Shown one piece after another: positions 1 to 64,000 of a DNA stretch of 64,000 bases. A program made the position numbers and the translations under genes. This DNA comes from a virus (lineage: Duplodnaviria > Caudoviricetes): positions 1-64,000 of IMG/VR virus record IMGVR_UViG_3300028242_000036; one strand, given 5' to 3'. Every line of letters starts with the position of its first letter. Within the stretch, counting starts at the first letter, position 1. The notes beneath the pieces are model-generated. The model saw only the letters and a program-made list of their open reading frames with translations. It did not search any database and was not told the DNA's origin.

Positions 1-16
1 TAATTCTACATATACT

Positions 17-571
17 TTGGTTGGTTATTGCGTGTCACAAAATGGACAAAGATTAGACCTGCCCGATTTACTTATCAAAACAACATATACTACAGGTAGA
101 ATTTATACTAACTTAACCGTTGAGTTAAATAAACATTGTGCAGAAAACACAGTGTACGCCGAGGTGATTAACCTTCTTGGAAATACTACAAATGGAAAAG
201 CAGTTTTTGTTGATGATGAGAAGATAGACCTTAAAACAAATGACAATGCTATTGTTTTTACAGATACTTATAATCTGCTTACAGATAATTTTGTAATCCG
301 TCTTTGGATTAATGGTATTAATAACGAAGAAAAAGTGACCATATTAAAATTAACCAATCCATATGGTTCTGATTATATTGAACTTTATTATAACGATGGT
401 TATTTTTATGCCACAAAATATAGTTATGGATTAACCTCTCGATACATTAGTAATGTTGTTAATGAGAACGATGTTTTAAATGGTAATATCTATCTTTCTA
501 TGTTGTATTGCAACGGAAGAATTGATATATATGCCACCTCTTATGCAGAAAGTGAGGCGATAGCAAGATGA
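17..571 (+). CDS. Tail/baseplate-region structural protein (probably 5'-truncated by the window edge)
   Basis: ORF track; first gene of a tightly coupled + strand run ending in lysis genes; TTG start is doubtful. Confidence 0.5.
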   Translation: MVGYCVSQNGQRLDLPDLLIKTTYTTGRIYTNLTVELNKHCAENTVYAEVINLLGNTTNGKAVFVDDEKIDLKTNDNAIVFTDTYNLLTDNFVIRLWINGINNEEKVTILKLTNPYGSDYIELYYNDGYFYATKYSYGLTSRYISNVVNENDVLNGNIYLSMLYCNGRIDIYATSYAESEAIAR

Positions 572-1527
572 TTATTGGTTATGATTTTTTGGGTGATAAC
601 ATATATGACACAGATAATATAAATGATAACGATGGTGTTGCTTTTGATGTTTGCCTTCCCCTTTCTGTAGCAATGCGAGATGTTGTAATACAAAACGGTA
701 TTTATGATGAGTTAGAAGTGTTACAAAATACTAAGGTTAATAAACAAGAAATAATAAAAAGCAACTCTTGGAATGATAATACCTTAATGCTTGCTAATTT
801 CCAAAATAATTTATCTGCTGGTAGTGTTAATGTAGGTAACAATAAAGTTTCTACAATTCAATTTCTAAGAAGAAAAAAAGATACAACAGAATGGCAATTT
901 TGTAAAGAGATTCAATATAATGAAAACAAAGAAATGTATTCTTTTGTAGATAAATATATTGAATCTGAGCAAGAATATGAATATTGTATTCGCCCCACCG
1001 CAAAGGTATACGATGATGCAGGTATGTATGTTGAAACCATCATTGGTGAAAATAGTCCTACCACATTGGTTCGTGTAGTTTTTGATTATGCTCACTTGTT
1101 TGATAATGAAACATCTTATGATTTGTTATATAACTTTAAACTTGGTGATATTACTTCAAATATTGATGCTAATACAATAACTACTTTAGGTGGTCAATAT
1201 CCTTTTACTATTTATGGTGCTTCTAAATATAAAACAGGTAGTGCAAGCTGTTTATTAGTAACAGAAGAAAGTGCTACAGGTTCAATAGATGTTGGAGCAG
1301 AAAAGGTATTAAGAAATAATATAGATAACTTTTTGTCAAACAAAAAGCCCAAAATATTAAAATGTGATGATGGCACATATTTACTTATTAGTATTAGTGA
1401 TAATTATGTTTTAACTCCTAATGAAAATTTATTAGGTAGTTACAGTTTATCTTTTAACTATACTGAAATTGGTGATGCTAACGATGTTGATACTTTAAAG
1501 AAATATGGTTTATGGAGTGATGTATAA
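568..1527 (+). CDS. Putative tail/baseplate protein
   Basis: 319 aa, overlaps both neighbours, lies in the structural module. Confidence 0.5.
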   Translation: MIIGYDFLGDNIYDTDNINDNDGVAFDVCLPLSVAMRDVVIQNGIYDELEVLQNTKVNKQEIIKSNSWNDNTLMLANFQNNLSAGSVNVGNNKVSTIQFLRRKKDTTEWQFCKEIQYNENKEMYSFVDKYIESEQEYEYCIRPTAKVYDDAGMYVETIIGENSPTTLVRVVFDYAHLFDNETSYDLLYNFKLGDITSNIDANTITTLGGQYPFTIYGASKYKTGSASCLLVTEESATGSIDVGAEKVLRNNIDNFLSNKKPKILKCDDGTYLLISISDNYVLTPNENLLGSYSLSFNYTEIGDANDVDTLKKYGLWSDV

Positions 1528-2975
1528 TGAATACAATAAACGAAATAAATGTGCCTCACCTTTTATCAATTTCTAATCAGGAGCATTTAGAGTATTATGA
1601 TATTCAAACTGCTCCTGTAAGATATTTATATGTAAAAATTGAAATTTTAAATGAACAAAATAAAATTATTGGTGAGATTTCGGGTACTGCTACAAATGGC
1701 AATTATAATATTAATGGTGATTCAACCATTAGAAGAACTTGTGATTTGACATTTAATTTAGAAGATAGTTATTTACCTGAAAACAACAATAGTATATTTT
1801 GGATTAATAAAAAATTTAAATTATATATTGGTTTAGGTAATATTCAGCAAGATAAAATTTATTGGTTTGATAAAGGCACTTATATTATTAAAGACCCAAA
1901 TGTGAATATTACAGTTAATAGCAACACTGTAACAATTAGCGGTTTAGATAAAATGGCATTATATTCAGGAGACATTGATGGTCAATTAACTACTGCAACA
2001 ATGGTAACTTATGAAAATGGTGCTACAAGGGGTGACACTGTTAAAGCTATAATGATTGACGGTGGTGAAAAGGAAGATAATATAATTATCGAAGATAGTG
2101 CCGTGATGAAAGAAACGATACCTTATGACATCGAAAGTTCGATTGGAGATTGTACTACCGATGTACTTAATAAGGTAATTGATACTCTTGCCAATTATCA
2201 ATATTATTATGATTTAAATGGTAAATTTAACTTTACATCCAAACCCATTAGAGGTGATTTCAGAAATAATAATATTGAATGGGATTTTGAACAAAAAAAT
2301 AATGTTATTATTTCGATTGATAGAAATATTGATTATGCAAATATCAAAAATCGCATAACAATATGGGGTGGTGTTCACGATGACGGTTATCAGCCAAGTT
2401 ATACCTTGGAATTAACCGATAGCAATTCAGATTTTGGTGACTCCCCTTTTACTTATGATAAATTGGGTGAAGGTTTTTATAGAGATTATGTTGAACAGTG
2501 TGATGATTATATAGATGCTGTTTTAGATTTCGATGATACTTCAACAGAAGTATTTTATCCATATAATATTTGTGTCAAATATAATGATGTATATTATCGT
2601 TGTAACAACGAAGAAGGAACAACTAATACAAACGGTGTTCCAAACAATAATACAACAGATTGGGTAATGATTTGTACAGAAGATAATTTATCACAAGCTT
2701 CAGGTAATGACTTTGAAAATTATATGCAACAAATACACGCATATTCAATAGCATTATGTCGAGCAAAAGCAAACGAATTAATGTTTACTTATTATTTAGC
2801 AAACGACACTATTACAATTACTTGTGTACCTATTTATTCATTAGATGTAAATAGTGTCATCATTATAAACGATGAAGTGTCAGGTGCAAAAGGTTTATAT
2901 GTTGTCAAAGATATTTCTTGTCAGTTAAATGCAAATGGAACTATGACAATAACAGCACATAAATTATGGGATTAA
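1527..2975 (+). CDS. Putative tail hub/spike-type protein
   Basis: 482 aa; RRTCDL, GLDKM and C-terminal VPIYSLDVN resemble phage tail hub proteins; context. Confidence 0.55.
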   Translation: MNTINEINVPHLLSISNQEHLEYYDIQTAPVRYLYVKIEILNEQNKIIGEISGTATNGNYNINGDSTIRRTCDLTFNLEDSYLPENNNSIFWINKKFKLYIGLGNIQQDKIYWFDKGTYIIKDPNVNITVNSNTVTISGLDKMALYSGDIDGQLTTATMVTYENGATRGDTVKAIMIDGGEKEDNIIIEDSAVMKETIPYDIESSIGDCTTDVLNKVIDTLANYQYYYDLNGKFNFTSKPIRGDFRNNNIEWDFEQKNNVIISIDRNIDYANIKNRITIWGGVHDDGYQPSYTLELTDSNSDFGDSPFTYDKLGEGFYRDYVEQCDDYIDAVLDFDDTSTEVFYPYNICVKYNDVYYRCNNEEGTTNTNGVPNNNTTDWVMICTEDNLSQASGNDFENYMQQIHAYSIALCRAKANELMFTYYLANDTITITCVPIYSLDVNSVIIINDEVSGAKGLYVVKDISCQLNANGTMTITAHKLWD

Positions 2976-2990
2976 AGGAGGTAGATATTT

Positions 2991-3443
2991 ATGGCTATAA
3001 ATGGTAGTAGAAGTGATTTTACATCGTCAAATAATTATACTTTAGATACCTTTAAAGAAATGTTTGAATTATCGGCAAATGAAGTTGTCAAGGTTCAAAG
3101 ATGGAAAGAATTAAAAGCAAAAAACAATAGAACATCTGAGGAAAATCAGGAATTGCTTGATTTAATTGAAACATTAGCTTCTAAAATTATTACAGCAGAA
3201 GATTGGAATTTATTATTAGATGCTATGTATAATTTAGAGCAAGCATATAAAGATAAAGGTTTAGACCAAATTGATAAAACCGTAGAAGATTATGTAGAAG
3301 ATTATGCAAAGAGAGATATAAACAATAAGCTTGGTACTCAAATCAATGAGTTGTTATTAACCAATGCTACACAAATTATTATTTCTACTTCGCAACCTAC
3401 CGTTGTTAACGGTGCTTTATGGATTAAACCCAAAACAACTTAA
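2991..3443 (+). CDS. Hypothetical tail-associated protein
   Basis: AAAGGAGG RBS; ends in SQPTVVNGALWIKP, a motif typical of tail-fibre-linked proteins. Confidence 0.5.
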   Translation: MAINGSRSDFTSSNNYTLDTFKEMFELSANEVVKVQRWKELKAKNNRTSEENQELLDLIETLASKIITAEDWNLLLDAMYNLEQAYKDKGLDQIDKTVEDYVEDYAKRDINNKLGTQINELLLTNATQIIISTSQPTVVNGALWIKPKTT

Positions 3444-3457
3444 AGGAGTGATTATAT

Positions 3458-5701
3458 ATGGCAAGTGGTAGTTTTTATAATTATCCCACAGGCAGTTTTG
3501 GTGTATATTGTGAATGGAGTTCAACCCTTGGTACTGATGGTTATTCTACAGTTACTTTAAAAACTTACTTATCATATTATACGATTAATATTGGAAGTAG
3601 TAAGTGGACAACATCTATTGATGGAAATTCTGCTACATTTACCAGCGATGCAATAAAAGTTTCGAGTGCAAGTTCTTGGAGTAAAAAATTATTAAATACT
3701 CGTACTTTAAAAGTTAAACACGATAGCGATGGTACAAAAAAAGTCACACTATCTGCTTCTTATCCTTTTAATGGTACATACTCAGGTACATCTATTGGCA
3801 CAATTACAGCAAGCAAAACAGTTAGTTTAGACACAATAACAGATTGTACTGCACCAACTTCGTTTAGTGTTACAGCCGATAGGACTGATGGTGTATTTGA
3901 AAGCGTTGTAAGTCTTGCTTGGTCAGGTGCTAAAGGTGGTAGCGGTAATACCATTAGTAGTTATTTTATAAGATATAGAACCAAAAGTTCTTCAAGTGGT
4001 AGTTATGGTAGTTGGGCTGATTTAACAACTGTTACCTCTACGAGTACATCGGGTAGCAAATCTATCGACATATCTTCCAAAGTGTCAAGAGGATATTATG
4101 TTCAGTTTTCAATTCAAGCAAGGGGTTCAGCAGGAAGTAATTTTTATTCAGGCTACAAAGAGTCTTCTGCTATTAGAAGAAATCCATATACAACCTGTAC
4201 AGCTCCCACATCTATAACTGTAACTCCAAACAATTTTGATGCTACGGTTACAATTAGTTGGTCGGGTGCAGGAGCAGGTACAAGTAATAGCATTAGTAGT
4301 TATTATATACAATATGCTACCTCTTCTAATAATTCAACTTGGGGTAGTTGGACAGGATTAACAACTGTTAATTCTACAAGTAGTTCAGGTAGTAAAACCA
4401 TTGATGTATCCTCTAATGTGTCGAGAGGATATTATATAAAATTTAGAATTAGAACACAAGGTTCAGCAGGTAGCAGTTATTATTCAGGATACAAAGAGTC
4501 TTCTTCGGTTCTTAGACAACCTTACACATCTTGTGTTGCACCAACTACAATCACACTTTCTCCCGATATGTCGAGTAGTTTTTTTGAAAGCAGTATTACT
4601 ATTCAATGGTCGGGTGCTTCAGGTGGTACAAACAATAGCATTTCTTCATATTTAATAAGATATAGCACTTCGACTGATAATTCAACTTGGGGTAACTATG
4701 CTGATTTAACTACCGTGAATACTACTTCTGCATCAGGTAGCACAACTATTAATGTTTCTGCTAAAGTTACAAGAGGACATTATATTAAATTGGCAATTAG
4801 GACTCAGGGTAGTGCAGGTAGTGATTACTATTCGGGATATACATATTCTACTACATTGCAAAGAAATCCTTACACTAAATGCACAGCTCCTACACAAATA
4901 ACTTTAACTTCTGAAAAAGGTTTAAATGGTAGTACATATACTAATGTTTTTGAAAATAGTATTACAATGAGTTTTTCAAATGCTAAAGCAGGTGAAAACA
5001 ATACTATTGTGGGTTATTCCGTTCAATACAGACAATCTGATGATAAAATCACTTGGGATGGTTGGAGAGTATATGGTAGTTACGAATCAACAAATACTGC
5101 TGAGAGCTATGAGTTAAATATTGCTGATGTTGTAAGAGGTAAATATATTCAGTTTCAGATTGCAACGCTCAGTTCTCAAAGTGGTTATGATTCTGATTAT
5201 GTTGAAAGTCCAATCATTCGTAAAAATAGCATACCATCTAATGTTTCTGCCGTGGATACAAATTTGTTAGAATTAGAATATTCATATGGCGATGACATTA
5301 TTATAGGATGGAGTGAGCCAAGTGACATCGATAGTAATATATATAAATATCAAATTATATTATATCAAAATATCAATGGTACATTTACAAATATTCTTGA
5401 AGATGAAGTGGGTGCAAGTAATTTATCATTCACATTAGATTCGAGCAATGAAGCTTATCAGTCTATTAAAAATAATGAGCAAATTAAATTTGCAGTAAGA
5501 CCGATAGATGTTTTTGGTTTAGCTTCTAATGGTTATACAGAATCAAAAATTATTACTCGTTATGATGATACAGGTGTTTGTATTGGCGTTAATGGAGAAT
5601 GGATAAATTGTCAGATATATGTTGGCGTGAATGGTGAATGGGTTGAACAATCTGTAGGTGCAGGTGTAAATAACACTTGGTTGCAATGTGGATTAAAATA
5701 A
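3458..5701 (+). CDS. Tail fibre/receptor-binding protein with about 4 tandem FN3-like repeats
   Basis: Ser/Thr-rich; unit of about 108 aa (CTAPT...WSGA..G..N.ISSY.I.Y...W...TV..TS.SGS.TI.VS..V.RG.Y..F.I...GSAGS..YSGY) repeated. Confidence 0.7.
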   Translation: MASGSFYNYPTGSFGVYCEWSSTLGTDGYSTVTLKTYLSYYTINIGSSKWTTSIDGNSATFTSDAIKVSSASSWSKKLLNTRTLKVKHDSDGTKKVTLSASYPFNGTYSGTSIGTITASKTVSLDTITDCTAPTSFSVTADRTDGVFESVVSLAWSGAKGGSGNTISSYFIRYRTKSSSSGSYGSWADLTTVTSTSTSGSKSIDISSKVSRGYYVQFSIQARGSAGSNFYSGYKESSAIRRNPYTTCTAPTSITVTPNNFDATVTISWSGAGAGTSNSISSYYIQYATSSNNSTWGSWTGLTTVNSTSSSGSKTIDVSSNVSRGYYIKFRIRTQGSAGSSYYSGYKESSSVLRQPYTSCVAPTTITLSPDMSSSFFESSITIQWSGASGGTNNSISSYLIRYSTSTDNSTWGNYADLTTVNTTSASGSTTINVSAKVTRGHYIKLAIRTQGSAGSDYYSGYTYSTTLQRNPYTKCTAPTQITLTSEKGLNGSTYTNVFENSITMSFSNAKAGENNTIVGYSVQYRQSDDKITWDGWRVYGSYESTNTAESYELNIADVVRGKYIQFQIATLSSQSGYDSDYVESPIIRKNSIPSNVSAVDTNLLELEYSYGDDIIIGWSEPSDIDSNIYKYQIILYQNINGTFTNILEDEVGASNLSFTLDSSNEAYQSIKNNEQIKFAVRPIDVFGLASNGYTESKIITRYDDTGVCIGVNGEWINCQIYVGVNGEWVEQSVGAGVNNTWLQCGLK

Positions 5702-5722
5702 TATAATTTAATAACTTTTTAT

Positions 5723-5749
5723 AAGACGGTAGATAATTTCTATCGTCTT
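5723..5749 (+). terminator. Intrinsic terminator
   Basis: AAGACGGTAGA-TAATT-TCTATCGTCTT hairpin after the tail operon. Confidence 0.7.
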
Positions 5750-5822
5750 TATTGATTTACAAATAAAACTACAACTAAATAATGATTATATTTTAAAAAG
5801 ATTTATTTTGGAGGGTTTTCTT

Positions 5823-6716
5823 ATGGAATACAATATCAATAAAGTTTTAAATATAGCAAATGATGAGGTTGGTTATTTAGAAAAGAAATCAAATAATCAG
5901 CTTGATAGTAAAACTGCAAATGCAGGAATGAATAACTATACTAAATATGCAAGAGATATTGATGAGTTAAATATTATGTATGGCAAAAAACAAGGATATG
6001 CGTGGTGTGCAATATTTTTTGTTTGGCTGGTTTATAAAGCATATGGGAGACAAGCTTTAGATGAAGTTTTATATGGTTTAGAGTATTCGGCAGGTTGTAT
6101 TGAAACTGCAAACTATTATAAAAGAGCAGAGAAATTTTATTCTCTTCCTAAAGTTGGCGACCAAATATTTTTTAAAAACTCAAACGGAGTTATTTGTCAT
6201 ACAGGTCTTGTATACAAAGTAGATAATACTTATGTATATACAATCGAAGGAAACACTTCAAATGCGAATGGCGTTATTGCAAACGGTGGTTGTGTTGCTA
6301 AAAAGAAATATGCAAAAACATATAATAGAATTTATGGATATGGTAGACCTAATTATGGCGACCAAAGTAAATTTAGCTCTACTGTAAATTCCCAAAGTGC
6401 AACTCAAAGTGCAATAAAGAATTGGCAACTTTCAGCAATAAAAGATGGTTATAAATTTCCTAAGTATGGAGCTGATGGTCAATGGGGTTCTGAATGTGAA
6501 TCTGTGGCTAAAGTTGCTATTTGTAAAATGTATTCTAATGAATATAAAAATAAAAATTTAACTAAAATTGTACAATCAGTTGTTGGTGTGGAAACAGATG
6601 GTTTATTTGGTGCAAACACAAAACAAGCTGTTATTATATATCAAAAGAAAAATAAATTAACTGCTGACGGTGTTGTAGGTTATAACACTTGGAAAGCTAT
6701 GTTGGGTATTAAATAA
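5823..6716 (+). CDS. Endolysin, CHAP amidase plus peptidoglycan-binding domain
   Basis: AWCAIF (Cys), HTGLV (His), TIEGN; C-terminal ADGVVGYNTW PG-binding motif; ATG at 5823 follows GGAGG. Confidence 0.9.
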   Translation: MEYNINKVLNIANDEVGYLEKKSNNQLDSKTANAGMNNYTKYARDIDELNIMYGKKQGYAWCAIFFVWLVYKAYGRQALDEVLYGLEYSAGCIETANYYKRAEKFYSLPKVGDQIFFKNSNGVICHTGLVYKVDNTYVYTIEGNTSNANGVIANGGCVAKKKYAKTYNRIYGYGRPNYGDQSKFSSTVNSQSATQSAIKNWQLSAIKDGYKFPKYGADGQWGSECESVAKVAICKMYSNEYKNKNLTKIVQSVVGVETDGLFGANTKQAVIIYQKKNKLTADGVVGYNTWKAMLGIK

Positions 6717-6723
6717 GGAGGAA

Positions 6724-7119
6724 TTGATTATGGAAAGTACAATTATGGAATTATTTCAAGATTATATTGCAGAAAATGGCGTAGAGATTTTAGCTACCAT
6801 TGTAACAGCAATTTTCGGTCTTATTGGTGTACTTGCAAAGAAGCTTTACAACAAAATTATAGATGAGAAGAATGAAAAGATTGTAGAAAAAGTTGTAGGC
6901 TATTGTGTTCAGGGCGTAGAACAGTTATATAAAGATTTACACGGTGAAGAAAAACTTAATAAGGTTATTGAAGCTGTTACTGATATTTTAAATGAAAAAG
7001 GTATTACTGTTACAGACCTTGAATTAAGGATGCTTATTGAATCAGCAGTTGGTTCATTTAATGATAATTTTAAAAAGACAACTGTTGAAGATACCCCTGC
7101 CGAAGAAATTGTAGGTTAA
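6724..7119 (+). CDS. Holin (LL-H-like)
   Basis: N-terminal TM helix; VEQLY...GEEKL...IESAV pattern; follows the endolysin. Confidence 0.8.
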   Translation: MIMESTIMELFQDYIAENGVEILATIVTAIFGLIGVLAKKLYNKIIDEKNEKIVEKVVGYCVQGVEQLYKDLHGEEKLNKVIEAVTDILNEKGITVTDLELRMLIESAVGSFNDNFKKTTVEDTPAEEIVG

Positions 7120-7156
7120 AAAATAATCTATAAAACATATGGGGGTGTCGTAATAA

Positions 7157-7666
7157 GTGGATATTGCAACAGTTGAAACTATAAAAAATATCTCTCTTAT
7201 TATTAGTGTGGCTACGAGTTCTATTGCACTTATAACCACACTGACAACTTTAATTGTGAAACCATTAAGAAAAAGATTTATTGCTTTTATTAAAAGGTCA
7301 ACTAATGATGTTGAGAAAGATATGATTCTTAAACAACAGGCAGAGGCAATTAAAAAAGAAGATGCGGATATTAAAGAATTAAAAGAAACGGTTAATCAAG
7401 TTGTTGATATTATACAAGAATTAAAAGAAAGAATTTTTAAAAACGAAGCAGATAGACTTCGTAGTGAATTATTTGATTGTGGAAACAGATGTCGCAGAAG
7501 AATACCTTTAAGTGGCGAAGAATATCGTCACATTCAGGGGGTTTTCAAAAAGTATTCTGAGGAATTGCACGAAAATGGTTCAGGAGAAGATGAGTATAAT
7601 TTTATAACAACTTATTTTAATTCAGCGTTTAATCAAGACAAAATTAATAGAATATATGACAATTAA
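7157..7666 (+). CDS. Membrane-anchored coiled-coil protein of the lysis cassette
   Basis: N-terminal hydrophobic helix, then coiled coil. Confidence 0.55.
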   Translation: MDIATVETIKNISLIISVATSSIALITTLTTLIVKPLRKRFIAFIKRSTNDVEKDMILKQQAEAIKKEDADIKELKETVNQVVDIIQELKERIFKNEADRLRSELFDCGNRCRRRIPLSGEEYRHIQGVFKKYSEELHENGSGEDEYNFITTYFNSAFNQDKINRIYDN

Positions 7667-7674
7667 ATAAAATT

Positions 7675-7702
7675 GAGGAATGTAATTAAATTTACATTCC
7701 TC
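7675..7702. terminator. Bidirectional terminator between convergent blocks
   Basis: Perfect 11-bp stem GAGGAATGTAA/TTACATTCCTC with a T-run. Confidence 0.85.
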
Positions 7703-7715
7703 TTTTTTTATGCGA

Positions 7716-8615
7716 TTATTTAATTAAATTATTTAAAGGGCTTGTCTTTCTACCCATCTCTACAATTTTTTTATCTTGCATACTTTTTAAATATGTTTTA
7801 GTGATATTCATATTGTTATGTCCAAGCAATACCGAAACGGTATGAACATCTGCTCCGTTTCTTAATTGAGTTTGTGCATAATAATGTCTGATTGTATGTG
7901 GAGAAATTCTTATTCCTTTGATGTTTTCACCTGCTAATTTAATTATTCTTTCGACACCTTCAACGGTTAAAGGTTTGTTTCTATATGAAAGAAAGTAGTT
8001 ATTATATTTTAATATATCATCTTTAAGATATGAAGTTCTTGCTCTTTCATATTTAATTAACATCTTTTTAAGCTGTGCAGAGATAGGAACAATTCTTTCT
8101 TTTGCACCCTTGCCAAAAACATAAATGATACTTTCTTTAACATCTGCAATGGATAAATTGCATAATTCAGAATTTCTGATACCTGTATCAACTAACACTG
8201 CAATGATAGTTCTGTTTCTGATTGAAAGAAAATCATTTCCTTTGTAATAAGAAAGCATTTCTTTAATGTGTTCATCTTCAAAAGTTTTGATAATATAATT
8301 CTCTTCGTGTAGCCATTTTACTTTTAAAGAAACATTGGCACAATATCCTTCGTTAGAACAGTATTTAAAAAAGCTTCTAATGTTTTTAAGTATACCATTG
8401 ATATAAATTGCTTTTCTTTTCTTGCTACTTAAATAGTTTAAATAATTCTTAATGTGTACAGGTCTAACTTCTTCAAGGTCATCAATTCCCAATTCATCAA
8501 TAGTATATTTAGCAAATTTCAGTAGATTATTTTTGTAACCTTTGATAGTTTTTTGTGTGTAATTCCTACATTCAATATCGTATAGATACTCTTTTACTGC
8601 TTCTTGTAAATACAT
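7716..8615 (-). CDS. int: Tyrosine integrase/recombinase, catalytically intact
   Basis: TGIRNSEL (R), GKGAKER (K), HTIRH (HxxR), LGH...TKTY (H, Y). Confidence 0.92.
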   Translation of the reverse strand: MYLQEAVKEYLYDIECRNYTQKTIKGYKNNLLKFAKYTIDELGIDDLEEVRPVHIKNYLNYLSSKKRKAIYINGILKNIRSFFKYCSNEGYCANVSLKVKWLHEENYIIKTFEDEHIKEMLSYYKGNDFLSIRNRTIIAVLVDTGIRNSELCNLSIADVKESIIYVFGKGAKERIVPISAQLKKMLIKYERARTSYLKDDILKYNNYFLSYRNKPLTVEGVERIIKLAGENIKGIRISPHTIRHYYAQTQLRNGADVHTVSVLLGHNNMNITKTYLKSMQDKKIVEMGRKTSPLNNLIK

Positions 8616-8632
8616 ATAAAAACACCCCTCGT

Positions 8633-8913
8633 ATAATTTATTGTTGATAAAACATAAATAAATTACACAAGAGGTATGTCATAATCAATGACTGTGATTT
8701 TTATTGCATATTCCATAGTCGAATAGATTTTTTACCCTAAATTAACCTCTAAAAACGGTTCTACCCTTTATTCATCCCAGCCTTCAGGGAATTCTGCATT
8801 ATGGTAAACATTTTGACTACCGTAGTGCCAAAGGTTGAAAAGTGAGTAAAATCAAGGGTTGAGAGAGAGATTAAAACTCTTGATAATTTATTATGTTTTT
8901 CATAATCAATTAT
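8633..8913. other. Candidate attP region
   Basis: Non-coding gap next to the integrase; dyad ATAATTTATTATG-TTTTT-CATAATCAATTAT at 8883-8913; related half-sites at 8633, 8653 and 8680. Confidence 0.4.
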
Positions 8914-8989
8914 ACTCTCTTTTCCGTAGTCGGTCAAGGGTTTATCATAGTCATTTTTTAAAATTATTTTTTAAATTTTATTTTGTTGT

Positions 8990-10387
8990 TTAATCGTAAC
9001 TTACTTCTTTGCCTTGTTCTCTTAAAGAAACGAAAACAGGGAATTGCAAACTTTCAAGACCTGTATCTTTGTTTTTGGTAATCTCTTTATATTTAACTTC
9101 GATTACTCTACCAAGAATACTATCTTTATTTTCCCAAAATTCTTTTCTCTGTTCATCGGAAAAGCCTGAACCTACATTAACTGTATTACCTTTGTAATCT
9201 ACAACTAATGCACCAAGAGTTCCTTTAAGTCTACCGTCACCTTCAACAGCATCTACAACTTTAAGGTCAAGTGTATAGAATTTCTTTACCTTAATTAAGT
9301 TCTTTGTACGCTTACATTCATAAGGTGTGTCAAGGTTAATCATAATACCTTCCATATCATTTTGTTCTGCAAATTCTAACCACTTCCAAATTTCACTTTG
9401 GTCTGCACCTTGATAGAACATAGTAACAACAGAAAGGTTTTTGATATTACTATTCATTGAAAAAGCCAATGCCAAACTTACCAACATACCTCTTCTGCTT
9501 GAATATTTAAGTTTGGAAACACCTTCCTCAAATTCTTTTGTAGGTAACATATCGAAAATAACAAGCTTTAATTCTTCTTTATTTTCTTTGTCTGAATTTG
9601 CAATGCCTACGCCCTTTTGGAAAGCTTCGCTATCACTTAAGGAATTATCTTTAAGAATAAGCTCACCATCAAATACATAATCAGTGAGCGTAGGATATTG
9701 TGCAATCAAATTCTTAATATCCTTAATGATATGCTCACAACCTGTATAAACTTTGCCCTGTCTTGTATAGAGTTTTCCTTTATAATAAAAACATCTTGAA
9801 CCATTTAACTTTTGAGAAATATAAAAATATGTATCTTTAGGAATTTTACATTTCTCAATGCTTGTACCAAGCATAACATTAAGAACAGGAATAAAATCTT
9901 TGCCATAAACCTTATTGACAGTCTTTATGTCAACACCAAGTTTAAGAGATTTGGTGATGATTGATTTGATAAATTGTCTAAGCTCTTCATCTTCAGCTAA
10001 AAACTTAATATAAAATTGTACATAAGCAATATCAATATCTGTACCTGTGTTATGTTCTTTAACATAGTTTAATAAGTCGTTGAAGATGTCGATAAAAGAT
10101 TTTGTTGTGATTTCTAACAAACTAATATTAAGATTTGTAGGCTTAATTTTTTTATCAATTTTCTTTTTACTAATGCCTGTAACAATTTGATTATCAAGCA
10201 AAAACTTTAAAATTTCTTTAAATAATTCATCATTTTCGTGTTGTTTAAGTAGGTTTTGTTTCGCAATAGTTGATGATGTGTTTTGTAATTCTTTAAAAAT
10301 ATTATAAAGAATTTGTAGTCTTGCTTCATTGCCCATATATTCATCAACAATATTTATTGTCGCTCTCATTCCTTGTAATTCACTCAT
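8990..10387 (-). CDS. lig: ATP-dependent DNA ligase
   Basis: SQKLNGSR (KxNG motif I), FDGEL, EGIMI, KVKK, C-terminal OB fold with FPVF. Confidence 0.92.
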   Translation of the reverse strand: MSELQGMRATINIVDEYMGNEARLQILYNIFKELQNTSSTIAKQNLLKQHENDELFKEILKFLLDNQIVTGISKKKIDKKIKPTNLNISLLEITTKSFIDIFNDLLNYVKEHNTGTDIDIAYVQFYIKFLAEDEELRQFIKSIITKSLKLGVDIKTVNKVYGKDFIPVLNVMLGTSIEKCKIPKDTYFYISQKLNGSRCFYYKGKLYTRQGKVYTGCEHIIKDIKNLIAQYPTLTDYVFDGELILKDNSLSDSEAFQKGVGIANSDKENKEELKLVIFDMLPTKEFEEGVSKLKYSSRRGMLVSLALAFSMNSNIKNLSVVTMFYQGADQSEIWKWLEFAEQNDMEGIMINLDTPYECKRTKNLIKVKKFYTLDLKVVDAVEGDGRLKGTLGALVVDYKGNTVNVGSGFSDEQRKEFWENKDSILGRVIEVKYKEITKNKDTGLESLQFPVFVSLREQGKEVSYD

Positions 10388-10398
10388 TTACTTCCACC

Positions 10399-10824
10399 TC
10401 AAATCTCAAACATATCAGTTATGTAGTCAAGTGCTTCATCTAAAGTGTCAAATCGAACATCAAAAAGACTACGCATATGGGGTCTTTTAAGCCAAGGTGT
10501 TTTGCCAAATGCAACAACAGGTTTATGTTCTCTCCAAGCCATTGAAAGCTCCCACACTGTACCCACGCTATCATTAATCATATCGAGATTAACTAACACA
10601 ATGTCACAGTTTTTAAGATAAAAATAATTTTGTTTAATAAGTCCGTCTTGTGGATATTCCCAACAACGAGGCTTTTCTTTGCAAGGGTCAAAGCATTTAA
10701 TGTCAAACTGTTCAAAGTGTTTTTCGGCTCTTTCTCTCCATATAGTTGCTCTAAAAGGTTGGTTAATATTATAAAAATATGAAATCGTACCTGCGAGATA
10801 AACAGATTTTTTAAATGGTTTCAT
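10399..10824 (-). CDS. Nucleoside 2-deoxyribosyltransferase-like protein
   Basis: VYLAG, FDP, CDIVLVNL, SVGTVWEL. Confidence 0.8.
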   Translation of the reverse strand: MKPFKKSVYLAGTISYFYNINQPFRATIWRERAEKHFEQFDIKCFDPCKEKPRCWEYPQDGLIKQNYFYLKNCDIVLVNLDMINDSVGTVWELSMAWREHKPVVAFGKTPWLKRPHMRSLFDVRFDTLDEALDYITDMFEI

Positions 10825-11168
10825 TAGAATCTAATACCTCCACTGTGATATGAGGTAGTTGATGCTTTGTTTACCGATGTTGTTTCTTTTTCTTTTTCAT
10901 TATCCATTTCAATAATGGTCATCATACAATAGTTAGCAAGGTCAAGCAGTGTATCTCTAATACTCTCGTCTTTAACCTTACGCTCTTCTGCTGATTTGGT
11001 TGCAAGAGAACAAATACGATTATATTTATCTGAAATTCTTGTTACGGCAGAAATGATACCAAGCTTTTCAAAAGTTTCACCAAATGAATTACCGTAATCT
11101 GAGTTTTTCTGTTCGTAAATTTTATTAAGGTTTTCACAAATTTCTCTATGTCTTTCTACTCTGTTCAT
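10824..11168 (-). CDS. DUF1599 / nucleotide-modification-associated domain 1 protein
   Basis: KNSDYGNSF...RISDKYNR...ESIRDTLLDLANY. Confidence 0.85.
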   Translation of the reverse strand: MNRVERHREICENLNKIYEQKNSDYGNSFGETFEKLGIISAVTRISDKYNRICSLATKSAEERKVKDESIRDTLLDLANYCMMTIIEMDNEKEKETTSVNKASTTSYHSGGIRF

Positions 11169-11182
11169 TTATATTCTCCTTG

Positions 11183-11662
11183 TTATATTGAATTACTTTC
11201 AAACCATAAAAGTTTATCATTGTTTATAATTTCTTTTGGGAAGGTCATTATCAACTTAGAAATATCCATATCTACTGTATACAAACCATATTCGTTTTCT
11301 TGTGACAGTTCGATAGCAGTTGTTGGTGATTGACAATGAATCAATCCCCCTTTAAAACCATATCTTTTTATCCATTTTTTATTAATACGCTTTTTCTTGT
11401 GGTATCTTGTTTGGATTAAAATAGGTATATCATATTCAAGATACAAGTTTTTTGTAGATTGTGCTGTTAAAGACTTTAGTGCTTCTACATTAAGATAATC
11501 AAGTTCAGCATTTAAACTTGCCTCACCTGTCATATGGTATATAGGAGATGTATCTGCACTAAGTTCGGTAGTGCAGATAGCATCATTAAAGTCTGCAATT
11601 TTATAAATCTCTTTATTGTTTGTTAGGTTAATTAATGTTCCACCTGTGAGTTCAATCCCCAT
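11183..11662 (-). CDS. Hypothetical protein
   Basis: ORF coupled to dut; contains RYHKKKRINKKW. Confidence 0.5.
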   Translation of the reverse strand: MGIELTGGTLINLTNNKEIYKIADFNDAICTTELSADTSPIYHMTGEASLNAELDYLNVEALKSLTAQSTKNLYLEYDIPILIQTRYHKKKRINKKWIKRYGFKGGLIHCQSPTTAIELSQENEYGLYTVDMDISKLIMTFPKEIINNDKLLWFESNSI

Positions 11663-12159
11663 TACTTGCCACTACTTCCTAATGCCCCATCGCCACGCTC
11701 AGATTCAATAGCCTGAAGTTCTTCATAAGAAATTTCCTCAACAGTTGTCTTGGGGACAGGAACTAAAATAGCCTGTGCAATAGCTTTCTCGCAGTCATAT
11801 GTAAAACGAGTTGAAGGAATACGATGCTTGTTTTCGTAGTTAGGGTTGACAAGGAATAATGGTTGAGAGGTTGTATTTGTTAAACCGATAAACCAAGGAT
11901 TTCTATATCCTGAGTCGATAACACCACAACGAACTGCAATGCCTTTAGAGCCTGTTGAACCTCTTTCTTTTACAATGAAACAATAATCTTTATCACATAC
12001 GCTTGCAATTTCTGTAGGAATGAGACGAGTTTCGTGTGGATTGATTGCGATATAATCTTCATCAAAACACGCATATATATCATAACCTGCATCCTCTTCT
12101 CTCTTTGTTGGAATCTTAGCATTGGGTTTTACTTTTGCAAATTTAATTGTTGTTTCCAT
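11662..12159 (-). CDS. dut: Trimeric dUTPase
   Basis: AGYD, ERGS, GVIDSGYR, RGDGALGSSG motifs. Confidence 0.93.
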   Translation of the reverse strand: METTIKFAKVKPNAKIPTKREEDAGYDIYACFDEDYIAINPHETRLIPTEIASVCDKDYCFIVKERGSTGSKGIAVRCGVIDSGYRNPWFIGLTNTTSQPLFLVNPNYENKHRIPSTRFTYDCEKAIAQAILVPVPKTTVEEISYEELQAIESERGDGALGSSGK

Positions 12160-12173
12160 ATGTATCTCCTATC

Positions 12174-12722
12174 TTAAAATGTGTTTGTAATATAATTCTT
12201 AGCAAAATATGTGATAATCTTTGGGAACATTTTAATTAAAGCAACTTGAATACCTTTTTCTTCATCAAAATTGTCAAAATGTTTATTACAGGTCGATGTG
12301 GATTTAAACTTAGTTCCAATTCCTATATGTAATTCTACATCTGTTTTTTTACCGTTGTTACGAGTATCTATATACCACCACTGATTATCTCTAAGATAAT
12401 GTTTGAGATATTTAATAACATAATGACCATCATTAAGTTCACTCATCATTGTCCACAGTTCATCTTTTTTAATTTGTCTCCACTCTGTCCAAGTAGGTTT
12501 CTTTTCTTCAACAACCTTTTCAAAATACTTTTCGTATTCATCATAAGACATTACACACTTTGCAAGACCTTCGATACCACAAAGCTTCATTTCGCCCTCT
12601 AAAGTAATTACAGTACCGTCAATATTGGTTACAGTAAAAACTGTACTAAGAGGAATACCAATCATCGGATTTTCGTTTACATATTTAATCTTGTCACCTG
12701 TTCTAAGCATTACGCTACACAC
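12174..12722 (-). CDS. Hypothetical protein
   Basis: ORF track; in operon. Confidence 0.5.
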   Translation of the reverse strand: MCSVMLRTGDKIKYVNENPMIGIPLSTVFTVTNIDGTVITLEGEMKLCGIEGLAKCVMSYDEYEKYFEKVVEEKKPTWTEWRQIKKDELWTMMSELNDGHYVIKYLKHYLRDNQWWYIDTRNNGKKTDVELHIGIGTKFKSTSTCNKHFDNFDEEKGIQVALIKMFPKIITYFAKNYITNTF

Positions 12723-13960
12723 TCCTTTGTTTCTCTTTTATTTTTTAATTTTGTTAAATATATATTGAATTGGTCTATCATATTCTGTTCTTCATTGGTA
12801 ACAGTTCTATTAAACTTTCCTCTTGCCTGAACAACCTCGTAATTTCTAATTTCGAGAGTTACCAAACTCTTATTGTATTGTTCTTCTTTTGGGAGAGTTT
12901 TATTTTGTTGTCTTAAGAACATAATATGACAGTTGCCATCAATAACCTTTTGAATATACGATGCTACACAGTTTGCTTGCTGAACAGCTTCGTCTTTAAT
13001 ATCCTGAGTTGTTTCGGGATAAATAAATTTATAATCATTAATCTTATATTCTAATTCTTTATCAATACGCTTTGCAAAATCTTGTTCTACAAAATATTCC
13101 TTAAGTCTATTGTAATTACGACAAGTAATCTGATGAGTTGATAAAAAGTATCTTGGATATTTTTCAAATTTAGGACTGAGCTTACTTGACATTTTTACAT
13201 AATCATAAAAGTCACTACAAAGTGTATTAAAATTATCTATTGCTTCATATGTCATTAGATTATCTAAATATGTAAGTAATGATTTAATATTGTAATTATA
13301 ATTCTCTACTAAATATTTAAGATATATAGATTTTGAACCATAGTAATAGTAGCCATCGTTTTCTCGTCTGTTAAAATATAATCCGTATGTTAACAGAAGG
13401 TTTTCGATATTATCTTTTGTAATTGAATTAAACTCCATACCTAATAACAGAGGATATAAATTAGGAATATTATTATAGGCTTTTAATGTATCTGAGTTTA
13501 ATGCTATTTTATATTGTCTACAAACTTTAATAAGTCCTTTGGGAATATCATTCAAAGAACAATACAGTCTTTTGTTGCTTCTTGAATTTAAATCTACATT
13601 AGTAAGTCCACAAGCAAAATATTGCTCATACTTAGCATAGTCATTAACTTTAGCAAGAAAACTACCTACATTACTAATTTTATTAACTGTATAATCTGTA
13701 TATCTATATCTGCCATAATAACTATCATATGCTGTGCTTCTGTTCACTTCCGTGTTAACAAAATCCATAAAGTTACGATAATTTTCATCTTCGATACATT
13801 CAATAATTTGTTTAATTGTATAACCTCTTAACTGTGTGTTTAAGGATTTAACAATGCGATTGTTTTTACCGATTGTCTCACCTGTTGCAAGATTATATTT
13901 AACCGTCTTGCCATCGTTAAATTCAAAAACGATAAACTGTCTTTCTTTAAAAACTTTCAT
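12710..13960 (-). CDS. PcfJ-like domain protein
   Basis: C-terminal EAVQQANCVASY...FLR...SLVTLEI...VQARGKFNR. Confidence 0.8.
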   Translation of the reverse strand: MKVFKERQFIVFEFNDGKTVKYNLATGETIGKNNRIVKSLNTQLRGYTIKQIIECIEDENYRNFMDFVNTEVNRSTAYDSYYGRYRYTDYTVNKISNVGSFLAKVNDYAKYEQYFACGLTNVDLNSRSNKRLYCSLNDIPKGLIKVCRQYKIALNSDTLKAYNNIPNLYPLLLGMEFNSITKDNIENLLLTYGLYFNRRENDGYYYYGSKSIYLKYLVENYNYNIKSLLTYLDNLMTYEAIDNFNTLCSDFYDYVKMSSKLSPKFEKYPRYFLSTHQITCRNYNRLKEYFVEQDFAKRIDKELEYKINDYKFIYPETTQDIKDEAVQQANCVASYIQKVIDGNCHIMFLRQQNKTLPKEEQYNKSLVTLEIRNYEVVQARGKFNRTVTNEEQNMIDQFNIYLTKLKNKRETKECVA

Positions 13961-13991
13961 TTACATTATTTTCCTTTCACTTGATAATATA

Positions 13992-14020
13992 ATTATAATA
14001 TTATTTTGTTCATTTGTCAA
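13992..14020 (-). promoter_or_regulatory. Sigma-A-type promoter with conserved spacer (class A)
   Basis: TTGACA-17 nt-TATAAT, spacer ending AAAATAATAT. Confidence 0.85.
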
Positions 14021-14109
14021 TAGTTATATGGAAAATAATACAAGTTTGGTGAAAGTGCATAAACCATCCTATTTATATAGAATAATTATATACACTTTCA
14101 CCAATTTAT

Positions 14110-14298
14110 TTATTCTTTATAATAAAGCCCACAATGGCAATATCCACTTTCAATTTCTTCTACAAAGTTTTTACACATACATTTTGTATCTTTGTTGCGT
14201 TTGTTCGGTGGAACGCAAGGGCAATGTCCATTTGCTTGTTTAATGGCATCTCTCATTTCCTTAACAAACTCTTTGTCGGGGTTAACTTTAATTTTCAT
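14110..14298 (-). CDS. Ferredoxin-thioredoxin reductase catalytic-subunit-like protein
   Basis: CPC...CMC...CHC motifs. Confidence 0.75.
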   Translation of the reverse strand: MKIKVNPDKEFVKEMRDAIKQANGHCPCVPPNKRNKDTKCMCKNFVEEIESGYCHCGLYYKE

Positions 14299-14771
14299 TA
14301 TCTTATTTCCACTCCATATTGATTATCTGAGGCAAGATATACTCCTAATGTATCATCATAATGTTTTTGTTGGTTAGGTATATATCTGCCGAATTTAATA
14401 ATTATAGGCTCATAAAGTCTAAGCCATTTTAGCTTATCTTCAACTTCATCTTTGTTGTATCCTGTATAAATAACAATATCATCACCACACCAATATCTAA
14501 AATTCATAATAAAACATTGTAGCTCTTCCCAACTATCAAAGGGTTCTAACCCTCCACAAACAACAGCGTGTGTAATTGGGTTGCTCATATATCTTTCAAT
14601 CAATGAGTTGATAGAAATATTAATATTGGGCGATTTAACAAGAGAACTGTTTTGACACATTTTTTGACCACACTCCTTCTCACACTTGAAGGTGCAAGAA
14701 GGAAATGCGATAAACATACTTGGTTTTTTATAGTTAACAAAATCCTCATCAACTAATTGTTTAATAATCAT
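14298..14771 (-). CDS. nrdG: Anaerobic RNR activase (radical SAM)
   Basis: CTFKCEKEC, GGLEP, IYTGY, LASDNQY; follows nrdD. Confidence 0.88.
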   Translation of the reverse strand: MIIKQLVDEDFVNYKKPSMFIAFPSCTFKCEKECGQKMCQNSSLVKSPNINISINSLIERYMSNPITHAVVCGGLEPFDSWEELQCFIMNFRYWCGDDIVIYTGYNKDEVEDKLKWLRLYEPIIIKFGRYIPNQQKHYDDTLGVYLASDNQYGVEIR

Positions 14772-14772
14772 A

Positions 14773-16716
14773 TTAATCTCCTATTAAAGAAGTTTCACCA
14801 TACATAACACCTGTATCATACCACTGTCTTGCTGTAAACTCTTTAATTCTTTCTTTGCTATATGACTTAGAAGGTGTTAAGAAGCCTACTACTCTTTGGT
14901 ATGTATCAGCTTTAGGTTCATTGCACTCAGGGCAAATATCAGTACCAACAAATCCGTGATGGTTTTTGCATACATTGATTTTTGTATTGTAGCAGAAGTA
15001 AATAACTCCCTGACTTGCAATATAATTTAACATTTCCCAAGCCATATCTGTATTGGGGAAGTTATTATCAATATTAATGTGTGCAATAGCACCACCCGAA
15101 CACTTGTTATCAAGTATAGCACTTGTACGGATTTTTTCATTAATGGTACACTTTTCGGTAAGGGGTATCCACTGATTACTATAAATAAAGTCATCGTGAA
15201 CATCAAAAAGCATATTATCTTTTGCACATAAATTAACGGCGGCTCGTTCAGCAGGAACACTTTCAATATTAAATGAATACTCTGTTGTAAAGTTATCCTT
15301 TGTTTCATTTAAGATATTGAAAATCTTATCAGCAAATTCAATAGCCTCGTCTGTGTAGAATTTATTGCCAAACTCATCAGTATGAATATATCCGAATTTA
15401 TTCATTACTTCATATAATCCTAAAATACCAATGGTGCAATACTGCTTATCCATTTCTACACCACCGTCACAATAGTTAGGCAGTAAGTTCTTATCAATAT
15501 TTCTTTTAATAATATGTCTTACTCTATCTAAAACCTTGCAACAAAGGGTCGTTCTCTTTTTGAGTAAGTTAAGATATTTTCTTTCGGTAATTTCTTCTCC
15601 AAGCTCATAAAAGATATGTACAAGATTAATTGTATTTACCTTTACAGAACCAATACTTAATGCTGTACCACCGATAGAGTTAATAAATCCTTTAAGCTTA
15701 GAAGTGTCGGAAAGAAGTCTACAACAATTTGATAATGTAGTTACATCGCCACTTACAAAGAAGTTACTATCATTCCACTGACAGTTGTGGTCTGAACACC
15801 ATCTTGCAAATTCCTTATCTACAAACTCACCATCTTTATAAAGAAGTGAATAGGTTAATACAGGGAATGTAAACATATTTTCCTTTCTAACATCAGAAAC
15901 AACTTCCATAAATACTTTTTGGTGTTCAATGAACTCATCTACATAGTCAATAGCAAATGTACCATCGGGAAATTCAACTCCACCAAACAGTGCTGTATAA
16001 TATTCTCTATCGAAAATAGAAACATTAACAAAAGCTGATTGGTCAATTCTCATAAAAGGCTGATTAAGTCTATAAATAAGCTTTTGGAATGACTGTCTAA
16101 GGTAGTAATCAGGATTCTTGATATAATAACCTGTCTCACAGTCTCTCTTCCAAAAATAATAAGTCCATACAAGAATATTAGGAATACCAACTGCACCACT
16201 ACTTCTATTTGACATAAAGCTGATAAATTCAATTACATCATCAACAAATGTTGTAAGATGTTTAGGTGGCTGATTATTATAGTTATTTCTTAAAAAGAAT
16301 AGTCCGTCTGTTGCTAATCTTGTAAGGTCATAAGCATAACAATAAGGGAAGAATGAAGTTGTGGGAAAATCGTGTAAATAGAATCCACCAATCCATTCGG
16401 TTTCAAGCCACTCTTTTGCAGTCTTTAAACCATACTTCTTTTTAATTTCATAAAATATCTTATTTGCTACAATAAGCTTATCAACTGACTTGCCCTTTTC
16501 ACTTCTAAGAGATGCCACATCTTTATTTGAAGCATTTGCATTACTATCTATAGATACATCGGCTACATTCTTATCGACAAAAGCATCAATAAAATCTGAA
16601 AAGTTTAACTGAGAGTTATGAACACCATTTAAGATTTCAAAATCTTCACCATATTTATCTCTCAAATTATCAATAGCTCTTTCAAAGTCTTTATTAAATT
16701 TATAATTTACTTCCAT
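14773..16716 (-). CDS. nrdD: Class III anaerobic ribonucleotide reductase
   Basis: FYLHD, ESVPAE, zinc CxxH/CPEC, glycyl-radical motif YQRVVGFL. Confidence 0.93.
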   Translation of the reverse strand: MEVNYKFNKDFERAIDNLRDKYGEDFEILNGVHNSQLNFSDFIDAFVDKNVADVSIDSNANASNKDVASLRSEKGKSVDKLIVANKIFYEIKKKYGLKTAKEWLETEWIGGFYLHDFPTTSFFPYCYAYDLTRLATDGLFFLRNNYNNQPPKHLTTFVDDVIEFISFMSNRSSGAVGIPNILVWTYYFWKRDCETGYYIKNPDYYLRQSFQKLIYRLNQPFMRIDQSAFVNVSIFDREYYTALFGGVEFPDGTFAIDYVDEFIEHQKVFMEVVSDVRKENMFTFPVLTYSLLYKDGEFVDKEFARWCSDHNCQWNDSNFFVSGDVTTLSNCCRLLSDTSKLKGFINSIGGTALSIGSVKVNTINLVHIFYELGEEITERKYLNLLKKRTTLCCKVLDRVRHIIKRNIDKNLLPNYCDGGVEMDKQYCTIGILGLYEVMNKFGYIHTDEFGNKFYTDEAIEFADKIFNILNETKDNFTTEYSFNIESVPAERAAVNLCAKDNMLFDVHDDFIYSNQWIPLTEKCTINEKIRTSAILDNKCSGGAIAHINIDNNFPNTDMAWEMLNYIASQGVIYFCYNTKINVCKNHHGFVGTDICPECNEPKADTYQRVVGFLTPSKSYSKERIKEFTARQWYDTGVMYGETSLIGD

Positions 16717-16717
16717 C

Positions 16718-16951
16718 TTATGTCTCCTGTTCATTTGTATAAGTGTTTATAAAATTATTAGCAGTTGCAAAATCCATTAAAACTCCATCTGCTTCAAGCA
16801 TAGGCAGAAATTCAATATTTTTTTCTTGCATAACCACTTCGTCTGTTACTTCAACATACTGAATATTTTTTGCTTTAAGTTTGCTTGCTAACACACGACA
16901 TCTCGGACAATGTGTTGTGTATAATGTGATATTATTCATTAGTTTCACCAC
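16718..16951 (-). CDS. Glutaredoxin-like protein
   Basis: TTHCPRC, LPML. Confidence 0.8.
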   Translation of the reverse strand: MVKLMNNITLYTTHCPRCRVLASKLKAKNIQYVEVTDEVVMQEKNIEFLPMLEADGVLMDFATANNFINTYTNEQET

Positions 16952-17585
16952 TTTCTTTTAAAATCAATTCTTTAAAACGAGGTAATGATTCGACCCATCT
17001 ACAGAAAATTATCCATTCGGGTAATCTATGTGTTTTACGCTGATGATATATTGTTTTGAGCTGTCTGTAATTTGTAGTCATTCTTGCAGTAAGCTTAAAA
17101 CCACAAGGGTTAGAGTAAAGAATTTCAAGATAACGCCTTTTCATTTCTTCAGCGTGTTCTTGTTGAATTTGAACGGATTGAGGTGTGAGACTATTTTTCC
17201 ATTCAAAATCTATTCGATTATACTCTGCTACCTTTTCTTTCATAATTGCAATAATTCTTGGGTCAACATATTCAATGTATGCTTTATCCAAATCAAACTT
17301 TGTAATACGATGCATTGTTGATTGTGAACTTACAAAATCAAAGAAATGATAACGCTCTGCTTCAGTCCAACATTTAACAGTATAAGTTAAATCAAACTGA
17401 ACAATAATTCCATTTAAGAAATTATCGTGACCCTCACCCATATCACAACTCGCTAAACCAACAGTTCGTTTTGTTATGTCCGAAGAAAGTGTTTCTATAT
17501 CTACAGACATAGGATATTTTGAAGCTTTAATACTTTCATCAAAGCCATATACTTTGACATTGCTGATAATATCTTTAATTTCCAT
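16932..17585 (-). CDS. Divergent ThyX-like (flavin-dependent thymidylate synthase fold) protein
   Basis: GHDNFL, ERYH, SQSTMH, NYRQL, HRLPEW; nucleotide-metabolism context. Confidence 0.55.
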   Translation of the reverse strand: MEIKDIISNVKVYGFDESIKASKYPMSVDIETLSSDITKRTVGLASCDMGEGHDNFLNGIIVQFDLTYTVKCWTEAERYHFFDFVSSQSTMHRITKFDLDKAYIEYVDPRIIAIMKEKVAEYNRIDFEWKNSLTPQSVQIQQEHAEEMKRRYLEILYSNPCGFKLTARMTTNYRQLKTIYHQRKTHRLPEWIIFCRWVESLPRFKELILKESGETNE

Positions 17586-17817
17586 TGTTTTCTCCTTGTT
17601 CTTCGTGGAATGAATCATACAGCTCCACCATATGATTTATAAAATCATTTTTTGTAGCAAACATAGCCCATTCAAGCATTGACCTACCTGCACTCAAACA
17701 CACATTATCAATCTGTTCCTGTGTTAACATTTCTTCTTCGGTGGTTTCGGTAATTCGAGGTTCGGTAGTGCCAAAATCTAACTGTACTACATTATTCTTT
17801 TTGGTCTTTTTTCTCAT
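17575..17817 (-). CDS. Hypothetical protein
   Basis: AGGAGG RBS before MRKK. Confidence 0.5.
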   Translation of the reverse strand: MRKKTKKNNVVQLDFGTTEPRITETTEEEMLTQEQIDNVCLSAGRSMLEWAMFATKNDFINHMVELYDSFHEEQGENNGN

Positions 17818-20140
17818 TGTTGTCCTCCTTAATATTATTTTGTTTATTTGTAAAGTTATCATAGTAATCTATGATATACTCTTTAAACCAAGTATGTCTT
17901 GATAAGTCAGCCTTTTTCTTAATAGCTGAATTAACGGTTGGTGCTGTGCCAAAATGAATAACCTTATCTTTAGCTCTCGTTACTCCTACATATAATAAAT
18001 TACTACTTAACATATATGTATGAGCTTTAGGAGTAAGTAAAATAATTACCTTTGCACTACCACCCTGACTTTTATGAATTGAAATACTATAAGCAAGTTT
18101 AACATTAGCCATATCTGTCTTGTCATATACTACCATTTCATCATTAAACTTAATATATACAATATTTTTGTCAATGTGTTTGATAACACCAATTTCACCA
18201 TTTGGAATAAAAGTTTCTTTGGGTTTACCATTATAACCCTCAATTACTTTATAATTATCATCACATAAATTTGCCTTATAGTTATTTTTTGTTTGGATTA
18301 CAATGTCATCAATAGCAAATGTGATAGCTTCATCATCTTTGCCCATTTTTAAACTTTTATCGGTATTGCTTACATTTTTATTAACAATAGACTGTAAAAC
18401 ATTATTTATTGCAGTCGTTCCATAGTTGCCTTTGTTATAAGCTGATAAAATTAAAATATCTTCTTTAGGAAATCCTGCATCTATCAACTTTTTATATAAG
18501 GTTTTAACCTTATTAACCATTGTTTCTTGTGGTGTTTCAATAAACATATACTTTTTATCTCCAAGGTCTTTTTTAAGATAGCTTTGAGAGTTTCTTATAT
18601 CTGTTGCCACAGTAAGAATTGAATTATTACCATATCGGAAAATCTTGGTCAATCTGTTAATAGGAACTTTGTTAGAATGAACTATATCATATAACACATT
18701 ACCTGCTCCCACAGAAGGTAACTGAGCCTCATCGCCAACTAATAAAAGTTTGGTTTTTGTAAAATCAATTCTGTTAATTAAATTGTAAAATAATGAAAGG
18801 TCACACATTGAAACCTCGTCAATAATTACCATATCAACATATATTTTAGGGTTTTCCTCCCCCATACTTTCCATAGCATCCATAGAATATAATAACTTAT
18901 GAATGGTTTGGGCAGGACATTTGGTATACTCTGATAAAACTTTACTTGCTCTACCTGTTGGTGCTAAAAGCATAAAACTTTTATCATTATCTTTAAGCAT
19001 TTGGATAAGAGAAAGTGTAGAGGCAGATTTACCTGAACCTGCATAACCTGACAATACAGAAATATTACTATCACATACCATTTGTAAAGTATTTAACTGC
19101 TCATCGGTTAATTGGATATTATCGTTGCAACGATACTTTTCAATATCAACACTCCATTTAGTTGAATTATTTAAAGCATCAGCAATAATTTCGGCACACA
19201 TTACTTCTTTATAATGTGTTCTTGTATTGGCAATCCATTTATTTTCTAAGTCTACATATATCTGCTTACCTAATTCTTCATCATCATTTGCATTTTTACA
19301 AATATCAACCAAATGATTAAAGCACTCAGGTACAAGACTCTTCAACTCTTTACCTATTGTTTTAATATCAAGTATCGTATTGCCATTTACTTCATTCTCA
19401 TCAAGCAACCAAGTTAATGCCGACAAACATCTATCTTTGGAAACACTTAATTCATTATTAAATTTAAATGGTGGTTCTTTACCTTCTTCAATATCCTTAT
19501 TGATTTGTTTTTCGAGTGTAAGTAAAGTCTTATCGGCAGTCTTAAAGCCAACACGATTAATTTGACATAAACATTCGTATGGTTTTTGCTCTAATGATTG
19601 AACAATTTTCTCCGTTGAACCATAATAATCAAAGAGTTTTTTAATAATGGTGAATGAGAAATAGCCTCCCAAACTCTCTACAATATCTGCAAGCATAAAA
19701 TTAGAGCGTATCTTATTGATAATAACTTCAATTCTATATTTACCAATATTATAAAGTTTATTTGTGTCTATTTCATCAGTTCTGTCTTCCATTACAATAT
19801 CAATAATGTTAGGATATTCCCTTATGATTTCTTCGGCTTGTGAATAACTTAAATCACAAGCATAAAGAAATTGCTTTAAACCTTCGGTAGACATTGGCTT
19901 TTGCTGTTTGATATATTTGATTCGATAATCATAACCATACTTGCTCTGCTTTTCGTCTGCCTCAATATCATACAACATTCCTAATGATAAATCGCCACAA
20001 TCGCCTGAAATTGTAACATTAAAATAATTATTTAATTTAACATCAGGAAATTTATGCCTATCTATATCACAGGCATATATCTTATAATTATCTGCACTAA
20101 AAATGCAGTGTACAGGCGTTGCTTCAAATTTAATACTCAT
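17792..20140 (-). CDS. recD: RecD2-like SF1B helicase
   Basis: GYAGSGKS, IIDEVSM, LVGDEAQLPSVGAG, AYSISIHKSQG, YVGVTRA. Confidence 0.92.
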   Translation of the reverse strand: MSIKFEATPVHCIFSADNYKIYACDIDRHKFPDVKLNNYFNVTISGDCGDLSLGMLYDIEADEKQSKYGYDYRIKYIKQQKPMSTEGLKQFLYACDLSYSQAEEIIREYPNIIDIVMEDRTDEIDTNKLYNIGKYRIEVIINKIRSNFMLADIVESLGGYFSFTIIKKLFDYYGSTEKIVQSLEQKPYECLCQINRVGFKTADKTLLTLEKQINKDIEEGKEPPFKFNNELSVSKDRCLSALTWLLDENEVNGNTILDIKTIGKELKSLVPECFNHLVDICKNANDDEELGKQIYVDLENKWIANTRTHYKEVMCAEIIADALNNSTKWSVDIEKYRCNDNIQLTDEQLNTLQMVCDSNISVLSGYAGSGKSASTLSLIQMLKDNDKSFMLLAPTGRASKVLSEYTKCPAQTIHKLLYSMDAMESMGEENPKIYVDMVIIDEVSMCDLSLFYNLINRIDFTKTKLLLVGDEAQLPSVGAGNVLYDIVHSNKVPINRLTKIFRYGNNSILTVATDIRNSQSYLKKDLGDKKYMFIETPQETMVNKVKTLYKKLIDAGFPKEDILILSAYNKGNYGTTAINNVLQSIVNKNVSNTDKSLKMGKDDEAITFAIDDIVIQTKNNYKANLCDDNYKVIEGYNGKPKETFIPNGEIGVIKHIDKNIVYIKFNDEMVVYDKTDMANVKLAYSISIHKSQGGSAKVIILLTPKAHTYMLSSNLLYVGVTRAKDKVIHFGTAPTVNSAIKKKADLSRHTWFKEYIIDYYDNFTNKQNNIKEDNNEKKDQKE

Positions 20141-20195
20141 TACATTCTTCCTTTGATAAAAATAGTGTATTAAATTTTTATCTAATACACTATAT

Positions 20196-20224
20196 ATTAT
20201 AATATTATTTTATTGCTTTGTCAA
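20196..20224 (-). promoter_or_regulatory. Class A promoter
   Basis: TTGACA-17-TATAAT with AAAATAATAT spacer; hairpin at 20162-20193 just downstream. Confidence 0.8.
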
Positions 20225-20432
20225 TAGTAAATTTAAAAATTTCACTATCTTTTGGTATTTTTATTCTAAAATCAGTATATTCTTTTGTTTCGGGTATATA
20301 CAATTCTATATTTCCTTCTTCATCTTCGTAATATTCTGCTTTTGGTTTATGATTTTTAACACACCAATAAAATAAATTAACTAAATCAACGGTTACTTTA
20401 TCACCATTTTGCATTATTAGTACACCTCCCAC
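20205..20432 (-). CDS. Hypothetical protein
   Basis: ORF track. Confidence 0.45.
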   Translation of the reverse strand: MGGVLIMQNGDKVTVDLVNLFYWCVKNHKPKAEYYEDEEGNIELYIPETKEYTDFRIKIPKDSEIFKFTIDKAIK

Positions 20433-23400
20433 TCTGAAAGTATCTGTTCATCCTCATCGGTCTTTTTCCATTCTCCACCGATGCACTTGGTTTTCTTTTG
20501 TGTTTTCCATTTAACCACTTTAACTATATCAAAAAGACCAAACGGAGCAACTGCAAAGAAATCTCTATCTTTTACTTTTGTCTTAATATATTCTCCTGTA
20601 TTTACATTATAAAGGGTCAAATAAGGCTTTAATTTATCCTTAAAGGTTTTATATTCTGTCACTATGAAAAAGCTCTTAGGGGCTTTTTTGTAAAGAGATA
20701 TGGGGTTTCCTAAGTGTTCTATTTCATACTTCATTTGTTCTTTGATTGATAATGCTTTGTTGGGTATCATTTCGGATATTTCAGCTATATATCCAATCAT
20801 ATCTAAATCTTTATACATTTTTGCTGTTTTAGATTTAGCATACTTTTGGAATATCTCTTCATTAATATTAAGTGTTTCCAAATCGGCAAACTTAATCTGT
20901 TTTCTACTTGCTAAATTATCATATAACTTATATATTGACAGTAGTTTTTTATTGTTCCCAAAGTCAGAAAAGAAATTCAAACTGATAAGAATTTCTATCT
21001 GTCTGCTATCACAAGAGGTTTTTGTTACAATATCATCTAATAATTCAATAAAGGAGTTATATGTATTGTTTTGAGCTAAATCATAAAGTTCTTTTGCTAT
21101 TTGTGCATTAAGATATTTTATAGATTTAATACCCTGATAAATAGAATTTGTTTTTTTATCCATAAAATACACATCAACGGATTTGCCAAACTTAATAGGA
21201 TTAATTTCAATACCTTGTTTTTCAATATAGGTTTTAATCTTATTGCTCTTTCCTTCATCTTCTTGATAAACATTCAAAGCAACTGTTAAAAACTCTAATG
21301 GATAATAATATCTTAAATATCCACACATATATCCTAAGAATGAATAGGGAACAGCGTGGTTATTAGAAAAAAGATAAGAGCTTGCATCAACAATAACTTG
21401 AATGAATGATTCGATTAAGCGTTCACTTTCCTCAGTTGAAATGCTATATTCTTTTTGCATAGTTTCCGTAAAACCATTTTTGATTTTAGGAATAAATTGT
21501 TCTGTACCTGTTTTCTTGGCAAAACCTCGTCTAACAATGTCTGCTTGCCCCATAGTATAACCACAGAATGAGTGCAGAAATTCAATGATTTGTTCTTGAT
21601 AAACTAAGTAACCAAGTGTAGGTGCTAAGAAATTATTTAATGCTTCGTGTCCGTTGTCTCTATATATACCCTTTGCAAGCTCTTCACGATAAGAAGCACC
21701 AGCAGGTCTAATAGCACCGTTAGCCATTGACATTAAATCTATATAAGAGAAATTGGGGTTAACTTTTTTGATATTTGATATTGTTGTTTCGCTAAATAGT
21801 TCTTTTAAGTAACCACCTGCACTATCAGATTCAAACTGAAAGATAGCAGTGTTATCATCTCTGATACTATTCCACACTTTCATATCAGTTAAATCAACAT
21901 TGTCAGGAGTAAGTCTTTCAATACCAACCAAATCACAGGTATCATTGATAAGTCCAACACAGTCTAATCCTAATACATCTAACTTAACAAAATTAAGAGA
22001 GTCAATTTCTTTCATATTAATTTGAGAGATAGGATTTTCGTTTTCTGAAGTAGTACAAGTACCAAAGAAGGGTTCAATGGGGAATGGGCTTACAACCAAT
22101 CCCGCAGGGTGATTACCGATAGATACGATAACACCTTGTACTATATCAACATACTCAAAAAGTTTAGGATATTGTTTACGATATTTTTCATCAATTTTAA
22201 ATTGTTTATTTTCATCTACAAATACTTCGTTGCTTAATTCCTGTGTTTCGACAGGTGACATATCTAATGCTCTACCAACATCTTTTATAGCACCCTTCAT
22301 AGCAATGGTATTAAATGTAATAATATCACAACAATATAATCCTTCTTTGTTGTATAAGTATTTTCTTACTTCGCCTCTATCCCTCTTAAACCAGTCAGTA
22401 TCAATATCAGCAAGACTAACACGCTCTTTATTCATAAAACGCTCAAAGTTAAGATTATATTTAATACTATCTACCTCGGTGATACCAAGTAAATAAGCAA
22501 TAACACTACCTGATACACTACCTCTTGAATATCCAAACGGTATACCATTTTTTCTTAAAGCAGTTTTATAGTCCTCTTCAAGTAACATAAAGTCGATTGC
22601 TTCATTGTATTTATATGTATCATACTCATATAAAATTCTATCCCGATATTCTTTAAAGTTGGGCTTCTTGTCTATGCCACGCCATTTAATCCCTTTTGCA
22701 ATCTTTTCTTTAAAAGCCTTTTCTGAATCATCATATAATTTAGGATATTTCTTTGTGCTATCAATAGTATACTCTTCTACCATATTAGCCATTCTGTTGG
22801 TATTTTCAATAGCCTCTAAATAAACTTCTCGTGGTAAAACACCTTGTTGCTCATATGCCTGAACTAATTCGTCATAGGTTTTAAAGGTCATATCCCAACC
22901 ATCTTCGTTATCAAAAGAAGTATTTTTTGATTTCTGTAAAATAGCTCTACCCTTTGCATATGTCTCATCCAATGAGTGAGTATCTGTTCCTGCAATAAGG
23001 GGGATACCGTAAGTACGGTTGTAACCCCATAAATATAGGTTGTATCTTGCTTGTTCCATTGTGTTGTGATGTTGTACTTCAAGAAAACACCTATGTTTGT
23101 TAGCAATTACCCATTGTAAAAAGTCATTTTCTAATTCTTCATCATTAGAATTTAAAAGACCACCAAGACAAGCTGTAGTAATAATAATATTATCGCTTGT
23201 ATTTTTTAATTCTTCATAAGTTATTCTTGGATTGAAATAAAAATGACCATCTTCACGATTAAATGATTTTGAAGTCAGTTCATTTAATTCTTTAAAACCC
23301 TCATAGTTTTTAGCAATTAAAACACAGTGGTAATTATCACGAACTTTAATTGGCTCATTATTTTCATCTATTTCAATAGCTTTAGTAATATAAAACTCAC

Positions 23401-23611
23401 AAGCGTGAATATATTTCATTCCTGCTTTTTCAATGTCACACTTTTTATGATACCATTCAAAACAGTTGCCGTGTTCGCTAAAAGCCAAAGCTTTCATACC
23501 ACATTCTTTGGCTTTAGCGATATACATTTTGTACTTAGTAACACTATCCATTATAGTAGTAGCATTAGACAGGTCTGAATGTAAATGGTATACTACATAA
23601 TTATCTGTCAT
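20417..23611 (-). CDS. dnaE: DNA polymerase III alpha subunit
   Basis: PHP domain HLHSD, GRGS-like SRGSVSG, ADIDTD, KLDVLGL, YQEQ. Confidence 0.95.
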   Translation of the reverse strand: MTDNYVVYHLHSDLSNATTIMDSVTKYKMYIAKAKECGMKALAFSEHGNCFEWYHKKCDIEKAGMKYIHACEFYITKAIEIDENNEPIKVRDNYHCVLIAKNYEGFKELNELTSKSFNREDGHFYFNPRITYEELKNTSDNIIITTACLGGLLNSNDEELENDFLQWVIANKHRCFLEVQHHNTMEQARYNLYLWGYNRTYGIPLIAGTDTHSLDETYAKGRAILQKSKNTSFDNEDGWDMTFKTYDELVQAYEQQGVLPREVYLEAIENTNRMANMVEEYTIDSTKKYPKLYDDSEKAFKEKIAKGIKWRGIDKKPNFKEYRDRILYEYDTYKYNEAIDFMLLEEDYKTALRKNGIPFGYSRGSVSGSVIAYLLGITEVDSIKYNLNFERFMNKERVSLADIDTDWFKRDRGEVRKYLYNKEGLYCCDIITFNTIAMKGAIKDVGRALDMSPVETQELSNEVFVDENKQFKIDEKYRKQYPKLFEYVDIVQGVIVSIGNHPAGLVVSPFPIEPFFGTCTTSENENPISQINMKEIDSLNFVKLDVLGLDCVGLINDTCDLVGIERLTPDNVDLTDMKVWNSIRDDNTAIFQFESDSAGGYLKELFSETTISNIKKVNPNFSYIDLMSMANGAIRPAGASYREELAKGIYRDNGHEALNNFLAPTLGYLVYQEQIIEFLHSFCGYTMGQADIVRRGFAKKTGTEQFIPKIKNGFTETMQKEYSISTEESERLIESFIQVIVDASSYLFSNNHAVPYSFLGYMCGYLRYYYPLEFLTVALNVYQEDEGKSNKIKTYIEKQGIEINPIKFGKSVDVYFMDKKTNSIYQGIKSIKYLNAQIAKELYDLAQNNTYNSFIELLDDIVTKTSCDSRQIEILISLNFFSDFGNNKKLLSIYKLYDNLASRKQIKFADLETLNINEEIFQKYAKSKTAKMYKDLDMIGYIAEISEMIPNKALSIKEQMKYEIEHLGNPISLYKKAPKSFFIVTEYKTFKDKLKPYLTLYNVNTGEYIKTKVKDRDFFAVAPFGLFDIVKVVKWKTQKKTKCIGGEWKKTDEDEQILSEWEVY

Positions 23612-23826
23612 TTATATCCTATCTCCTTAAAATCAGGTTTTAAACTTGTCTTTATCTTTTGAACAGTATAATCCGATAAAACTTTATACAAGGTATATTT
23701 TGTTCTTTGTTTATCGTATGTAGCTGTATACTGTGGAATATGTTCTTCGTTACAATGTGTATGTAATATAGTTTGACCTTTGGGGATTTTGATTTTTAAT
23801 ATATGTTCAAATTCAACATTATTCAT
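23608..23826 (-). CDS. Hypothetical protein
   Basis: ORF track; coupled to groEL and dnaE. Confidence 0.5.
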   Translation of the reverse strand: MNNVEFEHILKIKIPKGQTILHTHCNEEHIPQYTATYDKQRTKYTLYKVLSDYTVQKIKTSLKPDFKEIGYK

Positions 23827-25442
23827 TACATCACCTGATTGTTCATTTGTAACTTTGCTACCTCTTCCTTATCATCTGCAATTAATACCTCAGTAGTAAG
23901 CACCAAAACTGCAATAGATAAAGCATTTTGTAATGCACTTCTTGTTACTTTTGCAGGGTCAATAATACCCTTTTCAAACATATCAACATACTGTTCACTA
24001 TAAACATCAAAACCATAGTTTGTTTTGCCCATACGCTCAATTTCATTTATAATTACAGAACCTTCAAGACCTGCATTTTCCACAATTCTTCTAATGGGAT
24101 ACTGAATTGCTCTTGATACAATTTCAACACCCACCTTTTCATCCCCTGTCAGGTTTTCAAATTCAGCTTCTAAGGCGTTTTTAGCATTAAGTAATGTAAC
24201 ACCACCACCTGCTACAACACCCTCTTCTACGGCTGATTTTGTGGCAGATAAAGCATCTTCTAATCTTAACTTCTTATCTTTCATTTCGGCTTCGGTGTTT
24301 GCTCCAACCTTAATTACACCAACACCATTTGAAAGCTTTGCAAGTCTTTCCTGAAGCTTTTCTTTATCATAACTATCGGTTGTGATATTAAGTTGAGATT
24401 TAATATGATTAACTCTACTTGCAATCATCTCAGGATGACCACAACCATCAATAATCGTGGTAATTTCTTTGCCAACCTTAACCTGCTTGGCTTCACCAAG
24501 GACTTCCATACCAACCTTTTTAAGTTCCATTCCTATCTTTGAGTTTACAAATGTACCATTAGTAACAATAGCAATATCTTCAAGAAGGTTGTCTCTATTT
24601 TCACCAAATGCAGGAGCTTTGACACATACTATCTTTAATGCACCACGCAGTTTATTAGTAACTAATGTTGCAAGTACATCGTTATTAATTTCATCAGAAA
24701 TAACGAGCAAAGCTCTACCTTCTTTATTAACGGTATCTAAGATTGGGTAAATATCTTGAATGTTAGTAATTTGCTGATTGGTAATTAAAATATAAGGCTT
24801 ATCTAAAATTGCCTCCATTTTTTCCATATCGGTTGCCATATAAGGTGTAACATAACCTCTGTTAAAGCTTAATCCCTCAACAATCTCATATGTGGTTTCA
24901 CCTGTCTGAGATTCTTCTACACTAATCGTTCCATCATTACCAATTTTACCCATAACCTCGGCAATAATATTACCAAACTCAGGGCTTCTTGAAGAAACTG
25001 TTGCAATTCTTGCAATATCATTTGTTCCTGAAATGGGCTGTGCATTTTCGGCAATATATTCAACAATCTTATCAACCGCTTTCTGCATACCCTTTTTAAT
25101 AAACACAGGATTTGCTCCTGCTGTAATATTCTTTAAACCTTCGTTAACCAATGCTTGTGCTAACACAATGGCAGTTGTTGTACCGTCACCTGCAACTGAA
25201 TTGGTAGTAGATGAGGTTTCGGTCACAAGTTTAGCACCCATATTTTCAAATTCATCTGCAAGCTCAATATCTCTTGCAATGGTAACACCGTCATTTGTAA
25301 TAAGAGGTGAATCAAACTGCTTGTCTATAGCAACATTTCTACCCTTTGCTCCCAATGTAATCTTTACACAGTCAGCAACGGTATCTATGCCTCTTTTTAA
25401 AGCATTTTTTGCTTCTGTGCCATAAAGTATTTTCTTAACCAT
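23826..25442 (-). CDS. groEL: Chaperonin GroEL
   Basis: TNDGVTIA, GDGTTTA, KAPAFGENR, ERLAKL, GIIDPAKV; no GGM tail. Confidence 0.97.
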   Translation of the reverse strand: MVKKILYGTEAKNALKRGIDTVADCVKITLGAKGRNVAIDKQFDSPLITNDGVTIARDIELADEFENMGAKLVTETSSTTNSVAGDGTTTAIVLAQALVNEGLKNITAGANPVFIKKGMQKAVDKIVEYIAENAQPISGTNDIARIATVSSRSPEFGNIIAEVMGKIGNDGTISVEESQTGETTYEIVEGLSFNRGYVTPYMATDMEKMEAILDKPYILITNQQITNIQDIYPILDTVNKEGRALLVISDEINNDVLATLVTNKLRGALKIVCVKAPAFGENRDNLLEDIAIVTNGTFVNSKIGMELKKVGMEVLGEAKQVKVGKEITTIIDGCGHPEMIASRVNHIKSQLNITTDSYDKEKLQERLAKLSNGVGVIKVGANTEAEMKDKKLRLEDALSATKSAVEEGVVAGGGVTLLNAKNALEAEFENLTGDEKVGVEIVSRAIQYPIRRIVENAGLEGSVIINEIERMGKTNYGFDVYSEQYVDMFEKGIIDPAKVTRSALQNALSIAVLVLTTEVLIADDKEEVAKLQMNNQVM

Positions 25443-25707
25443 TATTTTCTTCTCCTTCTTCCAAATCAATTCGTGCAATTATATTATCGAGGTCTACCGC
25501 AATATATGTTTTACCATTGACAACACATTCTACTGCTTTTTCTTTGTTATATACAAGAATGTCATCTGTATAAATATAATCTTGCGGTGATGATATAACC
25601 TTTAAAACATTATCTGTCTCTTTAGTGTTTACAATTAAACCATTATGTTGTTCATTAAATTTATAAGGTTCACCAACAACCCATTCATCGTGTGCATATA
25701 TTCTCAT
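25435..25707 (-). CDS. groES: Divergent co-chaperonin GroES
   Basis: 90 aa directly upstream of groEL; VVNGKTYIAVDLDNIIARI resembles the GroES C-terminus. Confidence 0.7.
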   Translation of the reverse strand: MRIYAHDEWVVGEPYKFNEQHNGLIVNTKETDNVLKVISSPQDYIYTDDILVYNKEKAVECVVNGKTYIAVDLDNIIARIDLEEGEENNG

Positions 25708-25739
25708 CTTGCTTCATCTCCTTTAAAATTTATTTTTAA

Positions 25740-26921
25740 TTACATTAATCCTAAATCTGCCAAATCTTTCATCCATTCCTCATCATCTGTATCGTCTGTT
25801 TTATTTAAAAACATTTCTCTATTTTCAAGATACTCTGCATAAGGTTTATGAATGTTGGCTGAATAATCACTAAGATTTGCCATAAAGAATGATTGACTGT
25901 CGGTAACTTCTTGCCACCAAACTCTTTCAGCTTCTTCTTTGTCGGTATATTTAAGACTGTCATATTCTTCTGTTTTAGCTTTAATCTCATTTATTGTTTC
26001 AATAATATTATTTTTTAATTCTGTAATATCATCTTCTGTAAAGTCAATTTCAACATAACAATCATCAACAATAAACTTATCCTTAACATCATCAGGCAGA
26101 TACTTTAATGTGTTTTCTGCAATACATCTTTCAAGCTCGTCACCATTAACAGTGTATTTAGATTCTTTTAGCCACATATTGATGCTTGCACTCAGTTTTT
26201 CAACATAATTATTTCTTTCTAAAGTTCTAACCTTAGTTTTATGTTTTTTGGTTTCTTTATCAATAGCCTTTTGTGTTACGGTGACATTGACATATTTAAG
26301 GAAATTCCATCTTGCAACTATCTGTTCATAAGGAACACCTCTTTGATGTATACCTTCAATATAAATTAAGAGCTGACCCTTTTCGTGTTCATATTTATCG
26401 CCTTTATACATTGAACTACTTTTCCAGTCAGTAATAATTACTTTGTTAATCTCGTTTCTTTCCTCAATATGAAAAGCATCTATATAACCCTGAAAATATG
26501 TATCACCAATAACACTACCAATAAATTCTTCAAGCTTAATCTTATGAGGAATCTTATTATGATTTAAAAGGAAATGTCTAATACAATCCTCATATTTATC
26601 ACCAACAGACTTATTCTTTTCTTCGTCTGAACGGTCATATTTTAAACCGTTCATTGTATTTTCAAAGAGTCGTTCTTCGTATCTATCAAGCATACCCTGA
26701 TGATTAAGTTCACCCTTGTAAAATGCTTCAATACATTCGTGAATATCTCCACCGCTTTTAGCATAGATACCGTCAAATCTATCAGGTGGAATCTTAGCAA
26801 TATATTTAAGATAATATGTATATGTATCATCTAAGTAAGTTTTATATTTAGACCAAGAAAAAATTTGATTACAATTATTTTGCTTGGCTAATTCTTGGAT
26901 TTCACTATATTCTTTTCTCAT
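25740..26921 (-). CDS. PD-(D/E)XK nuclease (RecB/Cas4-like)
   Basis: FSWSK, FQGYIDA...ITDWKSS, GQLLIY. Confidence 0.8.
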   Translation of the reverse strand: MRKEYSEIQELAKQNNCNQIFSWSKYKTYLDDTYTYYLKYIAKIPPDRFDGIYAKSGGDIHECIEAFYKGELNHQGMLDRYEERLFENTMNGLKYDRSDEEKNKSVGDKYEDCIRHFLLNHNKIPHKIKLEEFIGSVIGDTYFQGYIDAFHIEERNEINKVIITDWKSSSMYKGDKYEHEKGQLLIYIEGIHQRGVPYEQIVARWNFLKYVNVTVTQKAIDKETKKHKTKVRTLERNNYVEKLSASINMWLKESKYTVNGDELERCIAENTLKYLPDDVKDKFIVDDCYVEIDFTEDDITELKNNIIETINEIKAKTEEYDSLKYTDKEEAERVWWQEVTDSQSFFMANLSDYSANIHKPYAEYLENREMFLNKTDDTDDEEWMKDLADLGLM

Positions 26922-26933
26922 TTCTTTACCACC

Positions 26934-27209
26934 TTATGCACTCATTTCTCTTTTTGCCTTTTCCAAGCCACTACGAGCCTTAATCATCTGATGTATTCTT
27001 GAATTAAAACTTGCTATTGTATGGTCAAGGTCGGTAGGATTTAAGGCAAGATAATAACCGTGGCTATCACTCGCAATCGCAGTTCCATCAGTTCTTAATT
27101 GATTGACTTGTTTTCTTACCTCTGCACCTGAGATACCCAATTTCTGAGAAAGCTCGGCAGAAGTGATACGATTTTCGTTTCCAATGGGGATAAGTTCAAT
27201 TAATGTCAT
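26934..27209 (-). CDS. Winged HTH DNA-binding protein
   Basis: ITSAELSQKLGISGAEVRKQVNQLR...GYYL. Confidence 0.75.
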   Translation of the reverse strand: MTLIELIPIGNENRITSAELSQKLGISGAEVRKQVNQLRTDGTAIASDSHGYYLALNPTDLDHTIASFNSRIHQMIKARSGLEKAKREMSA

Positions 27210-27251
27210 AATATCAATTCTCCTTTAAAATTTAATTTTAATAATATTATT

Positions 27252-27458
27252 TTATTCGTTTATGTCAAGATAGAAAAATTCTGTGTGACTTCCTACATCA
27301 TATTTCTTACGACCATTTACCATCCAACTTCTTGTATAATATGATTTAAAATTATGCTCATCGAGAAACTTATGAATTTCCTTAAAAGCCTCTTCTTCAT
27401 TAGCTACTTCGGCTATAACTCTCTCCTCACCATAAGAATTTTCAAAATATAACTTCAT
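27252..27458 (-). CDS. Hypothetical protein
   Basis: ORF track; YDVGSHTEFF. Confidence 0.6.
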   Translation of the reverse strand: MKLYFENSYGEERVIAEVANEEEAFKEIHKFLDEHNFKSYYTRSWMVNGRKKYDVGSHTEFFYLDINE

Positions 27459-27467
27459 AATAACACC

Positions 27468-27809
27468 TCATTCTATAAAAACTATCATTTCTTCTTTAAC
27501 ATCATTTTCAATTTTCGGTGGAGTACCATCGGAATAAACAGTAATACGAGTACAGTCTTTTGTTTTTGTCCCATACGCTTGAACTACACCAAAATCTAAA
27601 TGTTTAGCTACTACAAAAGGATAACCCATATAAAAAGGTCTTGTTTCAAATCGTTTGAGTGTAATGTTGTGTGGATAAGCCTGTGCTTCTATGATTTGTA
27701 ATGTTTCATAATTTACAAGAAGTTTGATATTGTCTAAATCAGCCATTTCAGCTCTTTTAATTAATTTTTGCAACTTATCTTCATTGATTTTAGTTTCGAT
27801 AATATTCAT
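27468..27809 (-). CDS. Hypothetical protein
   Basis: ORF track. Confidence 0.5.
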   Translation of the reverse strand: MNIIETKINEDKLQKLIKRAEMADLDNIKLLVNYETLQIIEAQAYPHNITLKRFETRPFYMGYPFVVAKHLDFGVVQAYGTKTKDCTRITVYSDGTPPKIENDVKEEMIVFIE

Positions 27810-28409
27810 TTAATATTCCACCTTTTCAAATTTTACTTCAAGAAATTTACGACTTGCAAGATAATCACACATATGCACAAACTTTTGCATATTGGTTTCG
27901 GGCTTGTCTAAAACCTCTTCTCCTATTTTATAATCCTTATTAAATTCACCCATATGCGTAGCAATACATTTACAAATCAACTGTATAGTAGTAATCATAT
28001 CATCCCAAGGGTTTAAATCTTTCTTAGTAATAAAATCATTAATAAAATCTACCATTTCAATCGGATGAGTTGACACTGTGTATTTGCTACCATTAAGACC
28101 GTGTTTAACACCATCGTGTAAAAGCAGAGCAGTCAATATAATGTCTCGTTCTTCTTCGCTATATTCACTCTGATACTGTTCAAGGTCAAGCAGTGTTTTA
28201 GCAATAAGCACAGCAGACTTTGTATGTCTTACAAGACCACCCTCACCCAATGAATATTCAGGATGATACTTACCTGTACTACTTGCAGGGACTACAAAGA
28301 AATAATCGGGAAGTTCAGCAATCATACATACTGCAAACTTTCTAATCTCCTTATTGTTAATCCATTTTAATTCATTTTGAAATGTTAATACTTTTTCTTT
28401 CTTGTCCAT
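27810..28409 (-). CDS. HD-domain phosphohydrolase
   Basis: SSTGKYHP...GLVRHT, LLLHDGVK, ATHMG, HMCDYLAS. Confidence 0.85.
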   Translation of the reverse strand: MDKKEKVLTFQNELKWINNKEIRKFAVCMIAELPDYFFVVPASSTGKYHPEYSLGEGGLVRHTKSAVLIAKTLLDLEQYQSEYSEEERDIILTALLLHDGVKHGLNGSKYTVSTHPIEMVDFINDFITKKDLNPWDDMITTIQLICKCIATHMGEFNKDYKIGEEVLDKPETNMQKFVHMCDYLASRKFLEVKFEKVEY

Positions 28410-28420
28410 TTTTGCACTCC

Positions 28421-28723
28421 TTAATCTTCGATTGTAATAGTTGCACTTAATATGTCTAAACCATACGGTGCTAATATGCTTTGTAAAACATAGTCCATTT
28501 CATCAACCAAAATTCCCTTATATCCCTGAGATTTAACTTTGTGATTAGCTATATCGTGTATAGTAATGGGTTCAGGTATGTTAATGTTAAGCTTATGAGC
28601 CATTTGTGTTATACCGTATTTCATTCCTGCATTAGCACATAAAATTGGTGCATTATGATATTCACTTGCGTATAACATACGAGTTGTTTTACCTGCCTGT
28701 CTTGGCAAATTAAAAATTTTCAT
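28421..28723 (-). CDS. Small P-loop NTPase-like protein
   Basis: PRQAGKTT (Walker A) and ILVDEMD (Walker B) in only 100 aa. Confidence 0.6.
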   Translation of the reverse strand: MKIFNLPRQAGKTTRMLYASEYHNAPILCANAGMKYGITQMAHKLNINIPEPITIHDIANHKVKSQGYKGILVDEMDYVLQSILAPYGLDILSATITIED

Positions 28724-28724
28724 A

Positions 28725-28982
28725 TTATCCCTCGTTTCTCATTATCAAAGGTGCTTTATCACCACCGTAGGGTAATGCTCTAAAAGTATTGTATTCTACC
28801 CAATCAATAGCCTCTTCTTCAGTCCAACCCTCATCAGCCATAAGCTCTTGCACCATCTTATCAAAATCATATATTGCTCTACCGTCAAAGGTAGTGCCAA
28901 TAATTGAATTGTCATAAGCCTGATTAATAAAAATGACTGCATCAGGTGGAAGTTTGCTTCTTATTTCTTGATTAACTGACAT
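28725..28982 (-). CDS. Hypothetical protein
   Basis: ORF track. Confidence 0.55.
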   Translation of the reverse strand: MSVNQEIRSKLPPDAVIFINQAYDNSIIGTTFDGRAIYDFDKMVQELMADEGWTEEEAIDWVEYNTFRALPYGGDKAPLIMRNEG

Positions 28983-29002
28983 CTTTATTTTCCTTTCAAA
29001 TG

Positions 29003-30112
29003 TTATTTTTTAAATAAATATATACCCTCTTGTTTTTTAAAAGTATTATCATTATGCCCCTGCCCTCTTCTTGTTTGCAGTTTCATTGGAATCTCTTTAA
29101 CAAATGTAAAACCTGTATTAAGACTAATATCAATCCACTGATTAACAAACTCTATGTTTTTATTACCAAGTTTGAAATCGGCAATATTAACCGCATAATA
29201 TCTATCGGGTTTAAGCATATAATAAATATTTTCTATAGTAGGTTGTACATAACCAAGAAACCATTTGTCTAATTCGGGAAATTTGTTATAACACTGAGTA
29301 TTCTCGTTAGAATATTTTTCTAAATTAAAATACGGAGGGCTACTAAAAGCAAAGTCTATGGTATTTGCTTTAAGTCGTAAATCTTCACTACCTTTACAAG
29401 CAATTTTAAAGATATTTTCTCTATGTGTTGTTTGCTCTATGTATTTACCTAATCTATTTAAATTATTAAAAGTTTCAATACAAGGCTCTACACCAATATA
29501 TTTATAGTTGTTTTCACTTGTTAATGCTCCAAGCATACGCCCACCAAAGCCACAAGAATAATCATAAATAATACCATTAGCAGGACAATATTTTTCATAT
29601 AAAGCTTTTGCTTTCATTGGTGAAAAGTTAGTAGCCACATTGCCGCCTAACATTTCCAACCCATCTTTAATAGCAGTAGGCACAACAGGATGGGCTACAG
29701 ATTTATGGTCGAGGCAAAACTTAATAGCTCGATATAATTTATGGTCATCATAAAATTTATAATACGGAGAGTTATTTTTAACACCCTTACATTCCACTTC
29801 ATATAAGTTTGGGAATATAAATCTACATAAGCTTGCTCCTTGATTAAATTTAATATTTAAAATATCTCCATCCCATTCAATCTTTTTATTTACACACGAT
29901 TGAATTTCTGTTTTTATACCTTCATCGTTATAATATGTAATAGGAAAGATGTTCTTAGCTCTATAAATATTAAAAACTTCTTGTATAATTTCTTCTTGCC
30001 TTTGAGGGGTTGACTTTATATATTCTTCTTTGGTGTATGATTTTAATTTATCAAGTACATCTTCATAACCACTCGATGCACTTAGTTCACTTTGATAATT
30101 CCAATCTATCAT
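29003..30112 (-). CDS. Amino-DNA methyltransferase (SPPY, likely m4C)
   Basis: DYSCGFGGR SAM-binding motif followed by FSSPPYF. Confidence 0.85.
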   Translation of the reverse strand: MIDWNYQSELSASSGYEDVLDKLKSYTKEEYIKSTPQRQEEIIQEVFNIYRAKNIFPITYYNDEGIKTEIQSCVNKKIEWDGDILNIKFNQGASLCRFIFPNLYEVECKGVKNNSPYYKFYDDHKLYRAIKFCLDHKSVAHPVVPTAIKDGLEMLGGNVATNFSPMKAKALYEKYCPANGIIYDYSCGFGGRMLGALTSENNYKYIGVEPCIETFNNLNRLGKYIEQTTHRENIFKIACKGSEDLRLKANTIDFAFSSPPYFNLEKYSNENTQCYNKFPELDKWFLGYVQPTIENIYYMLKPDRYYAVNIADFKLGNKNIEFVNQWIDISLNTGFTFVKEIPMKLQTRRGQGHNDNTFKKQEGIYLFKK

Positions 30113-30169
30113 TTGTTACATTTGTTACCTTTCACAGAATTAATAATATTATTTTGTTTATTTGTAAAA

Positions 30170-31027
30170 TTATTTTTTATATCTACTACTAATAATTTTG
30201 GGAACAGCACTATTCCAATCTACCCTGTGATGTATTCTTGTATTAACTGTATCCATACCAAAAATTTTAACAAACGATGGGTTGGTCATAACACTATAAA
30301 AAGACTTTATATATGTTCCATTATCTAAATACTCATCGGTCATTCCACCTTTTGTAGTTTGGGTATTCTTTTGTCTTAATGATATATCTCTAATGGTCAT
30401 AAATAATTTGCCTTGACTACCCAATGTGCAATATGTATTTACATCTTCATTGATACTTCCAATAAACTTAAAAGGTTTTTCGGTTGTGCAGAAAAATGAG
30501 TTCATTGCTTTTCTTTTAATTTTTGCTTTAGCTAAAGATGAATCTTTCCCACCGATAAAGTCTCCACCCTGTCCAAAAGCAATAGTGTATGCCTTTGACT
30601 CATCTAAAAAGTCAATCATAATATCTACCAATTCATCAAATTCTTTGACAGGTAATACTTTGAACTTATCATCTTCTTCATAGCGGTACTCAAAACCTGT
30701 ATAATCGTCATCTAACTGTAAGAAATATTTATATCCTAATTCTTTAGCAACATCAAAACAAAAATTTCTTGCATACAATATAACTTTTCTTTTATTAAAA
30801 TTATCACAAGTATCAGTTAATTTTGCTTGTTCTTCTTTATTAAAAATTATGATTTTATCTTTGCCATACTTATTAATATATTCGTCAATGGTAGGGTCAT
30901 CATCACCCAAAATAATATAATATTTGCCTGTGTAATTACTATTTAATAAACTATTTACTGTATACATACTGTTGGCTCTCTTGTATGACAAAATAAACAC
31001 ACAAAAATCACTTCTCACCGTCAGCAT
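30170..31027 (-). CDS. GT-A glycosyltransferase, TET-associated (TAGT/GREB1-like) family
   Basis: FILSYKRA, YARN, FLQLDDDY, INEDVN. Confidence 0.7.
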   Translation of the reverse strand: MLTVRSDFCVFILSYKRANSMYTVNSLLNSNYTGKYYIILGDDDPTIDEYINKYGKDKIIIFNKEEQAKLTDTCDNFNKRKVILYARNFCFDVAKELGYKYFLQLDDDYTGFEYRYEEDDKFKVLPVKEFDELVDIMIDFLDESKAYTIAFGQGGDFIGGKDSSLAKAKIKRKAMNSFFCTTEKPFKFIGSINEDVNTYCTLGSQGKLFMTIRDISLRQKNTQTTKGGMTDEYLDNGTYIKSFYSVMTNPSFVKIFGMDTVNTRIHHRVDWNSAVPKIISSRYKK

Positions 31028-31367
31028 CCTTTCTAATGTCTACAATATCTTTAATTCTTTTGCTCAACCTTACATAACCATTGGCTATAGCATCATCTAC
31101 ATCAATAATGACTAATGCAGATTCTTCCATAAGCTCCTGCATTTCCTTGCTTGCGTGGCAATAACATTCTGCTATAACCGAATAATCAAATTTAATATGT
31201 CTTGTCGCTGCTAATTTCAAAAATTCTTTTTCAGTTTCAGACACATTAGAGTTTTCTATATTTTTAATAAGTGCATCATACTTTGTTTTATCTACTGCCT
31301 TGCTTTTCTTTTTAAGACCCTTTGGTGTATATTGTGGAATACATATTTTCTTAGTATATTTAGACAT
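31008..31367 (-). CDS. Conserved partner of the phage glycosyltransferase
   Basis: YTKKI..PQY.P...FLKLAATRH..FDY..IAECY.HAS.EMQELME.SALVIID; overlaps the GT gene. Confidence 0.6.
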   Translation of the reverse strand: MSKYTKKICIPQYTPKGLKKKSKAVDKTKYDALIKNIENSNVSETEKEFLKLAATRHIKFDYSVIAECYCHASKEMQELMEESALVIIDVDDAIANGYVRLSKRIKDIVDIRKDADGEK

Positions 31368-31396
31368 ACTAACTTCTCCTTTGTTCTTGTGTAATA

Positions 31397-31969
31397 TTAT
31401 TTTGTTTGTTTGTGATATACCTCATATCCCTTGATAATCTCATCAAGTGTTCTCGGTGTATACCTTATCCAATCCATCATACAACCTACATTGTATGCTC
31501 TCATAGGAATATCCTGAAGCTGTCTTGTTTCGTCTAACCAGCTCTCCATAATATTCCACTGATGTGAATTGTGAATATGACCATATAAATGAACACTATC
31601 TCTAAACTGACCATTCCAAAAAGGCATAGGATAATGACTCATAGTGACCTTTGTTGTGCCATCAACAACCTCGGCATAGTTTTCCATTCTATGAAAACAC
31701 TGATAAAATTCAATACCTGACTTATCGTGATTTCCTTTAATCAGGATTTTACGACCCTTAAGCTGTTTAATAATTTCAATAGTCTTATTTGTATCATACC
31801 AACTAATATCACCAAGAATATATACTGTATCTTCATTTGACACAACCCTATTCCAATTATCAATTAAAGCCTTATCCATTTCTTCCGTAGTTCTAAACGG
31901 TCTATTATCATATCTAATAATGTTTTTATGACCAAAATGAAGGTCACTAATATAAAAAATCTTGCTCAC
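31397..31969 (-). CDS. Calcineurin-like metallophosphoesterase
   Basis: SDLHFGH, LGDI, GNHD, HYP, GHIH. Confidence 0.9.
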   Translation of the reverse strand: MSKIFYISDLHFGHKNIIRYDNRPFRTTEEMDKALIDNWNRVVSNEDTVYILGDISWYDTNKTIEIIKQLKGRKILIKGNHDKSGIEFYQCFHRMENYAEVVDGTTKVTMSHYPMPFWNGQFRDSVHLYGHIHNSHQWNIMESWLDETRQLQDIPMRAYNVGCMMDWIRYTPRTLDEIIKGYEVYHKQTK

Positions 31970-31973
31970 AAAA

Positions 31974-32999
31974 TTACTCCTTTTCTACATACTTAATTTT
32001 ATATTTCATTAAAAAATTATAAGTTTTATTATTGGCATCAGCAGGGCTATCCTTTTCACCAAGCAAATTCCATTTGTCCCAAATAAAATATACATTTCTA
32101 TATTTACAAAACTTTTTGCATATTTCTTTAATATCTTCTTTGCTTTGGTCTTTATCAAGAGCTACAACAACATCACAATTAAGGCTTAATATTAACCCTA
32201 CTTGCTCATCAGTAATGTTGCTACCCCCAATAGCCAAACCTGTCCTATCACCCAAAGAAGCTCTAATCAATACACTTTTTTCGGCTTCAAACAGAACACA
32301 ATATCCTGCTTGTTGTATGTGTGCATAGTTTTCACAGAAACCATATACACATTTACCTTTTTTAAAGCCTTGATAACTCCAAAACTTTGGAATATCTAAC
32401 TCTTTGTATAAAGGTATTGATGTTCTACCGCTTAGTCCTACAATACCATTTTGATTACGCCAAGGTATGACTGTTCTTTTCCGTTGAAAGTCGTAGCATA
32501 ACCCAAACTCTCTACGAACCTTTTCGGTAATACGACCACCACAATAATCTTGATGAATACAATCACCAAAATCAGTTAAAATATCCTCATCATAAACATC
32601 AACATCATTGACCACACATTTGTGTTTAGATTTTAATTTCGAGGTGAAAATTGATAAGGGGTCGTGTTTGGGTTCACTTTTAGGTTTAACCTTTTTGTTA
32701 CTCCATTCAAGGTTGAGAGTTTTATGCAACCATTTTAAAGCAGATATAAAATCTATCTGTTTTAATCCCATTACAAGAGCAATAATATCTCCCTGTATCT
32801 TTTGACCTGTATACATTTCAACAGAAAGATTATCCTTATATACAATAATAGATTGTGGATTATCCCCTTCGGGTCTTGCACACGCAAAATACTTACCTTT
32901 ATCTTTGATATGATGACATAAAAGGGCAGTAAGAACTGTCTCAATTTTGTCATTGTTGATTATATATTCTTTCAACTCTTTAATGTCAATAGTTCTCAC
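31974..32999 (-). CDS. dnaG: DNA primase (TOPRIM)
   Basis: IPWRN, GRT, FEAEKS, ALDKD. Confidence 0.8.
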   Translation of the reverse strand: MRTIDIKELKEYIINNDKIETVLTALLCHHIKDKGKYFACARPEGDNPQSIIVYKDNLSVEMYTGQKIQGDIIALVMGLKQIDFISALKWLHKTLNLEWSNKKVKPKSEPKHDPLSIFTSKLKSKHKCVVNDVDVYDEDILTDFGDCIHQDYCGGRITEKVRREFGLCYDFQRKRTVIPWRNQNGIVGLSGRTSIPLYKELDIPKFWSYQGFKKGKCVYGFCENYAHIQQAGYCVLFEAEKSVLIRASLGDRTGLAIGGSNITDEQVGLILSLNCDVVVALDKDQSKEDIKEICKKFCKYRNVYFIWDKWNLLGEKDSPADANNKTYNFLMKYKIKYVEKE

Positions 33000-33023
33000 C
33001 GCCTTAACTTAATTACATATATT

Positions 33024-33067
33024 ATTATAATATTATTTTGTTTGTTTGTCAATGTGCATATTGCACA
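33024..33067 (-). promoter_or_regulatory. Class A promoter with adjacent palindrome TGTGCA-TAT-TGCACA
   Basis: TTGACA-17-TATAAT at 33024-33052; dyad at 33053-33067 abuts the -35 box. Confidence 0.8.
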
Positions 33068-33072
33068 AAGAT

Positions 33073-33456
33073 TTATTCTTTTTCCTTTAAAACTTTAGGT
33101 ATATAAAATCTCTTATTATGATATTGTTCTTGTCTCCTAACATCGCCCAATACCTGTGTAAGTTGCTTTATAACCTGCTTATTTTTTTGGTCATTCAGGA
33201 ACTTAATAATAGGCTCATATTCTTCAACTCTATCTTTGTAGTATCGTCTATCCTTACGATTCATAGCAAGCTTTGTAGCCACCTTATTTCTTTCTTCATA
33301 TCTTAAATCATCAAGTTCAAGACTATGCAGGTAATCTTGTGTAAGCTGTTCCTGTCTTTTCATTTCAGCCAAGCAGAAATTATAAGATGATTCTACTGAA
33401 GATAAAAAGTTAAGAAATTCACTAATATATTCTGAAGGGTTTTTAGGGTCAATCAT
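33073..33456 (-). CDS. Hypothetical coiled-coil protein
   Basis: QDYLHSLEL...RRYYKD...YIPKVL. Confidence 0.6.
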   Translation of the reverse strand: MIDPKNPSEYISEFLNFLSSVESSYNFCLAEMKRQEQLTQDYLHSLELDDLRYEERNKVATKLAMNRKDRRYYKDRVEEYEPIIKFLNDQKNKQVIKQLTQVLGDVRRQEQYHNKRFYIPKVLKEKE

Positions 33457-33489
33457 TTTGTTTCTCTCCTTAAAATTTAAATTTAATTT

Positions 33490-33867
33490 TTAAAAATATT
33501 CAGGCAACCAATCTGAATTTTCTTCACACCATTCCACAAAAGCTTGTTTCCTTTGGTTTTTATATTCTTCAGATTTTCGCTTTGATAATTCCATATTATC
33601 TTGAATATATTGCCACATTAGTTTTTTAAGAGGGGGTGGCATTTTAATACCAGTATTACGATTTATAATTATTCCTGCCTTTAATTGTTTTTCAGTTGCA
33701 ATCAAATATTGTGGCATCTCCCACTTACCATTGGTAAATCTAATAAGACAATCTTGACACCAATATTCTTCGTGTAATAAATCAGGATAATCCAAATCCC
33801 AACCACCAATACTATAATACTCATATGAATTATCTCTCATTTCTTTATTGCAATTAGGACATTTCAT
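33490..33867 (-). CDS. Hypothetical zinc-ribbon protein
   Basis: CPNC...CQDC. Confidence 0.55.
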   Translation of the reverse strand: MKCPNCNKEMRDNSYEYYSIGGWDLDYPDLLHEEYWCQDCLIRFTNGKWEMPQYLIATEKQLKAGIIINRNTGIKMPPPLKKLMWQYIQDNMELSKRKSEEYKNQRKQAFVEWCEENSDWLPEYF

Positions 33868-33879
33868 ATTTTGTACCTC

Positions 33880-34803
33880 TTAATGTGCGTTCTTATCTGC
33901 TTCGTGAAGTAACATTATATCCTTATATAAATCCTCACCCCAAAGTTTACGATATTTGTTTAATGTTTTTTCTTCTTTAATAAAATACGGTTGCATATGC
34001 CAACGAATAAGAGTTGCAACAGTTAACGAGCTTATATCATCAGTTCCCCAAAAGAAACTATTATATGAACCTGTATACTGATGGTCGTAATAGTGTGCCT
34101 CTTTAGTGGTTTCACCTTTTGTGTTTTTAAATGTTTTACAGAAAGGTTTGCCACAATCGTGTAACATTGTAGCACATCTTAATGCAACATTATGAAGCTC
34201 ATAATCCTTTTGATGTGTAGAAACATAATCCCAAGCTTTATTACAATGTTCACCAAGAGTTAATTGATGATGTGAGTTATGTTGGTCATCAAATTTATAA
34301 TGATTTAAGAAACCATAAGGTGTACCATAATATTTTTTATGTGTTTCATCAATATAAATAACTTCAATATCATCCCAACCCTCATACCAATAAGGCACAT
34401 CGAAATGTCTATACATTCTTTCAATAACCTCTTCGGGAACTTTTCTATCTCTATAAAATCTGTTATTCTTTAAACACACTTCGTAAGGTGTAGCCATAAA
34501 AATACAAATCTTTTCACAAGGAATTTTATTAAGTTCATTTAAGAAAGCCATACGGCGTTTATAGTTAATATTGGTTGCATCATATATACAATTTTTACCG
34601 TTTGTTAAATCCTCTTTAACACGGCTATGTAAGGTTTTAAATACCAAATCATTAATATTCTGATTGTTAATATTTCCCGACAGCTCTTCTCTAATAGCAT
34701 CACTTGCGTGAATATTGGCATCGTATTTGTCGGCAAGCTCTTTAGCATAGGTTGATTTACCGCTTGCAGGTAAACCTACGAGCATAATAAATGTAGGTGT
34801 CAT
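33880..34803 (-). CDS. Polynucleotide-kinase-like P-loop plus HD-domain protein (RNA end healing)
   Basis: GLPASGKST, YDATN, MLHDCGKP, WHM, LHEADKNAH. Confidence 0.85.
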   Translation of the reverse strand: MTPTFIMLVGLPASGKSTYAKELADKYDANIHASDAIREELSGNINNQNINDLVFKTLHSRVKEDLTNGKNCIYDATNINYKRRMAFLNELNKIPCEKICIFMATPYEVCLKNNRFYRDRKVPEEVIERMYRHFDVPYWYEGWDDIEVIYIDETHKKYYGTPYGFLNHYKFDDQHNSHHQLTLGEHCNKAWDYVSTHQKDYELHNVALRCATMLHDCGKPFCKTFKNTKGETTKEAHYYDHQYTGSYNSFFWGTDDISSLTVATLIRWHMQPYFIKEEKTLNKYRKLWGEDLYKDIMLLHEADKNAH

Positions 34804-34805
34804 AT

Positions 34806-35012
34806 TTAACCTTCTTTCTTAAATACATTTTCAAATTGTTCTGTATATATGACAATGATTCTACTGTCATATTCACCACTTCTTATCTTTTTCCAAACTT
34901 CTTTTTCAGAGATAGCGTTTTTATTAAATATGGCTGTCTTTTCTACTTCGTAAGAACCGCCTACTGTTTCAGTAAAATCCATTCTCATAATATCTTCTAA
35001 TATCCAAGTCAT
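34806..35012 (-). CDS. Hypothetical protein
   Basis: ORF track. Confidence 0.45.
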   Translation of the reverse strand: MTWILEDIMRMDFTETVGGSYEVEKTAIFNKNAISEKEVWKKIRSGEYDSRIIVIYTEQFENVFKKEG

Positions 35013-35015
35013 ATC

Positions 35016-35822
35016 TTACTCTCCAATCTCTTTTTTAAATGAAAATTTTAAAACTTCAATAAGAACATTATTCATAATATCCTCAACCTCTGTATCAATA
35101 ACAACAGGGTTCTTATCCATATAGTCTTGCTTTGTAAGCTTAACAAGACATTCAACATTCTTTGCTATCTGCCTTGCCTCTTCTAACGAATGGATATATT
35201 CAGATTTAACATTGATTAAATACTGAGGATTAGTAGGAATAAGACATTCTTCATAAGGTACACCGTTGATATATCTTCTTAAAAATTCTTCACATCTTAA
35301 AATATGATGAAGCTGTTTATTGTCATATCCGTACTTCTCAATCTTATCTTTAAGTGTAGGATAAGGATGTTCCATTGCTTTATGTTTTTCAAATACCATA
35401 CCTGCAATACAGTTTACAGAAGCATAATTATTATAATGAGCAATACGCTCTCTATTATCAAACATAGGCTGATAAATTTCTTTGTAATCAACATTTAAAC
35501 ATCTATACTTGGTAAACAAGATTTCAATAAAATTGATGTTCTGCTTGCGGAAACATTCGTGCATAAGCCTAATATCTTTTAAATCAATATGTTCATTTGA
35601 AGGAAGAATTAAGGTTGTACTTACAGGCTTACGGTTAAGCACAAAATCTTCAAATGACGGAATAATAATTGCTTTAGTATCAATATCACTACCCTCATAA
35701 TCAAGATTATAGTTCTGAGAGCCTTGCAGAAATACACCAAGCACATTATAACCAAGACTTTTAACATATTTATAATCATCAAAAAGTCTCCAATTTATTT
35801 TTGTCTCTCGTTCTAATGTCAT
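35016..35822 (-). CDS. Pol-beta-superfamily nucleotidyltransferase
   Basis: LQGSQNYNLDYEGSDIDTK (GS...DxD). Confidence 0.8.
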   Translation of the reverse strand: MTLERETKINWRLFDDYKYVKSLGYNVLGVFLQGSQNYNLDYEGSDIDTKAIIIPSFEDFVLNRKPVSTTLILPSNEHIDLKDIRLMHECFRKQNINFIEILFTKYRCLNVDYKEIYQPMFDNRERIAHYNNYASVNCIAGMVFEKHKAMEHPYPTLKDKIEKYGYDNKQLHHILRCEEFLRRYINGVPYEECLIPTNPQYLINVKSEYIHSLEEARQIAKNVECLVKLTKQDYMDKNPVVIDTEVEDIMNNVLIEVLKFSFKKEIGE

Positions 35823-35856
35823 ATCGTTAACTCCTTTGTTTCATATTACATTTATT

Positions 35857-35885
35857 ATTATAATATTATTTTATTCATTTGTCAA
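35857..35885 (-). promoter_or_regulatory. Class A promoter
   Basis: TTGACA-17-TATAAT with AAAATAATAT spacer. Confidence 0.8.
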
Positions 35886-35981
35886 GATATGTCAGTCATA
35901 TTCTACCTTTTGCATAAAAATAATAAAAGAAACAATATGATATTTGTGCAATTTGTACATCAATATTGTTTCTTTAATTTA

Positions 35982-36182
35982 TTATTCAACTACTATTAAT
36001 CTTTCCTTAATACAATCAATGCAAAGTTCTTCGCTCTCAAATTCATAAAGCTCGTCTACTTCGTCTTTGCACTCATCACAGATATATACTCTTTGATTTT
36101 GTAACGGACAGTTGTTACCAAGGCAAGGATATGCAGGAACGGCACAGTCGCAACATTCATTTCTTATTTCAATCATTATCAC
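35982..36182 (-). CDS. Small Cys-rich zinc-binding protein
   Basis: ECCDC...CDEC...CIDC. Confidence 0.6.
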   Translation of the reverse strand: MIMIEIRNECCDCAVPAYPCLGNNCPLQNQRVYICDECKDEVDELYEFESEELCIDCIKERLIVVE

Positions 36183-36712
36183 ACTCTCCTAAAAATACTA
36201 TCATTTGCAGGTTGAAAATCTTCCATCCATTCTCTATGTATCACATTAAATCCTTGTGTTTTTTCTGTATATAAATTGTCAAATACATAAAGTCGGTTAC
36301 TTGCTAATTGACAAATATCTTTTCTATCCTTAATACCATCAAACACTAACGCATCTGCTTTTGTTTTTATTGATATACTTATACCGTCAATATCTCTTAT
36401 GGTGTTGTACTGTAGATATTTAGCAAGTTCCACAGCATTTGTATAAACATAAATGTTTTTGATATTCTTATATTTATGTTTATAATATGTGGCAATTTCA
36501 CAAGGATTTGTAAAAGCAAAAGGTTCTCCACCTGTTAAGCAAAGTGTTTCAGCTTCTTTTAATTCCTCATCGGTCACATAGGGTATATCGTTTAAATCAT
36601 ATTGCTTATTACAACAATGTTTACAACTTCTACTACATAAAGATGTTACCATTATGTGAATTATTTTTTTGGTGATTTCAGTTTTTTCATTCAATTTTGT
36701 TCTCTGTGTCAT
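36179..36712 (-). CDS. Small radical SAM protein
   Basis: CSRSCKHCC (CxxxCxxC), LTGGEP, YTN. Confidence 0.85.
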   Translation of the reverse strand: MTQRTKLNEKTEITKKIIHIMVTSLCSRSCKHCCNKQYDLNDIPYVTDEELKEAETLCLTGGEPFAFTNPCEIATYYKHKYKNIKNIYVYTNAVELAKYLQYNTIRDIDGISISIKTKADALVFDGIKDRKDICQLASNRLYVFDNLYTEKTQGFNVIHREWMEDFQPANDSIFRRV

Positions 36713-36718
36713 ACTAAA

Positions 36719-37054
36719 TCACCCACCATTTCTTTTACTTTGAATTTCTATAAGAAGCTCTTCCACATTATCTCGCCATTGGTCAGCTAAATTTTGTTTT
36801 TCGGCTACCAAATCTTCTAACCTCTCAATCTCTGCCTTTTGGTGGTTGAATACATTGAAAACCTCTCGTTCTAAATCAAATCCTTTTGTTCTTATAATAC
36901 ATTCATCTTCAATTTGACAAGGACAATTATCACATCCACCAAAGTCACTTATATTACAACAAGCATAAGCCTGAATAATCTGTTCATCTGTCATTCTTGG
37001 TGTATCATTATCAATATGACCGTCAATTAAACTTACACTACCCATTATCAACAC
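36719..37054 (-). CDS. Hypothetical protein
   Basis: CDNCPC and a coiled coil. Confidence 0.55.
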   Translation of the reverse strand: MLIMGSVSLIDGHIDNDTPRMTDEQIIQAYACCNISDFGGCDNCPCQIEDECIIRTKGFDLEREVFNVFNHQKAEIERLEDLVAEKQNLADQWRDNVEELLIEIQSKRNGG

Positions 37055-37191
37055 CTTCTTTCTTATTACCTACATACTTTTCTTTTTGTTGCTGTTTGCT
37101 TAATTTACGATTAAGTATTCGGTCAACTCTTGTTTCACCGTATTTATCGGGACAGTATTCTCTTTGTTCATAACGCTCACGAAGCTTAAAA

Positions 37192-37611
37192 TCAAGGTCT
37201 TTCATTAGCACCATCCATTTTTGCACCACAGTTAGGGCAGTAGTTCATTCCTACTTCGTCGAGATTAGCAACTGCAAAACTACATAAGTTACATCTATAT
37301 GCCTTATCACCTATTAGCGTATATCCAAAGTAATGCCACTCACCGTGTCTAACCTCAACCATATCAACACTCTCAATCGTTTCAATAACCTTTACAGCTT
37401 TAATTTTACCGCTTTCAAGAAGCTCTTCCCCTCTATACCAAGATTTACGGAAAGAGGCTTCTGCTTTATTCTTGCCAAGATATGTCTTGATAGCTGTATT
37501 ACCAATGTTGTCTATGGGTTTAAATTCATAGTTTCTTGCTAAACCACAGAATATATCGGTATCGTCACGAATAATTACCCATCGTTCTCTTGATATTTTC
37601 ATAATTATCAC
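37192..37611 (-). CDS. Hypothetical protein with C-terminal zinc ribbon
   Basis: VRHGEW...CNLC...YCPNCGAKMD. Confidence 0.6.
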   Translation of the reverse strand: MIIMKISRERWVIIRDDTDIFCGLARNYEFKPIDNIGNTAIKTYLGKNKAEASFRKSWYRGEELLESGKIKAVKVIETIESVDMVEVRHGEWHYFGYTLIGDKAYRCNLCSFAVANLDEVGMNYCPNCGAKMDGANERP

Positions 37612-37614
37612 CCC

Positions 37615-38013
37615 TTATTCAATAAAAGGTAGATTCATATAAATATCACTCGGCACATTATTTTTCCAAACATAGTTATTTTTAATAATATAATTATTGT
37701 AAGTAGAAGCTGTCTTATTAGCTCTCATTTTTGCCTGTTCAGCCCAAGACTGCTTTTCTTCATTATCACTATCTTTATACTGCTCGTAGGTCATCTTGTC
37801 AGAGTTATAACTTGAAATCATAGAACGACAAGTATCTTCAACCTTTTTACGAGTTTCATAATTGGTGTTATCATCTGCTACCTGAACAGCGTGAAACCAA
37901 GTATTCCACATTGCCTTGCCTGTCGGTGTTGCATTAAAGAATATAGACGAACCGACAAGAGCCACAAGAACAAGTGTAAGTATAACTGCACCAATCTTAT
38001 TCATTTGTTGCAC
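37615..38013 (-). CDS. Membrane-anchored hypothetical protein
   Basis: N-terminal TM helix. Confidence 0.65.
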   Translation of the reverse strand: MQQMNKIGAVILTLVLVALVGSSIFFNATPTGKAMWNTWFHAVQVADDNTNYETRKKVEDTCRSMISSYNSDKMTYEQYKDSDNEEKQSWAEQAKMRANKTASTYNNYIIKNNYVWKNNVPSDIYMNLPFIE

Positions 38014-38575
38014 CTACCTTTAATACAGGATTTTCAACCTCAAAGGGAATATCTGAATAGAGATAAGTTCCTGTCCATTCGATATACTTACCGTCAGGTG
38101 TAAAGAAGAAAATACCTGCATCATTTTCACCGTATGAACCGTCAACATCGGAAAGCCATTCATTGTAATATGTGCTTGTTGCACCTGTGGCTATTTCGTA
38201 ATATTCAGTATCAGGTGTAAGAAACGAATTAAGACTTGACACCTTACCGTCAACTACAAAATTGCTTATAACCGCACCACTTTCACCAAAAAGAACGATA
38301 TAACCTAAAGGCTTTTCTACTTCACAAGGCAGTGCATTTGCCTTTTCTCTCTGTCCATTTACCCAATATGCTCTACGGATAAGATTATATCTTTCAAGAG
38401 AATAATTAATATCTGTAGGGGTGGGCTGATTTGTTGAAAGCTTGTCAGCTATTGCGATTGTTGATTCCTTATCGTCTCTTCTGCCCGAAACTGAATCGCA
38501 AGCTACAAAACAGAATGATACCATAATTGCTACTAATACTACTGCGATAATCTTTTTCATTATTAATTCCTCCAA
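37997..38575 (-). CDS. Lipoprotein
   Basis: MKKIIAVVLVAIMVSFCFVAC signal peptide with lipobox. Confidence 0.75.
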   Translation of the reverse strand: MEELIMKKIIAVVLVAIMVSFCFVACDSVSGRRDDKESTIAIADKLSTNQPTPTDINYSLERYNLIRRAYWVNGQREKANALPCEVEKPLGYIVLFGESGAVISNFVVDGKVSSLNSFLTPDTEYYEIATGATSTYYNEWLSDVDGSYGENDAGIFFFTPDGKYIEWTGTYLYSDIPFEVENPVLKVGATNE

Positions 38576-38598
38576 TATTTTAAATTTAAATTTTAATT

Positions 38599-39222
38599 TT
38601 AGTTCATTAATGTCTTATACTGATTAAGCATTTCTTTGAGTTCAGGACTCTTTTCAGCCATCATTTCATACAGAGCAAGTTCCTGCATTTCCTTCATCTT
38701 TTTGTCCATCTCACTCTTCAGCTTCTTAGCTTCTTCTCTGTTCTTCTTACGCTGTTCAAAGTAATAAAAGTTAATAGGAGAAATAATTTCCTTAGTTATC
38801 TCAACACCGTCATATTCGTCTTTGTTAATAATTTCAATCACTTTACCGACACTATATCCGTGTGCTGTATCACAAAGTACATATTCATCTACACTGATAT
38901 AATCTTCAAACAGTGCAAAAGCATACTTCTTATCTGTGTTTGTTCCCTGTACAAATTTAACCATTGCTACTCTATAATTTCCTGTAATCATTTCGTTGTC
39001 TCCTTTATCTGTAATATTATTTTCTTCGTTATATAACTTTAAAGAGTTTGCATTATAAGTTCTTTTAAGTCCACCATTAAACTTTACGGTGATGTAAGTA
39101 TCATTGCTCCAATAACCCTTGCTAATGTTATCAACCACGCCTACCCATCCGCTTGTTTGACATTGGCTTGTAACAAGAACTTTATCACCTATTTGAAATG
39201 TCTTAATATACATTTTTCCCAT
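38599..39222 (-). CDS. Hypothetical protein (SH3/KOW-like N-terminus)
   Basis: FQIGDKV...GVV. Confidence 0.6.
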   Translation of the reverse strand: MGKMYIKTFQIGDKVLVTSQCQTSGWVGVVDNISKGYWSNDTYITVKFNGGLKRTYNANSLKLYNEENNITDKGDNEMITGNYRVAMVKFVQGTNTDKKYAFALFEDYISVDEYVLCDTAHGYSVGKVIEIINKDEYDGVEITKEIISPINFYYFEQRKKNREEAKKLKSEMDKKMKEMQELALYEMMAEKSPELKEMLNQYKTLMN

Positions 39223-39228
39223 TACACA

Positions 39229-40698
39229 TTACTCACTTTCTACAATTTCCTGTGCCTCTTCCATATCGGCTTCAGTAGCACTATCCTTTACAATTCCTTC
39301 GAGAACCTTAAAGGTGAAATTCTTATGCTTATAAGCAGTAAACTTAGGTCTGTTTTCAATTCTTACAACTACACCCTCACGCCAATGGGTCTTGCCAATG
39401 GGGTCAACACCATCATAATAATATTCTGCTATATCTTTTACAAATTCGCCAGCTTCTATGGTAATGGGTTCACCCATATCTGTATAAAATACATCATTAG
39501 GAATAATAAATCTTTTAAGCATAGGTACAACCTTAACACCCATCTGTTCACAACGATACTTCATATAATCATAAGGGTATTCAACTACCTCACCATCTTC
39601 ATTGGTCATAGTCATACGATATACATAAATATCTGACTGAGGTTCACAACGACCAAGATTATATCCACCATTCTTATCGTTCCAACCATTAGGTTCACAA
39701 CCATAACTAAATATAGTTTCATCACCATACTTCTTAACAAATTCCTTATCGTTAAGCTTCTTATTACTTACCGTAGGCATAATAGGTGTGCCTGTATCTG
39801 TAAATCCAACTACCTCATAGAATACCTCTTCGCCCTTATGTAACTTGCCTACAAACTTATTGTGGTGCTGTTCTCTAAATGAGTTATTACCATAATAGCC
39901 ACCGTCATAGCTTTCAAGAACAGTTCTTCTTGTACCTGATACATAATCCCAATCGTAAATAGGAGTTGCTCGCTTTATAATCCAATCATAGATTTTAGTA
40001 TCCCAAGGCATCATTTTGCCACCATTCTGTTCTTCGTACTTCTTAGCTCCCTCTGTAAACCACTTTTCAAAAGGAGTCTTGTATTTATAACCCTTAAATA
40101 CAGGCAGATAACCTGTTCTCTGTGAAGTACCGTGTAGCTTCAGTGTAATTTCAACAATGTCTCCTGCCTTAAAAGCGTGTAGATTATATGCAAGCTGTGC
40201 AGTGTCAATATGCTCTTCAAAATAAGGAGAGATAACCACTTTCCTTCTCTTGTTTGAGTTGCCTGTTGAATAACTATTGCTTCTATGATTTGTCTTAGGA
40301 ATATACTTTTCACAAATCAGTACACCATTAAGAGTTGTAATTGTATCACCCTCATTAAGTGTCTTAATATCAACATAATCAGCAAGGCTTTCAAGTGGCA
40401 TAAACAAACCGTCTGACTGTTCACCACGAAGCTTCAGAGCCTTAATGTTCCTCTTTTCGGGGTCAAGATAACCACCAACATTATTACCATTTTCGTCTTT
40501 TCTTCGTACAAGATTATGCTTATTTGCAAAGTCCTCACTGAGCTTACCATCTACAGGGAAATATACACCTAACTGATTTTCGGTATAATCAAGGCTTACA
40601 ATAACATTGTTACCAAAACATTCACCACAAAGCAAACGGTCAGCGTTGTGATGGGGTCTTACATTTCTTAATCTTGTAATATATCCACAATATGCCAT
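39229..40698 (-). CDS. ATP-grasp RNA ligase (Rnl2/DRB0094-like)
   Basis: VRPHHNADRL N-terminal OB; TLKLHGTS (KxxG), FYEVVG, REGVVVR, KHKN.TFK. Confidence 0.85.
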   Translation of the reverse strand: MAYCGYITRLRNVRPHHNADRLLCGECFGNNVIVSLDYTENQLGVYFPVDGKLSEDFANKHNLVRRKDENGNNVGGYLDPEKRNIKALKLRGEQSDGLFMPLESLADYVDIKTLNEGDTITTLNGVLICEKYIPKTNHRSNSYSTGNSNKRRKVVISPYFEEHIDTAQLAYNLHAFKAGDIVEITLKLHGTSQRTGYLPVFKGYKYKTPFEKWFTEGAKKYEEQNGGKMMPWDTKIYDWIIKRATPIYDWDYVSGTRRTVLESYDGGYYGNNSFREQHHNKFVGKLHKGEEVFYEVVGFTDTGTPIMPTVSNKKLNDKEFVKKYGDETIFSYGCEPNGWNDKNGGYNLGRCEPQSDIYVYRMTMTNEDGEVVEYPYDYMKYRCEQMGVKVVPMLKRFIIPNDVFYTDMGEPITIEAGEFVKDIAEYYYDGVDPIGKTHWREGVVVRIENRPKFTAYKHKNFTFKVLEGIVKDSATEADMEEAQEIVESE

Positions 40699-40730
40699 TA
40701 TTTTATCTCCTATCTTTTTAAAATTTAATT

Positions 40731-41240
40731 TTAATTTTCTGAAACAATTTCTACTTTATAGCCAAGTTCTTTTTCGATTTCGGCTACTGTCATTTTCTTA
40801 ACAGGTTCTTTGGGTCGTTCCCAAATAAGAGTGAGGTTTTTATCGTCAAAATAAGAGCTTAAAGATAAAGCCTTTGATGTATATACTTTATTAATAGTTG
40901 ATTCATTATAACGACATTCGAGCGTATCTGTGTAAGCACTCACCGCTGTATAACAATGTGTACCCCTAAAAGCACCATTTATTAGCACTTTTCTTTTACC
41001 ATTACTACACTCAACCACCATACCGTCTTTAAGGTCTGACTTGGTAAAAGGTGCTAATTCAAGTTCATCGTCACTCCACCACCAAGGATTTCGTGGAAAA
41101 TTATAAGAGTAATTATCATTTTCTCGTATTGCTACAATGGTAAAAATTTGTCCAATGTATTGTGCTTTTGGTAGATAGTCACTTGCTTTTAAAGGTAATG
41201 ATTTAACAATTCTAACCCTATCTCCAATTTTAAATTTCAT
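40731..41240 (-). CDS. Hypothetical protein
   Basis: MKFKIGDRV; C-terminal MTVAEIEKELGYKVEIV. Confidence 0.6.
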   Translation of the reverse strand: MKFKIGDRVRIVKSLPLKASDYLPKAQYIGQIFTIVAIRENDNYSYNFPRNPWWWSDDELELAPFTKSDLKDGMVVECSNGKRKVLINGAFRGTHCYTAVSAYTDTLECRYNESTINKVYTSKALSLSSYFDDKNLTLIWERPKEPVKKMTVAEIEKELGYKVEIVSEN

Positions 41241-41291
41241 TTTTAATTCTTCCTTTCCGTATTTGTTATTTCTTTCCTTAACTGTATCTTT

Positions 41292-41320
41292 ATTATAATA
41301 TTATTTTGTTGATTTGTCAA
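41292..41320 (-). promoter_or_regulatory. Class A promoter
   Basis: TTGACA-17-TATAAT with conserved spacer. Confidence 0.8.
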
Positions 41321-41430
41321 TGGTTTCGGGTGATTTTTTACAGGTTTTACCATTTGCACAAAAATAAAAAGAATGATAATTTAATTTTGTATAATATGTA
41401 CATACTAATTAAATATCATTCCTTTTTGTT

Positions 41431-41613
41431 TTATTCTTGTTCTTTTTGACTTTGTATATATCTTGCCCAATTTTCCATAGCCTCATCTGTTCCACATTGA
41501 GAGCATATGTTTGTTTTATTGTCGGTTCTTGATAACGCAGGATAATCCGTCACAGTTTTACCACACCTCGGACATTCCCAAGGTAAAATATTTCCGTTAG
41601 CATCTCTTTCCAT
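41431..41613 (-). CDS. Small zinc-finger protein
   Basis: CPRCG...PALSR.DN...ICSQCG. Confidence 0.65.
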   Translation of the reverse strand: MERDANGNILPWECPRCGKTVTDYPALSRTDNKTNICSQCGTDEAMENWARYIQSQKEQE

Positions 41614-41673
41614 TGTAATACCTCCGTTAAGGTTTATTGGTTAAATAATGGTTAATTAAATTATAACAAATAA

Positions 41674-43179
41674 TCAATACTCAGGCAAGATGCTACAATA
41701 CCCTACTTCCTTATAATAGTTCGTGGCATAATCTACCTCGGCTACAATCTGATAACCATTAGCCTCACCAAATCTATTTTTGGTTACAAAAAAGATTAAA
41801 TAATTTTTTTCAGGGTCAAGTTTAAATGGTATCTTTGTTCGTTTACCCTCTATACGGAAACACTTGATACTATTCTTTTCTTCACCCTTTTCATCTTCAA
41901 GCACAAGTCTTGAAAGCATAACACAGCTCATAGTGTCGATAATATTTTTAGACATACCAATGGAAAAGTTGGTTAAATATCTTTGAACAAGTGCCTGTTT
42001 GCCAAGCTGTGCAGTAACAAACAAAGCAACATTCTTTACCTTGGGTTTGATAACATCATACAATTTAACCATATCAGTCTGTAATGAGAGCCAACTGTTT
42101 TCGGATTTAGCATCATTACCTAACTTTAAGGTATCAAGTACGAAATACTTACACCCCATAGAACTATACTTTTTGATAAGTTTAATAGCAATATCAACAT
42201 TATAACTCTCTAATGGTGCGATAATAATAGTGTTTTTATCTTTAAGCTCTTGGATTTTTTCAGCACTCTTATATAATAGTTCTTTGGTCTGCTCATCAAA
42301 TCCACCATTCCTGAGTTGTGTCTTTGTGATATGACCACCCAAAACATAATTTGCATAAAATACCAACAACTCTTTTTGAACTCTTGTTTCATCCTCTTCG
42401 TTGATAATCATACAAATCTTTTCATCTTGGTCGATAATACTCGGTAATAACCATCTACAAGCAAGAAATGATTTACCACCACCTGAAGCCATAGATAACA
42501 TATAAATATGACCTTGCTGTATACCTGCAATTTGGTTGGATAAAATCTCTGAACCATACATAGACATACCAAAGGTTTCACCCTTATCCATTTTATCAAT
42601 TAACTCAAAAATACCGTCTGCAACATTATATGTCTTTATGTTTGTTTCAGCATTAAGGAAGGTGTGATTAAGCAGAGCATCGTAATATTGGTATATTTCT
42701 TCAAGTGACATATCCATATATTTTGAGAAATTCTGAGCCACAGGAAAGCCTAAATCATTCATTTGTTTTAGTGTCTTAAATTTATGCAAATCTCTAAGGT
42801 AGCCATCTATATTAGATACATCAACATATTCAGTTGCTTGTTGAATGGTATTATAACCACCATATTCTTCGTACTTTTCGTGTAGCTTACTATGTTTTTG
42901 GAGATAGAAGCCAACCGTTAATTCGTCAAGAGTATTCTTTTGTTCATCAAGAATAATCTGTCTACCTATTTCAAAATAAACTTTCCATACATTACTTTGG
43001 AAATCACTTAATGCAATATTGTCATAAGTACGATATAACTCAGGGTTCTTCCATAAAATAGCACATACATTTGCTTCGGATGATAAAGAGTTTTCAGCAA
43101 TTTTTTTATTAACTTTCTCACAAGCTTTTTCCCAAGCTGTTTGTGTTACAGTTTTAGTTTCTTTTTTTGTCTTTGGCAT
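41674..43179 (-). CDS. dnaB: DnaB-like replicative helicase
   Basis: SGGGKS, NEED, LDTLK, TAQL, KNRFG. Confidence 0.88.
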   Translation of the reverse strand: MPKTKKETKTVTQTAWEKACEKVNKKIAENSLSSEANVCAILWKNPELYRTYDNIALSDFQSNVWKVYFEIGRQIILDEQKNTLDELTVGFYLQKHSKLHEKYEEYGGYNTIQQATEYVDVSNIDGYLRDLHKFKTLKQMNDLGFPVAQNFSKYMDMSLEEIYQYYDALLNHTFLNAETNIKTYNVADGIFELIDKMDKGETFGMSMYGSEILSNQIAGIQQGHIYMLSMASGGGKSFLACRWLLPSIIDQDEKICMIINEEDETRVQKELLVFYANYVLGGHITKTQLRNGGFDEQTKELLYKSAEKIQELKDKNTIIIAPLESYNVDIAIKLIKKYSSMGCKYFVLDTLKLGNDAKSENSWLSLQTDMVKLYDVIKPKVKNVALFVTAQLGKQALVQRYLTNFSIGMSKNIIDTMSCVMLSRLVLEDEKGEEKNSIKCFRIEGKRTKIPFKLDPEKNYLIFFVTKNRFGEANGYQIVAEVDYATNYYKEVGYCSILPEY

Positions 43180-43195
43180 TTATCCACCTCTCTCT

Positions 43196-43678
43196 TTACC
43201 ATAAATCATTAGTTAAAGAAGTAAAGGTGTTATTGTCCGTTTTTTTGGACTCTAAATTATGATTAACATTTTTATCAACTTTAATTTCATAATCAACAAC
43301 ATCGGACTTTTGTATTTTTGCTTCAGCCTTTTTAGCCTTTTTTAATCTTAAAACTACATCATTGATATTATTATTTACAATAGCAAAAACATAATTAAAC
43401 TTAGCCTGTTCATTAGCAAAGCTCTTTGTTTGTAATGCTTGTTGAATCTTATCCTTGCAGAAAATAAAGGTTAAATAAATAGTCTTATAATCATATTTTG
43501 CCATAGTTTTAGTTTTCTTATTGGCATAATATTTACCTTCTGATAATCCTTTTAATCGCATAACGGCAAATTTTGGTAATGCCATAGTATCATCATAACC
43601 TAATATCTTTTTGACATAATTATATAATGTGTCCCAATCCTGTTTTTCTTTATCGGTCATTTTTGCCATTGTAATCAC
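43196..43678 (-). CDS. Hypothetical protein (possible helicase loader)
   Basis: Directly upstream of dnaB. Confidence 0.55.
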   Translation of the reverse strand: MITMAKMTDKEKQDWDTLYNYVKKILGYDDTMALPKFAVMRLKGLSEGKYYANKKTKTMAKYDYKTIYLTFIFCKDKIQQALQTKSFANEQAKFNYVFAIVNNNINDVVLRLKKAKKAEAKIQKSDVVDYEIKVDKNVNHNLESKKTDNNTFTSLTNDLW

Positions 43679-43699
43679 CTTTACTGAATTTAGTATTAA

Positions 43700-43724
43700 A
43701 GGGGATATTGATTTAATATCCCCT
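43700..43724 (-). terminator. Intrinsic terminator
   Basis: AGGGGATATT-GATTT-AATATCCCCT. Confidence 0.7.
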
Positions 43725-43734
43725 GTTTATTATT

Positions 43735-43763
43735 ATTATAATATTATTTTATTGATTTGTCAA
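43735..43763 (-). promoter_or_regulatory. Class A promoter
   Basis: TTGACA-17-TATAAT with conserved spacer. Confidence 0.8.
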
Positions 43764-43768
43764 GCCCT

Positions 43769-44728
43769 TTAAAGAGTTTTTATAAGGTCAACTAATTCTT
43801 TAAGGTTTTCGAGAGGATTACCTGCTAAATCCTTAATATTAATTTCAAGTGATTTCATAGTCTTGGTAAGCTGTGCCTTCTGTGTATCATCGGCAGTCTT
43901 AATAAAAGCCTTAATTTCTTCAGCAAGGTCTTTTGCACTTGCTTCATCACTTGCCATTCTATCCTCGTCTTTAACCGTGTCAGAACGGAAATTTACAACA
44001 GCTTCTTTATTCTTGATATTGTTATTGTAAACATCTTCCCAATTCTTGAAAGAAGGATTTTCAATAATGTCGTGCTTCTTATATGTCTGTGTACGGTCTT
44101 TAAGCACTTCACCAAAATACTTAACTTCCTTGGTCTTTTTATCTTCTTCGGTAGTAAGTCTCAGAATAATATCGTAGTCAAAAGCAATGCCGTTTGCAGT
44201 ATCAGGCTTGTAGCCTACAACAACCCAATTTTCTCCTCTTTTTTCCTTGATTTCTTTTTCCTGTGCAACATTAACAATATTAATACCCTGAGAAGCCAAC
44301 ATAAGCTGTGTATCGTTGATTCTCTTCATTATATTCTTAATCTTGCCCCATTCTCTCTGTGAAAGGTTAGCATCGTCAACATCTTGACCCTTACGCTTTG
44401 CTCTCTTTTCAACAAGATTCTGCTGAACAACCTGAAGGTTATTATAAAACTTAGTTACACTATCAATAGTTAAAGTCTTAATTGCGTTTTCAGGCAGAAG
44501 TTCATTTTCAACTTCGTCAAGAGCTTCTTCTAAATCGTAAATACTATTTGTAGTTACCATAAGAGCGATATTAGGATTTTCCTTATAGAATGTATAACCA
44601 TCCTCAGAGTCTACAATAGCATTATCGGGGAAACTAAGGGCAAAGGTAGACTTACCTGTGCCTGTGTCTCCATAAAGTAATACTTTAAGTGCTTTCTTTG
44701 TCTTTTCAGGCTTTTTAAAAATTCCCAT
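43769..44728 (-). CDS. AAA_24/Sak4-like ATPase (single-strand annealing)
   Basis: LLYGDTGTGKST, VDSEDG, TIDSVT. Confidence 0.8.
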   Translation of the reverse strand: MGIFKKPEKTKKALKVLLYGDTGTGKSTFALSFPDNAIVDSEDGYTFYKENPNIALMVTTNSIYDLEEALDEVENELLPENAIKTLTIDSVTKFYNNLQVVQQNLVEKRAKRKGQDVDDANLSQREWGKIKNIMKRINDTQLMLASQGINIVNVAQEKEIKEKRGENWVVVGYKPDTANGIAFDYDIILRLTTEEDKKTKEVKYFGEVLKDRTQTYKKHDIIENPSFKNWEDVYNNNIKNKEAVVNFRSDTVKDEDRMASDEASAKDLAEEIKAFIKTADDTQKAQLTKTMKSLEINIKDLAGNPLENLKELVDLIKTL

Positions 44729-44757
44729 ATTATATTATCTCCTTGTCATATTATTCG

Positions 44758-45975
44758 TTAATCTAATCCCAATGCTTTCAGAAGGTCATCTTCGTCATCA
44801 TTAGAACTATCACCCATAAGCTCATTAATGTCGATTTCATCATCGTCATCAACTTCTACAGACTCTTCTTCATCGTCTGTATCAACAAACTGACTAATGA
44901 ATACAAAATCATCAGGTGTGTACTTGCCATCTTCACGCATAATTACAAGGTGCTTCTTATCAGGGTCATCACTATCGTTCTTAGTAATAAACTGATTAAT
45001 TACCATTCGTTTATCCTTTTGACCATTGGTATATTTTGCAAACGCCTCTTCCTCACTAAGCATACCTGCATCGACCATCATTCTTACATCGTCATCAAGG
45101 TCATCAAGTGTAACCGTAGTAATTACACCACCCTCTGAGAATGTTCCAATAACGCCAAGTTCAAGAATAGTATTCTTCTTTGTTGGCTTAAAGAATTTGT
45201 CGAGTAACATCTTGGTCTTTTCAGGAGCTTCAATATTGAGAACATCAAAATAGAATGTCTTGGGGAATACTACATTCTGCTTAACTTCTGTACCGTCAAC
45301 CTTACCAACATAGTCAATTACATAGGCATCAATAGGATATGTATTCTTTTCTCTATCGAACCTACCTACACTATCGGCATCAAGCAAGATAGTCTGTCTA
45401 AACTCTGCCTTAAAATCTTTTTCTTCGGTTTTTGTTGAAAGATAAATGTTTTTAATATTCTTCTGAACACTAACATTATCGTTGTAATGCTGATACTGAA
45501 GATTACCTGTAACATTTACAATAGTGCCATCTGTAAGATGTTCTGATAAATATTCAACTGCATCGTATGCAGAAAGGAATTTCTTAACATAGGTCTTACC
45601 CTTACTATCCTTTTCAATGCCTACTCTGATAAAGCAGTCATCACCAATGGTTTCAAGAATCTTATCGTCAAATCTATCATCCCAATCAATAGTAAATCTA
45701 TTCTCATAGTCTGATACGAGCTTGCCATTTGTATCCTTCTTGACACCGTGAACATAAATTACATTGTCTCTTGTAGCACCATAGCCACCCATAAGATTTG
45801 AGTATACAACACCATTACCAACATCAACACCAAGTTGCATTTGTGAATAAATCCAATCACTTGACTGTGATTCGTTGTCAATACTGAATGTATTATCACC
45901 AACCTTTGCCTTACCGATAATGGTAAATTGAGATGCACCCTTCTTTAGAGGTGTCTTTTCAGTCTGTTTTGCCAT
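44758..45975 (-). CDS. Putative ssDNA-binding protein (SPbeta-like)
   Basis: Very acidic C-terminal tail; adjacent to the annealing ATPase. Confidence 0.55.
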   Translation of the reverse strand: MAKQTEKTPLKKGASQFTIIGKAKVGDNTFSIDNESQSSDWIYSQMQLGVDVGNGVVYSNLMGGYGATRDNVIYVHGVKKDTNGKLVSDYENRFTIDWDDRFDDKILETIGDDCFIRVGIEKDSKGKTYVKKFLSAYDAVEYLSEHLTDGTIVNVTGNLQYQHYNDNVSVQKNIKNIYLSTKTEEKDFKAEFRQTILLDADSVGRFDREKNTYPIDAYVIDYVGKVDGTEVKQNVVFPKTFYFDVLNIEAPEKTKMLLDKFFKPTKKNTILELGVIGTFSEGGVITTVTLDDLDDDVRMMVDAGMLSEEEAFAKYTNGQKDKRMVINQFITKNDSDDPDKKHLVIMREDGKYTPDDFVFISQFVDTDDEEESVEVDDDDEIDINELMGDSSNDDEDDLLKALGLD

Positions 45976-46051
45976 TAAAAATTCTCCTTTGCAATATTAT
46001 TTTGTTTATTTGTAAATTTATATAAACACTTATAAATAAGTGATTATTTTA

Positions 46052-47593
46052 TTATACAACTGTACGAAGTGCCTCTTCAACAGCCTTATATCTTTCAGAA
46101 TTAAGTTCCTTAACTAATGCCTTATAAGGGTCAAGCTCACCATTCAGCACAAGCTTCATAATGTTTGCAGAGAAACCACTAACAAGTGCTACACCCATAT
46201 CATTTTGCTTTACAGGAATTGTACCTGTTCTTGAAGCAAGATTCCAAAAGATAAGTCTCGGAAGTTTATAACCATACTGAGCATACTTATTTGCAATAAC
46301 ATCAAAGAGTGTTGCACTAACACGACCACGACCATTAGTTGTTGCACAACTGTCAAATTCCATATCTGAAAGAATAAGAACATTCTGAGGAATTTCATCC
46401 TGTGTCATATGGTTATTGATTGCTGTCTTTAAAATAAGGTCAAACACAGCTTCAATATTTGTATTTGCCACCTCATTGTGCTTTAATGCAATTTCAAGCT
46501 TATCGTGTAAAGAACTTGCATTTGTAAAATCAACCAACTGTGGTCTATTACTAAATGTAATATACTTATCCTTAAACTCTCCACTACATCTCTCACCACA
46601 ATAAATAGCAAGAGCATTTGCAACCTCTAAAGCAGTTGTAGAAGAATTACTATCAACTGGTGTCATCATAGAACCTGAACCATCGGCAACAACGATTGTG
46701 TCTTTAATATTGCCAATATCTTTAAGTGATTTCCACATCTGTTCAAGTGCTTCGTCATAAGAGCCTACTCTACTGCCCCAATAACCTCTGCTATACTTAT
46801 GAACTACATCGTGTGGGAAAAGTACACTTGCATTAATTTTGGTTTCACCCTTTTTGAGACTTTCGAGATATGCTCTTCTTCTCTCTTCATCATTACGCAT
46901 AAAGGCATTTGAATACTTGATATTTGCCTTTGAGGGAACAGTAGAATAATCAATGTTTTCCCATTCCTTTGCAGACATCTTACATTCAACAACATCAAGA
47001 TACTTTCTAAGAGCAGAAAGGGTCTTACGATACCTTCTTGCATCCCAATCTAAACTGTTTCTAATGAGTGTAGCTTTTCTCTTAGTGTCTTTTGAACTTG
47101 CATTTTCACTCGGCATCCACTTTGCAAGAAGTGAAATAGGCTTGTCTTCACGCATATTCATCTTGTCAAGAGCTAACTGAGTTTTAATGCTTACTAATGC
47201 TTCATTAACAACTTCTACATTGCCACATTCAATAAGCGTAATAAGATTATCCCATCTTGAATATTCAGGAATAAGCTTGATTACTGCAATGGCAATATCA
47301 GTATGCTGTTCGGCAAGATAATTCATAATTACTCTGAATGTTCTTCTTTCGCCAAGACCTTCTCTTACATCTGAAGCATAGAAAAGCCACTTAACTGCAA
47401 GCATTGGATTTTCATAATAAGCATCAATAAACTTATTGATAATTTCCTGCTCACTTGCTTTTCTTAAACTTGCAACTGCAAAGTTTAAATCAAGAAGGTT
47501 CTTACCTGTTGTAGCATAACCTACTGCACCATTTTCTGTAATGGAAATTCGATTATCCATTTCGTTCTTCATTGCTGACATAAAATTACTCAT
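46052..47593 (-). CDS. DUF2828 family helical-repeat plus vWA protein (Ro60/TROVE-like)
   Basis: TENGA, GLGERR, LLAKWMPSE, IDYSTVPS; vWA MIDAS VADGSGSM, TFS, NTN, LSDMEFD, FWNL, SGFS. Confidence 0.85.
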   Translation of the reverse strand: MSNFMSAMKNEMDNRISITENGAVGYATTGKNLLDLNFAVASLRKASEQEIINKFIDAYYENPMLAVKWLFYASDVREGLGERRTFRVIMNYLAEQHTDIAIAVIKLIPEYSRWDNLITLIECGNVEVVNEALVSIKTQLALDKMNMREDKPISLLAKWMPSENASSKDTKRKATLIRNSLDWDARRYRKTLSALRKYLDVVECKMSAKEWENIDYSTVPSKANIKYSNAFMRNDEERRRAYLESLKKGETKINASVLFPHDVVHKYSRGYWGSRVGSYDEALEQMWKSLKDIGNIKDTIVVADGSGSMMTPVDSNSSTTALEVANALAIYCGERCSGEFKDKYITFSNRPQLVDFTNASSLHDKLEIALKHNEVANTNIEAVFDLILKTAINNHMTQDEIPQNVLILSDMEFDSCATTNGRGRVSATLFDVIANKYAQYGYKLPRLIFWNLASRTGTIPVKQNDMGVALVSGFSANIMKLVLNGELDPYKALVKELNSERYKAVEEALRTVV

Positions 47594-47650
47594 TTTTAAT
47601 AACCTCACTTTGAATTTTAAATTTTAATTTTAATATATATTTAAAATTCC

Positions 47651-47712
47651 AAGGCTCAATTTTGCATTACAGATTAGCAGTCTGTCCCAAAAGATTTTGC
47701 TGTACGAGCCTT
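47651..47712 (-). ncRNA. ACAGCAA-module RNA E1 with Ser(GCU) anticodon stem-loop
   Basis: AAGGCUC/GAGCCUU stem, GUACAGCAA; cargo ACAGA-CUGCUAA-UCUGU. Confidence 0.75.
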
Positions 47713-47733
47713 AGAAATTATTTTAAAAAATAC

Positions 47734-47802
47734 AAGTCGCAATTTTTGTATAAGTTTAAATTTCAAGTTTAATCTCATAGTATGATTTGCTGTATGCGAC
47801 TT
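47734..47802 (-). ncRNA. ACAGCAA-module RNA E2 with Ser(UGA) anticodon stem-loop
   Basis: AAGUCGCA/UGCGACUU stem; cargo UUAAA-CUUGAAA-UUUAA. Confidence 0.75.
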
Positions 47803-47826
47803 ATGTATATTAAAGAAAGGAGAGAC

Positions 47827-47888
47827 AAGACACATTGAAAAGAAAGCCACCATCGTCTATTAGTAAATTTATTTGCTGTATGTGTCTT
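47827..47888 (-). ncRNA. ACAGCAA-module RNA E3 (cargo unassigned)
   Basis: AAGACACAU/AUGUGUCUU stem plus ACAGCAA. Confidence 0.7.
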
Positions 47889-47913
47889 AAAAGGAGAATC
47901 AAAACGAAACCCT

Positions 47914-47987
47914 TGGAGCAACATAAGGTACTTGAAACCTTATTTTCTGATTGGAAATCAAATGTGTTACCGTTACACCAATGTTGC
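47914..47987 (-). tRNA. tRNA-Gly(UCC)
   Basis: Full cloverleaf; loop TTTCCAA; encoded CCA. Confidence 0.9.
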
Positions 47988-47997
47988 ATATAATAAC

Positions 47998-48127
47998 AAG
48001 ACTCTATCAATAAACAATAGTCGCTGTCTTACCCCTTGACTACTACCTCATTCGGCAGGTAGGAATCGAACCTACGAATGGCGACTTGGCTTCTGTTATT
48101 TGAAAAAAGAATTGCTGTTAGAGTCTT
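47998..48127 (-). ncRNA. ACAGCAA-module RNA E4 containing a circularly permuted tRNA body
   Basis: AAGACUCU/AGAGUCUU stem; AGUCGC, T arm GUAGG-UUCGAUU-CCUAC, closed acceptor, D arm GUC..GAC, GCGACU. Confidence 0.8.
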
Positions 48128-48134
48128 ATTTATT

Positions 48135-48210
<76 letters not shown>

Positions 48211-48244
48211 ATATATAATTAAAAAATTTTATAACATTAGGGTG

Positions 48245-48337
48245 TTATATACCCAACACTTCTCTTACAAGCTCTATCGGCAATTCCTGTCCGTAAGCAA
48301 GTGCAAGAATAATTAAACTTCTCTTTAACTTAGACAT
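48245..48337 (-). CDS. 30-aa small ORF MSKLKRSLIILALAYGQELPIELVREVLGI
   Basis: AAGGAGG RBS; read manually (below the ORF-track cutoff). Confidence 0.55.
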   Translation of the reverse strand: MSKLKRSLIILALAYGQELPIELVREVLGI

Positions 48338-48370
48338 TTACATTCCTCCTTATTTTATTTTATTGATTAA

Positions 48371-48446
48371 TGGTGCAGATGGTGGGAGTTGAACCCGACT
48401 TAAGCACGATTAAAAGTCGTGTGCCTGACCGTTAGGCTACATCTGC
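48371..48446 (-). tRNA. tRNA-Lys(UUU)
   Basis: CACGA-CTTTTAA-TCGTG; CCA; slightly irregular T stem. Confidence 0.88.
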
Positions 48447-48449
48447 ATA

Positions 48450-48525
48450 TGGCGGTGACAGAAGGACTTGAACCTTCGACACAGTGGTTAACAGCCACTC
48501 GCTCTACCTACTGAGCTATGCCACC
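48450..48525 (-). tRNA. tRNA-Asn(GUU)
   Basis: AGTGG-CTGTTAA-CCACT; full cloverleaf; CCA. Confidence 0.92.
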
Positions 48526-48543
48526 ATAAAATGATAAGCGTAG

Positions 48544-48627
48544 CTGACATACTACCTTATCTTGCTTCTGTATTTTACAACTTGCAGTAGACCATTGTTG
48601 GGTTTTTACAAAAACGCCTTATGTCAG
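48544..48627 (-). ncRNA. Candidate structured RNA between tRNA-Gln and tRNA-Asn
   Basis: Closing stem CTGACATA/TATGTCAG around a multibranch core (CTAC/GTAG, TGC/GCA, TGTA/TACA). Confidence 0.4.
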
Positions 48628-48656
48628 ATGTGTTTTCGGTGTTGTCCTTCACATTA

Positions 48657-48731
48657 TGGCAGGGGTAATAGGGTTTGAACCTATAATAATGGAGTCAAAG
48701 TCCATCGTGTTGCCAATTACACCATACCCCT
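48657..48731 (-). tRNA. tRNA-Gln(UUG)
   Basis: ATGGA-CTTTGAC-TCCAT; CCA. Confidence 0.92.
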
Positions 48732-48803
48732 ATGTTTGGTGGTTATTAAGGTCAACCACCATAACCTTTTGAAAGAGGTTTATTATGACAAATCATCAAC
48801 AAG

Positions 48804-48877
48804 TGGTGGAAAATGTCAGAATTGAACTGCTCCCCACCCTCCCAAGGGGCGTGTGCTACCGTTACACCACATTCTCC
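48804..48877 (-). tRNA. tRNA-Pro(UGG), irregular T stem
   Basis: CGCCC-CTTGGGA-GGGTG; CCA; T stem only about 3 bp. Confidence 0.75.
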
Positions 48878-48883
48878 ATATTC

Positions 48884-48946
48884 AAGACACATTTCAGGTT
48901 TTATAGTTTAAAAGACTATTCCTAAATAATTTGCTGTATGTGTCTT
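48884..48946 (-). ncRNA. ACAGCAA-module RNA E5 with Lys(UUU) anticodon stem-loop
   Basis: AAGACACAU/AUGUGUCUU; cargo AUAGU-CUUUUAA-ACUAU. Confidence 0.78.
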
Positions 48947-48959
48947 TATTGATTAGGTT

Positions 48960-49046
48960 TTAATAGGGCAGTAAATCTGCACCGAAAATTAAACAAAAGA
49001 AATTCATAATTGATGTGAATACAATATTGATAATATCAAGTGCCAT
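48960..49046 (-). CDS. 28-aa hydrophobic small ORF MALDIINIVFTSIMNFFCLIFGADLLPY
   Basis: AAGGGAG RBS; read manually. Confidence 0.5.
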   Translation of the reverse strand: MALDIINIVFTSIMNFFCLIFGADLLPY

Positions 49047-49079
49047 AGTGTTACTCCCTTCTTTTAAATTTCTATATTC

Positions 49080-49219
49080 AAGATACATTTTTATTGATTT
49101 ATCGTTGCTCTACCGACTGAGCTATCCTGCCATTGGGGGCAGGAGCAGGACTCGAACCTACGACCTACGGCTCTATGTTGCTTATCATTAAAAATTTACT
49201 TATTTGCTGTATGTATCTT
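49080..49219 (-). ncRNA. ACAGCAA-module RNA E6 containing a circularly permuted tRNA body
   Basis: AAGAUACAU/AUGUAUCUU; T arm GUAGG-UUCGAGU-CCUGC, acceptor UCCUGCC-CCCAAU-GGCAGGA, D arm GCUC-AGUCGGUA-GAGC. Confidence 0.82.
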
Positions 49220-49221
49220 TT

Positions 49222-49308
49222 TGGTAGCGATAGTGGGACTTGAACCCACACGGTATTTCTACCCTCAGATTTTAAGTCTGATGTGTCTGCCTATTCCACC
49301 ATACCGCC
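49222..49308 (-). tRNA. tRNA-Leu(UAA)
   Basis: TCAGA-CTTAAAA-TCTGA; long variable arm; CCA. Confidence 0.92.
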
Positions 49309-49350
49309 ATATTTACAGGGTGTAATCAAACACACCCTATTTTATTTTGC

Positions 49351-49506
49351 AAGGCTCTAATTCTAAACTCTATTCAACACGGCTTTAAAAACTATCAACG
49401 ATACAGGTATCGTCAGATTTGGAAACTCACCGTAAAAGTTTTGTTCAACCCAATTCTTTTTAAATCTTTATTTGATAATTTCACTATCGTTTGCTGTGTG
49501 AGCCTT
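49351..49506 (-). ncRNA. ACAGCAA-module RNA E7 with long multi-hairpin cargo
   Basis: AAGGCUC/GAGCCUU plus ACACAGCAA; includes AACUU-UUACGGU-GAGUU. Confidence 0.68.
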
Positions 49507-49515
49507 TAATTTTTC

Positions 49516-49590
49516 AAGACACATTGCATTATAACTTTTTTATTCCTCTAATAAATGTCTATAATTTCTAATGTTTGCTGTATGTGCCTT
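49516..49590 (-). ncRNA. ACAGCAA-module RNA E8
   Basis: AAGGCACAU/AUGUGUCUU; cargo hairpin UUUAUU-AGAGG-AAUAAA. Confidence 0.7.
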
Positions 49591-49594
49591 TCGT

Positions 49595-49727
49595 GTCTTC
49601 GTCAGACTAAAATTTTCAACTGATATTAAGCTAAAGGACTTTCACCTTTAGGAATGGTGGTTGGGTTTGTGTATGCATCCACTTCCAACGGTCTACTGAT
49701 GACCAATCGCTAATCTGTTACACCATT
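49595..49727 (-). ncRNA. Candidate structured RNA
   Basis: AATGGTG/CACCATT and GTTGG/CCAAC stems, then CTAAAGG-TGAAAGT-CCTTTAG and GTCT-GACGA-AGAC hairpins. Confidence 0.4.
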
Positions 49728-49762
49728 TTTTCATATCTTGTACTTTTAAGAGATTTTCTTTT

Positions 49763-49845
49763 TGGTCGATGCAATTAGGAATCGAACCTAATCCTTGCGA
49801 CTCACTCTGAGTCACTGTGCTACCCATCCTCTACACTATACATCT
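49763..49845 (-). tRNA. Atypical tRNA-like RNA without a canonical anticodon loop
   Basis: Acceptor, D arm, T arm (TTCGATT) and CCA present; anticodon arm GTGACTC-AGAGT-GAGTCGC (7 bp, 5-nt loop). Confidence 0.6.
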
Positions 49846-49973
49846 AAATCCCTGCTACACCAAACTCACTATTGTACGGATAGTATTGAGCTTAGTTTGT
49901 ACATTGTAGCATACTCGATATGGCTTTGTACTCACTACTTAATTTGTTCTGTAATCTCTCGACTACATTTACT

Positions 49974-50263
49974 ATTATAATATTATTTTGTTGTTTTGTC
50001 AAGAGGTTTTTGAAACTTTTTTGATTTTTTCTTAAATCTTTTTGTTCGGCTTTCTTCGACCACTGACATACTCTATTATAATATTATTTTATTCATTTGT
50101 CAAGGGGTTTTTGAAATATTTTTCAAAAAGTTGGCTACCGATTTGAGGAAAGACTATACAGACACTTATATCCAACAGTTCGACAGCTCAATGCTTTCCT
50201 ACAATCAAACTGTTCCCTCCACCTGACATATTCTATTATAATATTATTTTCTTGTTTTGTCAA
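49974..50263 (-). promoter_or_regulatory. Three tandem class A promoters with A-rich UP elements driving the tRNA/ncRNA array
   Basis: TTGACA-17-TATAAT at 49974-50002, 50075-50103 and 50235-50263. Confidence 0.85.
50132..50229 (-). ncRNA. Candidate pseudoknotted small RNA
   Basis: Starts right after a promoter; AACAGTTTGA/TCGAACTGTT stem whose loop AGGAAAG can pair with downstream CTTTCCT. Confidence 0.45.
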
Positions 50264-50282
50264 TACCTTTTTGTAAAATTTT

Positions 50283-50546
50283 TCAATTTCTTTTAAAACT
50301 CATATTGCTAATACTTCTGATTCCACAAAAGACTGCTCCTGATATTGAACGAATTGCGAATAACACCCAAAAGAAATCCCAATATCCAATAGTAGGAAGG
50401 TCTGAAATATACTTACACACTACTTCATATCCTTTACCTACCAACCAAGCATTAAGAAAAGTTGCTAATATTGTACCCATAAAAGTTCCTAATACTGTGC
50501 CACAACCCTCTGCAATAATTTTTTCGTCAAACTTCTCTGTTGTCAT
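50283..50546 (-). CDS. Small membrane protein
   Basis: Two hydrophobic segments; RBS. Confidence 0.6.
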   Translation of the reverse strand: MTTEKFDEKIIAEGCGTVLGTFMGTILATFLNAWLVGKGYEVVCKYISDLPTIGYWDFFWVLFAIRSISGAVFCGIRSISNMSFKRN

Positions 50547-50565
50547 TGTTATATACTCCTTTCTA

Positions 50566-51216
50566 TTATGATACTACTGATACATTTCTATACTGTCTAC
50601 CCCAATTTAAAGCTGTAGAATGACTGTCAAAATAAATATCAATTCTTGACTGACCGTGACCTGCTCCAAATCTATCTGCCACCTGTACTTTACCATACCC
50701 TTCTATATATAGAATAGTACCCATTTTATAATAGTCACTTGCGACAGAATACCCCGATGTAAGTTTCATACCTGTAGCACCGTACTTCACCTCGTCATCT
50801 GTAGCCCACTTACCACAACACTTTGAGCATCCACAATAGGCTGTGATATTACCTTTAAAACTATTTGAATCAGAGCTTGTCTTAGTTGTTGACGGCTTGG
50901 TTGTAGTCGGCTTGGTTGTTACAGGTTTCTTTGTGGTGGTTATAGCTTCAGTAGTAGCTTCAAGCTTTTCCTTATAATCTTCAATTTGAGATTGATAAGT
51001 TTGAATTTCATCTACATAGCTTTCAACCTTACCTTCAAGCTCAGAATATTCAATGCTATATTCCTCAATTACAGATAGATATTCTGAGTTCTGTTGCATC
51101 AGCTCTTTCCGTTCTACTTGAACATATGCTATCGACATAGCAAAAATGATTAAGAAAACAGCACACAGTATTGTTGCAATTCGTACATTAGTTTTTTCAT
51201 TTCTTCTGACATTCAT
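50566..51216 (-). CDS. Membrane-anchored 3D-domain (lytic transglycosylase-like) protein
   Basis: TM helix, coiled coil, Thr/Lys linker, ITAYC...VADR.GA...RIDIY. Confidence 0.85.
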   Translation of the reverse strand: MNVRRNEKTNVRIATILCAVFLIIFAMSIAYVQVERKELMQQNSEYLSVIEEYSIEYSELEGKVESYVDEIQTYQSQIEDYKEKLEATTEAITTTKKPVTTKPTTTKPSTTKTSSDSNSFKGNITAYCGCSKCCGKWATDDEVKYGATGMKLTSGYSVASDYYKMGTILYIEGYGKVQVADRFGAGHGQSRIDIYFDSHSTALNWGRQYRNVSVVS

Positions 51217-51354
51217 AATTATAACTCCTTAAATATTATTTTGTTTGCTTGTCTGTATATAATTATAATATTATTTACACAAAAAAATCAATACGCAAAA
51301 TACACAAAGAATTTATTGACTTTTCAACATTCTTTGTGCATTTTGTATATCCTG

Positions 51355-52425
51355 TTAATTTAGATATATGCTTTCGACACCTACCTTGATTAATTCTTGT
51401 AAGCTACCTACCCTTGCATTGACAACTAAATGTCCGTCATTACCTGTTGGTACATAAGGTTCACAATAATTAAATTTACCTGCTATTTGAGCTACTTCAT
51501 ATCTGTCAAGTTCTTTTGCACCCTTTTCTTTCATCATTGAATATGCTTCGTGTAAAATACCACTATGATACAAATTGGTTACAGTAATATAAGGATTGCC
51601 TACCCACTCCCTAATTACACGCACTCTTGCTTGTAATCCCTTTTGTTCCATAGGTACATCTATTTTCTTGCCACCAGCAGTTTTAAATACATAAACACTT
51701 TCAGGGAATCTTAATGTTCTTACTCCTAAACCGTTTGTTAATATCTTGTTAGGGTCTTTTCTGCTTTGAGCAGTACCGTTATTTAAATAATATGCCTGTT
51801 GAGATATAGTTAGTTTAAGTAGTTCAAAACATCTTTCAGAACAACCAAATATCTTTCTTACATTCCCTTTTTTATCAGTAGCAACAATACCTTTCTCTTT
51901 AAAATCAATATCTGTCTCTTTAAGATTTATTAATTCATCAGGCTTTAAACCATTAAATAGTAATTCTAACATACACCTATCATTAAAATTAACCAACTTT
52001 TCTTCTATCTCTCTTACCTCTTGATAGGTTAGATACTTATTTTCCATAGCATTTTTATTCACATACTGTGAATAGTCTGTGATTATTTCAAATGGATTTA
52101 ATGTTGTTAAATTGTGTTCAATACAGTAATTTATATACTTTTTAATATATGATATACCTGTTCTTACAGTAGCCACCGATTTATAACTAAATTCATTTTC
52201 TATTAGTTCATTAACTTCGGCTAAATTAAAATTATATACACTTTTCCCAATTAGTTTTTCAAACTTATCAACCTTTAATAAAACACCCTTCAATGTTTTT
52301 GCTGTACTTGGATTTAAAGTATTTAAAAAATCTTCTTTGTTGGCACTATCTATCTCAAATTTTCTATCTGCTAATGCCACTAAACCATTTCGGCATACTT
52401 TAACCTCTTTCTTTTTGTTATTCAT
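51355..52425 (-). CDS. Tyrosine-recombinase-fold protein lacking catalytic residues (SPbeta YopR/SroF-like repressor)
   Basis: LELLFNGLKPDEL (R to K) and TNLYHSG in place of HxxRH. Confidence 0.7.
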   Translation of the reverse strand: MNNKKKEVKVCRNGLVALADRKFEIDSANKEDFLNTLNPSTAKTLKGVLLKVDKFEKLIGKSVYNFNLAEVNELIENEFSYKSVATVRTGISYIKKYINYCIEHNLTTLNPFEIITDYSQYVNKNAMENKYLTYQEVREIEEKLVNFNDRCMLELLFNGLKPDELINLKETDIDFKEKGIVATDKKGNVRKIFGCSERCFELLKLTISQQAYYLNNGTAQSRKDPNKILTNGLGVRTLRFPESVYVFKTAGGKKIDVPMEQKGLQARVRVIREWVGNPYITVTNLYHSGILHEAYSMMKEKGAKELDRYEVAQIAGKFNYCEPYVPTGNDGHLVVNARVGSLQELIKVGVESIYLN

Positions 52426-53764
52426 TCTCCCTCTCTCCTATAAACAAATTATATAATTTATTTTTTGCAGATTTATTTAAGTTATTAGTAAGATTAGATA
52501 TATAAATATTATTCTGATTATCTCTGCCAAAATCATAAGAAGAAAACACTTTAGATACTATTTGTATCCAATCATTCACTCCGTATAATTTTCTACTCAT
52601 ACCTATATATGCCATAAACATATATTTATTGGTTGAAAAATCATTCTTGCTTAAAAACTGACTAATGTGATTCAAGAAATTTACTATCCAATCTGCTACT
52701 GATTTTGCCATAGATTTATTTGTTAATAAGTCACTATAATTATCTGCAATAGCTGTGGCAAGCAAACTCTTTTTAGTATAACCGTCATATCTTAACTCTT
52801 GTTCAGTATTTTTTATCTTATCTGATAATTCAAACAAAGGACTATCTATAATTAAATCAACTACTAAATTTTCTATTTTACTTTTGTCTAAAGTATTAAC
52901 ATACTCTTTTTTAATAGGTGTCTGCTTATTAATTTGCACCATAAAATCTTGTGCTTTTTGTTCTGTGAAATTTGTTATTGTAAGTTTCCAATTAAATTGA
53001 AGTTCAGGGTTTCTAATAATGGCTAATTGATTTGCTGTCTTTCTGTGAAAACCATCAAATATATCCATTTCACCACTAATGATTTTTAATTCACCAACAA
53101 CACCATCGGTTGATGAAAATTCAATTTCATCATCACCGTTTCTCAAAATATTTATTTTGATTTCGTCTGCAAATTGTCTACCACTCAAAAGATTATCTGA
53201 AATTTCTTGTATCTTTTTTGTATTAACATTAATTCTTTTAATACCAAACATATCTATTTTTGCATTTCTTTGGGTGTTAAAGTTATAAATAATATCGTTA
53301 GCTCTGTCAATAAGTGCCAAATCTTGTGCCGATATAATTCCTGTATAATGACCATCTGACACTTTTAACATATTTGAAAAAGTATAAGGATACCCCTCTT
53401 CTTTTTCAGGGGTATAACTATGTTTAGAAAAATATTGTTGTTCGGATAAAGTAAAATAATCCTTAACATCTAATTTAGTTATTTCTTCTTCTAAACCAAT
53501 AGATTCATCACTTCTATCTTTAAGTCTTAATGCTTCTTGAAATCCTTCTGTAAAAACATAAAGCACAAATAGTTCTTTATCGTTTTTAATATCTAATGTT
53601 TCCAACTCTAATCTTCTGTTAAGTATTTTAATAGGATAACTACTCAATAAATTCTTTTCTGTAAATTTAGATTTTAGATATTCTTTGACTTGTCTATTTG
53701 TGCCATATTTATTTATCATTTGATTTAGTACATTAATTAAATTTGCGTTGCTTTGATTTAACAT
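52418..53764 (-). CDS. DGQHR/DndB-like (ParB superfamily) protein, YopQ/SroE-like
   Basis: DIFDGFHR motif; overlaps the recombinase-fold gene. Confidence 0.7.
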   Translation of the reverse strand: MLNQSNANLINVLNQMINKYGTNRQVKEYLKSKFTEKNLLSSYPIKILNRRLELETLDIKNDKELFVLYVFTEGFQEALRLKDRSDESIGLEEEITKLDVKDYFTLSEQQYFSKHSYTPEKEEGYPYTFSNMLKVSDGHYTGIISAQDLALIDRANDIIYNFNTQRNAKIDMFGIKRINVNTKKIQEISDNLLSGRQFADEIKINILRNGDDEIEFSSTDGVVGELKIISGEMDIFDGFHRKTANQLAIIRNPELQFNWKLTITNFTEQKAQDFMVQINKQTPIKKEYVNTLDKSKIENLVVDLIIDSPLFELSDKIKNTEQELRYDGYTKKSLLATAIADNYSDLLTNKSMAKSVADWIVNFLNHISQFLSKNDFSTNKYMFMAYIGMSRKLYGVNDWIQIVSKVFSSYDFGRDNQNNIYISNLTNNLNKSAKNKLYNLFIGERENE

Positions 53765-53855
53765 AATACACCACCTTTTTTACCATTAGTTTCATAGTAT
53801 CACAAGATGTATAATATGTCAAAGTTTTAGTTTATAAATTTTATTTTATTTTGCT

Positions 53856-54086
53856 TTAATAAATTGCTCTATAGGAAAATTGATGACATTCTCCTATACT
53901 AACAGCAATTTTATTTAATTGTTCAATATAATCTGTGACACTCTTTTCGGTTTTAAACAGCTTAACAGCACATCTTTCCTTGGTGTTATAAGCAACATAA
54001 TGTAATCCATCTTTTTCTTTTACATAACCAACAACATATTTACCATTTTCATCAATAATAACATACCCTTTTCTGTCTTTCATCAA
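53856..54086 (-). CDS. Hypothetical protein
   Basis: ORF track. Confidence 0.5.
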   Translation of the reverse strand: MMKDRKGYVIIDENGKYVVGYVKEKDGLHYVAYNTKERCAVKLFKTEKSVTDYIEQLNKIAVSIGECHQFSYRAIY

Positions 54087-54200
54087 ACTATCCCCCTTGA
54101 AGTCTTGATAATTAGAATAATAAATGTTATAATTACGGTGTCGGAGCTTATCATTCTAATGCTTATGTCTTAGTTTGATATTATCTCTAATATAATTCTT

Positions 54201-54226
54201 GCAGGGTAATTTAGATATTACCCTGC
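54201..54226 (-). terminator. Intrinsic terminator
   Basis: GCAGGGTAAT-TTAGAT-ATTACCCTGC. Confidence 0.7.
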
Positions 54227-54242
54227 TTTAATTTTCTGTCAA

Positions 54243-54590
54243 TTATAGCTTTATATACCATTCTGCAACAACCTCTGCAATCTTTGTAGGGATTTTATAA
54301 TATGTGTTGCGGATAGCTGTAACAACAATATCCTTAGTCACCTCTTCTACGGTGCTTTCTGCAAGATAAGTATTGATACAATTAAGCATTTCTTTTTCTG
54401 TTACTGTAAAACTCATAGAATTTTTGGTTATCAGCTTTCCATTAGCAACAACAAAATCATCAAGAATAAAGAACAGATTTCCGTCAGTTTCTTTTACCAT
54501 CAGCACTTCATTTTCAGGGATATATGCAAGTGCTACCACTCTTGTATCGTGCATAAAATACTTCTTGCCAACCTCAATTACATTTTTCAT
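54243..54590 (-). CDS. Hypothetical protein
   Basis: ORF track. Confidence 0.55.
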   Translation of the reverse strand: MKNVIEVGKKYFMHDTRVVALAYIPENEVLMVKETDGNLFFILDDFVVANGKLITKNSMSFTVTEKEMLNCINTYLAESTVEEVTKDIVVTAIRNTYYKIPTKIAEVVAEWYIKL

Positions 54591-54617
54591 AAATCATTAC
54601 TCCTTTAAAAATAAATT

Positions 54618-54881
54618 TTAATCTTTAATTAATTCTTTAATATCAAAGTTATATAGGACAGCCAACCATAATGCATCTTCAAATGTAGGAATATTAGGTG
54701 AACTCAAAGCAAACCAACTGTTAACCTTATGAGCATTATATTGAGTATCTTCAATAACCTGTTTGTTTTTGATACGAAGTTTCTTAGAAATCGTTGACAA
54801 ATTAATTGTAATAATTCTTCTGTCCATATTATTGTACTTTCTCATAATTTCAAGGAACTCTTCCTGTGTATAGTTTATCAT
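54618..54881 (-). CDS. XRE-like HTH regulator
   Basis: HTH pattern ending NSWF...IPTFEDALWLAVLYNFDIKELI. Confidence 0.55.
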   Translation of the reverse strand: MINYTQEEFLEIMRKYNNMDRRIITINLSTISKKLRIKNKQVIEDTQYNAHKVNSWFALSSPNIPTFEDALWLAVLYNFDIKELIKD

Positions 54882-54972
54882 TCTTTCACCTCTCGTTGTC
54901 AATTCTAATCCAATTATAGCATTATCAATATTTTCTGTCAATATAAATATTATTTTATTTACTTATGGAAAA

Positions 54973-55596
54973 TTAGTGCTTACTTTCCATAATTACACCA
55001 CATTTCTTACATTCAATTTCCAATCCCTCTTCCCCTCTTACACTAATTTCACAACAAGGGCAAGTGTATTTGGTAGTTTTCTTTGTGGTCTTTTTAGTTT
55101 CTTTGCCTTTACCCATAGGTATCTTTCTGAAGAATTTAAAATTATCCTCATTGATATTTAAGCTCTGCACATATTTAATAAACTGTTCTGTCGGTGTGGT
55201 AACACTCCAACCAATAGTCTGTGCTTTTTCAATAATCAAATCTCTCTTCTCTGCTTCTTCCTTGAACCTCTTATTATGATATACATTGCCATTACTTGTG
55301 TCTTTAATATCATTTATTCTGCAATACAGATGTACCATTTCGTGATTTACTGTACCACAAAGATTTGCTAAAGGTCTACTGAGATGTTCTGCCGAAACAT
55401 TGATTTCGTGGAAGAGCTGTCCTTCGTCTCCCTGTCCACCCCAACGGTCAGGTGCGAACCATCCATATGCCTTACCTTTAGGTGATGACTGAATGGTAAT
55501 CACTACTTCAGGCAGTTCATTGTTGTAATATTTTCTGTTAAGATTATCATAGATATTCTTCAGTTCTTTAACTGCATTTGTATAAAACTCTGTCAT
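54973..55596 (-). CDS. SprT-like zinc metalloprotease
   Basis: HEMVH, YHNK.FK, C-terminal zinc ribbon. Confidence 0.85.
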   Translation of the reverse strand: MTEFYTNAVKELKNIYDNLNRKYYNNELPEVVITIQSSPKGKAYGWFAPDRWGGQGDEGQLFHEINVSAEHLSRPLANLCGTVNHEMVHLYCRINDIKDTSNGNVYHNKRFKEEAEKRDLIIEKAQTIGWSVTTPTEQFIKYVQSLNINEDNFKFFRKIPMGKGKETKKTTKKTTKYTCPCCEISVRGEEGLEIECKKCGVIMESKH

Positions 55597-55631
55597 AGCT
55601 CAATACTCCTTTATACTTTTAAAATTTAATT

Positions 55632-55841
55632 TTAATCTTCCATATACATTTCTTCATACATTTCCATATCTTCAAGTGCTGAAATAAGTCCGTCAAAATC
55701 CTCGTTCTCACCAAGCATACTTGCCAAACCATATACCTCCATATATGAAACACCGTATGATTTTGCTAAACTTTCAAGATATTCTCTTCTGTTCTTATAA
55801 CCATTTCTTGTATAAACATTACTCATCGGATTTCCCTCCAA
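55632..55841 (-). CDS. Hypothetical protein
   Basis: NGYKNRREYLESLA...GENEDFDGLISALED. Confidence 0.6.
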   Translation of the reverse strand: MEGNPMSNVYTRNGYKNRREYLESLAKSYGVSYMEVYGLASMLGENEDFDGLISALEDMEMYEEMYMED

Positions 55842-56137
55842 CCATTCTTTTGAATTATAGCTCTCATATTTGCAACACCTACAGGATTAGCAGAGTGCAG
55901 TATAAATATAATGTTGCTAACTGCCTCGGCAAATTCTTGACTTCTGTGTGCTTTTCTTTCCAACTCCTCAACAATAATAATAGCATCACCACCAAAAGTA
56001 TCTCCCATATCGTGGTCTAAGTGAAGAATTTCAACTTCTTTTATATTCGCAACAATTAGTCGTAAAGCTTCGTTTGTGCTTTTGCACCATATATATCCTT
56101 CAGGTGCAGGTCTTACATCGTCAACCCAAACTTTCAT
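55823..56137 (-). CDS. Cyclic-phosphate-processing receiver-like domain protein
   Basis: MKVWVDDVRPAP...LDHDMG...HSANPVG...M; start corrected to MKVW. Confidence 0.75.
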   Translation of the reverse strand: MKVWVDDVRPAPEGYIWCKSTNEALRLIVANIKEVEILHLDHDMGDTFGGDAIIIVEELERKAHRSQEFAEAVSNIIFILHSANPVGVANMRAIIQKNGWREIR

Positions 56138-56156
56138 TTTTCTGCCACCCTTCTTA

Positions 56157-56471
56157 TTATTGCATTGTTCTGCTAAAAGCTTCAACAAGTATTTTGGATA
56201 ACTTATCATAAATTTTATATTGTTTTGTTGTAGTTTGAATAAGTTCTTCATATAATGGTCGGATAAGTTTAGAAGCTTCTTCTACTGTAAATCCGTATGT
56301 AACAACACTATCATAAGAGTATTCTTCATCCTGCCTTTTCTTTGTTGGATTAGTCACAAAGTAACAAACTCCGTCTTTACTCACAAGAACGGTATCATTA
56401 TCTTCTGCCATTACAAGACAATCACCAAGATTTTTTAGTGTAATTTTTTCTGCGATTCTCACTATAATCAC
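56157..56471 (-). CDS. Hypothetical protein
   Basis: ORF track. Confidence 0.5.
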   Translation of the reverse strand: MIIVRIAEKITLKNLGDCLVMAEDNDTVLVSKDGVCYFVTNPTKKRQDEEYSYDSVVTYGFTVEEASKLIRPLYEELIQTTTKQYKIYDKLSKILVEAFSRTMQ

Positions 56472-56478
56472 TCTCCTA

Positions 56479-56661
56479 TTATATAACTCTTACTTTAAAG
56501 TATTCAGGTTTATAAACCTGACACAAGGCATTTGCACAAGTATAAGCATTGCCACTACTCGACACCTTTGCTAACACAAATACATCTCCAACCTTACAGT
56601 TACAACAAGATTGAAATTTAATACACTCTGCCGTTACTGTCCACCATTTTTTATTTGCCAT
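56479..56661 (-). CDS. Hypothetical protein
   Basis: ORF track; RBS. Confidence 0.5.
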   Translation of the reverse strand: MANKKWWTVTAECIKFQSCCNCKVGDVFVLAKVSSSGNAYTCANALCQVYKPEYFKVRVI

Positions 56662-56762
56662 TTGACTCTCTCTCCTTTGCTATCTCTTATTTACAATATA
56701 ATTATAACACTATTAATGCAATTTGTCAAGAGTTTTTTGTAAATTATTTTTAAAATTTTATT

Positions 56763-56987
56763 TTATTTTTCTGCTTGGAGTAGCCAATCGGTAAACCGAT
56801 TAGTTAACTCTCTTGCCTTGCTACCTAACATCCAAGGAAAAACTGTTTTGGCTAACAAATCAAACACAGTTATATCTTCGCCCAGCTCGATAAAAAAGGT
56901 AGATGTATAAGCACACACTATTATTAATGCAGTTACACTCCATACAAGTATTCTTCTTTTGTTCATTTCTTTATACCTCTTATCCAA
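56763..56987 (-). CDS. Small membrane protein
   Basis: Hydrophobic helix. Confidence 0.5.
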   Translation of the reverse strand: MDKRYKEMNKRRILVWSVTALIIVCAYTSTFFIELGEDITVFDLLAKTVFPWMLGSKARELTNRFTDWLLQAEK

Positions 56988-57366
56988 ATATCACATCATC
57001 AAAAACAGCATACTGAATAATACAATCACAAGTAGTAGCATCGTAATTCTCTAAATCACAATCCCAAGGTCTTTCTTCTGCATTTTTCTGTATTCCTACA
57101 AGCAATCTGTCAAGGGTAAAATCATACTTAGGCTCTTCATCCTCTTTTATATCTGTGATTTTAACTTTGCCACCATTCAGGATAATCTTTGCTACAATTT
57201 CAGCAGTAGCAAGGTCTGTTGTATTGTAATACTTTTCAAATTCCTCTGTGTCATTGTGAAGCATAGCCCAATATCCAATGCCTGTTTCAAGCCCATCAAT
57301 GACAAGATTCGTAATCTCTTCTTCTGTGATTTTCTTCTTAATTGTATATTCAAACTCTCTGCTCAT
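56980..57366 (-). CDS. Hypothetical protein
   Basis: ETGIGYWA...YDATTCDCIIQYAVFDDVIFG. Confidence 0.6.
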   Translation of the reverse strand: MSREFEYTIKKKITEEEITNLVIDGLETGIGYWAMLHNDTEEFEKYYNTTDLATAEIVAKIILNGGKVKITDIKEDEEPKYDFTLDRLLVGIQKNAEERPWDCDLENYDATTCDCIIQYAVFDDVIFG

Positions 57367-57377
57367 ATTATCTCTCC

Positions 57378-57587
57378 TTATCCCATTTTATAATTTTTGT
57401 ACCAACTGTCTTTTCTCGGTGTTGTTCTTGGCTTATATTTATTACAATCTTTTATATCACAACCTCTCGGTTCTTCTGTTTTTATACAATAACAACAAGC
57501 TTTATACGGTGTGTATTCCCACATAAGGATTTCACCATATTCACAACTCTCCCACTTCGGACAGTCACAATGTTTTACATTACTCAT
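57378..57587 (-). CDS. Small Cys-rich protein
   Basis: Multiple Cys pairs. Confidence 0.5.
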   Translation of the reverse strand: MSNVKHCDCPKWESCEYGEILMWEYTPYKACCYCIKTEEPRGCDIKDCNKYKPRTTPRKDSWYKNYKMG

Positions 57588-57620
57588 AATTCAATACCTC
57601 TTTCTTTATTATACTCTTTA

Positions 57621-58082
57621 TTATTCTTTAGTCCAATAGTTTCCTATACAACCGTCTGTGCTATCCCAAGTATCAATCACTTTTCCATCTTTAATGCAGA
57701 CTATATGACCACCACCAATATGTGCCACACAAGTGCCTTTAAACTTTTTCACAAATTCTACACCTGTATATTTTGTGCCATCTGCTTTTTTAGGCTGTTT
57801 CTGTTTTATCCAACCATTATCAGCTAAATATTTGGAATAACATTCTGTACTACCCATAGACACTTTATATTTGATGACATACTCAAATAATCCTTTTGCC
57901 ACATCATCCCAGCTTTTATCCATTGCAGTACATATTGCCCTTATAACACAATCACCTGTTCTTCTGTCTTTAGGATTTGCATTATAAAACTTAAAAGATT
58001 TTGTGTTTGTTGGTATTTTTCTAATTGCCATAATCATAACTCCTTTTCTGTTGTTGATATAATTATAACATACATAATGCAA
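57621..58082 (-). CDS. Conserved phage protein with papain-like Cys/His pattern
   Basis: NPK...GDCVIRAI...HIVCI..G...DTWD. Confidence 0.6.
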   Translation of the reverse strand: MHYVCYNYINNRKGVMIMAIRKIPTNTKSFKFYNANPKDRRTGDCVIRAICTAMDKSWDDVAKGLFEYVIKYKVSMGSTECYSKYLADNGWIKQKQPKKADGTKYTGVEFVKKFKGTCVAHIGGGHIVCIKDGKVIDTWDSTDGCIGNYWTKE

Positions 58083-58122
58083 TTTGTCAATACCTTTTTT
58101 AAAATTTTATTTTATTTTTTTG

Positions 58123-58311
58123 TCAGTATTCTAAAGATTTCTGCCAACTTTTATCTTTTCTGTTGTACTTATCTTTCCTATTAACAACTTTTGTTATCGG
58201 TGAACAAGTCCACAAAGTTCTCTGCTTATTATTCTGCTCTTTCTTTTGTTTCTTATTAGGATTTTTATTTGTTACATATCGTTTCATAATTAATACTCCT
58301 TGTAAGGACAT
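58123..58311 (-). CDS. Small basic protein
   Basis: Lys-rich; ORF track. Confidence 0.45.
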   Translation of the reverse strand: MSLQGVLIMKRYVTNKNPNKKQKKEQNNKQRTLWTCSPITKVVNRKDKYNRKDKSWQKSLEY

Positions 58312-58478
58312 TCAAGCACACAATTTAAGCAATCATTATTACAATAACCATTTTCAACTGTACTGCTTTCACCATTGTCATAGCTTTCAAATGCATCATA
58401 TTCTGCCATTTTGCTCATAGCTTCTGTGCCATAGATAAATCTGTTAATATTCTGTCTCATAATTATAATCTCCTTCTG

Positions 58479-59060
58479 TCAAATTTCAATATCGTCAATG
58501 GTTAAATTACTTATTCTAATTCTTTCTGCTATAAATTCTTTTGCCAATACTTTAAGTCTATCAATATCAGCTAATACACTCTCACCTTTTATTGATAAAT
58601 CTGAATCAGTTACTCTTTTATATACCTTTTCATACTCTGCTCTAATGCTCATTAAATGCTCATTAAAGCTCTTTATATAAGAGGTAATATAAATTCCCTG
58701 CTCACCCTCATAAATCGCTCTAACCTGTGTAGAATACATTATTTTATGCTCTACAAAGTGAATGTTTAACATATCGGCAGGAATATATAAATCTGCTTCT
58801 ATATCACTACCACAAAACTCTTTACCTTGACTGATAGCAAATACTGTTCCGTCAAACTTAACTTTTCTCTTCAGCTTCAACTCTTCTATGGGTAATTCAA
58901 CTTCTTTTATATCACCCTGCTTTGTTTCAAGCCAACCACTATTTGAGGAAACAACAATCCCCTCTGCATTATAAAAATGTATCTGATGAATTTTATAAGC
59001 CTTATTGTTTACTGTTATTGCATAAGGTCTGTACCAATTAGTTGTTCTTCCTATCTTCAT
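58479..59060 (-). CDS. Hypothetical protein
   Basis: ORF track; RBS. Confidence 0.55.
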   Translation of the reverse strand: MKIGRTTNWYRPYAITVNNKAYKIHQIHFYNAEGIVVSSNSGWLETKQGDIKEVELPIEELKLKRKVKFDGTVFAISQGKEFCGSDIEADLYIPADMLNIHFVEHKIMYSTQVRAIYEGEQGIYITSYIKSFNEHLMSIRAEYEKVYKRVTDSDLSIKGESVLADIDRLKVLAKEFIAERIRISNLTIDDIEI

Positions 59061-59248
59061 AATTAATCCTCCCTAAGTAATCTTTGAAGTCTATCAACTT
59101 CCCTTTGCAATGCTCGTGGGTCTTTGCCACACTCATCCATTTGTTCAATGGTTGACTGCAAATATTCTATTCTGTGTTCTACATACTGTTTGCATCTTAT
59201 GAGTATTTCCATACCTTTAATAAAATCATTATCCATAACAAACCCTCC

Positions 59249-59770
59249 TTAAACTGCAATTTTTGAATACCAAGTTTCACCATTACTGAATCTTGCTGAT
59301 ACACCATAAGCTTCAAAACCATACTCTTCACCAAGCTTTTTGAGTATCTTATTTATTTTGTTGATTTCTGACTTGTATTTTCTTCTTGCCTGACTTCTAT
59401 ACATATCATAGTAACAATGTGCATCATAGTTATCAAGGTCAAGCTCACCGTTAGCATCTTCATCGTGATGCATAGTTTCACAATAAAACTGAACACCTGA
59501 ATAATAGCCACTCTTTAATTCAATCTTGTGGAAAATCAAATCATAATTGATTTCTTTAAGCTTTTTATCAATCTCATTGCAAATGTACTCTGCCTCCCAT
59601 TCATCATAAAAGCTTTCTGCTTCATTTGATAAATCACAACCACAAAATTCACATTCATCATTTTCGTTATCCTGCATTGTTCTACATTCGGGACAAATTT
59701 TACACTCTTCATAAAAATCTCTTGCCCAAAGAGGGAAATTATCCATACTCCAAAAATTAGCTGTACCCAT
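59249..59770 (-). CDS. Hypothetical protein with zinc ribbon
   Basis: CPEC...CEFC; GYYSGVQF; ARFSNGETWY. Confidence 0.6.
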   Translation of the reverse strand: MGTANFWSMDNFPLWARDFYEECKICPECRTMQDNENDECEFCGCDLSNEAESFYDEWEAEYICNEIDKKLKEINYDLIFHKIELKSGYYSGVQFYCETMHHDEDANGELDLDNYDAHCYYDMYRSQARRKYKSEINKINKILKKLGEEYGFEAYGVSARFSNGETWYSKIAV

Positions 59771-59792
59771 AAATCTTAACCCCTTTCAAATA

Positions 59793-60134
59793 TCATTCTT
59801 CTAATTCATCTTTGAATTTTATTGTACCCCATCCACATTCAATAGGAATTACCTTGTCACCCATAACATTGCAAATTGCTTTCATATAAAGAGCATCACA
59901 ATTATATAAGCAGGTTTCTTCATTATCGTCTGTGGTAATGTTGTATTCTTCGATTGCCCAAGGCAAAAGCTTAATTACTTCTGATTCAATTTCATCAAAA
60001 ACATTTTTGTTTTCAGTAATATAATTGTAAAGAGCATCACTGATTTCACTTTCATACATATTCTCAATCTTATCAATTAGGTCAACAATAGTTTTAAGTT
60101 GCTCATTGGTGTAACTGTTAATATTAAGTTTCAT
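59793..60134 (-). CDS. Hypothetical protein
   Basis: ORF track. Confidence 0.5.
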   Translation of the reverse strand: MKLNINSYTNEQLKTIVDLIDKIENMYESEISDALYNYITENKNVFDEIESEVIKLLPWAIEEYNITTDDNEETCLYNCDALYMKAICNVMGDKVIPIECGWGTIKFKDELEE

Positions 60135-60271
60135 ATTTAATCTCCCCTTTAAAATTTGATTTGTTTTGTAACCTCTGTTTGATTACACCTATATATTACC
60201 ATAAATCTTTTACATTGTCAATATAATAATTGCACAAATATTATTTTATTTATTTGTAGAATATGTACAAA

Positions 60272-60588
60272 TCACTCCATTATTTTGACAATCTTCATTC
60301 TTTGTGCAAGTATCCAGCACCACCTTGGCTTTCGGGTCTGTCATAAGATGCCCAATCTTCTACCTCACACTCTACCCACACTCTTTTCTCGCCGTTTGCT
60401 AACTGTGTTTTTAAGTGTGGAGCAATGGGTTGAAAACAACAATGCCAACCTTGTCTAACTGCAAATCCTTTTGTCGGGTGACACTCTGCATCCATCCACT
60501 CACCAATCGGTGTCGGTACAGTTTTGTTAATAAACAATGGATAAAGATTTCCGTCTTTCTTCATTCTTAATAATTTGTAAGCAGTCAT
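60272..60588 (-). pseudogene. Conserved phage protein with apparent 1-nt frameshift near its C-terminus
   Basis: After RPESQGG the shifted frame reads WILAQRMKIVKIME-stop. Confidence 0.5.
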
Positions 60589-60753
60589 AATGTTTACCTC
60601 TCTTAATATTATTTTGTTTTCTTGGTTTGTGCCTCTATTATATCACAAATATTCATATTGTCAATACAATTTTCATAAAAATAATGCACAAATAAATACT
60701 TGTTTTATTGTGCAATTCTACCAAATATACTACCGTGGTGGTATAAAGACTAA

Positions 60754-60883
60754 TATTTTACCGTTGTAATTATTTTACCATTTATAATATTTTACCGTTT
60801 ATAAATTATTATTTTACCGTTTATAAATTATTATTTTACCGTTCTCATAATTAACTCATATACCCTATTGATATTTTACCGTT
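60754..60883. repeat. Cluster of 6 TATTTTACCRTT repeats
   Basis: Copies at 60754, 60771, 60788, 60810, 60832 and 60872. Confidence 0.9.
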
Positions 60884-60917
60884 TTAAAATTAAACATATA
60901 AAAAAAGATAGCTGGTA

Positions 60918-62126
60918 TTACCCAACTATCTTAACTCTGCTTATCTCTGTTTGTTTTTCTTCTTTATATTCTGTATGCTTTTTAATTGTTGCCTTAATCT
61001 TTTTAACTTTATCGGTATGCTCAATAAAATTACTTGTTTTCCATATCAATATATCACCATTTACAGTTTCAAATCTGTATATTCTCATCATTCCATAATC
61101 CGTGGGAAAGCTCGTTACACATTCTACTGATGCTATATCAATATCTAATCTTTCGCCAACATTTCCAACATAGCTTTTATTTTCGTTTAAAGCTCGTTTC
61201 TCGGCTCTCTTCTGTTCTCTTAATAATCTGTCTTGCTCTCGTTCAAAAACCTTAAAATAGGCTGAAGGAAGGCTTACAACTAAACCAAAATCTCTGCTCT
61301 CACAATACTTATCTGCAACTGTTGTTTTAAGATTATAGATATATTGACTATTATTATCTGTTTTATCCAACCACTCCAACATCTTGTGCAGTTCAGCTTC
61401 GTTCTCTTTGGTTTCAGCATTATAACCTATCTGCTCCATCTCTTTGAGAATATCTTTTCTATTCATACAACGGTGTGGAAACATAAACTCTGTAACTCTC
61501 TCTGTTGTTGTTTTGATGAATCTATCATTACTTTCCATTGCCATTGTTTTACTAATAAAACCATAATGCTTAATAGTTTCTATTGCATTTAATATAATAT
61601 CCTTAACTGAATAATACTTTTTACTATTCAAAGAATCTACTGCTTCGCCTTGTATAACCTCGTCAAACCAAGATATATATTGTGCTACATTCTCTGCTGA
61701 TAATCCATTTGTAAAAGAATTTAAACAACTCTTTCCCACCTGCTTAAACTCTTTAGTTATTTCGTTATAAATTAAATAAGTATCTTTTCTTAATCTTTTT
61801 GAATTACAATGTTCACATACACTATCGGTTGACCGATATACTTCGGGTATCTCTATATTAGTTTCAAACTGTCTGATAATATTACCTGTGTCTTTATGTT
61901 GAATTGTAGCAACAAAAACCCAATCATTAACCTTTGCTACCCCTTCAACCTCTACAAGATAATATTTAACATTATATTTTCTATCATCTTCTGTTATTTC
62001 TCTAAACTCTTCACCCTTAATCTCAAATAGAAATTCTGTGTTGCCATATTTCTTACATTTATTTTCTATTCTTTTAAGTTTCTTTTTCAATCTTTCCATA
62101 TTACCTTCGTGAATTAAATACTCCAT
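60918..62126 (-). CDS. Conserved hypothetical phage protein (zinc ribbon, C-terminal OB-like domain)
   Basis: CEHCNSKR.R...VGKSCL; YVGNVGER...QTEISRVK. Confidence 0.65.
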   Translation of the reverse strand: MEYLIHEGNMERLKKKLKRIENKCKKYGNTEFLFEIKGEEFREITEDDRKYNVKYYLVEVEGVAKVNDWVFVATIQHKDTGNIIRQFETNIEIPEVYRSTDSVCEHCNSKRLRKDTYLIYNEITKEFKQVGKSCLNSFTNGLSAENVAQYISWFDEVIQGEAVDSLNSKKYYSVKDIILNAIETIKHYGFISKTMAMESNDRFIKTTTERVTEFMFPHRCMNRKDILKEMEQIGYNAETKENEAELHKMLEWLDKTDNNSQYIYNLKTTVADKYCESRDFGLVVSLPSAYFKVFEREQDRLLREQKRAEKRALNENKSYVGNVGERLDIDIASVECVTSFPTDYGMMRIYRFETVNGDILIWKTSNFIEHTDKVKKIKATIKKHTEYKEEKQTEISRVKIVG

Positions 62127-62233
62127 AATTCTAACCCCTTTAAGTTTTATTTATGATGTCATTATAACACTTGTAATATAATTTGTCAAGTATTTCTAAA
62201 TAATTATTTTACAATTTTATTTTATTTCTTTAT

Positions 62234-62365
62234 TATTTTACCGTTATAAATATTTTACCGTTTTAAAATACCCATTTTAATATTTTACCGTTTAATATTC
62301 TGCCATTAATATTATTTTACCGTTTGATATTTTACCATTTCTTTTTCTATTGTTATTTTACCGTT
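62234..62365. repeat. Second cluster of 6 TATTTTACCRTT repeats
   Basis: Copies at 62234, 62251, 62281, 62313, 62328 and 62354. Confidence 0.9.
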
Positions 62366-62410
62366 ACTATTTTAGGGAACAAAAAATAGAGAACAGAATA
62401 AAACTGTTCC

Positions 62411-62815
62411 CTATTTTTTAGACAATTCTTTTGTCCACTTTATTAAATTATAAATATTTCTATCAATAATTTCTTCTTTTTGTTCATCTGTTAGTTTCTT
62501 TATTTTTCTGCCATCAGGTATAATACTTCTAATAATATTATATTTATAATGCTTAATTTTTTTATAGGTATAACTATCATACTGCCATCCTTCGGGTAAC
62601 TCCTCAAACCATTGTTCATTTTTATCCCCTGCAAAATAAATATATGCTTGAATACTTCCGTTGTCTATATGTCCTTCACAACAGAAAATAGTTCTATATC
62701 CCAACAGATTCAATTCTTTTATTGCTGGATATATCTTATTGTCTATTTCTGCATAATCCATACTGTTGCATTTACACTCTTCTTTTTTCTGCCAACACTT
62801 TAAACATACTAACAA
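62411..62815 (-). CDS. Hypothetical protein
   Basis: CLKC; LGYRTIFCCEGH. Confidence 0.6.
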   Translation of the reverse strand: MLVCLKCWQKKEECKCNSMDYAEIDNKIYPAIKELNLLGYRTIFCCEGHIDNGSIQAYIYFAGDKNEQWFEELPEGWQYDSYTYKKIKHYKYNIIRSIIPDGRKIKKLTDEQKEEIIDRNIYNLIKWTKELSKK

Positions 62816-63514
62816 TTACCTCAACCCTCTTTCATATAAATAATCATAATCATAATCACAGTTATAAGATTTATGACCATACTTCCCATACATCTGTTGT
62901 CTTGCTAAATGTAACTCTCCCATTCTTTTTCCCTCACAAAAACTCTGCGGAGCTTCATATACGGTATCACCCTTATAATACTCCGAAGGAAAATTAGATG
63001 CAAATATTTTTCCACCATTTTCACAAGGGATATATTTTAAACTACCGTAATTTTTATTAGCAAACACCTTTCCGTTTTCATATCCCAAGAATACACTATT
63101 ATAGTATTTTGTATCTTCTGTGATACTGTCACTTGATAACAAGATGTTTTCTGTATCTGTTAATCCCTTTTTAACAACTGTGTAATTTCTTTCTGTACCA
63201 TTCATTGCTAAAACTTTTCTGTCGTACTCAAAAGGATGACAATTATCATTGCTTATCTTTCCAATACTTGCAAGTCTTGTATGATAAATCACCCATTTTA
63301 TTCTGTCAATATTATTAAGTATTTCTGCTGATATAACATCGTTAGTGAGCAACACTCCTTTGTCAATCGAATAACTTCCGTCTTTGTAAATAATACAACA
63401 ACCATTGCCGTGTCCTCCCAACTGATTTTCTAAATAATTAAATAACTCTTCCAATCCATACTGTTCTTCAATATGTTTAATTCCTGCCGTATTAATTAAT
63501 GCCAATCTACACAT
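62816..63514 (-). CDS. Class II glutamine amidotransferase (Ntn hydrolase)
   Basis: N-terminal MCRL, GHGNG, HTRLAS, NCHPF, MNG. Confidence 0.85.
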   Translation of the reverse strand: MCRLALINTAGIKHIEEQYGLEELFNYLENQLGGHGNGCCIIYKDGSYSIDKGVLLTNDVISAEILNNIDRIKWVIYHTRLASIGKISNDNCHPFEYDRKVLAMNGTERNYTVVKKGLTDTENILLSSDSITEDTKYYNSVFLGYENGKVFANKNYGSLKYIPCENGGKIFASNFPSEYYKGDTVYEAPQSFCEGKRMGELHLARQQMYGKYGHKSYNCDYDYDYLYERGLR

Positions 63515-63635
63515 TAAACATTCCTCCTTTACATTGTTTCTTGTTGTTCCATTCTTAAATCTTCGTAAAATTCTTTCTGTTCTGCCGTAAGTATATTATT
63601 TTCTTTTTCTGTTGTATTCTCCATAATACTCTCCT

Positions 63636-63980
63636 TTACTTATTTAAAAACTCTGTTATCTGCTTACCTACTTGACAAGCATATTTATTTCTGTCATCGT
63701 AATTATTCTGCTCGTACATTTCTGCACACTTTTCAAGCCACCAAATACAAAGCTCTGTAAATTCACCCTGCAAATATCTATGCTCTCTACTCATAGCTTC
63801 ACAAAATTCTTTCTTACTAAACCTGCCATTGATAGCATCTGTAATTGTTGTTGCTAATTGTTTTGCTTTATCATTTGAGTCTTTTGTTACTTCAAAATAA
63901 ACCACATTTCCCCAACAATCATTTGCTATTAGTCTTACTTTTGTATCGGTTTCTCTGTCAACCATAAAAGCATAAAACAA
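63636..63980 (-). CDS. Hypothetical protein (start uncertain at the window edge)
   Basis: ORF track. Confidence 0.45.
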   Translation of the reverse strand: MFYAFMVDRETDTKVRLIANDCWGNVVYFEVTKDSNDKAKQLATTITDAINGRFSKKEFCEAMSREHRYLQGEFTELCIWWLEKCAEMYEQNNYDDRNKYACQVGKQITEFLNK

Positions 63981-64000
63981 CTTTAAACTATTAAGTTTAT

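What the first reader, a model, noticed from the sequence alone, without database searches (positions are those of the whole stretch)
49080..49219. Circularly permuted tRNA body (T arm, acceptor closed by CCCAAU, D arm) inside module E6
Seen in sequence, 5' to 3' on the - strand: CCGU, AGGUC, T arm GUAGG-UUCGAGU-CCUGC, UCCUGCC, CCCAAU, GGCAGGA, UA, D arm GCUC-AGUCGGUA-GAGC, A, ACG. The 3' half of a tRNA precedes its 5' half, the 7-bp acceptor stem is perfect, and N-CCA survives inside the joining loop. The anticodon loop is replaced by the ACAGCAA module. Established: YrlA RNAs have this T-acceptor-D permuted arrangement. Inference: it probably arose from a head-to-tail tRNA junction (ACGG/CCGU stem, Asn-like). 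Cleavage after CCA could yield an aminoacylatable or CCA-bearing tRNA mimic that has no anticodon.
Basis: partly seen in the sequence, partly recalled or inferred. Interest (0 to 1): 0.85.

Follow-up and report, generated by a model that had tools for sequence, protein, structure and literature searches.

The report
Phage Y RNA shaped like tRNA
This 140-base phage gene encodes a small RNA that is a tRNA written inside-out and clamped by a conserved "handle", almost certainly a partner (Y RNA) of the Ro60-like ring protein encoded just downstream; the design is already known from bacteria and mycobacteriophages, but this copy keeps a tRNA-style CCA end inside its sealed tip.

Summary
On the - strand, 49080-49219 reads: 9-nt stem strand, ACAGCAA, linker, CGU, variable loop, T arm, UCCUGCC, CCCAAU, GGCAGGA, UA, D arm, A, ACG, linker, 9-nt partner strand. 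ARAGORN calls the re-permuted sequence a tRNA. Rfam YrlA matches full length, but at 42.7 bits against a cut-off of 69.

It is one of eight stem+ACAGCAA modules in a tRNA array, directly upstream of a DUF2828+DUF7788 protein. That protein's predicted fold matches Ro60 over both domains (Z 10-15.6). In 80 related phage loci the handle lies on the gene's strand 247 times and on the other strand 6 times. It also sits beside the homologous "Ro-like" genes of a mycobacteriophage, Listeria phage A511 and a Bacillus phage.

Orthologs of E6 keep the T arm, D arm and handle but swap the acceptor stem completely while keeping it paired.

So E6 is a YrlA-type Y RNA, a known design. It uses a different handle motif from the published one, and it encodes NCCA in its sealed loop. 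More distant relatives carry the same RNA in normal tRNA order, so E6 is a true circular permutation.

Cleavage at the loop by RNase P is plausible but untested. This scan has noted the same system before on other DNA (77 notes, at least 66 genomes).

The parts
49211..49219 (-). Handle, 5' strand (AAGAUACAU)
   Evidence: Pairs 9/9 with 49080-49088. The C-G pair of the orthologs is U-A here, a compensatory change.
49204..49210 (-). ACAGCAA motif, the invariant part of the handle and the presumed docking site of the Ro60-like protein
   Evidence: Seven exact copies of CAYACAGCAAA cluster at 47696-49584 (-), and 0 of 100 shuffles reach the window's count. An eighth module (E4, 47998-48127) carries UAACAGCAA. 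In 80 related loci, stem+motif occurs 247 times on the gene strand and 6 times on the other.
49170..49203 (-). 5' linker (34 nt)
   Evidence: Read from the sequence. The U-run and AAUGAU are conserved in orthologs.
49162..49169 (-). Closing-stem strand CGU plus variable loop AGGUC
   Evidence: CGU pairs with ACG at 49103-49105. C48 can form the Levitt pair with G15.
49145..49161 (-). T arm GUAGG-UUCGAGU-CCUGC
   Evidence: Canonical G53, U54, U55, C56, A58 and C61. Compensatory changes in L017, L105 and L103.
49138..49144 (-). Acceptor strand corresponding to tRNA positions 66-72 (UCCUGCC)
   Evidence: 7/7 pairs with 49125-49131. Orthologs carry wholly different but still paired stems.
49132..49137 (-). 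Loop CCCAAU: discriminator C, CCA, then AU
   Evidence: NCCA sits at the tRNA position, followed by U(-1) and G(+1). This is also seen in L011, L090, L082, L083, L203/L205, L209 and L213.
49125..49131 (-). Acceptor strand corresponding to tRNA positions 1-7 (GGCAGGA)
49106..49124 (-). U8 A9, D arm GCUC-AGUCGGUA-GAGC, A26
   Evidence: A14, G18, G19 and A21 are present. The D arm is nearly invariant in orthologs, with one compensatory pair in L105.
49089..49105 (-). Closing-stem strand ACG plus 3' linker (14 nt)
49080..49088 (-). Handle, 3' strand (AUGUAUCUU), followed by the conserved G at 49079
46052..47593 (-). Ro60-like protein gene (DUF2828 + DUF7788, 513 aa), the presumed protein partner
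   Evidence: Pfam. AlphaFold2 model with pLDDT 79.6. The top 13 Foldseek hits are all Ro60/TROVE (E 2.5e-9 to 1.5e-5). VIA-align Z 15.6-10.2 over about 400 residues, covering the HEAT ring and the vWA domain.
47651..49590 (-). Array of eight handle modules interleaved with seven tRNA genes. E6 is the sixth module counting from the Ro-like gene.
   Evidence: A second tRNA-like module lies at 47998-48127 (Rfam YrlA 27.7 bits).
49974..50263 (-). Three tandem TTGACA-17-TATAAT promoters upstream of the array, the likely source of a polycistronic precursor
   Evidence: Exact consensus matches. That they drive transcription of the array is inferred.

Best explanation
E6 is a Y RNA of the YrlA architectural type made by a phage. 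Its two ends pair into a 9-bp helix that carries the invariant ACAGCAA; I call this the 'handle'. The handle most likely docks the Ro60-like ring protein encoded 1.5 kb downstream.

The handle encloses a complete tRNA body without an anticodon loop, in the order T arm, acceptor stem, D arm. This body should fold into the tRNA L-shape.

The RNA is probably cut out of a polycistronic tRNA/Y-RNA precursor by the tRNA-processing enzymes. tRNA-Leu ends 2 nt before the module.

The resulting particle (Ro-like protein plus tRNA mimic) would act in RNA surveillance or repair during infection. This follows the analogy of Ro60/Y RNA/PNPase machines and fits the neighbouring RNA-repair genes.

Specific to this copy and a set of relatives: the sealed acceptor tip reads N-CCA-AU-G on a perfect 7-bp stem. 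That is the substrate form for RNase P. I think it more likely than not (about 50%) that the loop is cut. Cutting would give a two-piece RNA with a free CCA end, as is known for M. smegmatis YrlA.

Shown here: the anatomy, its conservation with compensatory change, the genomic association with the Ro-like gene, and the Ro60 fold of that protein's model. Inferred: protein binding, processing, and function.
For: Anatomy and tRNA likeness. Rfam YrlA matches full length at 42.7 bits (E 1e-8), and a second copy at 48001-48099 scores 27.7 bits.

Partner protein:
- Pfam DUF2828 + DUF7788.
- Predicted fold: the top 13 Foldseek hits are all Ro60, and VIA-align gives Z 15.6-10.2 over about 400 residues.
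- Its homologs in mycobacteriophages are annotated 'Ro-like RNA binding protein' (31% identity, E 1e-67).

Association of handle and gene:
- In 80 loci encoding a 49-61% identical protein, stem+ACAGCAA occurs 247 times on the gene strand against 6 on the other. 72 of 80 loci have at least one, and the peak lies within 500 nt upstream of the gene.
- The same handles flank the gene in Listeria phage A511, mycobacteriophage Jobypre and Bacillus phage Thrax4. In Jobypre the middle one of three holds a T/closed-acceptor/D body that scores 39 bits on Rfam YrlA.

Conservation:
- Orthologs defined by synteny (L011, L017, L105, L103, L104) keep the handle, T arm and D arm, while the acceptor stem is replaced four times and stays paired.
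- RNAalifold recovers all four helices on its own, 8 of 24 pairs with compensatory change.

NCCA:
- It is found at tRNA positions 73-76, with U(-1) and G(+1), in at least seven lineages with unrelated acceptor stems.
- L090 has the same AAGAUACA handle although its Ro-like protein is only 51% identical.

Precedent: M. smegmatis YrlA has a 7-bp stem, is cleaved by RNase P and receives CCA in vivo (PMC4201824; bioRxiv 10.1101/312249). A phage Ro60 has been shown to bind two phage Y-like RNAs and the host PNPase (PMC12135203).

Context: a PNK-like kinase with an HD domain (33880-34803) and an RNA-ligase-like gene (39229-40698) lie nearby.
Against: - No RNA-level or binding data exist for this element.
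- The Rfam score is below the family cut-off. Sub-threshold YrlA matches (E up to 1) turn up in 13 of 14 control genomes, so that match alone proves little.
- The published Ro-binding motif GNCGAAN0-1G is absent; ACAGCAA stands in its place.
- The protein matches Pfam DUF2828/DUF7788, not TROVE. Sequence-only comparison with solved Ro60 proteins is not significant (E 0.1-0.8).
- Against cleavage: the nearest E6 orthologs (L017, L105, L103/L104) have sealed loops without CCA and stems of 8-9 bp, so a free CCA end cannot be essential to the E6 lineage as a whole.
- The covariation count on alignment A5 is biased, because those sequences were picked by a structure descriptor.
Confidence: 0.8

Rival explanations
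1. The handle is not a docking site for the Ro60-like protein. It could be a processing or stability signal, or the footprint of a mobile cassette that shuttles tRNA-derived pieces through phage tRNA arrays. Its nearness to the DUF2828 gene would then be indirect: both simply live in the tRNA/RNA-repair region.
For: The same handle sequence carries very different cargo in other viral contigs. Examples are short hairpins, and D+anticodon+T bodies with the handle at the acceptor position. Acceptor stems are swapped like cassettes between close relatives. Many modules abut tRNA genes, so tRNA-processing enzymes would define their ends anyway.
Against: The strand and distance association with the gene is very strong: 247 against 6, peaking within 500 nt. 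It holds across phages of Actinobacteria and Firmicutes. The layout of a terminal helix plus a conserved single-stranded motif is the Y RNA layout, and a Ro60 fold next to a tRNA-like RNA is the published YrlA situation.
Confidence: 0.1
2. E6 is dead DNA: the remains of two adjacent tRNA genes (the 3' half of one and the 5' half of the next), with no function of its own.
For: Dimeric tRNAs are a known source of false YrlA matches (PMC4201824). 7 of the 18 descriptor hits in relatives are real tRNA-tRNA junctions. The loop looks like a tRNA 3' end plus spacer.
Against: The two acceptor strands are perfectly complementary to each other, which is not expected for two different tRNAs. No matching outer halves exist: tRNA-Leu abuts the module. 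The element is enclosed by a covarying handle. Orthologs keep the structure through complete replacement of the acceptor stem and compensatory T- and D-stem changes.
Confidence: 0.03
3. E6 is a permuted tRNA gene in the sense of the red alga Cyanidioschyzon merolae. The precursor would be circularised or ligated at the handle and opened at the acceptor, giving a decoding tRNA.
For: The 3' half precedes the 5' half. NCCA and G+1 are encoded. An RNA-ligase-like gene and a kinase/phosphatase-like gene lie nearby.
Against: There is no anticodon stem-loop. About 70 nt, including a conserved motif, occupy that place, and the native closing stem has only 3 pairs. No bulge-helix-bulge motif is evident. 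Normal-order relatives keep the handle hairpin inside the 'anticodon' position instead of an anticodon.
Confidence: 0.02

Closest known systems
YrlA-type Y RNAs of bacteria and mycobacteriophages (Rfam RF02553; Chen et al. 2014, PMC4201824; Wang et al. 2018, bioRxiv 10.1101/312249)
   Same: The order is the same: terminal stem, T arm, closed acceptor-like stem-loop, D arm, closing stem at the anticodon-stem position. The tRNA tertiary nucleotides are present. The gene lies within 4 kb of a Ro60-type gene on the same strand. A mycobacteriophage copy (Jobypre, L101:4545-4672) has the same handle and body.
   Different: The handle motif is ACAGCAA on a 9-bp covarying helix, not GNCGAAN0-1G. The Rfam score is below the cut-off. 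The partner matches Pfam DUF2828/DUF7788 rather than TROVE. E6 is one of eight modules interleaved with tRNA genes. The loop encodes N-CCA.
Mycobacterium smegmatis YrlA (PMC4201824)
   Same: It has a seven-pair acceptor stem, the feature that makes it an RNase P substrate. After cleavage it carries a CCA end.
   Different: There, CCA is added after cleavage and nibbling. Here it is encoded in the loop. Processing of E6 has not been tested.
Thermus phage phiLo Ro60 with Yrl1/Yrl2 (PMC12135203; PDB 9KOP, 9L5Y)
   Same: A phage-encoded Ro60 with Y-like RNAs encoded just upstream. It is the best structural match of the window's protein (Z 15.6).
   Different: phiLo's protein is a canonical TROVE protein. 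Its RNAs were picked by a CGAA motif and are not described as tRNA mimics.
Normal-order, handle-in-anticodon-arm units in related phages (e.g. L076:3566-3917, L023:3706-3823; seen here, not found in the papers searched)
   Same: The same parts, with 76% identity to re-permuted E6: acceptor, D arm, handle helix + ACAGCAA, T arm.
   Different: The topology differs. The acceptor is open, with 5' and 3' ends as in a tRNA, and the handle is a closed hairpin. E6 is the circular permutation of this form.
Permuted tRNA genes of Cyanidioschyzon merolae
   Same: The 3' half of the tRNA is encoded upstream of the 5' half.
   Different: Those genes mature into decoding tRNAs with an anticodon loop, through a circular intermediate. 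E6 has no anticodon loop.

Membership tests
YrlA (Y RNA-like A; Rfam RF02553) | tRNA-like domain in the order T arm, closed acceptor-like stem-loop, D arm, closed by a stem at the anticodon-stem position | tested here: met
YrlA (Y RNA-like A; Rfam RF02553) | Conserved tRNA tertiary nucleotides (U8, A14, G15:C48, G18 G19, G53:C61, U54 U55 C56, A58) | tested here: met
   All are present when E6 is numbered as a tRNA (read).
YrlA (Y RNA-like A; Rfam RF02553) | Encoded within 4 kb of a Ro60 ortholog, on the same strand | tested here: met
   E6 ends 1.5 kb upstream of 46052-47593 on the same strand. The protein is Ro60-like by predicted fold, not by Pfam TROVE.
YrlA (Y RNA-like A; Rfam RF02553) | [quoted passage not shown] | tested here: met
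   9-bp helix 49211-49219 / 49080-49088, covarying among modules and orthologs.
YrlA (Y RNA-like A; Rfam RF02553) | GNCGAAN0-1G motif near the 5' end (proposed Ro60 contact) | tested here: not met
   No such motif is in the module. ACAGCAA occupies the equivalent place.
YrlA (Y RNA-like A; Rfam RF02553) | Score at or above Rfam's gathering cut-off (69 bits) | tested here: not met
   42.7 bits. The published-type mycobacteriophage locus tested here also scores only 39.3 bits.
YrlA (Y RNA-like A; Rfam RF02553) | Physical association with Ro60/Rsr; modification by TruB and DusA | not testable with these tools
   Needs co-purification and modification mapping.
Ro60 / TROVE proteins (for the partner gene) | HEAT-repeat ring followed by a vWA domain with a MIDAS motif | tested here: met
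   Model aligned to 9KOP, 2NVO, 1YVR and human Ro60 over residues ~28-506, Z 15.6-10.2. DgSGSM at about residue 304 aligns with the MIDAS motif of phiLo Ro60.
Ro60 / TROVE proteins (for the partner gene) | Match to Pfam TROVE (PF05731) or significant sequence similarity to solved Ro60 | tested here: not met
   Pfam reports only DUF2828 + DUF7788. Comparison with PDB sequences gives E 0.8 for the single sequence and 0.1 for the profile.
Genuine tRNA gene | Contiguous cloverleaf with an anticodon stem-loop | tested here: not met
   ARAGORN and Rfam tRNA find nothing at 49080-49219 in native order. There is no anticodon loop.

The most novel reading that the evidence does not exclude
Phage Ro60-like proteins use a large, uncatalogued family of handle-tagged tRNA mimics that exists in interconvertible circular permutations. 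In one form the acceptor is sealed (YrlA-like). In another the acceptor is open and tRNA-like, with the handle in the anticodon arm. In a third the handle replaces the acceptor. E6 would belong to a subclass of the sealed form that RNase P reopens at an encoded N-CCA. The result would be an anticodon-less, CCA-ended and possibly chargeable tRNA body tethered to the ring protein. It could serve, for example, as bait or decoy for host enzymes that attack or inspect tRNAs during infection.
Probability: 0.3. Interest if true: 0.75.

Novelty: new variant of a known kind. Interest (0 to 1): 0.45.

Why it matters
Y RNAs with a tRNA-like domain are known, but what that domain does is still open. This phage lineage offers an unusually clean case for three reasons:
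- The mimic is a near-perfect tRNA body.
- Its acceptor stem turns over rapidly while staying paired.
- In this copy the sealed tip keeps the exact signals (7 pairs, N-CCA, U-1, G+1) that tRNA-processing enzymes read.

Together with the normal-order relatives, this makes one question directly testable: does the Ro60-like particle need a closed or an open, CCA-ended tRNA mimic?

It also shows that the DUF2828/DUF7788 proteins are Ro60 relatives with their own RNA handle. That family holds thousands of clusters in phage metagenomes and is present in A511-, Felix O1- and K-like phages. The handle can be used to annotate these RNAs, which Rfam does not report at its cut-off.

Tried and rejected
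- Near-identity search of 48000-50500 against cultured phages gave only short tRNA matches.
- Sequence-only comparison of the protein with PDB chains was not significant; the fold comparison was needed.
- A full-text search for DUF2828 found five unrelated papers. A search for ACAGCAA together with Y RNA or Ro60 gave nothing relevant.
- The supplementary tables of Chen et al. 2014 are not held. The 2020 Annual Review on bacterial Ro60 is not held.
- Sequencing runs: no RNA holder was listed for 47600-49600, so expression and RNA ends could not be examined.
- Covariance model R1 gave 276 hits at E up to 0.1. Of the best 150, 68 overlap real tRNA genes at tRNA-tRNA junctions and had to be sorted out by hand. 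I did not try to classify the weaker 'other' hits fully.
- A scan of viral contigs for the E6 handle (AAGATACAYACAGCRA) returned 117 stretches. Only 37 distinct modules had a 3' partner, and these carry mixed cargo, so the handle sequence does not define an E6 lineage.
- I tried to name the tRNA from which the body derives. The best genuine tRNA (Asn, 79%) is no better than the Y-type units (80%), so the isotype of origin is unresolved.
- A Thg1-like gene occurs in a close relative (L011). I considered it in connection with the C73 discriminator, but it is absent from the syntenic position in the window, so I dropped it.

Full report
**What is there.** The window is an AT-rich (about 31% G+C) piece of a 72-kb IMG/VR virus record, with nearly all genes on the - strand. 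On that strand, 47914-49308 holds seven tRNA genes.

Eight modules of one design are interleaved with them. Each has a 9-nt strand beginning AAG, the invariant ACAGCAA, a variable insert, the complementary 9-nt strand ending CUU, and then G. The middle six pairs of the helix differ between copies but stay complementary.

The finding, E6 (49080-49219), is the longest of these modules. The only correction is that the closing helix has three native pairs (CGU/ACG), not four.

**Is it a tRNA body?**
- ARAGORN sees nothing in the native order. It calls a cloverleaf once the segment from GGCAGGA onward is placed in front of the segment ending in CCCA.
- All the usual tertiary-contact nucleotides are in place.
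- The minimum-free-energy fold recovers the handle, acceptor and D helices (z = -3.6).
- Rfam's YrlA model matches from its first to its last position at 42.7 bits. A second module, 47998-48127, matches at 27.7 bits.
- Both scores are under the 69-bit cut-off. Weak YrlA matches (E up to 1) occur in 13 of 14 control genomes, so the case rests on context.

**The partner.** Directly downstream lies a 513-residue protein (46052-47593) that Pfam files as DUF2828 + DUF7788.
- Sequence comparison with solved structures is not significant.
- The AlphaFold2 model (pLDDT 79.6) has Ro60 proteins as its 13 best Foldseek hits and nothing else of full length. VIA-align gives Z 15.6 to 10.2 over about 400 residues, spanning the HEAT ring and the vWA domain.
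- The family is very large: 6946 clusters at 50% identity.
- It is present in 709 cultured-phage records. There it is labelled 'RNA-binding protein', 'vWFA protein', 'DUF2828' and, in mycobacteriophages, 'Ro-like RNA binding protein'. All three homologs I tested give the same two Pfam domains.

**Handle and gene travel together.**
- In 80 viral loci encoding a 49-61% identical protein, helix+ACAGCAA occurs 247 times on the gene's strand and 6 times on the other. It is found in 72 of the 80 loci, and most copies lie within 500 nt upstream of the gene.
- Listeria phage A511 has three handles just before the gene.
- Bacillus phage Thrax4 has two, one of which encloses a tRNA-like body.
- Mycobacteriophage Jobypre has three just after the gene. 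Its middle one encloses a T arm, a closed 8-bp acceptor and a D arm, and scores 39 bits on Rfam YrlA.

Chen et al. 2014 (PMC4201824) reported YrlA RNAs next to Ro60 genes in 254 bacteria and 22 phages, including mycobacteriophages. Wang et al. 2018 described most YrlAs as resembling circularly permuted tRNAs with closed acceptor stems. E6 is therefore this known design. Two defining features fail, however: the proposed Ro motif GNCGAAN0-1G is replaced by ACAGCAA, and the Rfam cut-off is not reached. I therefore file it as a variant rather than a plain member.

**Conservation.** Orthologs found by synteny in phages whose Ro-like proteins are 79-93% identical keep the handle, the linkers, the T arm and the D arm. 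The acceptor differs in each lineage:
- window and L011: UCCUGCC-CCCAAU-GGCAGGA
- L017: 9 pairs with a 10-nt loop
- L105: CUAUAUUC-AUUU-GAAUAUAG
- L103/L104: 9 pairs with a 26-nt loop

RNAalifold on these six sequences predicts the handle, the T arm, the base of the acceptor and the D arm on its own. Eight of its 24 pairs show compensatory change. This rules out decayed tRNA fragments. The higher covariation figures on alignment A5 are biased by how those sequences were chosen, and I do not lean on them.

**The permutation is real.** In more distant relatives the same parts stand in normal tRNA order: acceptor 5' strand, D arm, short stem, a hairpin followed by ACAGCAA, short stem, variable loop, T arm, acceptor 3' strand. 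The units lie head to tail, with junctions such as UCCUUGC-ACCA-AAU-GCCAGGG (L076).
- A descriptor demanding 7/7 acceptor pairs, a D arm and ACAGCAA between the D and T arms finds 132 such units on the gene strand and none on the other.
- Most have a helix directly 5' of ACAGCAA.
- Re-permuted E6 aligns end to end with L023:3706-3823 (87 of 114 positions; score 117, against 51.5 in native order and 47 +/- 7 for shuffles). In that unit the hairpin AUAUCUU-GGUA-AAGAUAU is E6's two handle strands joined by a loop.

The direction of the change, and the tRNA isotype it came from, are not resolved.

**The CCA.** N-CCA at tRNA positions 73-76, followed by one to a few A/U, then U(-1) and G(+1), occurs in sealed acceptor loops with unrelated stems in the window/L011, L090, L082, L083, L203/L205, L209 and L213.
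- L090 has E6's handle and linkers, yet its Ro-like protein is only 51% identical. Its acceptor and T stems have changed, but CCAAU-G has not. This suggests selection on the loop.
- A comparable number of sealed loops have no CCA, including E6's nearest orthologs.

M. smegmatis YrlA is the one published YrlA with seven acceptor pairs. It is cut by RNase P and then carries CCA (PMC4201824). I therefore put the chance that E6 is opened at U49132/G49131 at about one half.

**Function.** By analogy with Ro60/Y RNA/PNPase machines (PMC4201824; PMC12135203), the likely role is RNA surveillance or repair during infection. A kinase + HD gene and an RNA-ligase-like gene lie nearby, and A511 has a tRNA ligase close to its copy. 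What the tRNA mimic itself does is unknown here, as it is for YrlA in general.

**Earlier notes of this scan.** The same handle/DUF2828 system has been noted 77 times in at least 66 genomes, including both topologies. I reached the same reading from my own tests and treat those notes as agreement, not as evidence.

**Verdict.** E6 is a new variant of a known kind. Interest is moderate: the design is published. The encoded CCA, the fast-changing acceptor stem and the permuted relatives make it a good experimental handle on an open question.

Noticed in passing
window 47998-48127 (-): A second handle module (E4) with a T arm, a closed 5-bp acceptor (CUGCC-GAAUGA-GGUAG) and a D arm. Rfam YrlA scores it 27.7 bits. 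Its ortholog L017:5467-5603 shows compensatory T-stem changes. Its body resembles the normal-order unit L076:3805-3917.
   Followed up: partly
L076:3486-3920; L023:3706-3823; 132 units in L016-L099: Head-to-tail arrays of tRNA-shaped RNAs of about 113-125 nt, just upstream of the Ro-like gene. A hairpin + ACAGCAA replaces the anticodon loop. Their acceptors are open with perfect 7-bp stems. Only 10 of 81 distinct units encode NCCA. ARAGORN does not call them. I did not find this topology in the papers searched.
   Followed up: partly
L113, L201, L162, L145, L194, L204, L215, L218 (viral contigs): Modules with the same AAGAUACAU handle that enclose a D arm, an anticodon stem-loop (for example loops reading GAA or GCA) and a T arm, but no acceptor. 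Here the handle stands where the acceptor stem would be. This is a third topology.
   Followed up: no
window 49763-49870 (-): A tRNA-like sequence with acceptor, D arm, 6-bp T stem and a CCA tail, but a 7-bp stem with a 5-nt loop in place of the anticodon arm. Neither ARAGORN nor Rfam tRNA calls it. A further odd tRNA-like stretch lies at 49640-49740.
   Followed up: no
window 49974-50263 (-), and ten more sites on the - strand: Thirteen exact TTGACA-17-TATAAT promoters on the - strand. Nine share the extended form TTGACAAA..N..AAAATAATATTATAAT, and three of those nine stand in tandem just upstream of the tRNA/Y-RNA array, each followed by a short non-coding stretch.
   Followed up: no
E6 orthologs: window, L011, L017, L105, L103, L104: The acceptor stem-loop is replaced wholesale (four versions, 7-9 bp, loops of 4-26 nt) between phages whose flanking RNA sequence and Ro-like protein are 79-93% identical. 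This suggests cassette exchange or diversifying selection on this one helix.
   Followed up: partly
L100:1507-2058 (Listeria phage A511): A ROOL RNA match (87.5 bits, cut-off 99.1) lies between a tRNA gene and the three handles that precede the A511 Ro-like gene.
   Followed up: no
window 33880-34803 (-) and 39229-40698 (-): A kinase (AAA_33/KTI12) + HD-domain protein and a weak RNA-ligase-like protein (PHA02142 OB fold + RNA_ligase). Together they look like an RNA end-healing and sealing pair, a few kb downstream of the Ro-like gene.
   Followed up: no
window 48960-49046 (-) and 48245-48337 (-): Two very short ORFs (28 and 30 codons), each with a good ribosome-binding site, sit inside the RNA array. 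A 30-residue gene is called at the corresponding place in L011, L012 and L017. Neither matches a PHROG family.
   Followed up: no
window 51355-53764 (-): An MrpR-like recombinase-fold protein and a DndB-like protein overlap by a few bases. The pair is syntenic in L011, L012, L014, L017 and L106.
   Followed up: no
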